Source of the DNA: a virus
Taxonomy: Duplodnaviria > Caudoviricetes
Reading direction: 5' to 3' (one strand)
Length of the DNA stretch: 52,239 nucleotides
Virus record (IMG/VR): IMGVR_UViG_3300020045_012262
Span: 1 to 52,239 of that record
The position numbers were made by a program, and so were the translations under genes. The first letter of the stretch is position 1. Each line of letters starts with the position of its first letter. The notes under the pieces were generated by a model. It saw only the letters and a list, made by a program, of their open reading frames with translations. It ran no database searches and was not told the origin of the DNA. This document shows positions 1 through 52,239 of the stretch, piece by piece.

Positions 1-121
1 GTATTGAGAAATTGTGTACATCCCGATTTTGGGAAACATATTTTTGATTGTCTTGAAAATAATTACAAACCAATCGAGAGTCAAATGTTCTTATTTGCAG
101 ATTCGTAGTATAACCGCTAAC
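1..121 (+). repeat. Exact copy of 2333-2453 (3' end of the methyltransferase cassette, ending at TAAC)
   Basis: Identical to 2333-2453. Diverges immediately after ...gtataaccgctaac (ggtcta here, tagcgg there). Confidence 0.97.
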
Positions 122-210
122 GGTCTAGCTTGTCGCTGTATGCCAAGATAGAACGTGAATAGAAAGAAAAAAGTCGTAGCATATAGCTACAAGCGTATGT
201 TATGGCTCGT
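118..210. repeat. attC-like hairpin site preceding cassette C
   Basis: TAAC(118-121) ggtcta GCTTGTcGCTgTATGC ... GCATAtAGCtACAAGC gtat GTTA(199-202); 77-nt body. Confidence 0.8.
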
Positions 211-635
211 TCTTTTTTTTACACTAACAAAAAAAATAATAATATGAAAAATTTACAATTATCATTAATTAAAGTATGGTTTGAAAAGACCAAATTAAAA
301 ATTAAACCCGAAGATTACAGGGCTATAACTCCTTATTTCTGTAATAAATTTTTACTTTTTAATGGAGAAAATTTATCAAAAGAACAATGGAGAGTGTTTT
401 TAATTACAAGCGGTGTTAATTATTTGATTTTATGTATAGGCAAAGAAATCACTTTTAAAAATTTTACCCTAAACATAATGACTTTAGGTTATCCAAAATC
501 AGGAGATACCGAACGCATTTTAAAATATCAACACGCAGGAATCGAAATAAGAACTGGCAACCCTGAATGGGGAGCAGAACCTGATAAACTTTATTTCGTC
601 ATTTTACACGGTTGCTCGGTAGAATGAGCCATAAC
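122..635 (+). mobile_element. Putative gene cassette C (ASCH-like gene)
   Basis: Gene flanked by gttatggctcgttct (199-213) and agaatgagccataac (621-635), which are reverse complements except at position 11. Confidence 0.75.
202..627 (+). CDS. ASCH/PUA-like domain protein (start may be ATG 244)
   Basis: L-x-L-x3-WF...K-x-E-x-R N-terminus, GYP, and GNPEWGAEP..YFVI C-terminus typical of phage ASCH-like proteins. Confidence 0.65.
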   Translation: MARSFFYTNKKNNNMKNLQLSLIKVWFEKTKLKIKPEDYRAITPYFCNKFLLFNGENLSKEQWRVFLITSGVNYLILCIGKEITFKNFTLNIMTLGYPKSGDTERILKYQHAGIEIRTGNPEWGAEPDKLYFVILHGCSVE

Positions 636-764
636 GGTTCGCTTGTATGGTTAGTGCGGAAAAATAAACCGAATCATTCCATACAATACCGACCAATCCA
701 AATACAAACTGAATTATAAATTAAACACAATACCGCATTAATTATACAAGCTGTTAGCGGATGT
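632..764. repeat. attC-like hairpin site preceding cassette D
   Basis: TAAC(632-635) ggttc GCTTGTATggTTAgTGCGG ... CCGCAtTAAttATACAAGC t GTTA(753-756); 117-nt body. Confidence 0.85.
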
Positions 765-814
765 GGCTTCCACTAAACTTCTGGGCGGAGTGATAAAACC
801 CAAACACAACTATT

Positions 815-1108
815 ATGAATGATAATTTAAGCAGAGCCTACGAAGTGAATCACATCGAGGACATCAAGAAAAACCAAAAAGAGAATAATTCGTTATTAAA
901 AATTTTAGTGACAAATTATGATGAAAAACAAGGCGAAATTCTTATGGTAAAAATTCAAAATGACCCTAATCCTGAATTTCCTATTTACTATTGTTTATCT
1001 GAAAGTTTGACCGCTTGTGAAAATGCTATTAAAGCAAAACCAAGTAGAGAACTAGCCTTGGTAAAAACCAAACTCCAAGAAGCCTTATTTTGGCTAAATG
1101 AAGCCTAA
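815..1108 (+). CDS. Small protein with Tad1/Acb2-like C-terminal helical hairpin (candidate anti-defence nucleotide sponge)
   Basis: C-terminus SRELALVKTKLQEALFWLN resembles the RE-x(5)-TKL-[EQ]-EA-x-x-W motif recalled for the Tad1/Acb2 family. Confidence 0.55.
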   Translation: MNDNLSRAYEVNHIEDIKKNQKENNSLLKILVTNYDEKQGEILMVKIQNDPNPEFPIYYCLSESLTACENAIKAKPSRELALVKTKLQEALFWLNEA

Positions 1109-1121
1109 ATCTGTTTTTATT

Positions 1122-1147
1122 GGCGGTAGTTCTTGATTACTACCGCC
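1122..1147. terminator. GC-rich hairpin after the cassette D gene
   Basis: ggcggtagt...actaccgcc inverted repeat; no clear U-tract on +. Confidence 0.4.
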
Positions 1148-1155
1148 ATATCCGC

Positions 1156-1291
1156 TAACGTCCGAGTGCTTGCAGAAGTTAGGGAAAAGTAAGTACTATT
1201 TTTTAATTAAAAAACAATAATAACAAATACAAACCAAGCCACCAAGTTAAGCCTAAAACCCTAATTTTTGCAAACACTTGTTATAGGCTGT
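1156..1291. repeat. attC-like hairpin site preceding cassette E
   Basis: TAAC(1156-1159) gtccg AGTGcTTGCAgAAgTTAGGG ... CCCTAAtTTtTGCAAaCACT t GTTA(1280-1283); 120-nt body. Confidence 0.85.
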
Positions 1292-1640
1292 TTTAACTAA
1301 ATTTAATTATGAAACTATTAGAAAATTACGAAAAAGCATTACAAGAAATTTACGACCACGTTGGATTTGTGGAAGATTATGTTATTTATCCAATAAACGA
1401 TAATACTAAATATTTTTGGGATTGTGATGGAGAAACAATATTTTTTGCAGATACAGAAAAAGAGTTTGAAGATGAAGATGGTAATTACTATGAAAGTGAA
1501 GTTTATACTCAAAGATTTTATCAAAAATGGATTTATGAAGGTAAAGACTTTACAATGATTTTTGAAGATACACATACTGACGGAATGAAATATTTTGCCG
1601 TGTTTGATAACACTAAACGTCTTAAAAAATAGCCTATAAC
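1160..1640 (+). mobile_element. Putative gene cassette E (hypothetical acidic protein)
   Basis: Flanked by gttataggctgtttt (1280-1294) and aaaatagcctataac (1626-1640). Confidence 0.75.
1309..1632 (+). CDS. Hypothetical acidic protein (cassette cargo)
   Basis: 107-aa ORF exactly filling the cassette. Confidence 0.8.
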   Translation: MKLLENYEKALQEIYDHVGFVEDYVIYPINDNTKYFWDCDGETIFFADTEKEFEDEDGNYYESEVYTQRFYQKWIYEGKDFTMIFEDTHTDGMKYFAVFDNTKRLKK

Positions 1641-1768
1641 GCTTGCCACTTGGTGCGGTTGGGGCTAAATAAGCCAAATAATTAAATTCAAAAACAATCT
1701 TTATGATACAAAATAATAATCAAATTAAACCTGATGCCCAATCGCTCCAAATGGATGTTAGCGGTTGT
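1637..1768. repeat. attC-like hairpin site preceding the methyltransferase cassette (1637-1742 is duplicated at 52134-52239)
   Basis: TAAC(1637-1640) gcttg CCAcTTGGtGCGgTTGGG ... CCCAAtCGCtCCAAaTGG at GTTA(1757-1760); 116-nt body. Confidence 0.85.
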
Positions 1769-2453
1769 ACGGTTGTTGTTAAGAAAAAAGTTCTTAATCT
1801 ATACGCTGGACTTGGTGGAAATCGCAAAAAATGGAATGATGATTTATACGATGTTACAGCCGTTGAATTTGATGAAAAAATAGCGAACGTTTATAGACTA
1901 AACTTTCCGAATGATAAACTAATAATTGGCGATGCTCACAAATATTTAAAAGAGAATCATCAGGATTACGATATTATTTGGAGTTCGCCACCCTGTCAAA
2001 AACATAGCAAAATGATGAAAGCCACAAGGCACAAAGTAGCTGATTATATTGATATTTCTCTTTATCAGCAAATCATCTTTTTACAGCATTTTTTCAAAGG
2101 TAAATTTATTGTTGAAAATGTAAAACCTTACTACGAACCTTTGATAAAACCGACTAAAACATTAGGCCGTCATTTATTATGGTCAAATTTTGAAATATCA
2201 GATTTTGAAATGCCAAACATAAAAGGATTTATAACTGCTGGAACTGTTGCCGAAACCGAAAAATTAAAAGAATGGCTAGGAATAAAATACGAAGGAAATA
2301 TTTACTACAAAGGAAATCATTGTCCTGGTCAAGTATTGAGAAATTGTGTACATCCCGATTTTGGGAAACATATTTTTGATTGTCTTGAAAATAATTACAA
2401 ACCAATCGAGAGTCAAATGTTCTTATTTGCAGATTCGTAGTATAACCGCTAAC
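1641..2453 (+). mobile_element. Putative gene cassette M (DNA methyltransferase)
   Basis: Flanked by gttagcggttgtac (1757-1770) and gtataaccgctaac (2440-2453). Both of its ends recur at the window termini with different neighbours. Confidence 0.85.
1703..2440 (+). CDS. DNA (cytosine-5) methyltransferase, short phage type
   Basis: Motif I NLYAGLGG, catalytic motif IV SPPCQ, motif VI VENV. Confidence 0.9.
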   Translation: MIQNNNQIKPDAQSLQMDVSGCTVVVKKKVLNLYAGLGGNRKKWNDDLYDVTAVEFDEKIANVYRLNFPNDKLIIGDAHKYLKENHQDYDIIWSSPPCQKHSKMMKATRHKVADYIDISLYQQIIFLQHFFKGKFIVENVKPYYEPLIKPTKTLGRHLLWSNFEISDFEMPNIKGFITAGTVAETEKLKEWLGIKYEGNIYYKGNHCPGQVLRNCVHPDFGKHIFDCLENNYKPIESQMFLFADS

Positions 2454-2503
2454 TAGCGGATTGGATTGACTAATGTGGTAATAACTTAATAAAACAAATA
2501 CTT

Positions 2504-2764
2504 ATGATTACCACATTAGTTTATAATTTCGGATTTGAGTACAAAGGAGCAAGATATGTTTGGAAGTCTAAAAAATTATTCAGATTGCCATACACAAAAG
2601 GACTACGAACCTATTCATTCAAAGAAATACCGTTTTACTGTTTCAAATCAACAATAGTTTATAACATTCAAAGAACCAAACTTACTATAAATAGATTGGA
2701 AACTATGACTATAAAAGTTGATTGGACACATGATATTTTTATAAATGATGATTGCCCATTTTAA
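2504..2764 (+). CDS. Hypothetical protein
   Basis: 86-aa ORF; its ATG lies inside the 2469-2520 hairpin. Confidence 0.65.
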   Translation: MITTLVYNFGFEYKGARYVWKSKKLFRLPYTKGLRTYSFKEIPFYCFKSTIVYNIQRTKLTINRLETMTIKVDWTHDIFINDDCPF

Positions 2765-3234
2765 CACCTTATAAAATGAAAATACAAGATATAAAACTGA
2801 AAGAGATTTACTTCCAAGAAGTAATGAATGATATAAGAAATTTTGTAATTGTTGAATCATACGTTCAATATTCAGTTGGAAATTTAATTATAATAACTGA
2901 GGTTTGTCAAACAATAAAGTCAAAGCCTAGAAAATGCATTAAAAAAATAAGTTATGTTAGTGTAGGCGATGGACATGGATTATCAAAAAATTATTGTCTT
3001 TTAATTTTAAGACCAACTACAGCAAAATTAGAATATGATTATACATGGAAATCAGAAATTCCAGAATATGATCAAATAAGAATAATAGAGTATTGGAAAA
3101 ATGAAAAAAATAATGGAATTAATAATCTAATGGATAGATTCCCTTATAAAAAATCAGCAATAAATAATTTAATTGATAATTATTTAAAACATAAAATAAA
3201 TGATAACAGAAGCAAAAATTCAGGAACGTATTGA
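2752..3234 (+). CDS. Hypothetical protein with a DUF3850/ASCH-like N-terminus (start probably ATG 2776)
   Basis: IKLKEIYFQEV...F.IV....YSVGNLIIITE resembles the DUF3850 pattern LK....YF..V..G.K.FE.R..DR.F.VGD.L.L.E. Confidence 0.45.
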   Translation: MPILTPYKMKIQDIKLKEIYFQEVMNDIRNFVIVESYVQYSVGNLIIITEVCQTIKSKPRKCIKKISYVSVGDGHGLSKNYCLLILRPTTAKLEYDYTWKSEIPEYDQIRIIEYWKNEKNNGINNLMDRFPYKKSAINNLIDNYLKHKINDNRSKNSGTY

Positions 3235-3355
3235 TTTTTATATCAAGGAAATTGAAGTGTTTGGATCCAATAAAAAGCATGCGCAAAAGAAAAAAGTTTC
3301 TCAAAGCATTTTAAGTTTTTGGAATAATCAATTAAGTAAATATAAAAAATTACAA

Positions 3356-3386
3356 AAAAACTCGTTGCAATAGTAGCGAGTTTTTT
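3356..3386 (+). terminator. Rho-independent terminator
   Basis: aaaaactcgttgc...gtagcgagtttttt hairpin followed by a T run. Confidence 0.7.
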
Positions 3387-3473
3387 ATTTTATAAAACAA
3401 TCCAATTTTTACACAAAAACACTTATAAATTATCTAAAACGATTAAAAATAAGGCTGTTTTTACTCTTTTTTG

Positions 3474-3481
3474 TACATTTG
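3474..3481 (+). promoter_or_regulatory. Bacteroidota-type -7 promoter box TACATTTG
   Basis: TAnnTTTG 25 nt upstream of the ORF 3507 start. Confidence 0.55.
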
Positions 3482-3506
3482 ACTTAAATTTTAGTACATT
3501 TACGAC

Positions 3507-4091
3507 ATGGAAACTTTATCAATAGACATATCAAAGCTTAAAAACAATACAGGACAGATTGAAGGACTGCCAAAGAACCCACGTATTATAAAGGATTCAC
3601 GTTTTAAAAAGCTTGTGCAATCAATAAAAGATGATCCTGAAATGCTTGAACTTCGTGAGTTAATTGTTTTACCTCATAAACATCAGTTCATTGTAATAGC
3701 AGGAAATCAACGTTTAAAAGCTTGCTCCGAGATAGGTTACAAAGAAATGATTTGCAAAGTACTTCCTGCAAACACGTCAATTGAAAAGCTAAAAGCAATC
3801 ACCATCAAAGATAACATCAGTTTTGGCCAACATGATTGGGAATCTTTAAACTTGGATTGGGATGATTTACAATTATCAAATTGGGGGTTGGATATTGAAA
3901 AGAAAATTGATCCAATTGGTAGCGCTTCACCAACTAAAACTGATGCAAAGAAAACAAAAGCTATCATGATTCACTTTGACTTAAACGAATACGATGAAGC
4001 TTTTGCGCTAATAAAGTATTTTAAAGACCGTGATTACAATATTGGCAGTTCATTGGTACAATTACTCAAACAACAAAAAGAAACCCTTTAA
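3507..4091 (+). CDS. ParB/Srx-like N-terminal domain protein
   Basis: KNPR...LVQSIK...VIAGNQRLKAC..IG...DNISFGQHD ParB-like motifs; next to the terminase genes. Confidence 0.85.
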   Translation: METLSIDISKLKNNTGQIEGLPKNPRIIKDSRFKKLVQSIKDDPEMLELRELIVLPHKHQFIVIAGNQRLKACSEIGYKEMICKVLPANTSIEKLKAITIKDNISFGQHDWESLNLDWDDLQLSNWGLDIEKKIDPIGSASPTKTDAKKTKAIMIHFDLNEYDEAFALIKYFKDRDYNIGSSLVQLLKQQKETL

Positions 4092-4103
4092 AACATAATT
4101 AAA

Positions 4104-4394
4104 ATGATAAAATTAACAGTAAAGGAAATTCAACAAGAACTAATATCTATTATTTCAGACGAAATGAATCAAAGTCATTTCATAAATTTGAGAAAGTCAA
4201 ATGAAATAGCATTAATATCTACTGATACAGATGTGTATAAAAAATTTCAGGAATGGCTAACGGAAAATAATTTGTTTGATTCTGGTACAATATACTTAAC
4301 GGGTGAACACAAAGAACTTATTATTGATACAATGATTTATAATTATGACAAAAGCATTGAAACAAAACGTAATCTAATAAAAAATGGCATTTAG
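4104..4394 (+). CDS. Hypothetical protein
   Basis: ORF in operon context. Confidence 0.65.
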   Translation: MIKLTVKEIQQELISIISDEMNQSHFINLRKSNEIALISTDTDVYKKFQEWLTENNLFDSGTIYLTGEHKELIIDTMIYNYDKSIETKRNLIKNGI

Positions 4395-4809
4395 CAAATC
4401 AAAAATTTATAAACAGGCAATAAAACTGATTGAAGAAAAGGATTGTTTAGATATTCGTGAACTTATCGCGTTACTTCCTTGTCAAACAACTTGTTTTTAT
4501 GCCTTTTTCCCCGCTACATCGAAAGAATCGGAAACGTTTAAAGAAATGATTAATACTAACAAAGTAAAAGCCTGTGGAGGGCTTAAACGTAAATGGATTA
4601 AATCAGAAAATGCAACGCTTCAAATTGCTGCTTATAAACTTATGGGTGATGAAGATGAAGTTCATAGATTAAGCGGAACCAAGCAAGAAACTACGCTTAA
4701 AGGCGATAAAGATCATCCGATTGAATTCAATGATGAGGTTTCAAGAAACAAGCTTATTGCCGAGCTTACAAAAGAATTGGCAGGTGAATTACAGCAAGAA
4801 ACAAAATAA
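4384..4809 (+). CDS. Probable terminase small subunit
   Basis: Size, HTH-like N-terminus (TTCFY), C-terminal LKGDKDHPI motif, and position upstream of TerL. Confidence 0.55.
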   Translation: MAFSKSKIYKQAIKLIEEKDCLDIRELIALLPCQTTCFYAFFPATSKESETFKEMINTNKVKACGGLKRKWIKSENATLQIAAYKLMGDEDEVHRLSGTKQETTLKGDKDHPIEFNDEVSRNKLIAELTKELAGELQQETK

Positions 4810-5037
4810 AATATACAAACTGATTTTAAACTTTGGATTCCGATAAATCGGAGTGAGAAACTATCAGGCGGTTAATAAGTCTTTAAATCATGTCTCTTTA
4901 CTAGGATTGTTAGATCATTTGCCAATTTCGACTAGTGCAAATAGTAGGCTAGTAAAAATGTGATCGTTTAGCGTTATGATAATTAATTTTTTCAATATTT
5001 ATAAATTATCATTATAAAAAACACATGTGAAGAAGTA

Positions 5038-5463
5038 TTGAAATTAAGTGTATATTTTATTATTTGTAAGAAAGGTATCGAAAAACACGTGGGTTTGTGT
5101 AGGAATTTAAAAAATAACGAAATGAATGAAGAAAAAGTAATTATGATTGGAGAAAGTAAAATTTCAGGACGTGATTTTGCTTTGTTAATGGAAAAATTTT
5201 CACATTGCCAAATTATACCCTTTAATGATATAGAAAATATCAATGAAACAATAAAACTGAATCATTCATATGAAGGAACTTTTGAATTATCAAAAGAAAA
5301 CTTCGAAAGATTAAAAGCATTTGGCGGTATTGCTAAAGAAGATTCAGATGCAGCAGAGGCATTGAAAGAGTTGTTTAAAACACATAATAATTTTTCTGTT
5401 CCATTAGAAAATGAACCATCAAAATACTTTTCAAAACCAAAAAATAATTTTAAAAGAAGATAG
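5038..5463 (+). CDS. Hypothetical protein (start probably ATG near 5122)
   Basis: ORF only. Confidence 0.5.
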   Translation: MKLSVYFIICKKGIEKHVGLCRNLKNNEMNEEKVIMIGESKISGRDFALLMEKFSHCQIIPFNDIENINETIKLNHSYEGTFELSKENFERLKAFGGIAKEDSDAAEALKELFKTHNNFSVPLENEPSKYFSKPKNNFKRR

Positions 5464-5641
5464 CCATGTTAGAAATAAAAGACGGTAAAATATTTGTTGA
5501 AGGTGTTGAAACAATCGATACTGAATTGATTGGAATGGCTTTTTTAGATTTTGCTGAAGATGTTTCATCGCATGGACTTAATTGGAAGTCATCATTAGTT
5601 ATAGAAGCAATAAAAAGTTATGAACATTTAAACACAAGATT

Positions 5642-5896
5642 ATGAATCCAAAACATTTTAAAGAAGCAACAATTGAATTAAAAAAACCCGAAGGAATGAC
5701 CGATGATGAATGTGGATCACTTCATATTTTCCAACAGGATAACGGAACATGTATTTCTTTGTGGACCGTTTCATTTTGGGAAAGACTTAAATTCCTTTTC
5801 CATGGTCATATTTGGTTAGGAGTTCTTTCCGGAACCACGCAACCGCCTGTTTGGTTAGACTGCAAAAAAACAGTATTCATTAAACCTAAAAAATAA
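5642..5896 (+). CDS. Conserved-looking phage hypothetical protein
   Basis: P.GM...EC..L.....ISLW..SF.ERL..LF.G.IWL.V.....PPV pattern recalled from small phage proteins. Confidence 0.7.
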   Translation: MNPKHFKEATIELKKPEGMTDDECGSLHIFQQDNGTCISLWTVSFWERLKFLFHGHIWLGVLSGTTQPPVWLDCKKTVFIKPKK

Positions 5897-5935
5897 TTTA
5901 TGGAAAATTTAGAAACCGCATTTCATTTACGATAA

Positions 5936-6130
5936 TTGGCAAAAAAAAGTGATAAAACACTAGAATATTATTTAACTGCTTTGAATAATGCCGCAAAATC
6001 AGGTCAAAACTATTTTTTATTTCATGAAAAATTATCTCATGAAAATTCTTTAGCATTATCCGAAAGAGGTTTTAGAGTAGAAAACTTTGAAGATCAATTG
6101 AGATTGGAGCATACTAAAATAAGCTTTTAA
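5936..6130 (+). CDS. Hypothetical protein
   Basis: ORF only; start uncertain. Confidence 0.5.
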   Translation: MAKKSDKTLEYYLTALNNAAKSGQNYFLFHEKLSHENSLALSERGFRVENFEDQLRLEHTKISF

Positions 6131-6132
6131 TT

Positions 6133-6375
6133 ATGAAAAATCCATTTAAAACATTCAGTCGATACCTAAAAGGCAAACTGAAAGAAAAAAAAGAATTACA
6201 AAAGGCGCGTGAAGAAATGAAAGATCGCATTTCGAAAGCTGTTATTGATTATGCCAAATTAAAAGAAAATCCTTCGCGATATTCTAAGAAGTTAAAAAAT
6301 TCAATTGAAGTTGAATTTCGGGAATTGGTTGAACTTGGTTACATCGAAATACAAGGTACATGGAATCAAAATTAA
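6133..6375 (+). CDS. Hypothetical basic protein
   Basis: ORF only. Confidence 0.55.
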   Translation: MKNPFKTFSRYLKGKLKEKKELQKAREEMKDRISKAVIDYAKLKENPSRYSKKLKNSIEVEFRELVELGYIEIQGTWNQN

Positions 6376-6669
6376 TAGCAATTCAAAGAATCACGGCCGT
6401 AATGGAATTTTATTATTTTAGAGGGACAAATAAAGAATCTGTAAATAGAGTTTACCGAAAAATAATAAATTCATGAGTAAAATAATTCCAATTGAAAAAA
6501 ACAATCCCAAATATGTTTTAGTGGTTAGTGATCCTGAATTTGGAATTTATTATTATTTGGTAGATAATGTAAAGAGAAATTATTACTCAAAAAACGATGT
6601 TGGAATCTGGCACATAAAATATAAAACAAAACTTGACGTTTAATTGTCAAGTTTTTTGCATTTAATTAC

Positions 6670-8127
6670 ATGGAAATATCACGTCTTTTACTTCTTAAAC
6701 AATTACTAGCTGACAAAAAGTGTTTTGATCTCAGGAAGTCGCTTTGTGAAATAAATGAAGAAAGAAACAAAAACTACAATTTACTTTACACGGCTATCAA
6801 TGACCAACAGTATGATGAAGATGGAAAATTGATTACCGGTTTCCGTGGGGCCATTTTGGAAGGTTCTTCTCGTTCCGGTAAAACATGGGCATCGATTTAT
6901 ATAATTATTTGGATTTGCCTTTATAAAGAAACCAATTGTACAATAAATATTTTAAAAGAAACCTACAACGAATTCAAAACTACTCTTTACAATGATTTCA
7001 AAAAGATTTTACCTCTTTTCAATCTACCTAATCCATTTGAAAAAGCTGAAGAAATAAAAGGTTTTAAAATCGGTAAAAACAAAATAAACTTTTTAGGGGC
7101 CGATAAGCCATCAAAATTTCACGGTGCGCAATGCGAATACTTGTACGTGAATGAAATGTTGCCGGTAAAACAATCGGTCTTTAATCAGGCTAAAATGAGG
7201 TGTACTAAATTTTGGTGGGGTGATTATAATCCATCGGTAACAGTCCATTACATTTACGATAGTGTGATCACTCGTGATGATGTTACTTTCTTACGAACAA
7301 CATTGCTTGATAATCCAGAAATATCATTTGCTGAAAAGAATGAAATACTTTCTTATGAACCTTGGAAACCTGGAAGTTATATTGTAAAAGATAATTCGTT
7401 ACTTTGCTATAATAAAAAAACTGGTAAAGTCGAGCCAATAAGCTCAACAAATCAGCCACCCCCACATTTAGAAAATATACGACAAGGGACCGCTGATGAA
7501 TTCATGTGGAAAGTTTACGGACTAGGTTTACGTGGAGCAATGAAAGGCGTTATTTTTGAACATGTTGATTATATTGATGAATTTCCAGATTTGGCATACT
7601 CATACGGTTTGGATTTTGGATTTACAACGGATCCAACGGCCTTAACAAAATGTGCTGAAGATGAGCATAATATTTGGATTGAATTATTATGTTATGAACC
7701 AATTGAAACACCTGGAGCTATAAACAACTTCTTTGAATCGTTGGGAATTGAAAAAGATATTCCAATAACTGCTGATAGTTCTGACAAGTTCACAAGCAAT
7801 AACAACGGAACTGTTGAAATGGTTCGGGATTTGCGTACTTTTGGATGGACAATTAAAAAAGTAAGCAAAACTAAATCTGTTATGCATTGGCTTTTGTCAA
7901 TGAAAACCAAAAGAATTCATATTGTAAAGAATCATTTGCATAAAAAGGCAGAGATTGAACAGCAAATGTATAAAATGCGTGAAATAGGCGGTATTGCAAT
8001 AAATCAGCCATTGGATAAACACAATCACATGTGGGATTCTGCTCGTTATCGTCATATGAGTTTCCATACTGTTGAAATAAATGAAAAAATGACTCAAACC
8101 CCACAAGAAATGGGATTAAATTACTAA
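6670..8127 (+). CDS. terL: Terminase large subunit (PBSX/SPP1-like)
   Basis: Walker A GSSRSGKT, DYNP motif, nuclease motifs GLDFGFTTDPTA and NHMWDSARY. Confidence 0.95.
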   Translation: MEISRLLLLKQLLADKKCFDLRKSLCEINEERNKNYNLLYTAINDQQYDEDGKLITGFRGAILEGSSRSGKTWASIYIIIWICLYKETNCTINILKETYNEFKTTLYNDFKKILPLFNLPNPFEKAEEIKGFKIGKNKINFLGADKPSKFHGAQCEYLYVNEMLPVKQSVFNQAKMRCTKFWWGDYNPSVTVHYIYDSVITRDDVTFLRTTLLDNPEISFAEKNEILSYEPWKPGSYIVKDNSLLCYNKKTGKVEPISSTNQPPPHLENIRQGTADEFMWKVYGLGLRGAMKGVIFEHVDYIDEFPDLAYSYGLDFGFTTDPTALTKCAEDEHNIWIELLCYEPIETPGAINNFFESLGIEKDIPITADSSDKFTSNNNGTVEMVRDLRTFGWTIKKVSKTKSVMHWLLSMKTKRIHIVKNHLHKKAEIEQQMYKMREIGGIAINQPLDKHNHMWDSARYRHMSFHTVEINEKMTQTPQEMGLNY

Positions 8128-8144
8128 CAATAATATTTAATACG

Positions 8145-9581
8145 ATGGAAGAAGAATTAACGATTGAACAAATTGTAAAAGGTTTGGATCTAAAAAAGGC
8201 AATAGATCAGTTGACATCCCAAACTAAAGATCATTCAAAAATTTTAAATTACGTTAAGGAATATAAAAATTTGGATCGTACAATTAGAGATACTCAAGTT
8301 GGAAATGTTCAAAAAGATAAGATCATTGGGAAAGGCGAAAAGCAAAGAACAGTTAAATCGATTCGTTCACCTGTTAATTATGCAAAAAAGATTGTTACAA
8401 CATCATGTGCCTTTGAAGTCGGTGAACCTATTACATTGACGCCAAGCGATGAAAACAATCCTTTATTTTTGGAAGTAAAAAGACTTTGGAAATCAAACCG
8501 TATTGATGATAAGTTTCAAAAACTTAAAATAACCCAAAAAGTTCAAACTGAAACGGCAATTCACTTTTTTGTAAAAGAAAATTCAACAACTGCAAAAGTA
8601 ACTCAAACAGCGGGAGCAAATGCAGTACGAGATATAAGATCAAATGTATTGACTGTTGAACAGGGAATAATGTCGCCTTATTTTGATGCTACATATGATT
8701 TGGCCGCTTTTACTTGGCAATTTGTAACAAAAAATGCATCAGGAAAAGATGTAAATAATACTTGGGTTTTCGATACTACCAAAGTTTACAAAATAAGTGA
8801 TGAATCAGGATCTTTACAAATAAATAGCGAACTGCCTCATGGTTTTGATAGGATTCCAATTGTTTACATGGAACAGGAATTTCCAGAATGGTTTGATGTG
8901 GAAGGATTGATTGATCGTTATGAAGTTGCTTTATCTAAATTGGGGGTTTCAAATGATTATTCAGGACATCCAATATTATTAACTTATGGTGATCTTAATA
9001 TATTGCCAGAAGCAAATGATGATGGAAAAACAATCAACTTTCCAATTAAATTCAAAGATGATGATGTTACTAAGCCTTATAATGGTGATGCAAAATTCTT
9101 GACAAATGATAATGCTCCGGAAGCCGTTAAATTAGAAATGGAAACGATTAGGGAGCTCATATTTTCAATGACCCAAACACCTGATATATCATTTGAAAAA
9201 ATGAAAAGTATCGGTGCTATTTCCGGAGTTGCTTTACGATTGATGTTCTTGGATCCACTCATTAAAGCCAAAATGAATGAAGGTCAAAACAGAACCATTG
9301 CTGAAAGAATGATTAATATTATGATTTCTGGTATTACAGGAGTTACTGACGTTAATTCTAAATCAGCCACAACAGATTTGGTTATTGATGTGAAATTCAA
9401 TTCTATATTGCCAGTTGATATGGTTGAAAATAGTACTGTTGTCGCAAATGGAGCTTCATCAAATTCAATGAGTACATCAACCCGCGTTAAATTATTGGAT
9501 TTGGTTACTGATGTAGAATCTGAGGTTGCAGCAATTGAAAAAGAAAAAAAATCTTCCGAAGTTGTTCCTACGGTAGCATAA
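8145..9581 (+). CDS. Portal protein, SPP1 gp6-like
   Basis: VNYAKKIV, HGFDRIPIV, LIDRYE, TPDISF...SGVALR motifs; follows TerL. Confidence 0.93.
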   Translation: MEEELTIEQIVKGLDLKKAIDQLTSQTKDHSKILNYVKEYKNLDRTIRDTQVGNVQKDKIIGKGEKQRTVKSIRSPVNYAKKIVTTSCAFEVGEPITLTPSDENNPLFLEVKRLWKSNRIDDKFQKLKITQKVQTETAIHFFVKENSTTAKVTQTAGANAVRDIRSNVLTVEQGIMSPYFDATYDLAAFTWQFVTKNASGKDVNNTWVFDTTKVYKISDESGSLQINSELPHGFDRIPIVYMEQEFPEWFDVEGLIDRYEVALSKLGVSNDYSGHPILLTYGDLNILPEANDDGKTINFPIKFKDDDVTKPYNGDAKFLTNDNAPEAVKLEMETIRELIFSMTQTPDISFEKMKSIGAISGVALRLMFLDPLIKAKMNEGQNRTIAERMINIMISGITGVTDVNSKSATTDLVIDVKFNSILPVDMVENSTVVANGASSNSMSTSTRVKLLDLVTDVESEVAAIEKEKKSSEVVPTVA

Positions 9582-9598
9582 ATAAAATAATCTATTTT

Positions 9599-9625
9599 AA
9601 AAACCTCGAATAATTTCGGGGTTTT
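9599..9625 (+). terminator. Terminator hairpin after the portal gene
   Basis: aaaacctcgaa...ttcggggtttt. Confidence 0.65.
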
Positions 9626-9679
9626 ATTATTTAGAAACATTTTAAATTGATGGTGAAACAAAAATAAATGTAATTTGTA

Positions 9680-9700
9680 AATGTATGTTTTGTACATTTG
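9680..9700 (+). promoter_or_regulatory. Promoter GTATGTTTTG-TACATTTG
   Basis: TAnnTTTG box with an upstream motif shared with 49727-49749 and 51294-51316. Confidence 0.65.
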
Positions 9701-9959
9701 AATATCAAAATTAATCATTTAAAAAAGCAATCATGAAAAAACAAATAATTTACCAAACAGAAGACAACAATATTTTATTTAAAGAATATGCTCATGTTTT
9801 TTAATTACCAAGGAAAGATGAAAATATTATTTATTTAAAACAATATTGGAAAGTTGTTTCAATTTGGCACAATTTTGACGAAAATCATATTGAAGTAACA
9901 GTAGAAAAATTTAAACAATAAAACAAAGGCGGGTGAAAATCCCGCTTTAAAAAAAGATT

Positions 9960-10175
9960 ATGAAAAATATATGTATAATATTCGTATTGTTGTTAATTGG
10001 ATGCAAAACACATATAACAACAAAATATGTTTTGAAAACTAACAAAGGTAATTTTTACTTGGATTATGTTAAATATGCAAATGATTCTGTTTATGTTGTA
10101 GAATTTAACCGAGAAGGTAAAATAAGACGCAACGGAGTTTTCAAAGAAAGTGAAACAGTTTTAATTGAGAAATAA
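9960..10175 (+). CDS. Small lipoprotein
   Basis: MKN, hydrophobic stretch, then LIGC lipobox. Confidence 0.6.
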   Translation: MKNICIIFVLLLIGCKTHITTKYVLKTNKGNFYLDYVKYANDSVYVVEFNREGKIRRNGVFKESETVLIEK

Positions 10176-10267
10176 TGAAAACAGAAAGTAAATTTGACAG
10201 GATTATAACTATTATTTCAAAATGGTTATTTGGAAATGAGACAAATATTTTTAGATATTAAATATTA

Positions 10268-10507
10268 ATGAACTCAGAAGAAATGTGTGAATATTTAAAA
10301 TGTTCTATTTCCCAATTACGTGAAAGACAAAAAGATTTAGGTATTCAAGTAAATGGATGTGGAGCAATTAAAAAGTATTCTAAATTAGAGCAAGCACGAT
10401 TAAAATTAGGTGTAGAATTTAAAAATTATGTTTTTGTTCAAGATCAAGAAAGATTTTGGATTTGGTATGCAATGAGTGATAATAACGAAATAAAAATTGA
10501 ATTATGA
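10268..10507 (+). CDS. Small HTH-like protein
   Basis: SEEMCEYLKCSISQLRE resembles an excisionase-type HTH. Confidence 0.45.
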   Translation: MNSEEMCEYLKCSISQLRERQKDLGIQVNGCGAIKKYSKLEQARLKLGVEFKNYVFVQDQERFWIWYAMSDNNEIKIEL

Positions 10508-10944
10508 AAAAATTAATATCAAATACATCGTTTGGTTTTTATTTAAGAGGACTTGATTTAAATGACCATAAATACACAGAATTAAGAGATAATTTCGATA
10601 TGTTTTTATCACAAAAATTAGAAATTTGGATGTTTGTCCCGTGTAAATCAGTTGATGGTATTTGGGTTATTTTGGAAGAAATTAATGAAGAGTACCCAAA
10701 TAATATTGAGTATTTCGAGGAAATAAAAGAATACCAAGAAGCAAAAGAGCGCTGTTTGTTTGAGGGGTTTGAAGTTGTTAGCAATACTAATTTTGTTACA
10801 ATATGGCAACTTAATGGTAAATATCTAAATTGGGATAAAAAAGACAATCATTTTACATTTTTTTCTGGATTTAATATTGAGAAATTAATGCAGGATTTTG
10901 ATTTAAAACTAACCGCTACGGCACAAAAACAAATAGGACTATGA
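10504..10944 (+). CDS. Hypothetical protein
   Basis: 146-aa ORF, translationally coupled to the upstream gene. Confidence 0.7.
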   Translation: MKKLISNTSFGFYLRGLDLNDHKYTELRDNFDMFLSQKLEIWMFVPCKSVDGIWVILEEINEEYPNNIEYFEEIKEYQEAKERCLFEGFEVVSNTNFVTIWQLNGKYLNWDKKDNHFTFFSGFNIEKLMQDFDLKLTATAQKQIGL

Positions 10945-11038
10945 CAACAACTGAAAAAATAATCTTAGCGATTACAATAATATCTTTTGCAATCGCTGTA
11001 ATTTTAGCTTATAACGGACTTTATAAAAAAAAATAATC

Positions 11039-11314
11039 ATGAGTAAAGAAGAAAAAAATATTTACAACGTATTTGTTAAAATGCAATCACAAGAACAATG
11101 CGACAGAATGAAACAATTATGTATTGATAATAAAATTCCATTTTGGAGAAATTTTAAAGGTTTCGAACTAGAAAAAACAATTGATAATAGACAATTATTA
11201 TTTTCGTTTTCTGATCCTTACCAAGAGTTTTTTGTTTATTATCAAAGCGGATTAAAATACGACTCTCCAAAGACAGAAGTTACAGAGGAAGAATTTATAA
11301 ATCTTTTAAAATAG
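11039..11314 (+). CDS. Hypothetical protein
   Basis: ORF only. Confidence 0.65.
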   Translation: MSKEEKNIYNVFVKMQSQEQCDRMKQLCIDNKIPFWRNFKGFELEKTIDNRQLLFSFSDPYQEFFVYYQSGLKYDSPKTEVTEEEFINLLK

Positions 11315-11418
11315 TAATTAACCATGACAGTATCACAAAAAATTATAATTGTAGTATGCTTATTTGTTATAACATATGCAAGTATCCAACTAGTAATTGA
11401 AATTTATAACTTTGGAAT

Positions 11419-11634
11419 ATGAAAATAATAGCCGTAATAACACCAAGTGATCGTGATTTCAGAATGCATGTTTTACAACAAAACGTAACTGAAAAAGATA
11501 CTGAATTCATTCATATTCGAAATTTAAATTCTGCTTATGAAATAAAAGTGAATGATTATGTTTCAATTACCAATAGTGTAAAAATGCCAAATCATACTGA
11601 AATAATAAAAACTATTCAAAACCGTCTTGTATAA
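11419..11634 (+). CDS. Hypothetical protein
   Basis: ORF only. Confidence 0.55.
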   Translation: MKIIAVITPSDRDFRMHVLQQNVTEKDTEFIHIRNLNSAYEIKVNDYVSITNSVKMPNHTEIIKTIQNRLV

Positions 11635-11930
11635 TGGAAAAGGAAACAGAATTAAAAGCAAAACAAATTACAATTCAATCATTAGTTGATTTTATGGGTA
11701 ATGAAATTGTAAAACGCCAATTGACTGATACAGCAGTAAAAGCAATAGGAGAAGTTGAAATAAATAAATGCATGTACCAAATTCAGTTAATTTTAGAATC
11801 TGATAAAGATAAATGGATTGAAGGAATAGGGGTAAAAGGAATATTTAAAGCAAAAAATAAACTATCATGTTTGAAGAAAAAAATTATAAGTCTGTTTACA
11901 TCCACAACGGATGCAGAACCTCAAAAGTAA
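11634..11930 (+). CDS. Hypothetical protein
   Basis: TAATG coupling with the upstream gene. Confidence 0.55.
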   Translation: MEKETELKAKQITIQSLVDFMGNEIVKRQLTDTAVKAIGEVEINKCMYQIQLILESDKDKWIEGIGVKGIFKAKNKLSCLKKKIISLFTSTTDAEPQK

Positions 11931-12199
11931 AGCCTGTTAGATTTCTTCCTAAGATATCATTATTTAGGTCCATTGTGAAAATAGTTTCTCAAAAAATAAT
12001 TTATTTGATTGATGTAAATATGTCAATGAAAGATGGAGAAACCCAGAAAACTGCTTTGTATGGTAAATGGTATTTAGAAACTTCAGAACATGCATTTGCA
12101 AATTTTTACATTGTTCTAAACAATATTAGGATTAATGTCAACACTCAACTTTTGAATTTATTTATTAAATTAGCCAAAAAATTAAATGTCTATGATTAG
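11867..12199 (+). CDS. Hypothetical protein
   Basis: ORF overlapping the previous gene. Confidence 0.45.
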   Translation: MFEEKNYKSVYIHNGCRTSKVKPVRFLPKISLFRSIVKIVSQKIIYLIDVNMSMKDGETQKTALYGKWYLETSEHAFANFYIVLNNIRINVNTQLLNLFIKLAKKLNVYD

Positions 12200-12309
12200 T
12201 TCAAGTAAAGGTTATGCGCAACATTGCGGTAAATTAGCCAAAGAAATTAGAAATACTAGCAAAAGGAACAAAGAGTTTAAATCTAAACAGGAACCTAAAA
12301 AAGATCAAG

Positions 12310-12507
12310 ATGAGTCCTAACATTTTATGTAATATCGCTTTAAAACCATTAGCGCTTACAAATTGTCCATCACATGAAAATTTTCAAACAAAAAAAGTAA
12401 AAGGAGAAAGTAATTTTGAGCCTAATCCCGAAAACAGAGAATACAAAAGAAAATTTTTGGGAGTTAAAAAAAGATATTCAAGAGCTCCAAATAATAAAAA
12501 ACATTAA
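12310..12507 (+). CDS. Hypothetical basic protein
   Basis: ORF only. Confidence 0.45.
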   Translation: MSPNILCNIALKPLALTNCPSHENFQTKKVKGESNFEPNPENREYKRKFLGVKKRYSRAPNNKKH

Positions 12508-12747
12508 TGGCAAAATCCGTTCATAAAACAGTCATAGCAGAATTTCTTAATCCTGATACCAAATTACGTATAGTAAGAATCAAAGGCAATGAAGAAGTTG
12601 AAAAGATTATGACTGTTGCCGAATGGAGGGAATTCAAAAAACAAACGGGTTATATTTATTGTGCTTATCAAATAATTTAATATATTTGTTATTCAGTTAC
12701 TAACTATCAGCCGAAATGGCACTATATAGATTGAGCAATGCTCACGT

Positions 12748-12777
12748 AAAACCACCTAATTAATAGGTGGTTTTTTT
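12748..12777 (+). terminator. Rho-independent terminator
   Basis: aaaaccaccta...taggtggtttttttt. Confidence 0.8.
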
Positions 12778-12872
12778 ATGCCCATATGCAAAATGTTATT
12801 TAGAATCAATCTAATTAAGAAAAAAAAATTACATTTGTAATCTAAACGTTCAACAATTTAAATAAAAAAATT

Positions 12873-13526
12873 ATGGCAGTACCTAAAGAAAGGGTAATAA
12901 TTAGACTTAAAGCGTATGCTAACAAGGCTAATTTATCAAACACAAGGATAGACGCATTCGCGGATAAACTTTGTTTACTACCCGCAGATGACGCAGATGA
13001 TGCGGCAATTGATGCAGTAATTACAAATGCAGATGCAATATTTTCTTTTAAAGAAATTGCAGCACAAGATGACAAAATGGTTAGTTTGGAGACTAAATTA
13101 AAAACGCCTCCACCAACACCACCGCCTACTGATCCACCTACACCGCCAACGCCACCAACTCCAGGAAATGAAATACCTGCATGGGCGCAAGCTTTAATTG
13201 ATGGAAACAAAAAACTAGAGGAAAAATTATCTGTTATTGAAACAGGTAAGGTTATTGAAAGTAAAAAGTCATTGGCAGCACAAGTATTTGAAAAATCTGA
13301 AGTTCTTAAAGTATTAAAGCCTGAGATTAAACAAAGTTGGTTAAATAGGCTTAATGTAGATTCTGAAGTTCCAATTGAGGAACAAATAACAGGTTTAGAA
13401 ACTGAATATAAAACTATGGCACAGGCATTTGCTGATTCGTCAAGTTTTTCAGGTCCTGCGCCTTTAGGAAATCCAGACATCAAACCTGACCAAAAATTGA
13501 TTGATTCGGTTTATGATTCAATGTAA
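12873..13526 (+). CDS. Head scaffolding protein (probable)
   Basis: Pro-rich linker, PAWAQALI motif, coiled coil; upstream of the capsid genes. Confidence 0.75.
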   Translation: MAVPKERVIIRLKAYANKANLSNTRIDAFADKLCLLPADDADDAAIDAVITNADAIFSFKEIAAQDDKMVSLETKLKTPPPTPPPTDPPTPPTPPTPGNEIPAWAQALIDGNKKLEEKLSVIETGKVIESKKSLAAQVFEKSEVLKVLKPEIKQSWLNRLNVDSEVPIEEQITGLETEYKTMAQAFADSSSFSGPAPLGNPDIKPDQKLIDSVYDSM

Positions 13527-13554
13527 AAATTACTAATTTTTAAAAACAGAAAAG

Positions 13555-13950
13555 ATGCCAACAGCAGATTTAAACAACACTCCTGTTCAAATTGACACTA
13601 CTTTCGATTCTATCATTATCAAGAAAAACTTGATTGATATTCCAGGAGGTAAGACTTTAGATGTTACAGGCGTTACAGATGAAGTCCTAAAAGCAGGACG
13701 AGTTATAATTGAGGTTACGGCTACGGGGGTTTTAAAACCTTTGAAAATTGCTTCGGGTGCTTATGAATCACTTCCTGCAAATCATACTTATAAAGGAATT
13801 TTGATTGCCACTATTCTTTTGAAAAGACCTTTTGCGGCTGTTTTATTAGCGGGTGACGTTAATAAACAAGCAGTAATAGAATATGGTTTACCTGCAATTC
13901 CTGCCGGTGCAATTACCGCATTACCTCAAATTTTATTCACTAAGGACTAA
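13555..13950 (+). CDS. Head decoration protein (probable)
   Basis: 131-aa beta-rich ORF between scaffold and major capsid; LKAG and LP.I.F motifs. Confidence 0.65.
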   Translation: MPTADLNNTPVQIDTTFDSIIIKKNLIDIPGGKTLDVTGVTDEVLKAGRVIIEVTATGVLKPLKIASGAYESLPANHTYKGILIATILLKRPFAAVLLAGDVNKQAVIEYGLPAIPAGAITALPQILFTKD

Positions 13951-13977
13951 TTAATCCTTTAAAAAACTAAAAGAAAA

Positions 13978-15261
13978 ATGGAAAAATCATTATTTCCTGC
14001 TTGGGTTGATAAGTTCTTTAAGTCCTTTGCCCTTAAAGCTTCAGAAACGGTTAATGGTACTAAAACACCTTTAACATATATGCATAAAACCATGCTTAGA
14101 AAAACATTCTCAACTACGTTGAAATGGGGTTCTGTCTCAAGCAATGGTGCTATTGTAAGAGCCGATATTGTCGCTTTGGATTCTAGTCTTCCTTTAAAAA
14201 GAAGGGATTCAGTTCAAACTGCCAACGGTGATATCCCTAAATTGGGTATGAAAATGTATTTGAACGAAACAACAATGAGTGAACTTCGTAATTTACTTGC
14301 CATTGGCGGTAAAGAAGCTGAAGTTCTACGTAATTTGTTTTCTGACACAAAGAAATGCGTTTCCGGTGTTTATGAATCACTTGAATATATGTTTTTAGAA
14401 GCATTATCAACAGGTGTAACATTAATTACTGGTGATGATTCAACAGGAGTTGGTGTAAGGATTGATTTCGGTCATCCGGATGCTAATAAATTTGGTGTAG
14501 GTCTACCATGGACAAACACAAGCGCAACACCTATTGATGATATCAATCATGTTATTGCTGCTGCTAAATTAAAAGGGGATAAAATTTCATATTTATTCAT
14601 GGATATGAATACTTGGAATTTATTTAAAGCAAATACACAAGTTAAAAATGAATTTGCCTTTTCAATGGGATTTGTTGGAACAACAATTCCAAATGTTCCA
14701 AATGTAGATAGAGCAAATGAATTTTTACAATCTTCTTATGGGTTTTCAATTACAATTATTGATAGACAGATGTTAGTTGAGCAAAACGGTAAACGTGCTG
14801 TTACAACTCCATGGGCTGCAAACATTGTGTGTTTCTTGACAGATTTAAATGTTGGAACATTAACCTATGGAGCATTGGCAGAAGAATCATTTCCAGTAAA
14901 ACAAGTTGATTATCAAAAAGTAGATGATTTAATTTTGCTTTCTAAATATGGTACCAATGATCCTGTTCGTGAATTTACATCTTCACAAGCATTGGCTTTG
15001 CCGGTTCTTGATAATGTCGATTCTATTTACTTAATGGATATTACGGATTCAGTTCAAGATGTACAAACAGAAGGTGACGCTAATTTCTTGTATAAAACAG
15101 TAAGTTATACTAAAACATCAGTAATTGCAGGTTTAAATGCTGCAAGTCCTGGACAACCGTTAACAACCGCTTCAACTGACGCATCAATTATGAAAGCTAT
15201 AAACAAACTTTCAGATGAACAAGTATTGATTTTTGAAGCTCAATTAGTAGCGTCAGTATAA
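13978..15261 (+). CDS. Major capsid protein (lambda gpE-like fold)
   Basis: ADIVALDS.LP, IPKLG, E.M..EALSTG, IDFG, A.PIDDI and ALPV motifs; synteny. Confidence 0.85.
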   Translation: MEKSLFPAWVDKFFKSFALKASETVNGTKTPLTYMHKTMLRKTFSTTLKWGSVSSNGAIVRADIVALDSSLPLKRRDSVQTANGDIPKLGMKMYLNETTMSELRNLLAIGGKEAEVLRNLFSDTKKCVSGVYESLEYMFLEALSTGVTLITGDDSTGVGVRIDFGHPDANKFGVGLPWTNTSATPIDDINHVIAAAKLKGDKISYLFMDMNTWNLFKANTQVKNEFAFSMGFVGTTIPNVPNVDRANEFLQSSYGFSITIIDRQMLVEQNGKRAVTTPWAANIVCFLTDLNVGTLTYGALAEESFPVKQVDYQKVDDLILLSKYGTNDPVREFTSSQALALPVLDNVDSIYLMDITDSVQDVQTEGDANFLYKTVSYTKTSVIAGLNAASPGQPLTTASTDASIMKAINKLSDEQVLIFEAQLVASV

Positions 15262-15262
15262 T

Positions 15263-15844
15263 ATGTACAGTCCTGAAAGCATACAGTCGGCAGTTGATAG
15301 AATTGGTTTCGCAAACGCAATTAATTCTGATTTTGCAATAACGATATCTGGGGAGGTGATATTATCAAACTCAGGGCGTAATGTAAACTCATTCCATCAA
15401 TTGGCGACAGTTGAAAATCTATATTCGGCAGTTAGTCAACCTAACATGGCCGAATTAGATTTCAATAATTATTTGCAAGGGATAAAAAAACAGGCAGTTA
15501 TTGAGGTTTTAACCGAAGTCATTGATATGGATTCAAGATCTGAAACTGCAACAGATTATTCAGATATCATAATTACAAATCCTTATATTTTTGATAATGC
15601 AATTGGTTACACTATTGCTGTTAAATGCTTAGAATTAATGGTTTCATCAGTTAGAAAAAATCTAATTGAAAGAAACGCAAAACTAGCCGTTAATAATCTT
15701 AAAATGGAATTGGAAGGCGTGAAAACTGATGCGGGTATTACAGTTTCAAACGGAATAAAAAGAGAACGTTTCTATGCAATTAGAAAAGCAAAAGAAGTTA
15801 TTTTTCCGTTCTTAATTCCTATCGACGGAACAAAACAATGGTAA
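15263..15844 (+). CDS. Head-tail connector (probable)
   Basis: Position and size. Confidence 0.55.
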   Translation: MYSPESIQSAVDRIGFANAINSDFAITISGEVILSNSGRNVNSFHQLATVENLYSAVSQPNMAELDFNNYLQGIKKQAVIEVLTEVIDMDSRSETATDYSDIIITNPYIFDNAIGYTIAVKCLELMVSSVRKNLIERNAKLAVNNLKMELEGVKTDAGITVSNGIKRERFYAIRKAKEVIFPFLIPIDGTKQW

Positions 15845-15845
15845 T

Positions 15846-16406
15846 ATGAATTATACTATAGAAAAACCAGTTGGAATTGATAAAGATATTCAATATACAC
15901 AAGGTATTTTGTTTAATAACTTAAAATCTAAGTGGGCAACAATTGGTATTAATCCAGATTTAACATTTAATGTTTTCGGGAGGGTTAGAAAGAATCCAAT
16001 TCAGCCAACAGGTTTTTATCCGGAAGCTTATATTGGTGGTGGCGAATACCGAGATTTATATTTGGATGATACAGTAAATGCAACAATTTGCTTTATTGAA
16101 GAAGATCGTGATCATTCAACAGATGACTTCAATGAATATTATTTTGCAGAAGGTAAATTTGTAGTAATGATGAATCTAAAAAAATGTTATCCAAACATTA
16201 ATCATCGTGCAGATTCAGAAGCTCAGGCAGATGTAATTGCTCAGATTAAAAAAAATAAAATGTTTACCATTGATGGTGTTCAAAAAGAAATAAAAAACAT
16301 CTTTAAAGGTTTCAATACGGATAAAATCATTTTAGATGATATGCATCCATTTCATATTTTCGCGATAACTGGAACAATGAAATACAATGTTAAAATTAAT
16401 TGTTAA
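15846..16406 (+). CDS. Neck or tail-terminator protein (probable)
   Basis: Position upstream of the major tail gene. Confidence 0.5.
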   Translation: MNYTIEKPVGIDKDIQYTQGILFNNLKSKWATIGINPDLTFNVFGRVRKNPIQPTGFYPEAYIGGGEYRDLYLDDTVNATICFIEEDRDHSTDDFNEYYFAEGKFVVMMNLKKCYPNINHRADSEAQADVIAQIKKNKMFTIDGVQKEIKNIFKGFNTDKIILDDMHPFHIFAITGTMKYNVKINC

Positions 16407-16424
16407 TTAAAAAAAATAGGACTT

Positions 16425-17300
16425 ATGAGTATTTACGTAAAATGTAAAGGCAAAAATCAGGACAAGAAAAATACAGGGGCCAAAGACCAATGTATTGAAG
16501 GTCTTATGATTCGTACCGCTGTTGCTATTCCTGGATTCAAATTTGCAAGCAAAGAAGATGCTGAAGATTTGGACAAATGGAACGAAGCAATTGCCGCAAA
16601 AGAACTTTTTCCTCTTTATGATGCAGAAGAAGTTACAACGGCTAATACTGAACCAACATATTTTGAAGGTAGAAGCCGTCAATATTTGACTGCTGAAGGT
16701 AAAAAAATAACAACTTTCACGAGTATTTTAGGTTTGTGTTCTCACAATGCATTAAAATCTTTTGGAAATACTGAATTGAAACTTTTTGAATTTACTGAAG
16801 ATGGAGCCATTAAAGGCGTAAATACTACTGATGGTGGTGTTACAGGTCAGTCAGTAACTTTGACAATCGGAAAACGTTTGGACGCAACAGCAGACAGACC
16901 ACCATCCACATTGGTAACAATCAATTATTTGGATTCTGATGAATTTGAAGATGATGGTTACATTGGCCGTCCAACATGGAGAGCTTCAGATGTATTTGGT
17001 ATTTTCGATGCTACAATAAATCAAGTTTCTGCAAGTGCAACCGTTATTAAAGTAACTGTTGGTGTTGGATGTTCAGGAAGTGATGAATTAGTTGAAACAT
17101 TGGTTGCTGCTAATTTTGTTGTTAAGGCCGCTAATGGAACTACCTCAAGTGTTACGTTCACGGCTGCTGATGCAGATGGTGTTTATACGCTAACAGGTAC
17201 AGGTTTTGTAACTGGTCATACTGTCAGTTTGAATGGTGTTGTTACACAGGCAACAATGTCTTATGAAACTCCTGAACCATTATCTGTTATAGTTACGTAA
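16425..17300 (+). CDS. Major tail (tube) protein (probable)
   Basis: 291 aa with an Ig-like T/V/A-rich C-terminus; synteny. Confidence 0.7.
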   Translation: MSIYVKCKGKNQDKKNTGAKDQCIEGLMIRTAVAIPGFKFASKEDAEDLDKWNEAIAAKELFPLYDAEEVTTANTEPTYFEGRSRQYLTAEGKKITTFTSILGLCSHNALKSFGNTELKLFEFTEDGAIKGVNTTDGGVTGQSVTLTIGKRLDATADRPPSTLVTINYLDSDEFEDDGYIGRPTWRASDVFGIFDATINQVSASATVIKVTVGVGCSGSDELVETLVAANFVVKAANGTTSSVTFTAADADGVYTLTGTGFVTGHTVSLNGVVTQATMSYETPEPLSVIVT

Positions 17301-17512
17301 TGGCTAAAATATATGGCAAGATAGAATTCGCAAACGACTATAACAGGTCGTTTGCTGAATTTAAAGAAGACTTTGGTCAAAATTGGGTTTTCTTAGCCAT
17401 CCCACAGGAAAAAAGAGAGGCAGAATTTAGAAAAGCTTATAAAATAGCAACATCAAACAATGGCGAATTTCAACACTCAATTAAAGAAAGCAAGGAAACT
17501 GACACCAACTAG
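17300..17512 (+). CDS. Hypothetical morphogenesis protein
   Basis: TAATG coupling to the tail gene. Confidence 0.6.
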   Translation: MAKIYGKIEFANDYNRSFAEFKEDFGQNWVFLAIPQEKREAEFRKAYKIATSNNGEFQHSIKESKETDTN

Positions 17513-17909
17513 GTTAAGTAATGATTTGTTTTCATTTATAAGAAGTATTGAAGCTGAAATTGTAAAATTAAATGTTGACCAAATAAATATCAATAGTAAA
17601 GATATTTACAATAAAAATATTGGTTTTTATTCTTATGCAACTGAAATAATAACCAATGGTGCTAAATCGAAAGGTGAACCGTTTACCGGTAAAGATACAG
17701 GTGATTGGCTTGGAAGTTTTTTTGTAGATATACAAGGAAAAGCATTTCGATTGTTCGCAACAGATCCAAAAACACACCTTATTTTAGATAGTGATAATTG
17801 GCTTTCTGATGATTTGTTTGGTCTTACTGATAAAGATTTAAAGGCTTTAATCGAAAATCGGTTAAAGCCTTTCTTTATTGAAAACATACGTAACACTTTA
17901 GATATATGA
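17460..17909 (+). CDS. Tail completion/neck protein (HK97 gp10-like, tentative)
   Basis: DTG.W..S motif, size and position. Confidence 0.5.
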   Translation: MANFNTQLKKARKLTPTRLSNDLFSFIRSIEAEIVKLNVDQININSKDIYNKNIGFYSYATEIITNGAKSKGEPFTGKDTGDWLGSFFVDIQGKAFRLFATDPKTHLILDSDNWLSDDLFGLTDKDLKALIENRLKPFFIENIRNTLDI

Positions 17910-18508
17910 ATTATTTTTCACTCGATACTATACCTTATAAAACATTTATAAAGATTGCTGCAACAAATGATTTTTCATTATTGTCTGATACTGAAAAAGA
18001 TTTAACAGTTTTAGAATTAATATGGGAACAACTTTTTAAAGAACATCAGGAATACGAAAGTACACCAGAATCAAAAAAAGAATTTCGTATTAACCGTGAT
18101 GTTGATGCTTTGGAAACTGAATATACTTTTGTTTTAAACGCATGTGATGCTTTGGCATTCTCTTATGATGATGAATTAGTTCAAGAATTACGCAGTAAAC
18201 GTTATCAATTGCGTAATGATAATACTGAAAACTACTATCAAGACCTTACCAATATAAAACGCTTCGCAAAAGGCCTTAAAATAAAGATTAATTCTTTAAA
18301 ATCTCAATTACCCCCAGAAGAAAAAGATGAATCAAAAATAATTCAGCATGAATCATTGACCATTGATGATGTGATGGCCGGATATACGATGATAACCGGA
18401 TATGATTTTGACTACAATACAGTTTCATACACAAAATTTAAAGCGATTAAAAGGCAGGTTAATTTAAAAATGAAATCTATCATTGATCAAAATAACCCTA
18501 AAAAATAA
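17906..18508 (+). CDS. Tail assembly chaperone (tentative)
   Basis: Immediately upstream of the tape measure gene. Confidence 0.5.
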   Translation: MNYFSLDTIPYKTFIKIAATNDFSLLSDTEKDLTVLELIWEQLFKEHQEYESTPESKKEFRINRDVDALETEYTFVLNACDALAFSYDDELVQELRSKRYQLRNDNTENYYQDLTNIKRFAKGLKIKINSLKSQLPPEEKDESKIIQHESLTIDDVMAGYTMITGYDFDYNTVSYTKFKAIKRQVNLKMKSIIDQNNPKK

Positions 18509-18514
18509 ACCAAC

Positions 18515-21500
18515 ATGGCAAACGATGGCGTTATTACCCAAAAAGACATTATAGAAGATAAGGCTCTTACTATTGGTTCTCAATATGCAGCTAATATGGC
18601 AGAGGCTATTGCAGCCAATAAAGAATTTGTTGAATCGTTGAAAGCAATAAACAAATTGGCCAACGATTTTAAAGGAACAAAATCAAATTCAGAATATATT
18701 ACTTTAAAACAACAACAGTCTTTAGAAACTCAGAAAATGATTGATGCTATTAAGCGTCAAGAAGCGGCTGAACTTTCTATGCAAAAAATTGAAGCCGCAT
18801 CAATAGCCACCCAAAAGAAAAAACTTGAATTGGATGATAAAGAGGCATCATCAAAAAAAAGAAACACTAAATTGACTATTGAAGAACGTGTTCAGTTAGA
18901 ATTTAATAACCGTGCTTTAAAAGATGCTGCACGTGAAACGCTTGGTTTAACTGGTGCATATACTAAATTAAACAAACAGAGAACAGACGCAAAGAAAACC
19001 TTATTGGATTTATTGGCAGCTGAAACAAAAGACATTGCTGCAATTAAAGAAGCGACAAAGGCATTTGATAATTTAGATAAACGTGTTAGAATGGCCGATC
19101 AGGCCGTTGGCGATTTTCATAAATCTGTTGGTAATTACCCGAAATTAAATGCGTTTGCTGATGGACTTAAAAATTTAGTTGGTGCCTTTGGTTTAGTTGG
19201 TGGTGTAACTGCATTTGCTGCCATATTAGGAAATGCTTTTAAAACAATAAAAGAATTTGAGCAAGGATTGGCAGACTTAAGCGCTATTACTGGTGCAACC
19301 GGTAAAGACTTGGATTTTCTTAAAAACTCAGCAATTGATTTAGGTCAAAAAGTTGAAGGAGGTGCAAAAGCAGTTATTGAAGCTTATAAATTAATTGCCA
19401 GTGCAAAACCTGAGTTATTATCAAATGTAAAAGCATTGAATCAAGTGACTGAGGCAGCCGTTACTTTGGCACAAGCAGCCGGAATGGAATTGCCCGAGGC
19501 GGCCACCGCCTTAACTGATGCATTAAACCAATTTGGAGCAGGTGCCGATGAAGCACAATTATTTATTGACGCTTTGGCCAATGGTGCTAAATTTGGATCT
19601 GCTGAGATACCGCAATTAACAGAAGCCCTTTTAAAATTTGGAGCTGTTGCACGCTCATCAAATATTAGCATTCAAGAAAGTGCTGCATTAGTTGAATTAT
19701 TAGCTGAAAATGGATTAAAAGGAGCTGATGCGGGTACTGCTTTGCGTAATGTTCTTTTAAAAATATCAGCGCCAAATGCATTGCCAAAATTAGCACGTGC
19801 AGAATTTGAAAAACTTGGTATTTCATTACAAACATTGGGAGATAAAGCAATTCCAATTCAACAAAAATTAGAATTATTGAAACCATTATTAAAAGATAAT
19901 GCATCAATAGTTAAGGTATTTGGATTAGAAAACGCAACAGCTGCAATTAATGTGCTTTCTCATACTGAAAGATTGGCCGAACTTACTGGTCAAATGAAAG
20001 AAGTCGGAACTGCCGAACAACAGGCGGCAACAAGAATGGACACTTTGACAGGTAAAACTGAAATATTAAAATCAACCTATGATAGTTTGGTTTTATCTAT
20101 TGGCAAAGGATCCGGAGCAATATCACAATTCTTTTCTTTTTTTATTGATGGTGCTAAAAGTGCATTACAAGATTTGATAAGATTAAATACTTCATGGGAT
20201 GAGTTATTTGGAAAGGCAAAATTAGAAGGTGCGGCCGAGGGTGCAAAAGCTTTTGAAAAACGATTTAATTTTGCGACTTCTTTTGGATCCAAAGATTTAG
20301 AAGGAATTACTGAATCAATACGTAAAGCAGCAGTTAATCAAAGAAAAATGCTTTATGAAGAATGGGTAAAAAATCAAAAAGCATTAAAAGATTTCAATCC
20401 GTGGGCAATAAATGTTTCTGGCGTTAGTGGGAAAGATTTGAAAAAACGTAAAGAAGAACTTTTACGAGCAATTGCATTAGAAGAAGAAGTTGCTAAACAA
20501 GCTGAAGCAAAAAAACTTTCATTAAGAAAGAAAAAAGATCCAACTGCAACAGGAGGAAGTGAACCAGTTGGCCCAACTGAAAAAGAAACAAAAGAAGCAT
20601 TAAAACGCGCTAAAGAATTGAACGATGCACTTTATGAATTGGAGCGTCAGAGATTGGAGCGTATCGTTAAAATTAATGGTGAAATTGCTGATGATGAAAA
20701 ATTAAATGATGACATACGTATTGCCGGTGTTAAAAAAGCAAATGAAGCTGAAATTCAATTGGCAGAACTTACCATGAAGCATAAATTAGATGCTGATAAA
20801 TTTGTGTTGGATGAAGATAAAATGAATGCAAATCAAAAGTTATTTATTCAACGTGAAGCAGCAAATAAAATTGTTGATGTAAATAAAAAAGCCCAAAAAG
20901 ATATTGACAAAATTCGTGAATTTGATGAAGCATCATATCAAAAATCATTAGAAAAACGTGTTTCTCGTATCAACGAAAACATGAATAAGGAACTTGAACT
21001 TGAAAATACAAGGTTCAAAGAATTAGGTGATTTAGAATCAATGCATCAAGATGATCGTGAAAAACTTGTTGAAGCTCATGAAAAACGTATTTTTGAAATT
21101 AAAAAGAAAGCTGCTTTGGCATCTTTGCGCGCTCAGGCCGATACTTTACAAAACGAATTAGATGCTTCTGATTTATTACCAGATAAAGAACGATTAACTG
21201 CTGAAAAACGTCAAGAAATTGCGGAGAAACTAAGCAAAGCCAAATCAGATATTTCGGAAAAAGAACTTGAAGAATTTGATAAAAAAAATAAAAAAACATT
21301 AGATGCTGAATTAAAACTTGCCGAAGACATTAAGGCTATTTCAAATGATTTGGCAAATGCATTAGGCGATTTGGCAAATGCATTATATGAAAGAAAAATT
21401 CAGAATATTGAGGAAGAAATTGATAAAAACAATGAGTTCTACGAAAAACAAACTGAATTAGCCGGTGATGATGAAGCGCAAAAAGTATTATTAGAAAAAG

Positions 21501-22117
21501 AGCGCCAGAAAAAAGAAGATGAATTAAACAAGAAAAAACGTAAAGAACAGGAAAAACAAGCTAAATTTAATAAAGCGTTGGCAATTGCTCAGGCTGCGAT
21601 TAATTTAGGTGTTGCGGTTACAGCGGCTTTGACTGTTGCGCCTCCCGCATCTTTCGCATTTGCCGCCATTACTGCAGCAATAGCAGCCGTTCAATTAGCC
21701 GCAGTTGTAGCTACACCAATACCTAAATATAAAATGGGTAGAAAAGGCGGTAAGAAAGAAAAAGCATGGGTTGGTGATGGTGGAGTTACTGAGGTTATCG
21801 AAAGAAAATCAGGTAAAATTGAATACACTCCCAACACTGACACTTTAGTTCAGCTTTACGAAGGTGATAATGTGTATAGTTCCGTTGATAAATACAAAAG
21901 AAGTCAACGAAAAAGAATTTTACAGGATGTTGATATGGAAGCAAAAAAAATAAATGATTTTCAAAGGATGGTTATTGTAAAAGATAAAAAGGATCCTGAA
22001 CTGATAAATGAGATTCAAAAACTTAGAAAAGCAGTTGAACGAAACAAACCATTAAAAACAGATCAAAAAAATGTAGATTTGGGTCATGCTTTATGGAAAC
22101 TTAAAAATACGTTATAA
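18515..22117 (+). CDS. Tail tape measure protein
   Basis: 1200-aa Ala/Lys/Glu-rich helical protein with TP901-type core motifs (FEQGLADLSAITGAT, G.KGA.AGTALRN). Confidence 0.95.
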   Translation: MANDGVITQKDIIEDKALTIGSQYAANMAEAIAANKEFVESLKAINKLANDFKGTKSNSEYITLKQQQSLETQKMIDAIKRQEAAELSMQKIEAASIATQKKKLELDDKEASSKKRNTKLTIEERVQLEFNNRALKDAARETLGLTGAYTKLNKQRTDAKKTLLDLLAAETKDIAAIKEATKAFDNLDKRVRMADQAVGDFHKSVGNYPKLNAFADGLKNLVGAFGLVGGVTAFAAILGNAFKTIKEFEQGLADLSAITGATGKDLDFLKNSAIDLGQKVEGGAKAVIEAYKLIASAKPELLSNVKALNQVTEAAVTLAQAAGMELPEAATALTDALNQFGAGADEAQLFIDALANGAKFGSAEIPQLTEALLKFGAVARSSNISIQESAALVELLAENGLKGADAGTALRNVLLKISAPNALPKLARAEFEKLGISLQTLGDKAIPIQQKLELLKPLLKDNASIVKVFGLENATAAINVLSHTERLAELTGQMKEVGTAEQQAATRMDTLTGKTEILKSTYDSLVLSIGKGSGAISQFFSFFIDGAKSALQDLIRLNTSWDELFGKAKLEGAAEGAKAFEKRFNFATSFGSKDLEGITESIRKAAVNQRKMLYEEWVKNQKALKDFNPWAINVSGVSGKDLKKRKEELLRAIALEEEVAKQAEAKKLSLRKKKDPTATGGSEPVGPTEKETKEALKRAKELNDALYELERQRLERIVKINGEIADDEKLNDDIRIAGVKKANEAEIQLAELTMKHKLDADKFVLDEDKMNANQKLFIQREAANKIVDVNKKAQKDIDKIREFDEASYQKSLEKRVSRINENMNKELELENTRFKELGDLESMHQDDREKLVEAHEKRIFEIKKKAALASLRAQADTLQNELDASDLLPDKERLTAEKRQEIAEKLSKAKSDISEKELEEFDKKNKKTLDAELKLAEDIKAISNDLANALGDLANALYERKIQNIEEEIDKNNEFYEKQTELAGDDEAQKVLLEKERQKKEDELNKKKRKEQEKQAKFNKALAIAQAAINLGVAVTAALTVAPPASFAFAAITAAIAAVQLAAVVATPIPKYKMGRKGGKKEKAWVGDGGVTEVIERKSGKIEYTPNTDTLVQLYEGDNVYSSVDKYKRSQRKRILQDVDMEAKKINDFQRMVIVKDKKDPELINEIQKLRKAVERNKPLKTDQKNVDLGHALWKLKNTL

Positions 22118-24348
22118 TGGGAAATGTAAATCAGGGATATTTTGACAGAATAAGATACATACTTCGAAATATAAATTTCGATGATGAAGTTATTACGGAA
22201 CCCGAAGGATGGAAAAGTGATGAGGTGGAATTAGTAAGATCAAAATCATACCATGGAATTTTTCAGCAATTCTCAAATAATTTAAAATTTGTTGACAATG
22301 GTGTATCGTATATTAATACTGTACGCCAATTATACGGTATCAATGAACGAATAAAATTGATACGTGAAGAACGTAATCCAATAAGTGATATTTGGGAACA
22401 AACTTATTACGGTTTTTTGGATTTATCTACATGGGAAAGTGAAGAAGGTAAAGTTTCAGTAAAATTTAATTCGGGAGGTTTGGAACAAGCATTAAAGGCC
22501 CGTGAATCCGATATGGTTGAAATTGACAGAGAAATTACAATTGATCGATATCCAATGGATCCATTAAATCCAATTACAGTTTCAATAGATGGTCGTGAAA
22601 TATTTTTGAAATCAGATTACAAAGTTAAACCTGATGAAAATTCTATTGAAATGACAAATAATAGTAGTGCCGGAAATGTAAGAGGTTCTACAGTTGGCGT
22701 TCCATTATTTTTAGAAAGCAAATCACATGACAATGCTCAATCTGTTTTGCCAGGTGGAAATGTAGGAGATAATAGTTGGGAAAGAATAGGAGACGGTGAA
22801 GTAAGTAATTTATTTTTTGCTGTTTCTGATAGAAAAAGAATGCTTCATATTAAATTCAAAATTGATTTTACTGTCCATATAAAAGATCTTGATGATGTAG
22901 ATTTTTTTCATTTTTGGCTAAGAATAGCTCAATATGAAAATGGAACGGATTATAATTTAAAACAAAATAGATTTCTTTTTGATAAAGATAGTTATTCAGA
23001 TTTAGAGAATAAAAGATTTTCCATTTCATTTGATGAAGTAATTACAGTTGAAAAAGGTGATTCTTTAAGTTTATGTTTTGATCAAAATTATGACGGTGAT
23101 TCTTTACATTCGTCTAGATTAACAATTGAAGCAAAAGATATTGTTTGTGATAATTTTACAATTGAGGAAGACTCGTTCTTTGATAAAAGCACTACAAAAT
23201 CAGTTCTTATATATGAAATGTGTGAAAGATTACTTGAGATATGCACCAATCAAAAAAAAGCTCTTAGAAGTAATATTTTAGGACGTACAGACTTAGGTTA
23301 TGCTATTGATGGTAAATACTCATTACTTGGATTAAATCATGGGTTTTGGATTCGTGGATTTGATAAACTACCAATTCCTTCAGAAGTTCCAAAAGTGGAA
23401 AATCTTTTCAAACCATTAACTACATCATTCAAAGAAAATTTTGAATCATTGGAAGCTGTTTTTAATTTGGGTGCCGGAATAGAATTGGAAGGTAATAAAG
23501 AGATTTTACGGATTGAGGAAAAATCATTTTTCTATAATAGAAATGTTTTAATAAAATTGCCAAATCAAGTTAAAAAAGTGAAGCGTAATGAAGCTCCTGA
23601 TAGTTATTTTTCATCATTGCAATTTGGATATGAAAAAGGAGGTGATTATAGTGAAGCAATGGGATTAGATGAACCAAATGCAAAATCAAACTTTACTACG
23701 GTTATCAATGGATTGAAAAATGATTATAGTAAAATATCAAAACATCGTGCCGATGGTTACGGATTTGAATTTGCAAGAAGACAATCAGTAACACTTAACA
23801 ACACTGAAGATACAACCTATGATAATGATATTTGGTTGAATGATTTAAAACGAGGTATAAATAATGTATTTTTACAACGTAAATGGCAAGATGATTTTGA
23901 GAAACAGCCTACGGGTATTTTTAGCCCTGACACGGCTTTCAATTTGAGACTTTCACCATTTAATAATCTTCTTAGGCATGGATGGTTTTTTGGTGCAGGA
24001 TTTGATAAATATTTAAGTGATTTTGTGAGTTATTCCAGTTCAACAGCAAATTCAAAATTAAAAACTCAGTTAATTGGGAAACCAGAATATGCCGAAAACG
24101 GAATTGTTCAAAATTCAGAATTAGAAAAAGCTCGTTTTGTTTGTGAAGAAATTGAATTTGAACATGTTTGCGATTATTCAGTTATGCAACAAATAAATGG
24201 AACAACAGTAATACAAGGAAATACTGTTCGTAATATATACGGATTAATTGAATTTATAAATGAATTCAATCAAATTGAAAAAGGTTTTTTGTTGAGTTTA
24301 AAACCCACAAATGAAGGAAAATTTAGATTGATAAAATTTAATAACTAA
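22117..24348 (+). CDS. Tail tip / baseplate hub protein
   Basis: 743 aa directly after the tape measure gene; EPEGW, SLQFGY and NLRLSP motifs. Confidence 0.7.
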   Translation: MGNVNQGYFDRIRYILRNINFDDEVITEPEGWKSDEVELVRSKSYHGIFQQFSNNLKFVDNGVSYINTVRQLYGINERIKLIREERNPISDIWEQTYYGFLDLSTWESEEGKVSVKFNSGGLEQALKARESDMVEIDREITIDRYPMDPLNPITVSIDGREIFLKSDYKVKPDENSIEMTNNSSAGNVRGSTVGVPLFLESKSHDNAQSVLPGGNVGDNSWERIGDGEVSNLFFAVSDRKRMLHIKFKIDFTVHIKDLDDVDFFHFWLRIAQYENGTDYNLKQNRFLFDKDSYSDLENKRFSISFDEVITVEKGDSLSLCFDQNYDGDSLHSSRLTIEAKDIVCDNFTIEEDSFFDKSTTKSVLIYEMCERLLEICTNQKKALRSNILGRTDLGYAIDGKYSLLGLNHGFWIRGFDKLPIPSEVPKVENLFKPLTTSFKENFESLEAVFNLGAGIELEGNKEILRIEEKSFFYNRNVLIKLPNQVKKVKRNEAPDSYFSSLQFGYEKGGDYSEAMGLDEPNAKSNFTTVINGLKNDYSKISKHRADGYGFEFARRQSVTLNNTEDTTYDNDIWLNDLKRGINNVFLQRKWQDDFEKQPTGIFSPDTAFNLRLSPFNNLLRHGWFFGAGFDKYLSDFVSYSSSTANSKLKTQLIGKPEYAENGIVQNSELEKARFVCEEIEFEHVCDYSVMQQINGTTVIQGNTVRNIYGLIEFINEFNQIEKGFLLSLKPTNEGKFRLIKFNN

Positions 24349-24351
24349 TAT

Positions 24352-26439
24352 ATGGCTTATTCAAAAATAATAATAGAATTTAATACAGTTCCAATACCAA
24401 ATGAAGTATTAAATTTTACAGAAACCAACTTAGGATTGGTTTTAAACGAAACTTTCAAGGCATCAAGATTATCGTCTGGACAGGTAACATTGCCTGTATT
24501 TGTAGAAGGTCATGAAGAAATACCACCACCACATGAGGGCCATCCCGGATGGCCAGCTACTGAGGATCATTACAATGGATATACTTCTTTAAATTACAAA
24601 ACAGCATTTAATTTAGATTATAATTCTTCTGGATTGTTTACTGTTGTAAGTAATAACGGAGCTGTAGATGAAGGATTGGGTACTGTCACAATAACTGCAA
24701 ATTATCCAGGAGCTGTTTTTATTTTAAACTCATCTAATTCTGATGCGGTTATTACTATTGTAAATGAATCGGCTATTCCAGAAATTAATATAACAGATGT
24801 AAATTATTCAACAGCTACATCAAATCAATGCCAAAATGTAAAAGTTAATGTTGAAACTAATTTATTAGCAACAAAAATAATAAGTCCAATTTCAGTTAAT
24901 TCAAATACTAATAATCCATTTTCATTTGATTGGGTGAGAGGTCAAACTTTTAATGTTGTTGTGGAAGATTCTAATGGGAAACAAGCAACACAATCTGTCA
25001 CTACTCCATCAGCTTTGAATGCTTCAAATTTTACTATTCAAATTACAAATAGTCCAAGCGGAGCTACTGTAGTTATTATAGGAGTAAATAACAATGGTTT
25101 AGTATTGCAATACTCTTTGGATAATTCAACATGGCAAACATCAAATACTTTCAGCGGACTTGATGCAGGTGATTTCACATTATATGTTAAAGATCAATTT
25201 GGATGTTCATTTTCAAAACCTTTTACAATTGAAGATTTTGAAACGGATCCAAATCCATCTATAGGGTCTAAGATTCCATATTTTTATATTTCTAAATCAA
25301 ATTCATTAAGATTTGCACTTCGCCAAATTTGGAATGATATTACAGTTTTTAAAAATGACGAAAACACATTAAGTTGTGAAAGTGATGTTGTTTTACCATA
25401 TCAGGAAATTCAAGACTTTAAAACAGAAGATGTAATCACAACTCAGTTTAAATCTAATTATGCGATAAATGCCGTAAAAACAATTGATAGTAATGAAAAT
25501 GAAGTAAATGTTCCAATAATAAAAAAAAGCAATAATATTGGAATAAAAGATAAAAGACAGGCTATTAAATATAATTTAGGATCAGGACAAACAGGAATTT
25601 ATTTTACAGCGGGAAATACTTATGATTTTGATACAAATGTTGTAAATGGAACTTATGTTTTAAATGGAGGTTTGCCAGAATGGGGCCGAATAGGAAATTA
25701 TTTTCAAATTAATTCCTCATGGTTTCAAATTGAACAAATAATTTTTGATGAATCAAAAATGGCTGATGTACTTGTGACATCAAATGTTTATACAGGTGTT
25801 GACGCTTCGATAATTGTAGGGTCAATTTACAACCGTGAAAACTATGAAATTTATGAGTTTGTAATCAACATGATTGACTTTGAAGATAATTTATTCAGAG
25901 TTCAGATAAATGCAGAAAATGATTTGTTTCCTGATGTTGAATATTTAAGTGAAGAAATAAATGTTAGTGACATAGTGAGCGAGCTTTTAGAAATCAGATA
26001 TAGAAACACAACCAATACTGATATCAATTATTCAACAGGAATAGAGCATTTAATCAGGGTTCCGTTTAATAAGCTTAATGGACGATATGATGAAGAAAGT
26101 GAAACTTATAAAACTGATACAACATCAAAATTATTGAGTGCTGATTTATATGAAGTGGATGAAGTGGTTTTTGAGCCAAATACGAAAGAAATTTGGCGAA
26201 AGGTTAATATTGCCTTAACTCATGAAATTGTTTCTATAAATGGCGTAGGGTATGTGAAAAATGCAGGTTTTAATACGGATGGTCCTTTAGGAGAAACAAA
26301 TCTTTATGTTTTGACTGCTGCAATGATTAAAACAAGTAATGTTTACAATAGTGTATCAAATGCACCGTTTGAATATACTGAAGAGCCAATTGATATGCCA
26401 TCATTAATTGAAACGGATTCAGGATATTTGGAATATTAA
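24352..26439 (+). CDS. Tail structural protein with SprB-like repeat
   Basis: QYSLDN..WQTSNTFSGL.AG.FT.YVKD..GC is a SprB-type repeat. Confidence 0.7.
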   Translation: MAYSKIIIEFNTVPIPNEVLNFTETNLGLVLNETFKASRLSSGQVTLPVFVEGHEEIPPPHEGHPGWPATEDHYNGYTSLNYKTAFNLDYNSSGLFTVVSNNGAVDEGLGTVTITANYPGAVFILNSSNSDAVITIVNESAIPEINITDVNYSTATSNQCQNVKVNVETNLLATKIISPISVNSNTNNPFSFDWVRGQTFNVVVEDSNGKQATQSVTTPSALNASNFTIQITNSPSGATVVIIGVNNNGLVLQYSLDNSTWQTSNTFSGLDAGDFTLYVKDQFGCSFSKPFTIEDFETDPNPSIGSKIPYFYISKSNSLRFALRQIWNDITVFKNDENTLSCESDVVLPYQEIQDFKTEDVITTQFKSNYAINAVKTIDSNENEVNVPIIKKSNNIGIKDKRQAIKYNLGSGQTGIYFTAGNTYDFDTNVVNGTYVLNGGLPEWGRIGNYFQINSSWFQIEQIIFDESKMADVLVTSNVYTGVDASIIVGSIYNRENYEIYEFVINMIDFEDNLFRVQINAENDLFPDVEYLSEEINVSDIVSELLEIRYRNTTNTDINYSTGIEHLIRVPFNKLNGRYDEESETYKTDTTSKLLSADLYEVDEVVFEPNTKEIWRKVNIALTHEIVSINGVGYVKNAGFNTDGPLGETNLYVLTAAMIKTSNVYNSVSNAPFEYTEEPIDMPSLIETDSGYLEY

Positions 26440-26443
26440 AAAT

Positions 26444-26480
26444 AAAAACCCCTAATCATTAAGTTGATTAGGGGTTTTTT
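26444..26480. terminator. Bidirectional terminator
   Basis: aaaaacccctaatca...tgattaggggtttttt between convergent genes. Confidence 0.85.
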
Positions 26481-26482
26481 AT

Positions 26483-27199
26483 CTAATGCCATTCACCATT
26501 ATTTGGTTTTGGTTTATTTTTTTCAGGTTTATAGTTTTTAATTTCTTCAATTATGTCATTTTCAATAAATGGATTAGTAAGTTTTAATTTCCCTTCATTT
26601 ACTAACTTCATAAAATATTGTTGGCTAAAATCCGTTGGCACCTGAATAGGTCCACATCCATAAATACGATAGTTGTCATTTCTTTTTGAAAGTTTATCAT
26701 ATTGATTAGGATCAATCGGACCTGCTTCATCAAACCAATGTTTTGAAAAAACATGTCCTTCTTCTGGAATGGAAACATTTACTTTTTCTTCACTTTTATA
26801 AAATTGTTCACGTGGTTTTAAAACGTGAATAACTCCATTACTATCAATAACTGATTCAACTGCATTATCAATACCATCACAAAAATCCATAGAAAACAAA
26901 ACGTTTTCTATATTGCTTCCTGAACGTGAAGCGTAATCATGATATTTTATTAATGTATCATCAAAAATTTTGTTTTTAATTATTTTATCTGTTATTTTTT
27001 TATAATTACCATAATTTGGACTTGAATATTTAGGTGTATTTCTATAAATTCCATTTGAAATTTCAATACATTTTTGAGCCAAAATAATAGCGCTTCGAAT
27101 AACACGCTTTACAATTTTTAAAGCATTCATTTGTTTAGTAATGGTTGACTTTCTTTTTTTCTTATTCTTATGAATAGAATAGTAGTTTTGTTTTTTCAT
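26483..27199 (-). CDS. Hypothetical protein
   Basis: 238-aa ORF in the minus-strand operon. Confidence 0.65.
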   Translation of the reverse strand: MKKQNYYSIHKNKKKRKSTITKQMNALKIVKRVIRSAIILAQKCIEISNGIYRNTPKYSSPNYGNYKKITDKIIKNKIFDDTLIKYHDYASRSGSNIENVLFSMDFCDGIDNAVESVIDSNGVIHVLKPREQFYKSEEKVNVSIPEEGHVFSKHWFDEAGPIDPNQYDKLSKRNDNYRIYGCGPIQVPTDFSQQYFMKLVNEGKLKLTNPFIENDIIEEIKNYKPEKNKPKPNNGEWH

Positions 27200-27202
27200 A
27201 GC

Positions 27203-27523
27203 TTAAAATATTTGTAAATCTGTTTGGTCAAATTCCCATTCAAAAGGTTTAAAAAATGGATCGTTAGTTTGCCAATGTTGATATTTAACTATAATTGGCA
27301 TTCTTCTTACCATATGATATCTACCTTGTCTATCTTCGCAATACTCATAAGGTTCTTGACTAATTTGAATAATTCTATATTGCTTACAAAGCCCTTTAAT
27401 TATTTTTTTAGTGATTCCTTTTAAATATGGAATATATTCTTGCAAAACTTCATTTGGTTCTTTATAATTACACTCAGGTAATTTTGTTTCTAAATGACAA
27501 CTCATAACATTTCTTTTTTCCAA
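27203..27523 (-). CDS. Hypothetical protein
   Basis: Operon packing. Confidence 0.6.
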   Translation of the reverse strand: MEKRNVMSCHLETKLPECNYKEPNEVLQEYIPYLKGITKKIIKGLCKQYRIIQISQEPYEYCEDRQGRYHMVRRMPIIVKYQHWQTNDPFFKPFEWEFDQTDLQIF

Positions 27524-27699
27524 ACTCCTTTTTGAAAGGAATCAATTTTTTGTTCTGTACTTCTTTCTGTTGTGTAGTCAACTTGAATTAAATCATCAAC
27601 TAAACCAACACATTGACCAAATGCAATTTTATCTTCATCGTATTCCATGAAAACGGCATCACCTGGATTTATTTCTTTTGGGTTGCTAAATAGGTTCAT
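27502..27699 (-). CDS. Hypothetical protein
   Basis: Operon packing. Confidence 0.55.
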   Translation of the reverse strand: MNLFSNPKEINPGDAVFMEYDEDKIAFGQCVGLVDDLIQVDYTTERSTEQKIDSFQKGVWKKEML

Positions 27700-27717
27700 G
27701 ATAATAATTCAGGTGTT

Positions 27718-27936
27718 TCATAATATCATTGATTGTTGAATTATTTTTTTATCAACGACATAAGCAACGATATATTCGTTTTCACTTACTCTATTGACAA
27801 TTAAACCGTTTAAAATTACTTCCATTTCTTTTTCTGTAATGGGCGGGTAGCATGTGTTTTCTTTTAAAATATTTTCGTTTAAATCAGGTTGTTTATATAA
27901 AACAACTCTAACAATATCGCCTTCTTTATATTCCAT
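27718..27936 (-). CDS. Hypothetical protein
   Basis: Operon packing. Confidence 0.6.
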   Translation of the reverse strand: MEYKEGDIVRVVLYKQPDLNENILKENTCYPPITEKEMEVILNGLIVNRVSENEYIVAYVVDKKIIQQSMIL

Positions 27937-27939
27937 GGT

Positions 27940-28224
27940 TTAAGAATTAGGTTCGTTATTTTCTTTTAAAAATGTTTTGTAATTTTCATAAGCATGAATT
28001 TGTGTAGAAGTAATATCAGGATCGCACGGACTTTCTTCAATAAACTTTTCAGATAACAAACATCTTTGTTTCCAATAACTATCAGTATTTATTTTTGGAA
28101 GCACATAAAAAATTTCATTAGCAACTTTTTCAAAGTTATATTCAAAAACTGCATCGTTCCAATTATCTACTTCACCAGTATTGTTTTTAAGTACTTTAAG
28201 TATTTCTGTTTTAATATTCATCAT
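27940..28224 (-). CDS. Hypothetical protein
   Basis: Operon packing. Confidence 0.6.
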   Translation of the reverse strand: MMNIKTEILKVLKNNTGEVDNWNDAVFEYNFEKVANEIFYVLPKINTDSYWKQRCLLSEKFIEESPCDPDITSTQIHAYENYKTFLKENNEPNS

Positions 28225-28227
28225 TGT

Positions 28228-28443
28228 TTAATTTAAGTTATTTAAAATATCATAATGAGTTCGTTCATCGATGATGTGAATGTTTTTGTGTTCGTGGTGA
28301 TGGTGATGAACTGAATTATCTACAAAAGTATAAGTTGATTTTTTTGGCGCAGAAAACGCCAATTCAAACAGCCAAATTGCTATTTTATATCCCACATAAC
28401 CAAATATGTAAAACCCAATTCCAATTATAAAAAATACCATCAT
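28228..28443 (-). CDS. Small membrane protein with His-rich motif
   Basis: N-terminal transmembrane helix; VHHHHHEH. Confidence 0.6.
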   Translation of the reverse strand: MMVFFIIGIGFYIFGYVGYKIAIWLFELAFSAPKKSTYTFVDNSVHHHHHEHKNIHIIDERTHYDILNNLN

Positions 28444-28549
28444 AAAAGCAAAATTAATTTAAATAACAACACAAAAATTTATGTTTCCTTATTTAGAATC
28501 ATTCAATTTAATTTGAATTAATTACATTTGTAAAAATAAATCGATAAAA

Positions 28550-29692
28550 ATGGATTTAAGCACATTAGTTCAACAAATTGTTAACCTTACCAATAGGTTA
28601 AATGCAATTGCATCACAAGCTAAAAAGATATGGGAATTGCCTTGGCAAAACATATTAAATCCGGCCTCACAACTTCATGTTTCTAATGATGGAGATTCTG
28701 AAAGAATTACAATTCAACAAATTTTAGATGCTGCATTATCATATAGGCAAAACCAATTGATTTCTGCAACTGTTACGGTTGATGAAAATGATGTTACTGT
28801 TGATTCTGGTGCTGCATGGGTAATTAATAATGTAAATCATGAATTAGCGTCTGATTTTGTAGATACAGTTCCTTATGCTGAAACAGGATATACAAGAAAT
28901 GATATTTTGTATGCTGATTCAGCAAATCAAATACATAGGCAACTAGGGCCTGAAACAGAAGGAGTTTCACCAACTCCAAATACACCAATTAATACTGTTT
29001 TAGTCACAGTAATAAATGTTACTGATTCAACTATTGGAAATACAGATCCTCCAATTGGTGATGTTTTTGAGGTTAAAACAAATAAACAAAATTCTCTTGC
29101 TACTGATGGTACTGGAAATAAATATACAACTGTTGACGCTGTAAATGATGGTTTAGCTTTAAAATTAAATATTACAGATTATAACGATAGATTTAAAGGC
29201 GTTTTCCCTACGGAAGCAGCTTTAAATATCGCATATCCAACAGCAAATGCAGGTGATTCAGCACAAGTTAATGAGGTTGGATCAACAGATGTCGTAAATT
29301 ACAGTTGGGATGCGGAGGAAAATATTTGGATAGAAGGTGGTTCTGGAGGAAGCGGGGCAACAAATACTGACATGTTACCCGAAGGAAGCACAAATTTATA
29401 TTTCACAACTGCACGTGGTTTGGCTACTTTATTGACTGGAGTTTCGTTTGTTGTGAATACAGCTATTACGGCTGCTGATTCTATATTAGTTGCTTTTGGT
29501 AAACTTCAAAGGCAAATAAGTGATATTCTTATAGAGTTAGGATTGCTTCCTAGAGTATGGAATGTTAAGCGTTATGGAGCATTAGGAGATGGGACTACAG
29601 ACGATACGGTTTCTATTCAAAACGCTATTAATGCATGTAATACAGCGGGGGGGGGGGGTTGTTTATTTCCCAAATGGAATATATTTCATTGA
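28550..29692 (+). CDS. Tail fibre/spike, N-terminal part (interrupted at the G12 tract)
   Basis: TDMLPEGSTNLYFT and ITAADSILVAFGKLQ fibre motifs, then the start of a pectate-lyase-3-like domain (NVKRYGALGDGTTDDT). Confidence 0.85.
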   Translation: MDLSTLVQQIVNLTNRLNAIASQAKKIWELPWQNILNPASQLHVSNDGDSERITIQQILDAALSYRQNQLISATVTVDENDVTVDSGAAWVINNVNHELASDFVDTVPYAETGYTRNDILYADSANQIHRQLGPETEGVSPTPNTPINTVLVTVINVTDSTIGNTDPPIGDVFEVKTNKQNSLATDGTGNKYTTVDAVNDGLALKLNITDYNDRFKGVFPTEAALNIAYPTANAGDSAQVNEVGSTDVVNYSWDAEENIWIEGGSGGSGATNTDMLPEGSTNLYFTTARGLATLLTGVSFVVNTAITAADSILVAFGKLQRQISDILIELGLLPRVWNVKRYGALGDGTTDDTVSIQNAINACNTAGGGGCLFPKWNIFH

Positions 29693-31238
29693 TGGAGCAT
29701 TAGATTCAAATTCTCAATCTCAAATTTATTTTCCTTTAAACAGCTTATCAGCATCAATAAGTTTAAAAACAATTAAATTATTAGGCGAAACACCGCCTAA
29801 TCAATATTCAAACCCTTTTAATGCAACAGGTTCAAACGACCATCCAAATACTGGAGTTATAATTAAAAGCAATATGTTAGCAGTAGGGAATGTAATTGGA
29901 TGCAGAAGTGAAACGGTCGCATGGGGTAATTTTAACTTTATACACCCGCAAATTGAGAACATAAGCGTTAGGGTTAGAAGTATGACAGGTTCGACAAATG
30001 TTGCGGCTGTTTCTACTGCTATAAATATGGGTAATGCTGCTTTTTTTACAGCTAAAAATATTGAATTTTGTACTACTTCTCAAATGGCTTTTTGCGTAGA
30101 GCCAGCAAGCACGTCTATAGGTGTTATTATGCCTAAGACAAATAATTTTGCAATGTGTAGTATGTCCAATTTTAATGCCTATGGTTTTTACAAGGCAGTA
30201 GATTGTTATGAACATACTCATTTAGATAATTATTTAATAGACGCTTGTGTTATTGGGTTAAAATTTAATACATCAAGCCATAGTATTCACGCAACAAAAG
30301 GATGTATAGCAAGGTGTAGGTATAATATCCAAACGGAAGGAGCTACATATTTTTATATGGATCATGTATCTTTTGAAGATGATTTAACGAAAGCTGTATC
30401 AAGTCCATTATGGAATAAAACATTATTTGATTTATATGATATAGACGCTTTAGGAAGTGGAGTAATAAGACTTCATATTGTTAAAGCAACAATTGGAGCG
30501 GACTACAGTACACTTTTAAGAAGCAGGGTTAACTCTAAAATAAAATTTATAAAAATAAACGAATTGTCTATGGAGTTTAATCCAAATAATGTAGCTCCGC
30601 CAACAGATACTAATTTATTAGCTTATTGGAAGTTTGAAGAATCCAGCGGTAATTATATCGACTCTTCAGTTAATAGCAGAACCGCGACTAGGATTAATGG
30701 AGCAACAAGCGGAGCTGGTAAAATTGGAAATGCAATGTTAACTCTAGCTTCGAGCGAACAATATGCAAATGCTGGTAGTACTGGATTGTCATATAATGGT
30801 ACGGCTATTTCATTTTCTGGTTGGTTTAAAATAAATACAAGCGCAAATGCTTATCAAGTACTACTAAATAAAGGTACGTCTGTAGAAAGAGAATATAATT
30901 TGTTTTACACTAAATCAGGTAATTTATTATCGTTCGTTGTGTATAACGGAACAACTTCTAAAGGACAAGTTAACACAGTTGTCACGGAAAATGTTTGGAA
31001 TTTTATATATGTAGAAATGGTTGGCAGTACGTTGAAAATAAGTATAAATAATGCAACTCTTACTACTTCAACAACTTCGGGGGCTGTTTCTGTAAACACT
31101 ATTAGAGATTTATATATTGGCGCTGGGGATGTTGCAGGGTCTGCACTAAATGGCGGGGTAGATGAATTACGAATATATGGAAGAGCCTTAACTTCTGGAG
31201 AAAGAGAATATTTATACAATGGAGGTTATGGAAACTAA
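29589..31238 (+). CDS. Tailspike C-terminal part: beta-helix (pectin lyase-like) plus LamG/ConA domain
   Basis: GGGVVYFPNGIY continues the upstream domain. LLAYWKFEE...GKIGNA...DELRIYGRALT are LamG motifs. Confidence 0.85.
   Translation: MGLQTIRFLFKTLLMHVIQRGGGVVYFPNGIYFIDGALDSNSQSQIYFPLNSLSASISLKTIKLLGETPPNQYSNPFNATGSNDHPNTGVIIKSNMLAVGNVIGCRSETVAWGNFNFIHPQIENISVRVRSMTGSTNVAAVSTAINMGNAAFFTAKNIEFCTTSQMAFCVEPASTSIGVIMPKTNNFAMCSMSNFNAYGFYKAVDCYEHTHLDNYLIDACVIGLKFNTSSHSIHATKGCIARCRYNIQTEGATYFYMDHVSFEDDLTKAVSSPLWNKTLFDLYDIDALGSGVIRLHIVKATIGADYSTLLRSRVNSKIKFIKINELSMEFNPNNVAPPTDTNLLAYWKFEESSGNYIDSSVNSRTATRINGATSGAGKIGNAMLTLASSEQYANAGSTGLSYNGTAISFSGWFKINTSANAYQVLLNKGTSVEREYNLFYTKSGNLLSFVVYNGTTSKGQVNTVVTENVWNFIYVEMVGSTLKISINNATLTTSTTSGAVSVNTIRDLYIGAGDVAGSALNGGVDELRIYGRALTSGEREYLYNGGYGN
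29647..29658 (+). repeat. G12 homopolymer at the frameshift
   Basis: 12 consecutive G; 11 G would read TAGGGVVYFPNG in frame. Confidence 0.95.
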
Positions 31239-31393
31239 GAATTTAATAGATTTCACCAAATGGAAAAAAAGGCGGTCACTGCCAATGGTCAATAATGACT
31301 GATAAAGAAATTGAAGTTTTTTTAAATTAAAAAGTAAGTAAAAAAATAAAAGTTTTACGTTAAATCAATTAATAACTAAAAATAAATATAAAA

Positions 31394-31651
31394 ATGAAAT
31401 TAGAAAACTGGACAATTAAAGGATTTTTAGCAATATACATTGTAGTATTTTGCACATTAGCAATGGCTTTTTTAGACTTGCAGCAAATGATAGTAGGTGC
31501 TTTTATTAGCATGCTTAGTGGTGTATTTGGATATTATTTTGGATCAATACAAGGTAAATCTGCACAGGATAAAGCATTACTAGAATCAAAAACAGTAATA
31601 GCAGATATAGGAGGGTCAAATAACCCAAAACCTGATCCAAATGATAAGTAA
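31394..31651 (+). CDS. Holin-like membrane protein
   Basis: Two transmembrane helices and GYYFGS...K motif. Confidence 0.65.
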   Translation: MKLENWTIKGFLAIYIVVFCTLAMAFLDLQQMIVGAFISMLSGVFGYYFGSIQGKSAQDKALLESKTVIADIGGSNNPKPDPNDK

Positions 31652-32060
31652 ATTAAAAAAACTAAGATATATTACATCAATATGTCTTATTTCATTAGTT
31701 GAATACAAAAAACCGATAATCCTAATGTTGTTAATTCCTTTTTCTGAGGCAAAGGCAATATTTTACAATATTGACATGAAAGTTTCATGGTACTTATTTT
31801 CAGATCATCAAAGACAAATTTGCATGGTTATTGAAGATTATTCAAATATCATTATATTTGGAGTAGTGTTTTACTTTTTATCAGAATTGGAAAGGGATAA
31901 AAAAACGATAGAAGTTGCAAGATTTTTATTTGTTTTAAATGCTTTAGACTTTATACATTTAGGTTTAAACGACATGCAATATTTTATAATGCTCAAATTA
32001 TTATTAGCCTACGGAATTTATTTATTATGGTCAAAATTAAAGCGTTTCTTCTTGGTTTAG
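31641..32060 (+). CDS. Membrane protein in the lysis module
   Basis: Several hydrophobic segments. Confidence 0.6.
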   Translation: MISKLKKLRYITSICLISLVEYKKPIILMLLIPFSEAKAIFYNIDMKVSWYLFSDHQRQICMVIEDYSNIIIFGVVFYFLSELERDKKTIEVARFLFVLNALDFIHLGLNDMQYFIMLKLLLAYGIYLLWSKLKRFFLV

Positions 32061-32305
32061 ATTGGATTTTCTTAACCATAAGCGGTTATTCATGTATTGA
32101 TATAGCATCTACATTATTAACTGGTAATTTGTATCTTTCAAGTATTGATAATTTCATTAAGTTATTATTGTCAATGGCTGGATTTGTTTATTTGTGCGCT
32201 CGAACGTATCATTTTATAATGAAATCTAGTATCGAGCGTGAATTATTAAGAGAAGATGTGATTGCTAAGCAAAATGAAAATCAAAAAAATAATGTGGATA
32301 AGTAA
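32027..32305 (+). CDS. Holin-like membrane protein
   Basis: Two hydrophobic segments and a charged C-terminal tail; upstream of the endolysin. Confidence 0.55.
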   Translation: MVKIKAFLLGLDWIFLTISGYSCIDIASTLLTGNLYLSSIDNFIKLLLSMAGFVYLCARTYHFIMKSSIERELLREDVIAKQNENQKNNVDK

Positions 32306-32330
32306 AAAATAACAGTTAAAATTTACAATC

Positions 32331-32843
32331 ATGGATGCAATCACAATTGAAAGAATTAAAGAGGCTCACCCTAAATTAAGGGATTTTCTTTTAGGCCAAT
32401 ACACGGAAGCTAATAATCTATTAGGAAAAGGCGCTAGATTGCGTTTTGCTTACGTATATCGTTCTAATGCATTACAAGACAAATTGTATAACCAAAAACC
32501 AAAAGTAACCAATGCCAAAGGAGGACAATCAATACATAATTACGGGCTTGCTTTTGATATTGTTTTGCTTTATGATAATGACGGAAACGGAACATTCGAA
32601 GAAGCGAGTTGGTCTATGATTCGTGATTTTGATAAAGATTCAAAAGCTGATTGGATGGAAATAGTAAATTATTTCAAATCAAAAGGTTGGGAACATGGAG
32701 GTGATTGGAAAAGTTTCAAAGATCAACCACATTTTCAGATTAAAAAGGATAACGGAACCAGTTATAAATGGCAAGAACTGAAAGCATTAATTGATTCCGG
32801 AAAATTCATTATTGATAACGGAATTAAATACCCTGAATTATAA
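32331..32843 (+). CDS. Endolysin, M15 family (L-Ala-D-Glu peptidase-like)
   Basis: R...Q..LY, VTNAKGGQSIHNYGLAFD, GGDW..F.D.PHFQ. Confidence 0.93.
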   Translation: MDAITIERIKEAHPKLRDFLLGQYTEANNLLGKGARLRFAYVYRSNALQDKLYNQKPKVTNAKGGQSIHNYGLAFDIVLLYDNDGNGTFEEASWSMIRDFDKDSKADWMEIVNYFKSKGWEHGGDWKSFKDQPHFQIKKDNGTSYKWQELKALIDSGKFIIDNGIKYPEL

Positions 32844-32870
32844 ATACAATTTTCATTAAAAATTATATAC

Positions 32871-32902
32871 AAAAAAGCCACTAAATTATATAGTGGCTTT
32901 TT
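32871..32902. terminator. Bidirectional terminator
   Basis: aaaaaagccacta...tagtggcttttt. Confidence 0.8.
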
Positions 32903-32906
32903 ATTT

Positions 32907-33101
32907 TTAATACGATGCAGGATCAAGTCCTTTTTCTTCAAAAAAAGTTTCCAACATTGAGTGAGCAATCGCAAGGTCTTCAATATAATTTTTATCTTTT
33001 TCCTTGCATTTTTCCTGCGCTGATTCAATTTTTTTATGAATCATCTTAATCGCAGTTTGATCGTTAAATTCCATCGGGAATTTTTGGAAAAAAGCTTGCA
33101 T
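32907..33101 (-). CDS. Hypothetical protein
   Basis: Follows 33104-33808 in an operon. Confidence 0.6.
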   Translation of the reverse strand: MQAFFQKFPMEFNDQTAIKMIHKKIESAQEKCKEKDKNYIEDLAIAHSMLETFFEEKGLDPASY

Positions 33102-33103
33102 GA

Positions 33104-33808
33104 TTATTTAATGTTGGTTGCGTTTGTTGCCTGAGTACCCGAAGCCGTCATTGTTCCAAGATTGATAATATCTTGTGCAGTTCTATTCACTTGATTGAAA
33201 GAATTGAATAATGCATCAAATCTTCTTTGATTCTCAAAATCACGTTGAGTTTGCAATTGTGCTTGTGCTTGGAACTGTTGATTAACATTGGTATTTGTGT
33301 TAATAATGTTAATTTCTTGCTCTTTTGTATCAACACGTCTGCGAGTTTCAAATAATTGATCTCTTAAGCCTTGTACTTCTGCATCATTAATACGAGCTAA
33401 TATAGCAGCTGTTTGAGCAACTCCAGCGGCAGCAAGAGCATCAAGACTTTTATCAGTTGCTATTTGAAAAGCTTGTGCTTGTGCTGAAAGCTGAGCTGTA
33501 TTTCTCTCGGCTTGAATAGCGGCAGCATAATTACCGTCTTTAATGTTGTCATTTGTTGCGCAAATAGCAGCTCCAAGAGATCGGCCTTCTGCAACTGTTG
33601 TATCTTTGGCATTTGAAATCGCTTGTAGCAATGCTGCTTCACGAGCGCATCCATCATCTGCTCTACGGCCTTCATCACCAAATCCACCGATGCCACGTAA
33701 TCCAAGTAATCCGAATAATCCGAATCCACCTAAACCGCTTCCAAATCCACCATAACCACCTGGAATTCCTCCCATTTGATTTAATTCTGTACTTCCTGTA
33801 AAACTCAT
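33104..33808 (-). CDS. Gly-rich N-terminal / coiled-coil protein of unknown function
   Basis: GGFGSGLGGFGLFGLLGL segment followed by an Ala/Gln-rich helix. Confidence 0.8.
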   Translation of the reverse strand: MSFTGSTELNQMGGIPGGYGGFGSGLGGFGLFGLLGLRGIGGFGDEGRRADDGCAREAALLQAISNAKDTTVAEGRSLGAAICATNDNIKDGNYAAAIQAERNTAQLSAQAQAFQIATDKSLDALAAAGVAQTAAILARINDAEVQGLRDQLFETRRRVDTKEQEINIINTNTNVNQQFQAQAQLQTQRDFENQRRFDALFNSFNQVNRTAQDIINLGTMTASGTQATNATNIK

Positions 33809-33924
33809 AGTTTCTAATATTTAAATTGTTAATAATGAGTAAAATTAGGTTGCATAAAAAGATATTATATTATCGGTTTTTGCTTATTATATTTGGCATA
33901 TAAAAAAACGTAATCCTTGTTATT

Positions 33925-34182
33925 ATGAAAAAGCTATCCGAAGTAACTGAAAAACAAATTGCATTTAGGACTGAAGTATTAATGAATGCTTTAGGTAAAA
34001 ACATTAAAAAAGAACGTTTAAAAGGCAATTTATCTAGGGTAGAATTGGCTTTTTATGCTAATACAACGGAAAGCATGATTTGTAATATTGAGAATGGTAA
34101 AAAGGCGGGAATATCAATATATACTTTGGTCAAAATATCTCAGGCTTTGGATGTTAATTTGTGTATTTTATTCGAAATGTAA
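33925..34182 (+). CDS. XRE-family HTH transcriptional regulator
   Basis: LGKNIKKERL...LSRVELA......ICNIENGK...SIYTLVKISQALDV. Confidence 0.9.
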   Translation: MKKLSEVTEKQIAFRTEVLMNALGKNIKKERLKGNLSRVELAFYANTTESMICNIENGKKAGISIYTLVKISQALDVNLCILFEM

Positions 34183-34221
34183 TTTTTTTGTACATTTGCT
34201 TAACTTTAAACTCAAATAGTT

Positions 34222-34887
34222 ATGAAACAAATAAATTTAAGATCACCTATTATTACCCAATTAATAAAATATGCTGTTGTTGCAGTATTGGCAATTCTAA
34301 TATTTAATTGGTTTGGAAAATGTTCATCTGGATCTGGTGAAAAACAAAAAGTAATTGTTCCTGCTATTTCAGAAAAATTTGAACCAAAGAAACCAGATTC
34401 AAAGCCATTGGAAATTATTCAAAGGCCAATAAATCAAGTTAAAAAAGATGGTATTGTTTATATTCATAATCCATTGAATGAAAAATTGGCACGGGAAAAT
34501 GATAGTTTAAAAGCAAATTACGCTATAATTAGCGATTCATTAAAATCAAAAGAATATTTCAAAGCAATAGAACTGAATTCTTTTTCTACAAAGTTTGAAG
34601 ATGATAATTTATTACTTAATATTAATGGTACCATTCGGGGTGAAGTACAGGAAATAACGCCATCATATACAATAAAAGAACGCAAAATTGATATTGTGCC
34701 AAAACAAACTGTTTTTAGGCTTTTAGCAGGTGCAGAAATTGGAAGCAGTATAATTACGCCTAAACTTAATATTAAGGCTAATTTGATGCTACAAAATAAG
34801 CGTGGTGACATTATAAGCGGTTCTTATGATACTAATCAAATCTATTGGATAGGTTTTAATAAATCAATTTTCAATATTAAGAGATAA
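34222..34887 (+). CDS. Membrane-anchored protein, possible spanin-like lysis accessory
   Basis: N-terminal transmembrane helix plus Cys, C-terminal beta strands; near the endolysin. Confidence 0.5.
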   Translation: MKQINLRSPIITQLIKYAVVAVLAILIFNWFGKCSSGSGEKQKVIVPAISEKFEPKKPDSKPLEIIQRPINQVKKDGIVYIHNPLNEKLARENDSLKANYAIISDSLKSKEYFKAIELNSFSTKFEDDNLLLNINGTIRGEVQEITPSYTIKERKIDIVPKQTVFRLLAGAEIGSSIITPKLNIKANLMLQNKRGDIISGSYDTNQIYWIGFNKSIFNIKR

Positions 34888-34936
34888 TTTTATATATTTG
34901 TTATGTTCTTGAAGTGGTAACAGATTTTGTATTAGT

Positions 34937-34972
34937 AAAAATCCGATGTATTAATTTGCATCGGATTTTTTT
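34937..34972 (+). terminator. Rho-independent terminator
   Basis: aaaaatccgatg...catcggattttttt. Confidence 0.8.
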
Positions 34973-35034
34973 GTTTACGCTATTTAGAATCTATATAAAC
35001 TACAACTATTAAGCGTATTTTTTGTACACCGTAT

Positions 35035-35054
35035 ATGTATTATTTATACATTTG
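35035..35054 (+). promoter_or_regulatory. Promoter of the early/recombination operon
   Basis: GTATTATTTA-TACATTTG box. Confidence 0.6.
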
Positions 35055-35089
35055 CTAAACAAAACAGTAAGAATTTAAATCATACCAAA

Positions 35090-35380
35090 ATGAAAGCAAA
35101 TAAATCACAAATATTTTCAAAAGCTTGGAATCTATTCAGAAAGTACAATATTACTTTTAGTCAAGCATTAATAAAGGCTTGGACTGATTTTAAAAGAGAA
35201 TTTTATATTACTATTTATAATTCTATAAGTTCAAAACCTCAATATTCTAAAAAGAAAATTGAAGCAAAAAAAATGTATGAAAATTTTAATAGTGTATGTT
35301 TTCAATTAGTTTGTAGAAATATTGTAAATAATATTGGTGCAATTAATTGGTATGATGGGAAAACTTTAAACATGGACTAA
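35090..35380 (+). CDS. Hypothetical early protein
   Basis: IF.KAW.L......FSQAL..AW motif recalled from Bacteroidota phage proteins. Confidence 0.7.
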   Translation: MKANKSQIFSKAWNLFRKYNITFSQALIKAWTDFKREFYITIYNSISSKPQYSKKKIEAKKMYENFNSVCFQLVCRNIVNNIGAINWYDGKTLNMD

Positions 35381-35555
35381 TTATGAAAATAGAAACTTAT
35401 ATTGACAAATTAAATGAATTTGTAACAGTTCATTATTTTCCATTTGAAAAAAAAGTAGTTCTAATGGGATTTTGTAAAGAAAATATGGCTAGAATAAAAG
35501 CCCCTAATGTAATAGGAATGTGGAAAATTAAACAATTAAAAATCAAATAATAATC

Positions 35556-35780
35556 ATGGAAAAACCAACTGTTAAACAAGTAAAAGAAAAGTACAAAAAT
35601 GCTAAAATTGTAAATTCAGCATATTTTAAAGAACCTTTTGATATTACTGAATATGATTTTAGTTCTATTGAAAAATGTAGTGGTGATATTTATATCACTC
35701 ATTCAATAGATAGTGATCGTGTAAGGTCTTTGTTTGATTATAAAGAGGGATTTGCTGAAATATTAACTTTAAAAGAATAA
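35556..35780 (+). CDS. Hypothetical protein
   Basis: ORF only. Confidence 0.6.
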   Translation: MEKPTVKQVKEKYKNAKIVNSAYFKEPFDITEYDFSSIEKCSGDIYITHSIDSDRVRSLFDYKEGFAEILTLKE

Positions 35781-35785
35781 AACCA

Positions 35786-36016
35786 ATGGCAGAAATTAAA
35801 ATTTTCAAACCTGAATACTTTGAAGAAGTAAGGGTAAATCATGAATTGCGTGAAAAGATTGCAGAAGCTGAATTTGTTCAGAACAACAGCATCCGAGTGT
35901 TAGCAATTAAAAAATCAGACAAACTCACAAGATACAATGTTTTGTGTGTAATCAAAAAGTTTCTTAAACTGAAAACTATCGACGAAATGTTTATCACTAA
36001 AAAAATTGTCAAATAA
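35786..36016 (+). CDS. Hypothetical protein, possible DNA-binding
   Basis: Weak HTH-like pattern. Confidence 0.5.
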   Translation: MAEIKIFKPEYFEEVRVNHELREKIAEAEFVQNNSIRVLAIKKSDKLTRYNVLCVIKKFLKLKTIDEMFITKKIVK

Positions 36017-36164
36017 TGTTTGTCGGTGTAGTAAATGGCAAATGGATTGTTGATGGAAAATCATTCAATGATATGACCCGAAAAGACAAAAATACTTTGT
36101 ATAAAGTAATGCAGTTTAAAAAAGAAGCTTACCAGGCTAATTATAAATCTAAAATCATAAAATA

Positions 36165-36389
36165 ATGACTGATGAACAAATTAAAAAGTTAGATCGTTGT
36201 AGACAAGAACAAACACAACTTTCATTAATCCAAAACGAAATAAAAATTTCGTTTAAATCAATTGGAAATAATCATAATGCTGATTTAGGATCTGAAATAA
36301 ATCAAATTTTTAGAGATCTAAAAGAACAGGTTAGTACAAGTTTTGGGGAAGCTCAATCAAAAATAAACAAATTAATAACAGATATCTAA
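36165..36389 (+). CDS. Hypothetical protein
   Basis: ORF only. Confidence 0.55.
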   Translation: MTDEQIKKLDRCRQEQTQLSLIQNEIKISFKSIGNNHNADLGSEINQIFRDLKEQVSTSFGEAQSKINKLITDI

Positions 36390-36401
36390 AAAACAATAAC
36401 A

Positions 36402-38405
36402 ATGAAAAAAATTATCGCAAAATCAATTACGTTAGAAAATTTAATGGGTTGTCAAAACCTTACAATCAATTTGAATGAAGAAGTTACGAATATTTTCGCT
36501 CGTAATGGAGTTGGAAAAACCAGAATCCAAAATAGTTTTAATTGGGTTCTTTTCGGAAAAAATGCTGATGACAAAAAAGATTTCAGTATCAAAAACACAA
36601 AAGACACTTCTTTCAATCAACAGGAGCATATCGGAATTGTAGTTTTAAATGTTGATGGTGATGAAATTACTTTGAAAAGAATCTATAAAGAAAAATGGGT
36701 TAAAACAAAAGGTTCTGAGTTTGCCGAATTCAAAGGACATGAAACTGATTTCGAATTTAATCATGTTCCTATGGCTTTGGGTGATTACAATAAAAAAGTT
36801 GCTTCAATTTTGGATGAATCAGTTTTCAAAATGATCACAAATCCACTTTATTTTACTTCATTGGATTGGAAAAAACAAAGGTCTGTTTTGACTGAAATCA
36901 GTCCATCACCATCAAATGAAAAATTGGCTGGAACATCACCGGAATATTTGGAGTTGATATCGCATTTAGTTCAGGGCAAAGAATTGGAAGATTACCGCAA
37001 ACAAGTATCTAACACCATAGTAAAATCAAAAGAATTATTAAAAGCTATTCCAACACGTATCGATGAATCATTAAAAGGAAAAGTTGAAGTTTTTGATTGG
37101 GCCAAATTAGAAAGTGAAAAAGCAGCAAAAGAAACTGAACTTTCTAAAATAGAAGAAAGTTTGACAAACAAAGCAAATGCATTCGATGAACTTTTGAAAA
37201 CGGAAAACGCCAAAAAACTTGCTGCTAATGGTATTAAAAATGAATTGGAGACAATCAAACAAAATTTGATTAATACAAATTCCAATTCAAACACTTTGGA
37301 TAGTTCCACTTTAAAAACTGCAAAATCAGCATTAGAATCTAAAAATAGTGATCTTTTAATTGCTGAATCGGCTTTTAAATCTTTAGAAGTAAAGAAAACA
37401 AATTTAGAATCAGAAATTAAAATATTGACTGAATCACTTGAATTAAAAAGAAGTGAATTAAAAAATGCTTCTGATAAAGAATTTGTTTTTGATGATTCGC
37501 AATGTATTTGTCCAACTTGTAAACGTGAATTTGAATCTGGTGATGTTGAAGCAAAGAAATCTGAATTAAGAACAAACTTCATTGCTGATCAGGCAAAAAC
37601 AGTTGAATCAATTCAGGCATCTGGAATCAGATTAAAAGGTGAAAAAGAAACGAAAGAATACGAATTACAAACTATTACGGAAAGAATTGCAACAGGTGGA
37701 AAAGTAATCGTTAATATTAAAACTGAAATCATTTTATTGGAAGGAAATGTTAATACGGAAACTGAAAAAATTACAAATAAAAATGTGGTTGAGTTTGATA
37801 TTGTTTTGGCTTTGTTGGGAGATAAAGAATATCAATCGAAATTGGTTGAATTGAACGCTATAAATGCAACAATTCAAGAAAACCCAACTATTGACAATAC
37901 TGAATTAAACAACCAAAAACGTGAACTTCAGGAAGCAATTGATGCAATAAAAACCAAGTTAAGAAACAAAGATCAAAATGATACGATTGACAAACGTATT
38001 TCTGATTTGAAAAATGAACAACAAAATTTGGCTTCAGAAATTGCCAATGTTGAAAAAACTTTGTTTGTGATCGAGAAATTCAATAAACTTAAAATTGAAT
38101 CAATTGAAAATGGAATCAACAGCATGTTTAAATATGTGAAGTTTAAATTGTTCAATCCATTAATAAATGGTGGTGAAGAAGAAACGTGTGAAGCTTTGGT
38201 TGATGGTGTTCCGTTTTCAGATGCTAACACAGCAGGAAGGATTAATGCAGGAACTGACATTATTAATCTTCTTTGTGATCATTATCAAGTTGTGGCCCCA
38301 ATTTTCATTGACAATCGTGAATCTGTAACGGATTTGATTGAAACAAAATCACAAGTTATTAATCTGATTGTTTCACCTGGTGATCATTCTTTAAGAATCG
38401 AGTAA
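36402..38405 (+). CDS. SbcC/Rad50-like AAA ATPase
   Basis: Walker A ARNGVGKT, coiled coil with a CPTC zinc hook, Walker B PIFIDNRES. Confidence 0.9.
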   Translation: MKKIIAKSITLENLMGCQNLTINLNEEVTNIFARNGVGKTRIQNSFNWVLFGKNADDKKDFSIKNTKDTSFNQQEHIGIVVLNVDGDEITLKRIYKEKWVKTKGSEFAEFKGHETDFEFNHVPMALGDYNKKVASILDESVFKMITNPLYFTSLDWKKQRSVLTEISPSPSNEKLAGTSPEYLELISHLVQGKELEDYRKQVSNTIVKSKELLKAIPTRIDESLKGKVEVFDWAKLESEKAAKETELSKIEESLTNKANAFDELLKTENAKKLAANGIKNELETIKQNLINTNSNSNTLDSSTLKTAKSALESKNSDLLIAESAFKSLEVKKTNLESEIKILTESLELKRSELKNASDKEFVFDDSQCICPTCKREFESGDVEAKKSELRTNFIADQAKTVESIQASGIRLKGEKETKEYELQTITERIATGGKVIVNIKTEIILLEGNVNTETEKITNKNVVEFDIVLALLGDKEYQSKLVELNAINATIQENPTIDNTELNNQKRELQEAIDAIKTKLRNKDQNDTIDKRISDLKNEQQNLASEIANVEKTLFVIEKFNKLKIESIENGINSMFKYVKFKLFNPLINGGEEETCEALVDGVPFSDANTAGRINAGTDIINLLCDHYQVVAPIFIDNRESVTDLIETKSQVINLIVSPGDHSLRIE

Positions 38406-38423
38406 TAATTAAAAAATATAAAA

Positions 38424-38615
38424 ATGGATGCAGATATTCAGGGTGCTTTAAATCAAATTGAAAGAAGTTATAAAGCATTCAATCATAATGGTAAACCAAT
38501 GACTAAAAACCAAGTAAAGAACTGTTTAAAATACTGTTTAGAATTAGGTTATGAAGTTGTAAGTCAACTTACTGAAACAGATATTAAAATAGCTTTAAAA
38601 AGAAGTGAATTTTAA
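38424..38615 (+). CDS. Hypothetical protein
   Basis: ORF only. Confidence 0.5.
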   Translation: MDADIQGALNQIERSYKAFNHNGKPMTKNQVKNCLKYCLELGYEVVSQLTETDIKIALKRSEF

Positions 38616-38746
38616 ATATTTAAAAACCCACTTTAAACGGTGGGTTTACTATTTATAATGTTTCCAAATTAGCATCAAATTGTAAAACGTAAACGTATTT
38701 TTTATACATTTACAAAGTATTAAAAATTTAATTTAAAACCAATAAA

Positions 38747-39655
38747 ATGAGTACAACAAACACAAATTTAGGACCATCAAAAGACGAACAGGCAATTGCA
38801 AAAGTAAAAGCTGATATTACTGCACAGGTGTTATCAAAAGTAAATTCTTTTCAACAATCTGGAGAATTAAGGCTTCCTGATAATTATTCACCAGAAAACG
38901 CGCTTAAATCTGCTTATTTGATTCTTTTGGAAACAAAAAATAAGGATGGTAAATATGCTTTAGAGCATTGCAGTCAAGCGAGTATCGCAAATGCATTATT
39001 AAAAATGGTTGTTTGGGGATTATCTCCATTGAAAAAACAATGTGATTTAATCATGTATGGAACTTCTTTGGAATGCAGCATTGAATATACTGGAAATATT
39101 GTTTTAGCAAAGCGTTATGGCAATATGAAAGATATTAAAGCAAATGCAGTTTTAGAAGGGGATAATTTTGAATATCAAATTGATGTTGAAACAGGAGCTA
39201 GAAAAGTTACAAAACATGAGCAAACACTTGAAAATATTGGAAACAAAAATATTAAAGGTGCATATGCTATTGTAACAATGAATGATGGTTCAAAGTTTAC
39301 TGAGATTATGAACATTGCTCAAATTAAACAAGCATGGGGACAGGGCGCCATGAAAGGAAATTCTCCGGCACATCAAAACTTTCCAGACCAAATGAGTATT
39401 AAAACGGTTATAAATCGTGCTTGTAAATTACTTATTCGAGGCTCAGATGATGCGGTTCTTTACAGCAAAGAAGAAGATGAAAATGTATATTCAGTTGAAG
39501 AAACTGTTAATCAAAACATTTCTGCTAATGCTAATAAAAAGGTTTTGGACTTTAATAATGCAAACATCGAGGATGCAATTCTTGATAAAGAACAACCATC
39601 CAATGATGAACCAAAAACAGATGCAAAAACCGAAGAAGTAAAACCATTGTTTTAA
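38747..39655 (+). CDS. recT: RecT-family ssDNA annealing protein
   Basis: YSPENALKSAYL, SIANALL.M...GLSP.KKQC and FPDQM..KTVINRACK motifs. Confidence 0.9.
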   Translation: MSTTNTNLGPSKDEQAIAKVKADITAQVLSKVNSFQQSGELRLPDNYSPENALKSAYLILLETKNKDGKYALEHCSQASIANALLKMVVWGLSPLKKQCDLIMYGTSLECSIEYTGNIVLAKRYGNMKDIKANAVLEGDNFEYQIDVETGARKVTKHEQTLENIGNKNIKGAYAIVTMNDGSKFTEIMNIAQIKQAWGQGAMKGNSPAHQNFPDQMSIKTVINRACKLLIRGSDDAVLYSKEEDENVYSVEETVNQNISANANKKVLDFNNANIEDAILDKEQPSNDEPKTDAKTEEVKPLF

Positions 39656-39656
39656 C

Positions 39657-40391
39657 ATGAGATTAAAAGTAGTAAACAGCGGATCCGTTGGTAATTGCTA
39701 TGTTCTTGAAAATGAAAATGAAATCCTGCTAATTGAATGCGGAGTTTCAATTCAAGAAATAAAAGAAGCAATTAATTTCAACACAAAAAAGGTTGTAGGT
39801 TGCATTGTTACACATGAACACGGTGATCATTGTAAATCATTAAAAGAGGTTGAAGCACTTGGAATTGAAACACGTGCATTAATTGAAGTTTACAACAATA
39901 AAGCAATTGTTTGTTTGCCTGATCAAAAAATTGAAATAGGGAAAACATTCCATTTAGGAAACTTCAAAATAATGCCTTTTGATGTTCGCCATAACGTGCC
40001 ATGTGTTGGATTCTTAATTGATCATACTGAAACTGGAAGATTTGTTTTCATTACAGATACAAATTTTGTAGATTATACTTTTCCAGACCTCAACAATATA
40101 ATAGTTGAAGCAAATTTTTGTCATGATATTATCAAAAGAAAATACGGTCATGCCAACGGAAAAGAATTTTTAAAGAATCGTATTTTTAAAGATCACTTTT
40201 CATTGCGTGATTGCAAAGAAATGCTTTTGGCAAATGATTTACGTAAAGTTCAAAACATATTGCTTATTCATCTTTCGGATTCAAATTCAGATGAAAAACT
40301 CTTTCAAAAGGAAGTTTATCAACTGACTGGTAAAAAAACGGTGTGCGCATCAAAAGGATTAATAATAGATTTTAACAAAGAACCATTTTAA
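39657..40391 (+). CDS. Metallo-beta-lactamase-fold nuclease
   Basis: SGSVGNCY, THEHGDH, TDT, EAN and HLS motifs. Confidence 0.9.
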   Translation: MRLKVVNSGSVGNCYVLENENEILLIECGVSIQEIKEAINFNTKKVVGCIVTHEHGDHCKSLKEVEALGIETRALIEVYNNKAIVCLPDQKIEIGKTFHLGNFKIMPFDVRHNVPCVGFLIDHTETGRFVFITDTNFVDYTFPDLNNIIVEANFCHDIIKRKYGHANGKEFLKNRIFKDHFSLRDCKEMLLANDLRKVQNILLIHLSDSNSDEKLFQKEVYQLTGKKTVCASKGLIIDFNKEPF

Positions 40392-40524
40392 TTATGAAAA
40401 CAACTAACGAAATAGTAAAACAGTATAATCATAATTTAATGGTTACTTTGACATCCAAAAACGATTATTCTTTTTGTAAGTCAAATAAAGAAATGATTGA
40501 TAAACTCATTAAAAAAATAGGGAT

Positions 40525-40881
40525 ATGTGTAAATTGAAACCAACTGATTTAAAAATATATAATTATATTTTGGCAGAAAATAAAGTTTATAAAATAGAAA
40601 CTTTTTATGAATCTGGTGTTCATGTTGGACTTGGAAAATGTTTTAAATTTTCAGAAATTAACCCAATACCATTATCAGTTGATTGGCTTAAAAAAGCAGG
40701 ATATAAGCAATTGAAACGAGTTGAAAAAACATATTCGTTAAGTAATTTTGAAGATAATTCTGCAATATATTTTACTGGTGTAAGATTCATTCACATAATT
40801 ACAGGAACTCATTTGGAGTTTTTACACGAACTTCAAAATTTACATTCAGCCATAAACAAAGAAGAACTTAAATTTAGTTAG
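40525..40881 (+). CDS. Hypothetical protein (YopX-like, tentative)
   Basis: PIPLS..WL...G and LHELQNL motifs. Confidence 0.6.
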   Translation: MCKLKPTDLKIYNYILAENKVYKIETFYESGVHVGLGKCFKFSEINPIPLSVDWLKKAGYKQLKRVEKTYSLSNFEDNSAIYFTGVRFIHIITGTHLEFLHELQNLHSAINKEELKFS

Positions 40882-40882
40882 T

Positions 40883-41299
40883 ATGAAAATCATTGAAAAT
40901 GTTACAATTTACAAATGTGATTTTTGCAAAAAGGAATTGAAGCGTAAACATGCAATGGTTAATCACGAAGAAAAATGCAACTGCAATCCATTAAATTTTA
41001 GGGCATGTACTAATGGATGTGTATTTTTAGAAAGAGAAGTTATTGACGTTGATTTTGAAACTGGATATGATTATGAAAATGGAGAAACTCAATATTCAAC
41101 AAAACAAGTTAGTGCTTTTAAATGCACAAAATTTGACAAAATAATGTATCCGTTTTCAATTGAAAAATCAAGTGCTTTAGAAAAACATCCTCAAACTTTT
41201 GAATATCAGGAACCAATGCCAAAAACATGTGAATCATTTAATAATACTGAATCTTGGGATGAATATTTTGAACGGATGCAAAATAAATCAGATTTATAA
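40883..41299 (+). CDS. Cys-rich hypothetical protein
   Basis: YKCDFCKK...HEEKC zinc-finger-like motif. Confidence 0.65.
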   Translation: MKIIENVTIYKCDFCKKELKRKHAMVNHEEKCNCNPLNFRACTNGCVFLEREVIDVDFETGYDYENGETQYSTKQVSAFKCTKFDKIMYPFSIEKSSALEKHPQTFEYQEPMPKTCESFNNTESWDEYFERMQNKSDL

Positions 41300-41742
41300 T
41301 GCCAGTTTACAACGGATATAAAATTATTGACCAACAGCGGGCTATTGAGAAACTTAAGTTTCTGATAAAACATGAAAAGGTTTTTGAATTGACTGAGAAG
41401 CGTAAATCAAAAACGTATCCACAATTGAAATACCTTCATTTAATTTTAGGATGTTTTGCGCTTGAATTTGGAGAGAAAAGAGATTACATAAAAATAGAAT
41501 TTTTCAAAAAACTTGTAAATTCAGAAATCTTTGAATTTGAGTTTATAAATCGTAAAACTGGTGAAATTAGAACTGAATTGCGAAGTTGTGCCGAATTATC
41601 AAAAGATGAAATGACATTGGCAATTGAACGATTCCGAGATTATTCATCTAAAGAAGCGGGAATATATTTACCTCAACCTTCTGATTTGGCTTTAATGCAA
41701 GAAATTGAAATTGAATTAGAAAATAATAAACAATACTTATGA
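41299..41742 (+). CDS. NinB-like protein (tentative)
   Basis: K..PQLKYLH, RS.AELS..EM...IERFR and GIYLP.P motifs. Confidence 0.55.
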   Translation: MPVYNGYKIIDQQRAIEKLKFLIKHEKVFELTEKRKSKTYPQLKYLHLILGCFALEFGEKRDYIKIEFFKKLVNSEIFEFEFINRKTGEIRTELRSCAELSKDEMTLAIERFRDYSSKEAGIYLPQPSDLALMQEIEIELENNKQYL

Positions 41743-42110
41743 AAAACCAATTCGACAAAATGCGCGAAGCATTGGAAGCCGTTGAACGTAATAATCAAAA
41801 CTATTACAATGATTGTCTTTTATTTGCTTATGAATGGGTAAAAAACCAATTTAAAGCATTCACAAGTGAAGATTTAAAAGAAGCGTATTACGCAAAAGGA
41901 AATGATCCACCGCATGAACCCAGAATTTATGGAGCAATTATTAATAGGCTTTCAAAAGATGGATTAATTTTTAAACAACAATGGGTTTATTCAAAAAATC
42001 CAACTTGCCACGGTCGGCCAATGCGTTCATGGATATCAAAAGAATTCAAAGCCAAACAAAGTGCAAATGCAAATAAAAGCAAAAATCAAATAAATATTAA
42101 CTTTCAATAA
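41739..42110 (+). CDS. Hypothetical protein
   Basis: P.EPR.YGA....L...GLI and CH.RP...W.S motifs. Confidence 0.7.
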   Translation: MKNQFDKMREALEAVERNNQNYYNDCLLFAYEWVKNQFKAFTSEDLKEAYYAKGNDPPHEPRIYGAIINRLSKDGLIFKQQWVYSKNPTCHGRPMRSWISKEFKAKQSANANKSKNQININFQ

Positions 42111-42117
42111 ATAAATT

Positions 42118-42438
42118 ATGTTAAAAACAGTAAATCAATTAAAAAAAGAACGTCCTGATTTAGTAAAACTATTTGAAGGAATGACACATTCACAACTTTT
42201 AAAACAAATTTACAAAGAAGTGTTAGACGCTGTAAATATGGAAGAACGTGTTCAAACATTTATGAATGAATGCACCGGCTTGTCATACACTACTTATACT
42301 CCAGAAGTTATAAAAGGACTTATTAATGATGCTGATGCTAGAAATATTAGTGAATTTTGTAAAACTGCCTTAGAAGACATCGAGGGAATGGATATTGAAG
42401 AAATTAAATCGTATCTAAAAAGCGAAATTATTCAATAA
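42118..42438 (+). CDS. Hypothetical protein
   Basis: ORF only. Confidence 0.65.
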   Translation: MLKTVNQLKKERPDLVKLFEGMTHSQLLKQIYKEVLDAVNMEERVQTFMNECTGLSYTTYTPEVIKGLINDADARNISEFCKTALEDIEGMDIEEIKSYLKSEIIQ

Positions 42439-42580
42439 TTTTTTTATATTTGTCTAGTAATTTATTGTGGGATTTATTACAACTTAAGACATATAACAGG
42501 ATTCCCTAAAGATCACCTATCCCACAATAGGCCTTTAGGGAATTTCTATTTTAAATCAGTAATCAATAAATAATTTTAAT

Positions 42581-43111
42581 ATGAGTTTAGCAGTAAAAAA
42601 TGCAGCAATTAAATCTAGTTTATTCCTAGATTACGCTTTCGAGCGTCAAGATGGTGAAATTAAAAACACCATAGTCACAAAAAGTGACGCACCAATACAT
42701 GAGGACCTTCGAAACGCTTTTCGTGCCTTAATTCCTCATTTCTGTTTTATTTCGGAGCAAATCCGTGATGAAAAACTAGTGAGTCAATGTATCGATAACA
42801 TTTCAGATTACATTGGTGATCGTGATTCTGTTATTTCAGAAGATTTCTTAAAATATAATGTAAGTAGTTTTGCAATGTCAAAATCTGGTGAAGGTGTAAC
42901 TATTACAGGAAGCCGCCAATTAGATACATTTGAGGAAATCGGATGGTCTACACCTCTAATAAAATTTGAATCTGAATACAAATTTGCTTCAGCACTTGAA
43001 ATGGCAATTGAAACTTTGAAAGAAGAAGTTCAACACTACATGTCAGGAAAACAAGCGGCCAAAGCTCAACTAGATATGTTCGAAGTTGGAGCAGAAGAAG
43101 AAACAATTTAA
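42581..43111 (+). CDS. Hypothetical protein
   Basis: 176-aa ORF downstream of a structured leader. Confidence 0.75.
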   Translation: MSLAVKNAAIKSSLFLDYAFERQDGEIKNTIVTKSDAPIHEDLRNAFRALIPHFCFISEQIRDEKLVSQCIDNISDYIGDRDSVISEDFLKYNVSSFAMSKSGEGVTITGSRQLDTFEEIGWSTPLIKFESEYKFASALEMAIETLKEEVQHYMSGKQAAKAQLDMFEVGAEEETI

Positions 43112-43129
43112 TTTTTAAAATAAAAAAAA

Positions 43130-45913
43130 ATGATGCAGGTAATTGAACATTCACACGAATTGCAAGTTAAAATTCCATATGACAGATTCCGTAACGCAAA
43201 TGCTGTTGAAATAAAAAAAATACCATGTTCAAAATGGTGTTATGTGAAAAATGCTTTTGTTGTGGGTGTTGGTTACCGAAATCATTTAATTGACTTAAAA
43301 AACAAAGCAAAACCGTTTAATCCTATTGAATGGATAGATGTTTCAAAGCAATCAGAAGACCAAATTAAGCCTATTGCACCATTGCCGGAACTAATTTATG
43401 AATATCCATTAAAACAAGGTGCATTGCGTGATTATCAGCGTAAAGGAGTTGCCAGGGGATTGGAATTGAAGCGTTTTATAAATGCCGATGAACCAAGAAT
43501 GGGCAAAGCACAGCCGTTATATTCTAAGGTTTCAACGCCTAGTGGATGGGTTAATATTGGAGATTTAAAAATTGGCAATGAAATTTTTAGTCAAGATGGC
43601 TCTATTCAAAAAGTTACAGGTATTTTCCCTCAGGGATTGCAAAAAACCTATAGAGTTATTTTTAACGATGGTAGTTATACAGATTGTAATTTAGATCACA
43701 TTTGGTCAGTTCGTGATCAAAATAGAAGAAGAAGAAATAAAGGATGGGTAAACAAAACTGTATGTGAATTGATTTCACAAGGTTTAACATGGAAAACAAA
43801 TGAAAAAAGAATATTATACGGTGCTTCACCTATTTTAAAATGGGAAGTTCCAATGTGCAAACCTGTTAAATATTCTAAAAAAAACTTTGTAATTCACCCG
43901 TATATTTTAGGAATGCTTTTAGGCGATGGATGTATGACAGGAACATCAATTTGTATTAGTATTCCTGATCATCAAATTGAAACTACAAAGCGTATAGAGT
44001 CATTATTACCTGAAAATTTGCATCTACGTGTAAATAGATCCCCTGCGTGCCCACAATATTATATTTCTCAAATTGAAAACAAAAGAAAACAAAATCAATT
44101 CAAAAAAGAAATTGTAAAATTAGGAATAAATGTAAAAAGTAAACAAAAATTTATTCCTGATGAATATTTAAAAGGATCTGTTTTACAAAGAAAAGAATTG
44201 CTTTTTGGATTAATGGATTCAGATGGTTCGGCAGTTGTAAACAGAACTAATTTTCATTCAATGTCATTAAAACTTTGCGAAGGAATTATTGAATTAGTTC
44301 AATCATTAGGAGGAACGGCAAAATTAAAAACTTACAACAGAAAAGAAAAAGGTATAGAATATCAGGTAAATATAAATCTTGTTTTCCCTCCTTTTACTTT
44401 GAAAGAAAAAATTGAAAAATGTATCAGTAAATCAACAGTAGTAACTAGATATATTAGCGAAGTTGTTCAAATTGAAGATCAATATCAGGTTTGTATTTCA
44501 GTCTCAAATGATGATAAATTATATCTGACAGATAATTTCATTGTTACACATAATACTATCCAAACAATTACTACACTTTGCATAGCTCATGAAATAAAAA
44601 AAGAACCTACTTTTCCATGTTTGATTATTTGTCCGGCTCCATTAAAATTGAATTGGCAGGATGAATGGAAAATATGGAGTACTAAACGTGTTTTAGTATT
44701 GGATGACACAACAAAAGACCGTTGGCACCATTTTATTACTATGGATATGTATGATGTTGTAATTTGCAACTTTCAAAGTTTAAAAAAGAATTTCGTTCAA
44801 TATTATCCACCGGCTAATAAAATGAAAAGTTCAAATGATATTGTGATGAAAAGCAATATTCAACTTTTTAATTCGGTTGTAATTGATGAAAGCCATCGTT
44901 TGAAGGATCCAAATTCACAACAAACAAAAATAGCTTTACAAATAAGCTTGAAAAAACTTTGGGTAATTTTGCTTTCTGGAACACCAGTAAAAAACAAACC
45001 GATTGATTTGTTTACCCAATTGGCGATCATGGGAAGATTGAAAGAATTTGGAGGTCCAAAAGTATTTAAAGGTAGATATTGTGAAGGTGGTTCCGGAGCT
45101 TCAAATCTTAAAGAATTGAATTCAAAATTAAATGAAATTTGTTTCTTCAGACGAGAACGTAAAGAAGTAATCAAAGATTTACCTCCTAAACAACGCCAAA
45201 CTATTTCATGTGATATTACAACCAGAGACCGTTATAACCAAGCCAAAAAAGACTTCTTAAAATTCTTAGAAGAAAATGGAAATACTGAAGAACAGATTTC
45301 AGATAAGTTAAAAGGTCAAGCACTTGTAAAAATGCAGGAATTGAAAAGAATTTCCGCAATGGGAAAAATTAAAGAGGTTGTAAACTTCATTGATGAAACC
45401 ATTGAAAACGGTGAAAAGATTGTAATTTTTTGTGTGTTACATTCCATTGTTGATGAATTATACAAGCAATATCCAAATGCTTTAATGATAACTGGGCGTC
45501 AGGATGAACACCAAAAAGAAGAAGCAAAAACCAAATTTCAACAATGTAAAAAGTGTAAAACCAAATTAGAGCATCATCAGGATAAAGATCATGATTATGT
45601 TCCTAGCGATTACTCCCTTTTGATTTGTAATATTGAGGCTGCCGGTGTTGGTCATAACTTTAGTGCTGCATCCGTAACCGGATTTGTAGAATATCCTTGG
45701 ACTGCTGCTGATGCTTTTCAATGTGAAGACCGTGTATTTGACTTTAAGAAAAAAGAACCTATTACAGCGACTTATTTTTTAGGAAAGAACACAATTGACG
45801 AGCAAAATTTTGAATTGATTCAGAGCAAAGCAGAGCTTTCAAATGCAATAACTGGAAGTACTGATGTAATGAAAACAGAATTTATAAATAAATTTGTTGC
45901 ATCATTGAAATAA
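43130..45913 (+). CDS. SNF2-family helicase containing an intein
   Basis: ADEPRMGK|T Walker A split by the intein; DESH, LSGTP, G.G.N and Q.EDR motifs. Confidence 0.93.
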   Translation: MMQVIEHSHELQVKIPYDRFRNANAVEIKKIPCSKWCYVKNAFVVGVGYRNHLIDLKNKAKPFNPIEWIDVSKQSEDQIKPIAPLPELIYEYPLKQGALRDYQRKGVARGLELKRFINADEPRMGKAQPLYSKVSTPSGWVNIGDLKIGNEIFSQDGSIQKVTGIFPQGLQKTYRVIFNDGSYTDCNLDHIWSVRDQNRRRRNKGWVNKTVCELISQGLTWKTNEKRILYGASPILKWEVPMCKPVKYSKKNFVIHPYILGMLLGDGCMTGTSICISIPDHQIETTKRIESLLPENLHLRVNRSPACPQYYISQIENKRKQNQFKKEIVKLGINVKSKQKFIPDEYLKGSVLQRKELLFGLMDSDGSAVVNRTNFHSMSLKLCEGIIELVQSLGGTAKLKTYNRKEKGIEYQVNINLVFPPFTLKEKIEKCISKSTVVTRYISEVVQIEDQYQVCISVSNDDKLYLTDNFIVTHNTIQTITTLCIAHEIKKEPTFPCLIICPAPLKLNWQDEWKIWSTKRVLVLDDTTKDRWHHFITMDMYDVVICNFQSLKKNFVQYYPPANKMKSSNDIVMKSNIQLFNSVVIDESHRLKDPNSQQTKIALQISLKKLWVILLSGTPVKNKPIDLFTQLAIMGRLKEFGGPKVFKGRYCEGGSGASNLKELNSKLNEICFFRRERKEVIKDLPPKQRQTISCDITTRDRYNQAKKDFLKFLEENGNTEEQISDKLKGQALVKMQELKRISAMGKIKEVVNFIDETIENGEKIVIFCVLHSIVDELYKQYPNALMITGRQDEHQKEEAKTKFQQCKKCKTKLEHHQDKDHDYVPSDYSLLICNIEAAGVGHNFSAASVTGFVEYPWTAADAFQCEDRVFDFKKKEPITATYFLGKNTIDEQNFELIQSKAELSNAITGSTDVMKTEFINKFVASLK
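43508..44554 (+). mobile_element. Intein (349 aa) with LAGLIDADG homing endonuclease, class 3 signature
   Basis: Starts AQPL, ends VTHN|T. Contains LGMLLGDG and LFGLMDSDG, block B DHIW, block F VCISV. Confidence 0.92.
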
Positions 45914-46056
45914 TATTATATATTTGTAATTCGTAATGCCGTTGACGTGGAAAGCAATTGCAATTATTTACGACTCATGTATTTATAAATCCTATCGAAT
46001 AAGGCACTTTCCACAATACTGCCAAATTTGATGGGATTTTTTTATACAACAAACTT

Positions 46057-46533
46057 ATGTTAGTCACAATCAACACAGACGCTAGTCTACATAAAAAATT
46101 AAGATACGGTGCATATGCATTTTGGGCAGTATCAGATGATTTTAAAATAACCAAATCAGGTCCATTTAAAGAAAAATGCTTCACTACAGATGATGCAGAA
46201 GCTAAATGCATTATTAATGCATTGAAAACTGTATTAGTGCATTCAAGGATTCATAAAATAATTATAAATTCAGATTCTTTAAATGCTATAGCCCTTCTTG
46301 AAAAAAACGAGAAACATAACACAAGATATTCCCGATTAAATTCAAAACAAAGATTGAATATTTACAAAGTCTATCAAAAAGTTTTACAACAGTCAAAAAA
46401 CAATGTTACAATTGAATTTAGACATGTTAAAGCTCATACTGGTATGGATGATCGCAGAAGTTATGTAAATGAGTGGTGCGATGCAGAAGCTAAAAAACAT
46501 ATGTGGAATAAAGTAAATTCACTTAAAAATTAA
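46057..46533 (+). CDS. RNase H-like protein
   Basis: TDAS, AEAK, NSDS and HVKAH...NEWCD.EAK RNase HI catalytic pattern. Confidence 0.88.
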   Translation: MLVTINTDASLHKKLRYGAYAFWAVSDDFKITKSGPFKEKCFTTDDAEAKCIINALKTVLVHSRIHKIIINSDSLNAIALLEKNEKHNTRYSRLNSKQRLNIYKVYQKVLQQSKNNVTIEFRHVKAHTGMDDRRSYVNEWCDAEAKKHMWNKVNSLKN

Positions 46534-46537
46534 ATAT

Positions 46538-46894
46538 ATGGAAAATAAATCAACCGTTGTTAAACGTGAATTACTTACACAACTTGTAACAGCATACGGA
46601 AACAAGCCAAAGAAAATTGTAATTCAAAAGGCAAAAGAAAAAGGAATTTATAAGATTGAAGATGATGACAATGAAGTTTATTCTCTTATAGAAAAATTTG
46701 CTGAATATCATCATTTACCATTTGGACACACTCCACAACCTGAAATATTATATGAATTAATTTCAGAAGAAGAAATTGAAAAGCCAATTAAACCAGAAAT
46801 TGACCATTTTTATGAATCATTAGTAAAAGAACGTGATTCACTATCAAAAAAACTTTTGGCGTTGAATAGGCTTATTGAAACCTATAAAATTTAA
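46538..46894 (+). CDS. Hypothetical protein
   Basis: ORF only. Confidence 0.6.
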   Translation: MENKSTVVKRELLTQLVTAYGNKPKKIVIQKAKEKGIYKIEDDDNEVYSLIEKFAEYHHLPFGHTPQPEILYELISEEEIEKPIKPEIDHFYESLVKERDSLSKKLLALNRLIETYKI

Positions 46895-46897
46895 GTT

Positions 46898-47773
46898 ATG
46901 GCTGAAAATAAAAAAGGATTCATTTTGTATGCTAATTATATTAGCACAATAAACCAATTACCTGATGATGTTGCAGGAAGATTAATGAAGCATATTTTTG
47001 CTTACGTAAACGATCAAAATCCTAAAACTGATGAATTGCTTGTTAATATTGTTTTTGAACCTATTAAAAATCATTTAAAAGATGACTTAGAAAAATATAT
47101 ATTAGGCAAGCATGATAAAAGTTTAAGCGGTAAAATAGGTAATTTAAAGCGTTGGCATAAAGATTTATATGATGATTTTGCTGCTGATAAATTAACTTTA
47201 CAAGAAGCTGAAACAATAGCACAAAATCGCAAAGTATCGCACCGCGATGATTCGCAATCGCAAACAGTCGCAAACATCGCTGTTATAGATATAGTAAAAG
47301 ATAAAGTTAATGTTAATGTTAATGTAAAAGATAAAGTTAATGTTAAAGAAACTTTTAAAGAAGAAAAAGATAATAGGAATGTATCATTTTCTGAGAAATT
47401 AGAAATTTCTCCCCCACCCGAAAAAATTGATTATATTAAATTTCAAAAGTTTTTTAATGATAATAAACGAAATTTATCAGAGGTTAAAAAAATGACCGAT
47501 GCAAGAAAAAAAAGAATTTCAATTTTACAAAAGCAATATGGCAAAGAATGTTTAATGCATGCGATTGAAAAAGCAAGGGATTCAGATTTTTTACAGGGTG
47601 TAAACTCAAAAAATTGGACAGCATCCTTTGATTGGATTTTTACACCAGCAAATTTTATTAAAATTTTAGAAGATAATTATGGAAACAAACAACAACAATC
47701 AGGAAAAACAAACGCCGAAATCTTTGCAACCGCAATGCAATCAGAGACAGCTAAGAACTTTAGATTTAAGTAA
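46898..47773 (+). CDS. Replication initiator / replisome organizer (DUF6291-like N-terminus)
   Basis: KKGFILY....I.QL.D...GRL...IFAY N-terminus; SDFL.G.N...W.ASFDWI....NF.KILE.NY C-terminus. Confidence 0.8.
   Translation: MAENKKGFILYANYISTINQLPDDVAGRLMKHIFAYVNDQNPKTDELLVNIVFEPIKNHLKDDLEKYILGKHDKSLSGKIGNLKRWHKDLYDDFAADKLTLQEAETIAQNRKVSHRDDSQSQTVANIAVIDIVKDKVNVNVNVKDKVNVKETFKEEKDNRNVSFSEKLEISPPPEKIDYIKFQKFFNDNKRNLSEVKKMTDARKKRISILQKQYGKECLMHAIEKARDSDFLQGVNSKNWTASFDWIFTPANFIKILEDNYGNKQQQSGKTNAEIFATAMQSETAKNFRFK
47294..47346 (+). repeat. 23-bp direct repeat inside the initiator gene
   Basis: gtaaaagataaagttaatgttaa at 47294-47316 and 47324-47346. Confidence 0.85.
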
Positions 47774-48413
47774 AAATATTATTGCAGGAACTACCAATAT
47801 TGCTATGGTAGAAATGGGATTAAGTATTAAAAATACATTTGAAAGTCCAAATATTAGAAGTGTTTTTAAATCAGAACATGGTCAAATTGGGTTTAGCGTT
47901 GTAAATGTTTTGGTTAAAAGATTTATGGAATCATTTGGTTTTGCAACAAAAATGAATGAAACACAACTAGATGTTTTAACTGTTGATACTTTAGAAAAAT
48001 TTGCATTCGAATCTTTAGAAGATATTATTTTGTTTTTTAAAATGGCCCGAACAGGAACTTTTGGAAGCACAATGAGAGGTGTTGATTCAAATTTAATATT
48101 TGGAGAATGGTATCCAATGTATTTGGAATTAAAAGCAAGTGAGCGTGAAAAAATTTACCAAAAAGAAAAAGACAATTACAAAGAAGGACAATTAACTATT
48201 GAAGATGTTAAACGAGCGTATAGTGCAATTAAAAATAATCCTCAAAAAAAACATGATGATTTAGTTAAGAAAATTAATGAATTAACTAATGGATTTACTA
48301 GGCAACAACTTGAAAATTTAATTTCAGAATGGGAAAAAGACGAAACAAAGTCATCATTTTTATATGCTTTACGAGCTAAAAGATCAGATATAAAAGAAGA
48401 ATATAAACCGTAA
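47679..48413 (+). CDS. Hypothetical protein, possible helicase loader or initiator partner
   Basis: Position after the initiator gene. Confidence 0.6.
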   Translation: METNNNNQEKQTPKSLQPQCNQRQLRTLDLSKNIIAGTTNIAMVEMGLSIKNTFESPNIRSVFKSEHGQIGFSVVNVLVKRFMESFGFATKMNETQLDVLTVDTLEKFAFESLEDIILFFKMARTGTFGSTMRGVDSNLIFGEWYPMYLELKASEREKIYQKEKDNYKEGQLTIEDVKRAYSAIKNNPQKKHDDLVKKINELTNGFTRQQLENLISEWEKDETKSSFLYALRAKRSDIKEEYKP

Positions 48414-48423
48414 ATGTAACATC

Positions 48424-49050
48424 ATGACTGAAAAACTAATCCAAAAAGCATTATTTATTGCTTTCAGTTCCCATAAATACAAATTCACTAATGCTTATTA
48501 TTTCAGTAATGAAAGTGATTGGTTAAGCTTCCTAGAATCTGGTTTTTGTTACGAGTGTGAAATAAAAATAAGCCGTTCCGATTTTAAAGCTGATTTCAAA
48601 AAAGAAAAACACGCAATTCACAAAGGAAATGAATTAAAAGGAAATCTTTTTTTACGTAAACAGGGTGTTAGCATTTCAAGAAATTTAAGTTGGGATTTTT
48701 GCAGGGAGTTTCCAGAATTAATTGAATCAAACGAATATCTTTCAAGACGTGGACGATATGATGAAGAAAACATGATTGTTGATTATCATGCAATAACATC
48801 ATCAAAAATTGAATTCTTATCTCATGATAACAAACTTATTCCAAACAAGTTTTTTTATGTGGTTCCTTATGGATTAATAAAACCATCAGAAGTTCCAGAT
48901 TATGCAGGATTAATTTATGTAGATCATGATCTTAAAATCACCAAAGTTAAAGACGGTAAATTTTTGCATAAAGATAAACTCGATGTAAAAAAACTTTTTA
49001 CCAAAACATATTATGCTTACGAACGCGAATTAATTAACAAACTAAAATAA
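48424..49050 (+). CDS. MmcB-like PD-(D/E)XK nuclease
   Basis: ESD...YECEIKISRSDFKADF.K and PN.FFYVVP...P.YAGLI motifs. Confidence 0.75.
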   Translation: MTEKLIQKALFIAFSSHKYKFTNAYYFSNESDWLSFLESGFCYECEIKISRSDFKADFKKEKHAIHKGNELKGNLFLRKQGVSISRNLSWDFCREFPELIESNEYLSRRGRYDEENMIVDYHAITSSKIEFLSHDNKLIPNKFFYVVPYGLIKPSEVPDYAGLIYVDHDLKITKVKDGKFLHKDKLDVKKLFTKTYYAYERELINKLK

Positions 49051-49055
49051 TTATT

Positions 49056-49529
49056 ATGAAAGTACTATCCATAAAACAACCGTGGGCGAGTTTAATAGCT
49101 AATGGTATCAAAGATATTGAAAACAGAACATGGAGAACTTATTTCAGAGGAAGAATTTATATTCATGTTTCTGGTGCTAAAAAATTCAATGTTCAATTAA
49201 CAGACGATCAAACAAAATTAGCAATTCCAGTATTAGAAACTGCTTTTAATGGTACTATGCCTTTTGGAGCAATCATTGGAGAAGTCGACATCATTGATTG
49301 TGTAATTAATCACGATTCTGTTTGGGCTGAAAAAACACCAACAATTTATAAAAAACCATATCCAAAAGATAAAAATCTAAGGGGATATAATGAAGCATTG
49401 AAAATGTATGAAGATAATAAACCAATTTATAATTGGGTTTTAGAAAATGCAATTATTTATCCAGAACCAATCCTAAACGTAAAAGGAAAACTTTCTTTTT
49501 GGGAATATGATATTAACCTAACAAAATAA
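49056..49529 (+). CDS. ASCH domain protein
   Basis: LSIKQPWASLI..GIKDIENR.W.T..RG.I.IH and KGKLSFW. Confidence 0.92.
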   Translation: MKVLSIKQPWASLIANGIKDIENRTWRTYFRGRIYIHVSGAKKFNVQLTDDQTKLAIPVLETAFNGTMPFGAIIGEVDIIDCVINHDSVWAEKTPTIYKKPYPKDKNLRGYNEALKMYEDNKPIYNWVLENAIIYPEPILNVKGKLSFWEYDINLTK

Positions 49530-49726
49530 GACATGAAAAAGAAACACTTAATTATTCCAACAGAAAAGCTAAAAAGCAATACAGCATTTTTGAGAACCAA
49601 CGATAACACAGAAGCAAAAAAAATTGTTGAGCAATGCAAGGATTTGCCACATCTACAAAAACCTATAAAATACATGCTTAAATAGGTTATTTAAATTAAT
49701 TATAAATTAGCAATCAATGTAATTAA

Positions 49727-49749
49727 TAAACGTATGTTTCATACATTTG
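49727..49749 (+). promoter_or_regulatory. Promoter TAAACGTATGTTTCA-TACATTTG
   Basis: Shared motif plus TAnnTTTG box. Confidence 0.65.
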
Positions 49750-49773
49750 ATAAAATTAAAAAAGTAAATAATT

Positions 49774-49971
49774 ATGGAAAAAATAAATTTGACATTACCC
49801 AAAGATGATGTAATATTAATTATAAAGTCTTTGAAAATAGCACAGGCTAAAAAAAGACTAGAAGCAAAACAACATTTTAGAAAAAATCAAAAAGAATACG
49901 CAGAAAAGAAAATCACTTTTATCCATAAATCAACACAACTTACTAGTTACATCGAATACTTAACAAAATAA
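49774..49971 (+). CDS. Hypothetical protein
   Basis: ORF only. Confidence 0.55.
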   Translation: MEKINLTLPKDDVILIIKSLKIAQAKKRLEAKQHFRKNQKEYAEKKITFIHKSTQLTSYIEYLTK

Positions 49972-49984
49972 AAATTAAAACTAA

Positions 49985-50530
49985 ATGGATTATAACCAAT
50001 TTTTAGAATCAAAACGAAAAACATTTATTGAAAGCGGATTTGAAATAGATGAATCAGAATTAAATCCAATGATGAAAGATTTTCAATTATTTGGAGTAAA
50101 AACAGCATTGTTTAAAGGACGTTTTGCATTTTTCTTTGATTGTGGACTAGGTAAAACTTTTTCTCAATTAGATTGGGCGAAACAAGTAAGTTTAAAAACT
50201 AAAAAACCAGTTATTATTTTAGCCCCATTGGCAATTGTAGAACAAACAATATCAGAGGGTTTAAAATTTGGATATGGACGCGATGGGAATGATGAAAAAC
50301 ATATTTGCCCGCTTCAGTTAGATACTATTGAAAGAATTTTGCATTTATATTCTAATGAGGGAGAAACAGTTTTTAGTCCTTTTGGTGGCATTGGATCAGA
50401 AGGTTGTTGTGCAATTAAGATGGATCGTAAATCAATTTCAATTGAACTGAAAGAAAGTTATTTTAAAATCAACGAAAGTAATCACAAAGCATTTGTTGAA
50501 GAAAAAAATTCAACTCTAACACTTTTCTAA
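49985..50530 (+). pseudogene. Internally deleted helicase / N4-N6 DNA methyltransferase fusion
   Basis: N-half carries SF2 motifs I and Ia (DCGLGKT, ILAPL). C-half carries MTase SAM-binding end motifs (KHICPLQLD.IER, FSPFGGIGSEG). The middles of both are absent. Confidence 0.75.
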
Positions 50531-51252
50531 TGATAAAAGAAAAACCTTGTAAAGGATTAGATGCCGCATTTGGATTTCCAGGATGCGGCAAAATGGTAAA
50601 AGTAGAAAATAGAAAGTTTGGACTTGGAAAAATGTGTTGCTTTAATTTATGGCTTATGGACACCGAGGCCGGCCAATTATATTTAAACAAAGCAATGAGA
50701 ATTTCAAAAAAGGCTCATGAAAAAGAAAATCCAGCTATAAAGCCATTTGATAAAAAACAGCATAAAAAAGATAAGGAGGCTTTAAAAGATTGGTCCAAAG
50801 AACTTCAGGTAAAAGTTAATTTTATTGTTAGACTGATTGATAAAGGATTGAATTGTTTGGCCCGTGATTATCCTGCAAAAAAAATTGATGCAGGTCATGT
50901 GTTTGCCCGTGGAGGGAATCAAACAATTCGTTTCAATCTTCATAATATTCACCGACAAAGCGCACAATCAAATCACTTCCAAAATGATGATGGATTACTT
51001 CGTGAAGGACTTGTAAAAGAATATGGTCAGTATTATATGGATTTTATATCAGAATTAAGGCGTACACCGCAATTACACATCACAAATACAGAATACCATC
51101 AAATTTATAAATTAGCGTCTAAAATCGCACTCAGATTAAAAAAAGCCGATAATGAATATAGTTTAGAAGATCGTATTCGTTTAAGAAATTCCATTAACAA
51201 GGAACTTGGTATTTATGAAAATGTATTTTGTCAATTTGGACCAGTTAATTAA
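50530..51252 (+). CDS. NinG/Rap-like HNH nuclease
   Basis: VRL.D....C, DAGH...RG....RF...NIH.Q motifs. Confidence 0.8.
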   Translation: MIKEKPCKGLDAAFGFPGCGKMVKVENRKFGLGKMCCFNLWLMDTEAGQLYLNKAMRISKKAHEKENPAIKPFDKKQHKKDKEALKDWSKELQVKVNFIVRLIDKGLNCLARDYPAKKIDAGHVFARGGNQTIRFNLHNIHRQSAQSNHFQNDDGLLREGLVKEYGQYYMDFISELRRTPQLHITNTEYHQIYKLASKIALRLKKADNEYSLEDRIRLRNSINKELGIYENVFCQFGPVN

Positions 51253-51293
51253 CTATTTAGAATTACTATAAATTAAAAGCACTTTGTAAAACA

Positions 51294-51316
51294 TAAACGT
51301 ATGTTTTGTACATTTG
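51294..51316 (+). promoter_or_regulatory. Promoter directly upstream of the cassette array (Pc-like)
   Basis: TAAACGTATGTTTTG-TACATTTG (box 51309-51316), with TTTG about 26 nt upstream. Confidence 0.7.
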
Positions 51317-51364
51317 AATATTAAAAATCAATAATCACAATGCCGAAAATCGCTCATATCACTT

Positions 51365-51642
51365 GTTATCAGGAGTACGGCAATTAAAAACTAAATATGT
51401 TATGAAAATTAAAGAAGGAATGCCACAACCAATAGATTGCCCAAAATGTAAATGTAAAAGAGGATACAGAATTACACAACTTGAACAATTGCATAGTGAT
51501 AATTTATTTGATGAAAATGGAAATTACACAGGCGAATCAAATTCAGAGCATAGAAAAGTAATTAGAAGATTAAAAACAATTAGTTGTGCTGATTGTTGGA
51601 CTAAATTGTCTTTTGAAATTGAATCGTAGTATTCCTGATAAC
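51365..51642 (+). mobile_element. Putative gene cassette A (first in the array; only the right arm of its site is present)
   Basis: Flanked by gttatcaggagtac (51365-51378) and gtattcctgataac (51629-51642). Confidence 0.7.
51402..51629 (+). CDS. Small zinc-ribbon protein (cassette cargo)
   Basis: CPKC...CADC; ATG 51402 preferred over the TTG at 51363. Confidence 0.7.
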   Translation: MKIKEGMPQPIDCPKCKCKRGYRITQLEQLHSDNLFDENGNYTGESNSEHRKVIRRLKTISCADCWTKLSFEIES

Positions 51643-51772
51643 GTATCGTGGCTTTGTCTTGTTGCCGAAAATACAAGACCAATTTTAAATTTATCACTAT
51701 GAAAACTGATACAAGATCAACTTCAAATTTAGCCGAATGTGGCAATAAGTCAAAACCACTGTTACAAGATGT
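51639..51772. repeat. attC-like hairpin site preceding cassette B
   Basis: TAAC(51639-51642) gtatc GTGGcTTTGtCTTgTTGCC ... GGCAAtAAGtCAAAaCCAC t GTTA(51761-51764); 118-nt body. Confidence 0.85.
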
Positions 51773-52137
51773 ATTTATTTCTACTTATGGATTTAAAAAA
51801 GATTGGTCATACAGAGGCGAAGAGTTTTACTTTATTCCGTTAACTTGGAAATTAGGAGTTTCAAATATTGAAGCTTTGAAAATTAGGATTTCAAAATGGA
51901 AACCAAAATTTGACAGAGAAAATCAGGCTATATTTTATTTTGACGTAGAAACAAAAGAAGAAGCTAAATTGGTTTTAGATAAATTCAAAGCGTTTAATTT
52001 CAAAAAATTAGAAGATAAATTTGATTCTATTTTTAATGATGAAAATGTAAGGTTAAAAAATTCAGGAGAAACTAAAGAGTGGTTATTAAACGTAATTCCC
52101 TTATTAAGAACTGAATTTTCTGAATATATCTTGTAAC
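51643..52137 (+). mobile_element. Putative gene cassette B
   Basis: Flanked by gttacaagatgtatt (51761-51775) and aatatatcttgtaac (52123-52137). Confidence 0.75.
51699..52136 (+). CDS. Hypothetical protein (cassette cargo)
   Basis: ATG 51699 lies in the hairpin loop; the stop codon is the TAA of the terminal TAAC. Confidence 0.7.
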   Translation: MKTDTRSTSNLAECGNKSKPLLQDVFISTYGFKKDWSYRGEEFYFIPLTWKLGVSNIEALKIRISKWKPKFDRENQAIFYFDVETKEEAKLVLDKFKAFNFKKLEDKFDSIFNDENVRLKNSGETKEWLLNVIPLLRTEFSEYIL

Positions 52138-52239
52138 GCTTGCCACTTGGTGCGGTTGGGGCTAAATAAGCCAAATAATTAAATTCAAAAACAATCTTTA
52201 TGATACAAAATAATAATCAAATTAAACCTGATGCCCAAT
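52134..52239 (+). repeat. Exact copy of 1637-1742 (site and 5' end of the methyltransferase cassette)
   Basis: Identity begins exactly at TAAC and runs to the window end. Confidence 0.97.

Follow-up and report, generated by a model that had tools for sequence, protein, structure and literature searches.

The window, by which we mean the whole 52,239-nt stretch analysed, comes from a flavobacterial-type phage and carries an array of seven cassettes and six spacer hairpins that extends over both record ends (Table 1). The NinG/Rap-like gene flanking the array served as the anchor with which relatives were located. The 42-nt repeat behind it is likely the source of transcription through the array; this promoter reading is based on its position and on a TAnnTTTG-like word, which we take to be a promoter motif. 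The right half-spacer before cassette A was recognized by alignment with the full spacer upstream of an A-like cassette in a relative (locus L004), and because the left spacer half and its TAAC are absent, cassette A is probably fixed in place. The ORF of cassette A has only a weak PHROG match, the stop codon of the B ORF is the TAA of the terminal TAAC, and the D ORF scores 29.8 bits against Pfam PF24729 (cut-off 27). Spacer S3′ runs into a first M copy, which the record end cuts. Identity between M1 and M2 stops at the C of TAAC, and the M end recurs at 110–121; a first copy (M1), nowhere whole in the record, is thereby suggested by the two record ends together. A 14-bp hairpin is seen at about 2471–2522, in the region after the last cassette. 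A PF00589 search of the whole record found no recombinase match. An IS200/IS605-type Y1 transposase was considered as the enzyme and rejected, as the record has no PF01797 match.

Table 1. Features of the cassette array in the window, listed in array order across the record ends.
Feature	Position	Strand	Remarks
NinG/Rap-like junction endonuclease gene, flanking the array	50530..51252	+	PF05766, 66 bits
Promoter-like 42-nt repeat (family D1), just 5′ of the array	51285..51326	+	five copies in the record
Spacer before cassette A, right half only	51324..51364	+	aligns with right arm of L004 full spacer
Cassette A, N6 TCAGGA	51365..51642	+	ORF 51402–51629, 75 aa
Spacer hairpin SA, part of unit B	51643..51760	+	
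Cassette B, N6 CAAGAT	51761..52137	+	ORF 51768–52136
Spacer S3′	52138..52239	+	102 nt identical to S3 1641–1742 (repeat family D3)
M1, final 121 nt	1..121	+	100% identical to 2333–2453 (repeat family D2)
Spacer hairpin S0, part of unit C	122..198	+	
Cassette C, N6 TGGCTC	199..635	+	ORF 244–627, phrog_625, function unknown
Spacer hairpin S1, part of unit D	636..752	+	
Cassette D, N6 GCGGAT	753..1159	+	ORF 815–1108, Acb2/Tad1 hairpin-domain match
Spacer hairpin S2, part of unit E	1160..1279	+	found with E in another metagenome
Cassette E, N6 TAGGCT	1280..1640	+	ORF 1309–1632, phrog_24232
Spacer hairpin S3, part of unit M	1641..1756	+	contains methylase ATG (1751)
Cassette M2, N6 GCGGTT, last of the array	1757..2453	+	ORF 1751–2440, C5 cytosine DNA methylase, PF00145
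Position of attI-like site and recombinase in relatives; unrelated sequence in the window	2454..3060	+	compared with G001

All six window cassettes for which Table 1 gives an N6 word start with GTTA-N6-G-T and end with A-T-N6′-TAAC. The first ten positions of the start are the perfect complement of the end of the same cassette (6/6), the start G at position 11 stands opposite an end T (6/6), and pairing continues beyond it for 3 bp in A and M and for 4 bp in B, C, D and E, where it stops. Compared with the neighbour across the spacer, N6 matches at a mean of only 2.56 of six positions (27 spacers, window and relatives), and at two of six between A and B. The initial annotation had set out this grammar with its coordinates and N6 words, the complementarity to the own end and not to the neighbour, and the G:T at position 11 followed by 3–4 bp, and it was right on each of these points in 6/6 cassettes. 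The base before GTTA is T in 6/6 starts, and the base after TAAC is G in 6/7 ends, the exception being the last end, that of M2. On its own, GTTA-N6-GT, one half of the pattern, shows no enrichment in the window, with 29 matches against 20.75 expected, a count that 7/100 shuffles reach. Perfect 10-bp pairs spaced 100–1600 nt number seven, six of them with the full grammar, whereas 200 simulated windows (first-order Markov) gave a mean of 1.22 pairs, at most five, and the full grammar in 0/200. The paired grammar in the window is far beyond chance.

The viral relatives were found only via neighbouring proteins, and a metagenome set of 80 loci was fetched by recombinase similarity. The window and the viral loci contain 49 unique perfect 10-bp pairs; in 34 of them a start G stands opposite an end T, and four have the inverted form. 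Among the 34, pairing is found at position 12 in 34, at 13 in 32, at 14 in 33, at 15 in 25 and at 16 in five; T precedes GTTA in 34/34 and G follows TAAC in 30/34. The 80 metagenome loci contain 30 perfect pairs, 25 with G facing T and none inverted, with 23 different N6 words, and in 24/25 of these cassettes the recombinase strand carries the longest ORF. At L035 and L008, cassettes in the inverted orientation have inverted grammar too. A few loci are the same contigs in both censuses (L037/L032, L039/L033 and L065/G005), so the two are not fully independent. Covariation of N6 with N6′ and retention of the position-11 G:T, on which the initial annotation had made its reading depend, thus hold at homologous sites (34 + 4 of 49 pairs; 25 of 30). 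The complementarity is kept across many N6 words, which is understandable only if the two ends pair, as in a folded excised circle. In Cellulophaga phage Nekkels_1, whose terminase is 52% identical and whose NinG gene has the same place, the grammar is absent from the equivalent regions, and at L011 an M-like methylase sits in a tight operon without spacers. Among phage records, the array DNA has matches at the level of ORFs only, at 66–73% identity. A 58% identical protein (P0086) on a 451,895-bp Flavobacterium contig is the only hint of carriage by hosts. The sequencing runs with matches all have small shares (≤0.13), which allow no conclusion on habitat, and stretches that they leave uncovered carry no meaning.

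The boundaries of the mobile unit are marked by three duplicated or transferred segments. In the window, M1 and M2 have a common upstream spacer (102/102 nt) and diverge right after TAAC. At L053, positions 1372–1696 recur at 4626–4950 with 98.5% identity; TAAC bounds both copies, one of which lies directly at the site adjoining the recombinase gene. A 3588-nt contig from an unrelated run contains window 1154–1641 (TAAC, S2, E and TAAC) with four differences, and on either side of this S2 + E unit 255 nt are unlike the window. Because TAAC delimits these three independent events on both sides and each of them takes in the spacer hairpin upstream, the mobile unit is C + spacer + GTTA…TAA, with the crossover resolved to TAAC ± 1–2 nt. 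The initial annotation had considered a circularised cassette with GTTA and TAAC as its ends; GTTA…TAAC is not borne out as the mobile unit, which starts with the C of the TAAC before it, continues through the upstream spacer and stops at its own TAA. Two contig joints with short sides (20–22 nt), each in a single contig, were left out. Spacer S2 recurs at L024 with a different downstream cassette, pieces like S0, S1 and S3 are found on short contigs that break at GTTA and have different downstream cassettes, and cassette A and its L004 counterpart have common ends and different ORFs. Exchange therefore also takes place at GTTA or close to it, or through recombination between short homologies.

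The relatives have a gene for a Xer-like tyrosine recombinase of 266 aa, which follows the final TAAC of the array at a distance of about 52 nt. The protein scores 105.3 bits against PF00589 (cut-off 27.1) and has the R-K-H-R-H-Y residues; R132, K157, H216, R219 and Y251 are invariant in 5/5 aligned sequences, and H242 is replaced by Q in 2/5. The best matches are XerA-like, with 164.5 bits for the XerA_Arch model against an equivalog cut-off of 220, and the scores for XerC (145.4 against 335) and XerD (134.8 against 330) are also below their equivalog cut-offs. PDB entries 4a8e and 5hxy align with the recombinase in one piece. The IntI model TIGR02249 matches it in two stretches (124.3 bits, cut-off 265), and in the alignment to VchIntIA (PDB 2a3v), query residues 169–210 stand opposite chain residues 172–261. 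About 48 IntI residues have no counterpart, so the recombinase lacks the IntI-specific insertion (the I2 helix region). In 11/11 viral loci that include sequence upstream of the recombinase gene, N6′-TAAC lies about 50 nt before its ATG (52 nt in L026 and L024), and the conserved stretch of about 50 nt between them has the layout of an attI-like primary site, found in the relatives only. Most of the metagenome loci whose recombinase is at least 39% identical show this layout as well. Under a strict test, by which a grammar-compliant last cassette must end 42–104 nt before the recombinase match, 15/26 metagenome loci at this identity pass and 11/26 fail, and below 39% identity 0/25 pass. The primary site that characterizes integrons is thus present in relatives and absent from the window, whose array has lost both this site and the recombinase.

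Counted from TAAC to GTTA inclusive, the 27 spacer sites are 71–130 nt long, and they contain AAC/GTT triplets, two arms and a variable loop. A closing G.T pair is present in 27/27 spacers. In every spacer the bulge is confined to the 5′ arm, with 4 nt in 16 spacers, 3 nt in seven, 2 nt in three and 5 nt in one. The inner arm has a CxA at stem index 5 in 13/27 spacers and a second conserved G.T wobble at index 14 in 21/27; extrahelical bases were not seen in the spacer hairpins examined. On the + strand, junctions in the circle form fold with −20.7 to −25.2 kcal/mol and the array form with −11.2 to −15.2, a gain of 6–10 kcal/mol for the circle, and circle junctions fold better on the + strand than on the − strand in 5/5 units. 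An unusual stability of single spacers was considered and rejected, as the array-form z-scores (−0.1 to −2.9, either strand) are mostly noise. The circularized, folded site with an N6 duplex and a wobble, as foreseen in the initial annotation, is therefore supported in its structure by this gain and by the covariation, but not in the boundaries assumed for the circle. The G:T wobbles on both arms may be recognition or strand marks. Of the roles that the initial annotation had suggested, strand selection and recombinase recognition would be plausible for the mismatch, and so would a bias toward integration over excision. For the wobble at position 11, the chances are about even that it would be a mark read by the recombinase, a device for strand choice, or both. 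Nivina et al. (2016; PMC5027507) describe the recombined strand of attC as enriched in G:T mispairs.

The grammar is very probably the footprint of a phage-carried integron-like cassette system, in which attC-like imperfect hairpins, TAAC-G…T-GTTA, would separate the genes. Each unit begins with the C of TAAC and ends with A-T-N6′-TAA; in between are the spacer hairpin, GTTA-N6-G-T, a short leader and a single ORF. In the excised circle, TAA would be joined to C, with N6′ and N6 flanking the spacer hairpin; the two would be the separated halves of the outer arm of a single attC-like hairpin, re-formed only in the circle. The + strand, which is the sense strand, would then fold into one long hairpin. 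Its outer arm of 14–15 bp would comprise TAAC/GTTA, the cassette-specific N6 duplex, the G.T at position 11 and 3–4 more pairs; inward of this would come the closing G.T, the one-sided bulge of 2–5 nt, some 20 bp of inner arm containing the CxA mismatch and the second G.T wobble, and an A+T-rich loop. The recombinase would bind both arms, cut the + strand inside TAAC, at the A–C bond if the analogy holds, and exchange it with the primary site adjoining its own gene, so that new or re-inserted cassettes would land by the recombinase gene. Insertion would part the outer-arm halves by a whole cassette, which would be why N6 fits its own far end and not its neighbour. The grammar and its conservation, the covariation, the unit boundaries and the recombinase beside the array in relatives are observed; the folded single-stranded substrate, the exact bond cleaved and the strand exchanged are what we infer here. 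Any rearrangement of the window array would have to occur in trans or through homologous exchange.

Other explanations account for parts of these data. An imperfect hairpin counts as an attC site if it spans 57–141 bp and has R and L boxes, conserved AAC/GTT, 5–6 unpaired central nt per arm, extrahelical bases and a loop that varies, and a CALIN comprises at least two model-recognized attC sites with no IntI within 4 kb. The array could be an ordinary CALIN that is served by a host integron integrase, with the crossover at G|TTA and the hairpin belonging to the upstream gene. GTTA and TAAC fit the conserved GTT/AAC triplets, the site lengths lie within the attC range, the window is without a recombinase of its own, and Qi et al. 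(2023; PMC9892861) report that IntI1 recombined phage attC sites with the crossover at G|TT. We consider this very improbable, because the three independent TAAC boundaries take in the upstream and not the downstream hairpin, the methylase start codon lies inside the upstream spacer, and relatives themselves encode a recombinase where the array ends, the junction there being TAAC. An IntegronFinder survey also describes complete integrons as almost absent from Bacteroidetes (PMC9024848). The pairings might instead act in RNA, with the spacers as processing or terminator hairpins, the end pairing closing the cistrons and the mismatches as G.U wobbles. Every wobble indeed favours the transcribed (+) strand, and stop codons fall within the end repeat. 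However, duplications and transfers bounded exactly by TAAC, the fixed position of the tyrosine recombinase after the last TAAC and the inverted cassettes with inverted grammar (L035, L008) are all left unexplained, which makes an RNA function very improbable as the account of the grammar, while an RNA role may exist in addition to the DNA-site role.

In T4-type phages, module shuffling has reportedly been proposed for modules of promoter and stem-loop. Short-homology recombination between conserved intergenic modules could likewise shuffle the genes here, leaving the end repeats with no site function. Cassette A and its L004 counterpart, which have the same leader and both ends around unrelated ORFs, fit this; so do an L004 cassette ORF that is 92% identical to a non-cassette gene of the window (40883–41299) and the junction endonuclease gene flanking the array. 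Such shuffling leaves unexplained the own-end complementarity of an N6 that varies between cassettes, the fixed position-11 wobble and the adjacency of the recombinase, and is quite improbable in place of site-specific exchange; short-homology exchange probably acts alongside it. Chance similarity or an assembly artefact would agree with the single-end pattern, which is not enriched in the window, and with a record that breaks inside a repeat, but it is barely conceivable given the result of the 200 simulations and the recurrence of the full grammar in dozens of independent contigs.

Going beyond the integron-like cassette system itself, we tentatively propose, with slightly less than even confidence, that small Xer-like recombinases without the IntI helix evolved hairpin cassette capture independently of integrons. 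The array would be a phage-borne store of accessory genes, probably for counter-defence; paired G.T wobbles, about ten bp out on each arm, would replace extrahelical bases as strand and arm marks, and transcription of the cassettes would start at a phage promoter on the opposite side of the array and proceed toward the recombinase. The predicted cargo hints at counter-defence, with a C5 methylase, an Acb2/Tad1-like protein and, in a relative, a MazG-like enzyme, and would mirror the chromosomal integrons that are reported to store anti-phage defence genes. The I2 helix is described as the innovation that made the recombination of single-stranded hairpins possible (PMC7790495, PMC4792948). If the proposal is true, a second hairpin cassette system without this helix provides a natural test of which features are needed, its recombinase is a simpler enzyme to study, and phages, beside bacteria, maintain shufflable gene stores. 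Direct mutational tests are possible for the fixed wobbles and for the cassette-specific arm. The cassette arrays also explain why phage contigs of this kind break at this place in assemblies. No description of the pairing of recombinase and array was found in the literature searched; the supplements of Qi et al. (2023) might list related phages.

We compared the system with those already known. As in integrons, single-ORF cassettes form an array that has a tyrosine recombinase gene and a primary site at one end, and each cassette has an imperfect hairpin with conserved AAC/GTT, variable sequence and a variable loop. The unit boundaries fall at TAAC to within 1–2 nt, and integrons cross over in the AAC triplet of one strand. 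The outer-arm half at the cassette start complements its own site and not that of the neighbour, an own-site complementarity that Hall, Stokes and colleagues reportedly described in the 1990s for core and inverse core sites. A re-inserted duplicate adjoins the primary site (L053), and one strand is favoured by G:T mispairs, as described for integrons (PMC5027507). Unlike in integrons, the recombinase has no IntI-specific insertion, its gene lies downstream of the cassette ORFs in the same direction, and the carrier is a phage. All ORFs are read toward the recombinase end, an orientation that, according to PMC5027507, no classical integron has been seen to have. Within the unit, the hairpin lies 5′ of its ORF on the coding strand, in contrast to integrons, in which the ORF is followed by its attC and reads away from attI. 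The hairpins also differ: the centre has a one-sided bulge of 2–5 nt here and 5–6 unpaired nt per arm in attC, the extrahelical bases of attC are replaced by fixed wobbles and the CxA mismatch, and the outer arm has 14–15 bp compared with 7 in integrons.

Clusters of attC without an integrase are reported from virulent phages, including a Polaribacter phage, and IntI1 recombined 5/6 of the phage attC sites tested (Qi et al., 2023; PMC9892861). Polaribacter phage P12002L is likewise a flavobacterial phage with hairpin sites between small genes, including DNA methylases, and with no integron integrase. The ends of its methylase genes, GTTAGGCAC.../...GTGCCTAAC, have T facing T at positions 10–11, whereas G faces T in the window. 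The paper on P12002L reports no cognate phage recombinase (Qi et al., 2023), and the relatives of the window encode one. Archaeal XerA and bacterial XerC and XerD are the best sequence matches of this recombinase and have the same two-domain build; however, its scores lie under the equivalog cut-offs, and its genomic surroundings are those of a cassette array instead of a chromosome dimer-resolution site. Xer recombinases also use folded single-stranded phage DNA, namely the CTX phage attP, which XerCD integrates at dif. The mechanism proposed here would have in common with CTX a Xer-type enzyme without the IntI helix, a one-strand hairpin site and a single-strand exchange, whereas in CTX the whole phage integrates at dif, with neither a cassette array nor a cassette-specific arm.

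The six cassettes of the window (A, B, C, D, E and M) lie at the positions that the initial annotation had assigned to them, and its reading of their ends was confirmed. In 6/6 cassettes, the GTTA-N6 word at the start is fully complementary to the N6'-TAAC word at the end of the same cassette, position 11, counted from the first G of GTTA, is a G opposite a T, and three or four further pairs follow before pairing stops. The N6 word fits the neighbour across the spacer poorly, with a mean of 2.56 matches out of 6 over 27 spacers. A T also stands 5' of GTTA in 6/6 window starts, and a G stands 3' of TAAC in 6/7 window ends. By itself, the half pattern shows no enrichment in the window (29 matches versus 20.75 expected); the paired grammar does, with six full instances versus none in 200 simulated windows.

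The same grammar occurs in relatives. We retrieved 14 viral loci via the NinG-like protein, and several of them have arrays of the window's kind; for example, locus L004 carries ten cassettes immediately 3' of a promoter-like repeat of the window's type. A census of perfect 10-bp pairs lying 100–1600 nt apart, with nothing else required, gave 49 unique pairs in the window and the viral loci. The start G is opposite an end T in 34 of these pairs, and four pairs show the mirror image, which corresponds to inverted cassettes in L035 and L008. Within the 34 pairs, positions 12, 13 and 14 are paired in 34, 32 and 33, respectively; 25 are paired at position 15 and five at position 16. The remaining 11 pairs, mostly A+T-rich words, are probably due to chance, or else represent a variant in which position 11 carries a one-base bulge. 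The bulge variant of L004 keeps the irregularity at position 11 in another form; in a further variant, T is opposite T at position 10 and the G opposite T is retained at position 11. The metagenome loci fetched with the recombinase, a few of which are the same contigs as viral loci, have the G opposite T at position 11 in 25/30 perfect pairs, with no inverted case. N6 takes 23 distinct forms, and for 24 of 25 cassettes the longest ORF shares the strand of the recombinase. The larger set thus retains both the N6/N6' covariation and the position-11 mismatch first described from six cassettes.

The spacers of the window measure 77–120 nt, TAAC and GTTA excluded, and their ends are imperfect inverted repeats. 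We compared the anatomy of 27 spacers, 22 of them from relatives, on the + strand. The stem begins with TAAC:GTTA pairing, and the next pair is G·T in 27/27 spacers. A bulge lies solely on the 5' arm (4 nt in 16 spacers, 3 nt in seven, 2 nt in three and 5 nt in one), and beyond it about 4 bp form a covarying stem. A C×A mismatch is present in 13/27, TT:AA pairing follows its position inside the stem, and a G·T wobble occupies stem index 14 in 21/27. The tip is composed of five or six additional pairs and an A+T-rich loop. The array-form fold energies of single spacers are unexceptional.

The boundaries of the mobile unit are defined by three independent cases. The two copies of cassette M (M1 and M2) have their upstream spacer in common (102/102 bases), and the sequences 3' of the two copies differ from directly after TAAC onwards. 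In the metagenome locus L053, a 325-nt unit is present twice at 98.5% identity with TAAC at the bounds of both copies, one of which directly abuts the site beside the recombinase gene. Finally, window 1154–1641, comprising TAAC, spacer S2, cassette E and TAAC, is present with four differences on a 3588-nt contig of an unrelated sequencing run, where unlike sequence extends for 255 nt on each side. In addition, the methylase ORF of cassette M starts at ATG 1751, within the upstream spacer and 6 nt 5' of GTTA, and the methylase of a relative confirms a protein start at about this position. Therefore, the mobile unit consists of C, the upstream spacer and GTTA…TAA. The unit GTTA…TAAC, as originally proposed, is not borne out, since the duplicated and transferred units include the upstream spacer and are bounded by TAAC. 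A unit made of a gene and its downstream hairpin is likewise ruled out by the upstream spacer carried in all three cases.

The window is the entire virus record (52,239 bases, class linear, estimated completeness 77%). The window and Cellulophaga phage Nekkels_1 have terminase large subunits with 52% identity, and the NinG/Rap-like protein of the window, whose gene flanks the array, has matches in phages of Cellulophaga and Tenacibaculum only; because of these matches, we assign the window to a flavobacterial-type phage. Positions 1–121 are 100% identical to 2333–2453, and 52123–52239 are 97% identical to 1626–1742 with all mismatches within the first 15 bases. In the simplest reading, a second copy of cassette M probably joins the two ends, closing the record on itself. 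The array order would then be A, B, M1 (mostly missing), C, D, E and M2, and the assembly break seems to fall in the M repeat. The array of a close relative, L004/G001, is likewise broken. All of the array ORFs are on the + strand, 3' of the promoter-like repeat at 51285–51326, a copy that lies immediately 5' of the array. The perfect hairpin following the last TAAC may represent a terminator or a spacer that has decayed.

A tyrosine recombinase and a Y1 transposase were looked for in the window, and neither was found. In the closest relative, G001, with a NinG 88% identical to that of the window, the array extends past one end of the contig, and the other end starts with TAAC, followed by 52 nt and then the gene of a 266-aa tyrosine recombinase on the strand of the cassette ORFs. 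The genes 3' of it are homologous to window ORFs 2752–3234 (C-terminal part) and 3200–3373; thus, the window has lost the site and the recombinase gene. The recombinase has the catalytic residues, matches PF00589 and is nearest to XerA-type models and structures, and it falls below all curated cut-offs, that of the integron integrase model included. A solved integron integrase aligns to it in two pieces, leaving about 48 integrase residues without a counterpart. In 11/11 viral loci having upstream sequence, N6'-TAAC lies about 50 nt 5' of the gene and is followed by a conserved stretch. An alignment of five such recombinases, used to scan metagenomes, retrieved 80 loci; down to about 39% identity, most of them have the same layout with a different conserved word after TAAC. 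By a strict test, a grammar-compliant last cassette ends 42–104 nt before the match in 15/26 loci at or above about 39% identity and in 0/25 loci below it. In G003 (L024 2327–3574), the small recombinase is directly followed by another tyrosine recombinase, 415 aa long, which may be the phage's lysogeny integrase.

Complementarity of N6 and N6' is meaningless in duplex DNA and would be kept only if both ends pair; for this they must meet across the spacer of an excised circle, and hence in a folded strand. In this circle form (own end, spacer and own start), the + strand is calculated to fold at -20.7 to -25.2 kcal/mol and the - strand is 1.2–5.1 kcal/mol weaker in 5/5 units; the array form, in which the cassette splits N6 from N6', is 6–10 kcal/mol weaker than the circle form. 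The wobbles favour the + strand. Grammar, covariation, boundaries and adjacency to the recombinase are direct observations; the complementarity argument and the fold energies lead us to infer recombinase binding, cleavage and exchange, and with them the substrate form, the cleaved bond and the strand. The recombinase would bind the folded + strand at its outer and inner arms and would cleave inside TAAC, by analogy at the bond between A and C. The cleaved + strand would be exchanged with the TAAC site beside the recombinase gene, where incoming or re-inserted cassettes would settle; the L053 duplicate and the terminal M2 point to insertion at this place. The calculated energies also fit the earlier idea that the unpaired N6 of the array form may disfavour excision.

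The position-11 wobble is fixed although N6 varies freely. The inner arm has a counterpart wobble, and in both arms the wobble G is the eleventh base from the inner G; when the TT steps are aligned instead, the inner-arm wobble is one base closer. Two marks at like distances fit two recombinase subunits, each reading the far end of its arm, and the two wobbles render the - strand a worse hairpin. For attC sites, G:T mispairs are reported to be in excess on the strand that recombines (1.24 versus 0.39 per site; PMC5027507). The reading of the wobbles as marks agrees with this excess and with the suggestion of the initial annotation that the mismatch could serve strand selection or recombinase recognition, and we consider it about equally likely to be right or wrong.

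The cargo of cassettes D and M and of the L004 cassette with a MazG-like match hints, by sequence similarity, at counter-defence functions. In three cassettes, the stop codon falls within the end repeat: TGA of C is inside A-T-GAGCCA, TAG of E is inside N6', and TAA of B is that of TAAC. Thus, the ORFs fill these cassettes to the very end.

Other observations fit units bounded by TAAC less well. In L024, spacer S2 is present again at 93% identity, flanked by two other cassettes. Cassette A (window 51324–51642) and its L004 counterpart (11872–12151) have unrelated ORFs, and have in common the upstream half-spacer, GTTA-TCAGGA, a leader of about 45 nt reaching the ATG and roughly the final 22 nt, stop codon included, which looks like an ORF swap within a conserved frame. 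Another L004 cassette ORF (13605–14006) is 92% identical to a non-cassette gene of the window (40883–41299) that belongs to an ordinary tight operon. The match is confined to the ORF, and the pair is possibly a snapshot of a gene turning into a cassette, or the reverse. Short contigs from wastewater, freshwater and other metagenomes hold spacer-like pieces 90–99% alike; these contigs end at GTTA or TAAC, and spacer families seem to be common to many cassettes. The recurrence of S2, the breaks at GTTA, the swap in A and the 92% identical ORF therefore indicate that exchange happens at ORF borders and at or close to GTTA as well, and short-homology recombination may be the route.

Coordinates of features in the window and in related loci
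Feature	Location	Detail
Promoter-like repeat family, five copies of 42 nt each	window 9669, 35023, 38681, 49718, 51285	69–86% identity to reference copy
14-bp perfect hairpin	window 2471–2522	directly after last TAAC; loop holds ATG of ORF 2504–2764
Cassette D, ORF	window 815–1108	Pfam Acb2/Tad1 hairpin-domain match, 29.8 bits versus cut-off of 27
Cassette M, ORF	window 1751–2440	short C5 cytosine methylase
L004 cassette	L004 14946–15230	PHROG match, MazG-like NTP pyrophosphohydrolase
Stop codons within end repeat	window 622–635, 1626–1640, 52126–52137	cassettes C, E and B
Spacer-like pieces on short metagenome contigs	window 119–203, 632–686, 699–760, 1164–1292, 1690–1760	
Inverted-grammar cassettes (A on start side, G on end side)	L035 1937–4916; L008 135–1065	opposite to forward cassettes of same contig
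Bulge variant: one extra T at position 11 of start arm replaces wobble (TACCAC versus ACCGCC)	L004 10881–11283, 13569–14021	

Viewed along the - strand, the arrangement corresponds to an integron, with the recombinase gene pointing away, a primary site and cassettes that each end in a hairpin, and the boundary G/TTA on this strand is integron-like as well. The split-arm relation between the two ends of a cassette has long been known in integron cassettes. Conserved triplets, variable arms and a variable loop are likewise features of attC sites (PMC5027507, PMC3053210). Phages with attC clusters but no integrase are already published (Qi et al., 2023; PMC9892861), and one of them, P12002L, has ends related to the window grammar. 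Our literature search, which covered papers without their supplements, did not find a Xer-like cognate recombinase lacking the IntI insertion at such array ends, nor the reversed ORF orientation, the one-sided bulge, the outer arm of 14–15 bp or the two fixed wobbles. In summary, the system is integron-like in its working, yet it departs from integrons in two defining criteria, the IntI enzyme and the cassette orientation.
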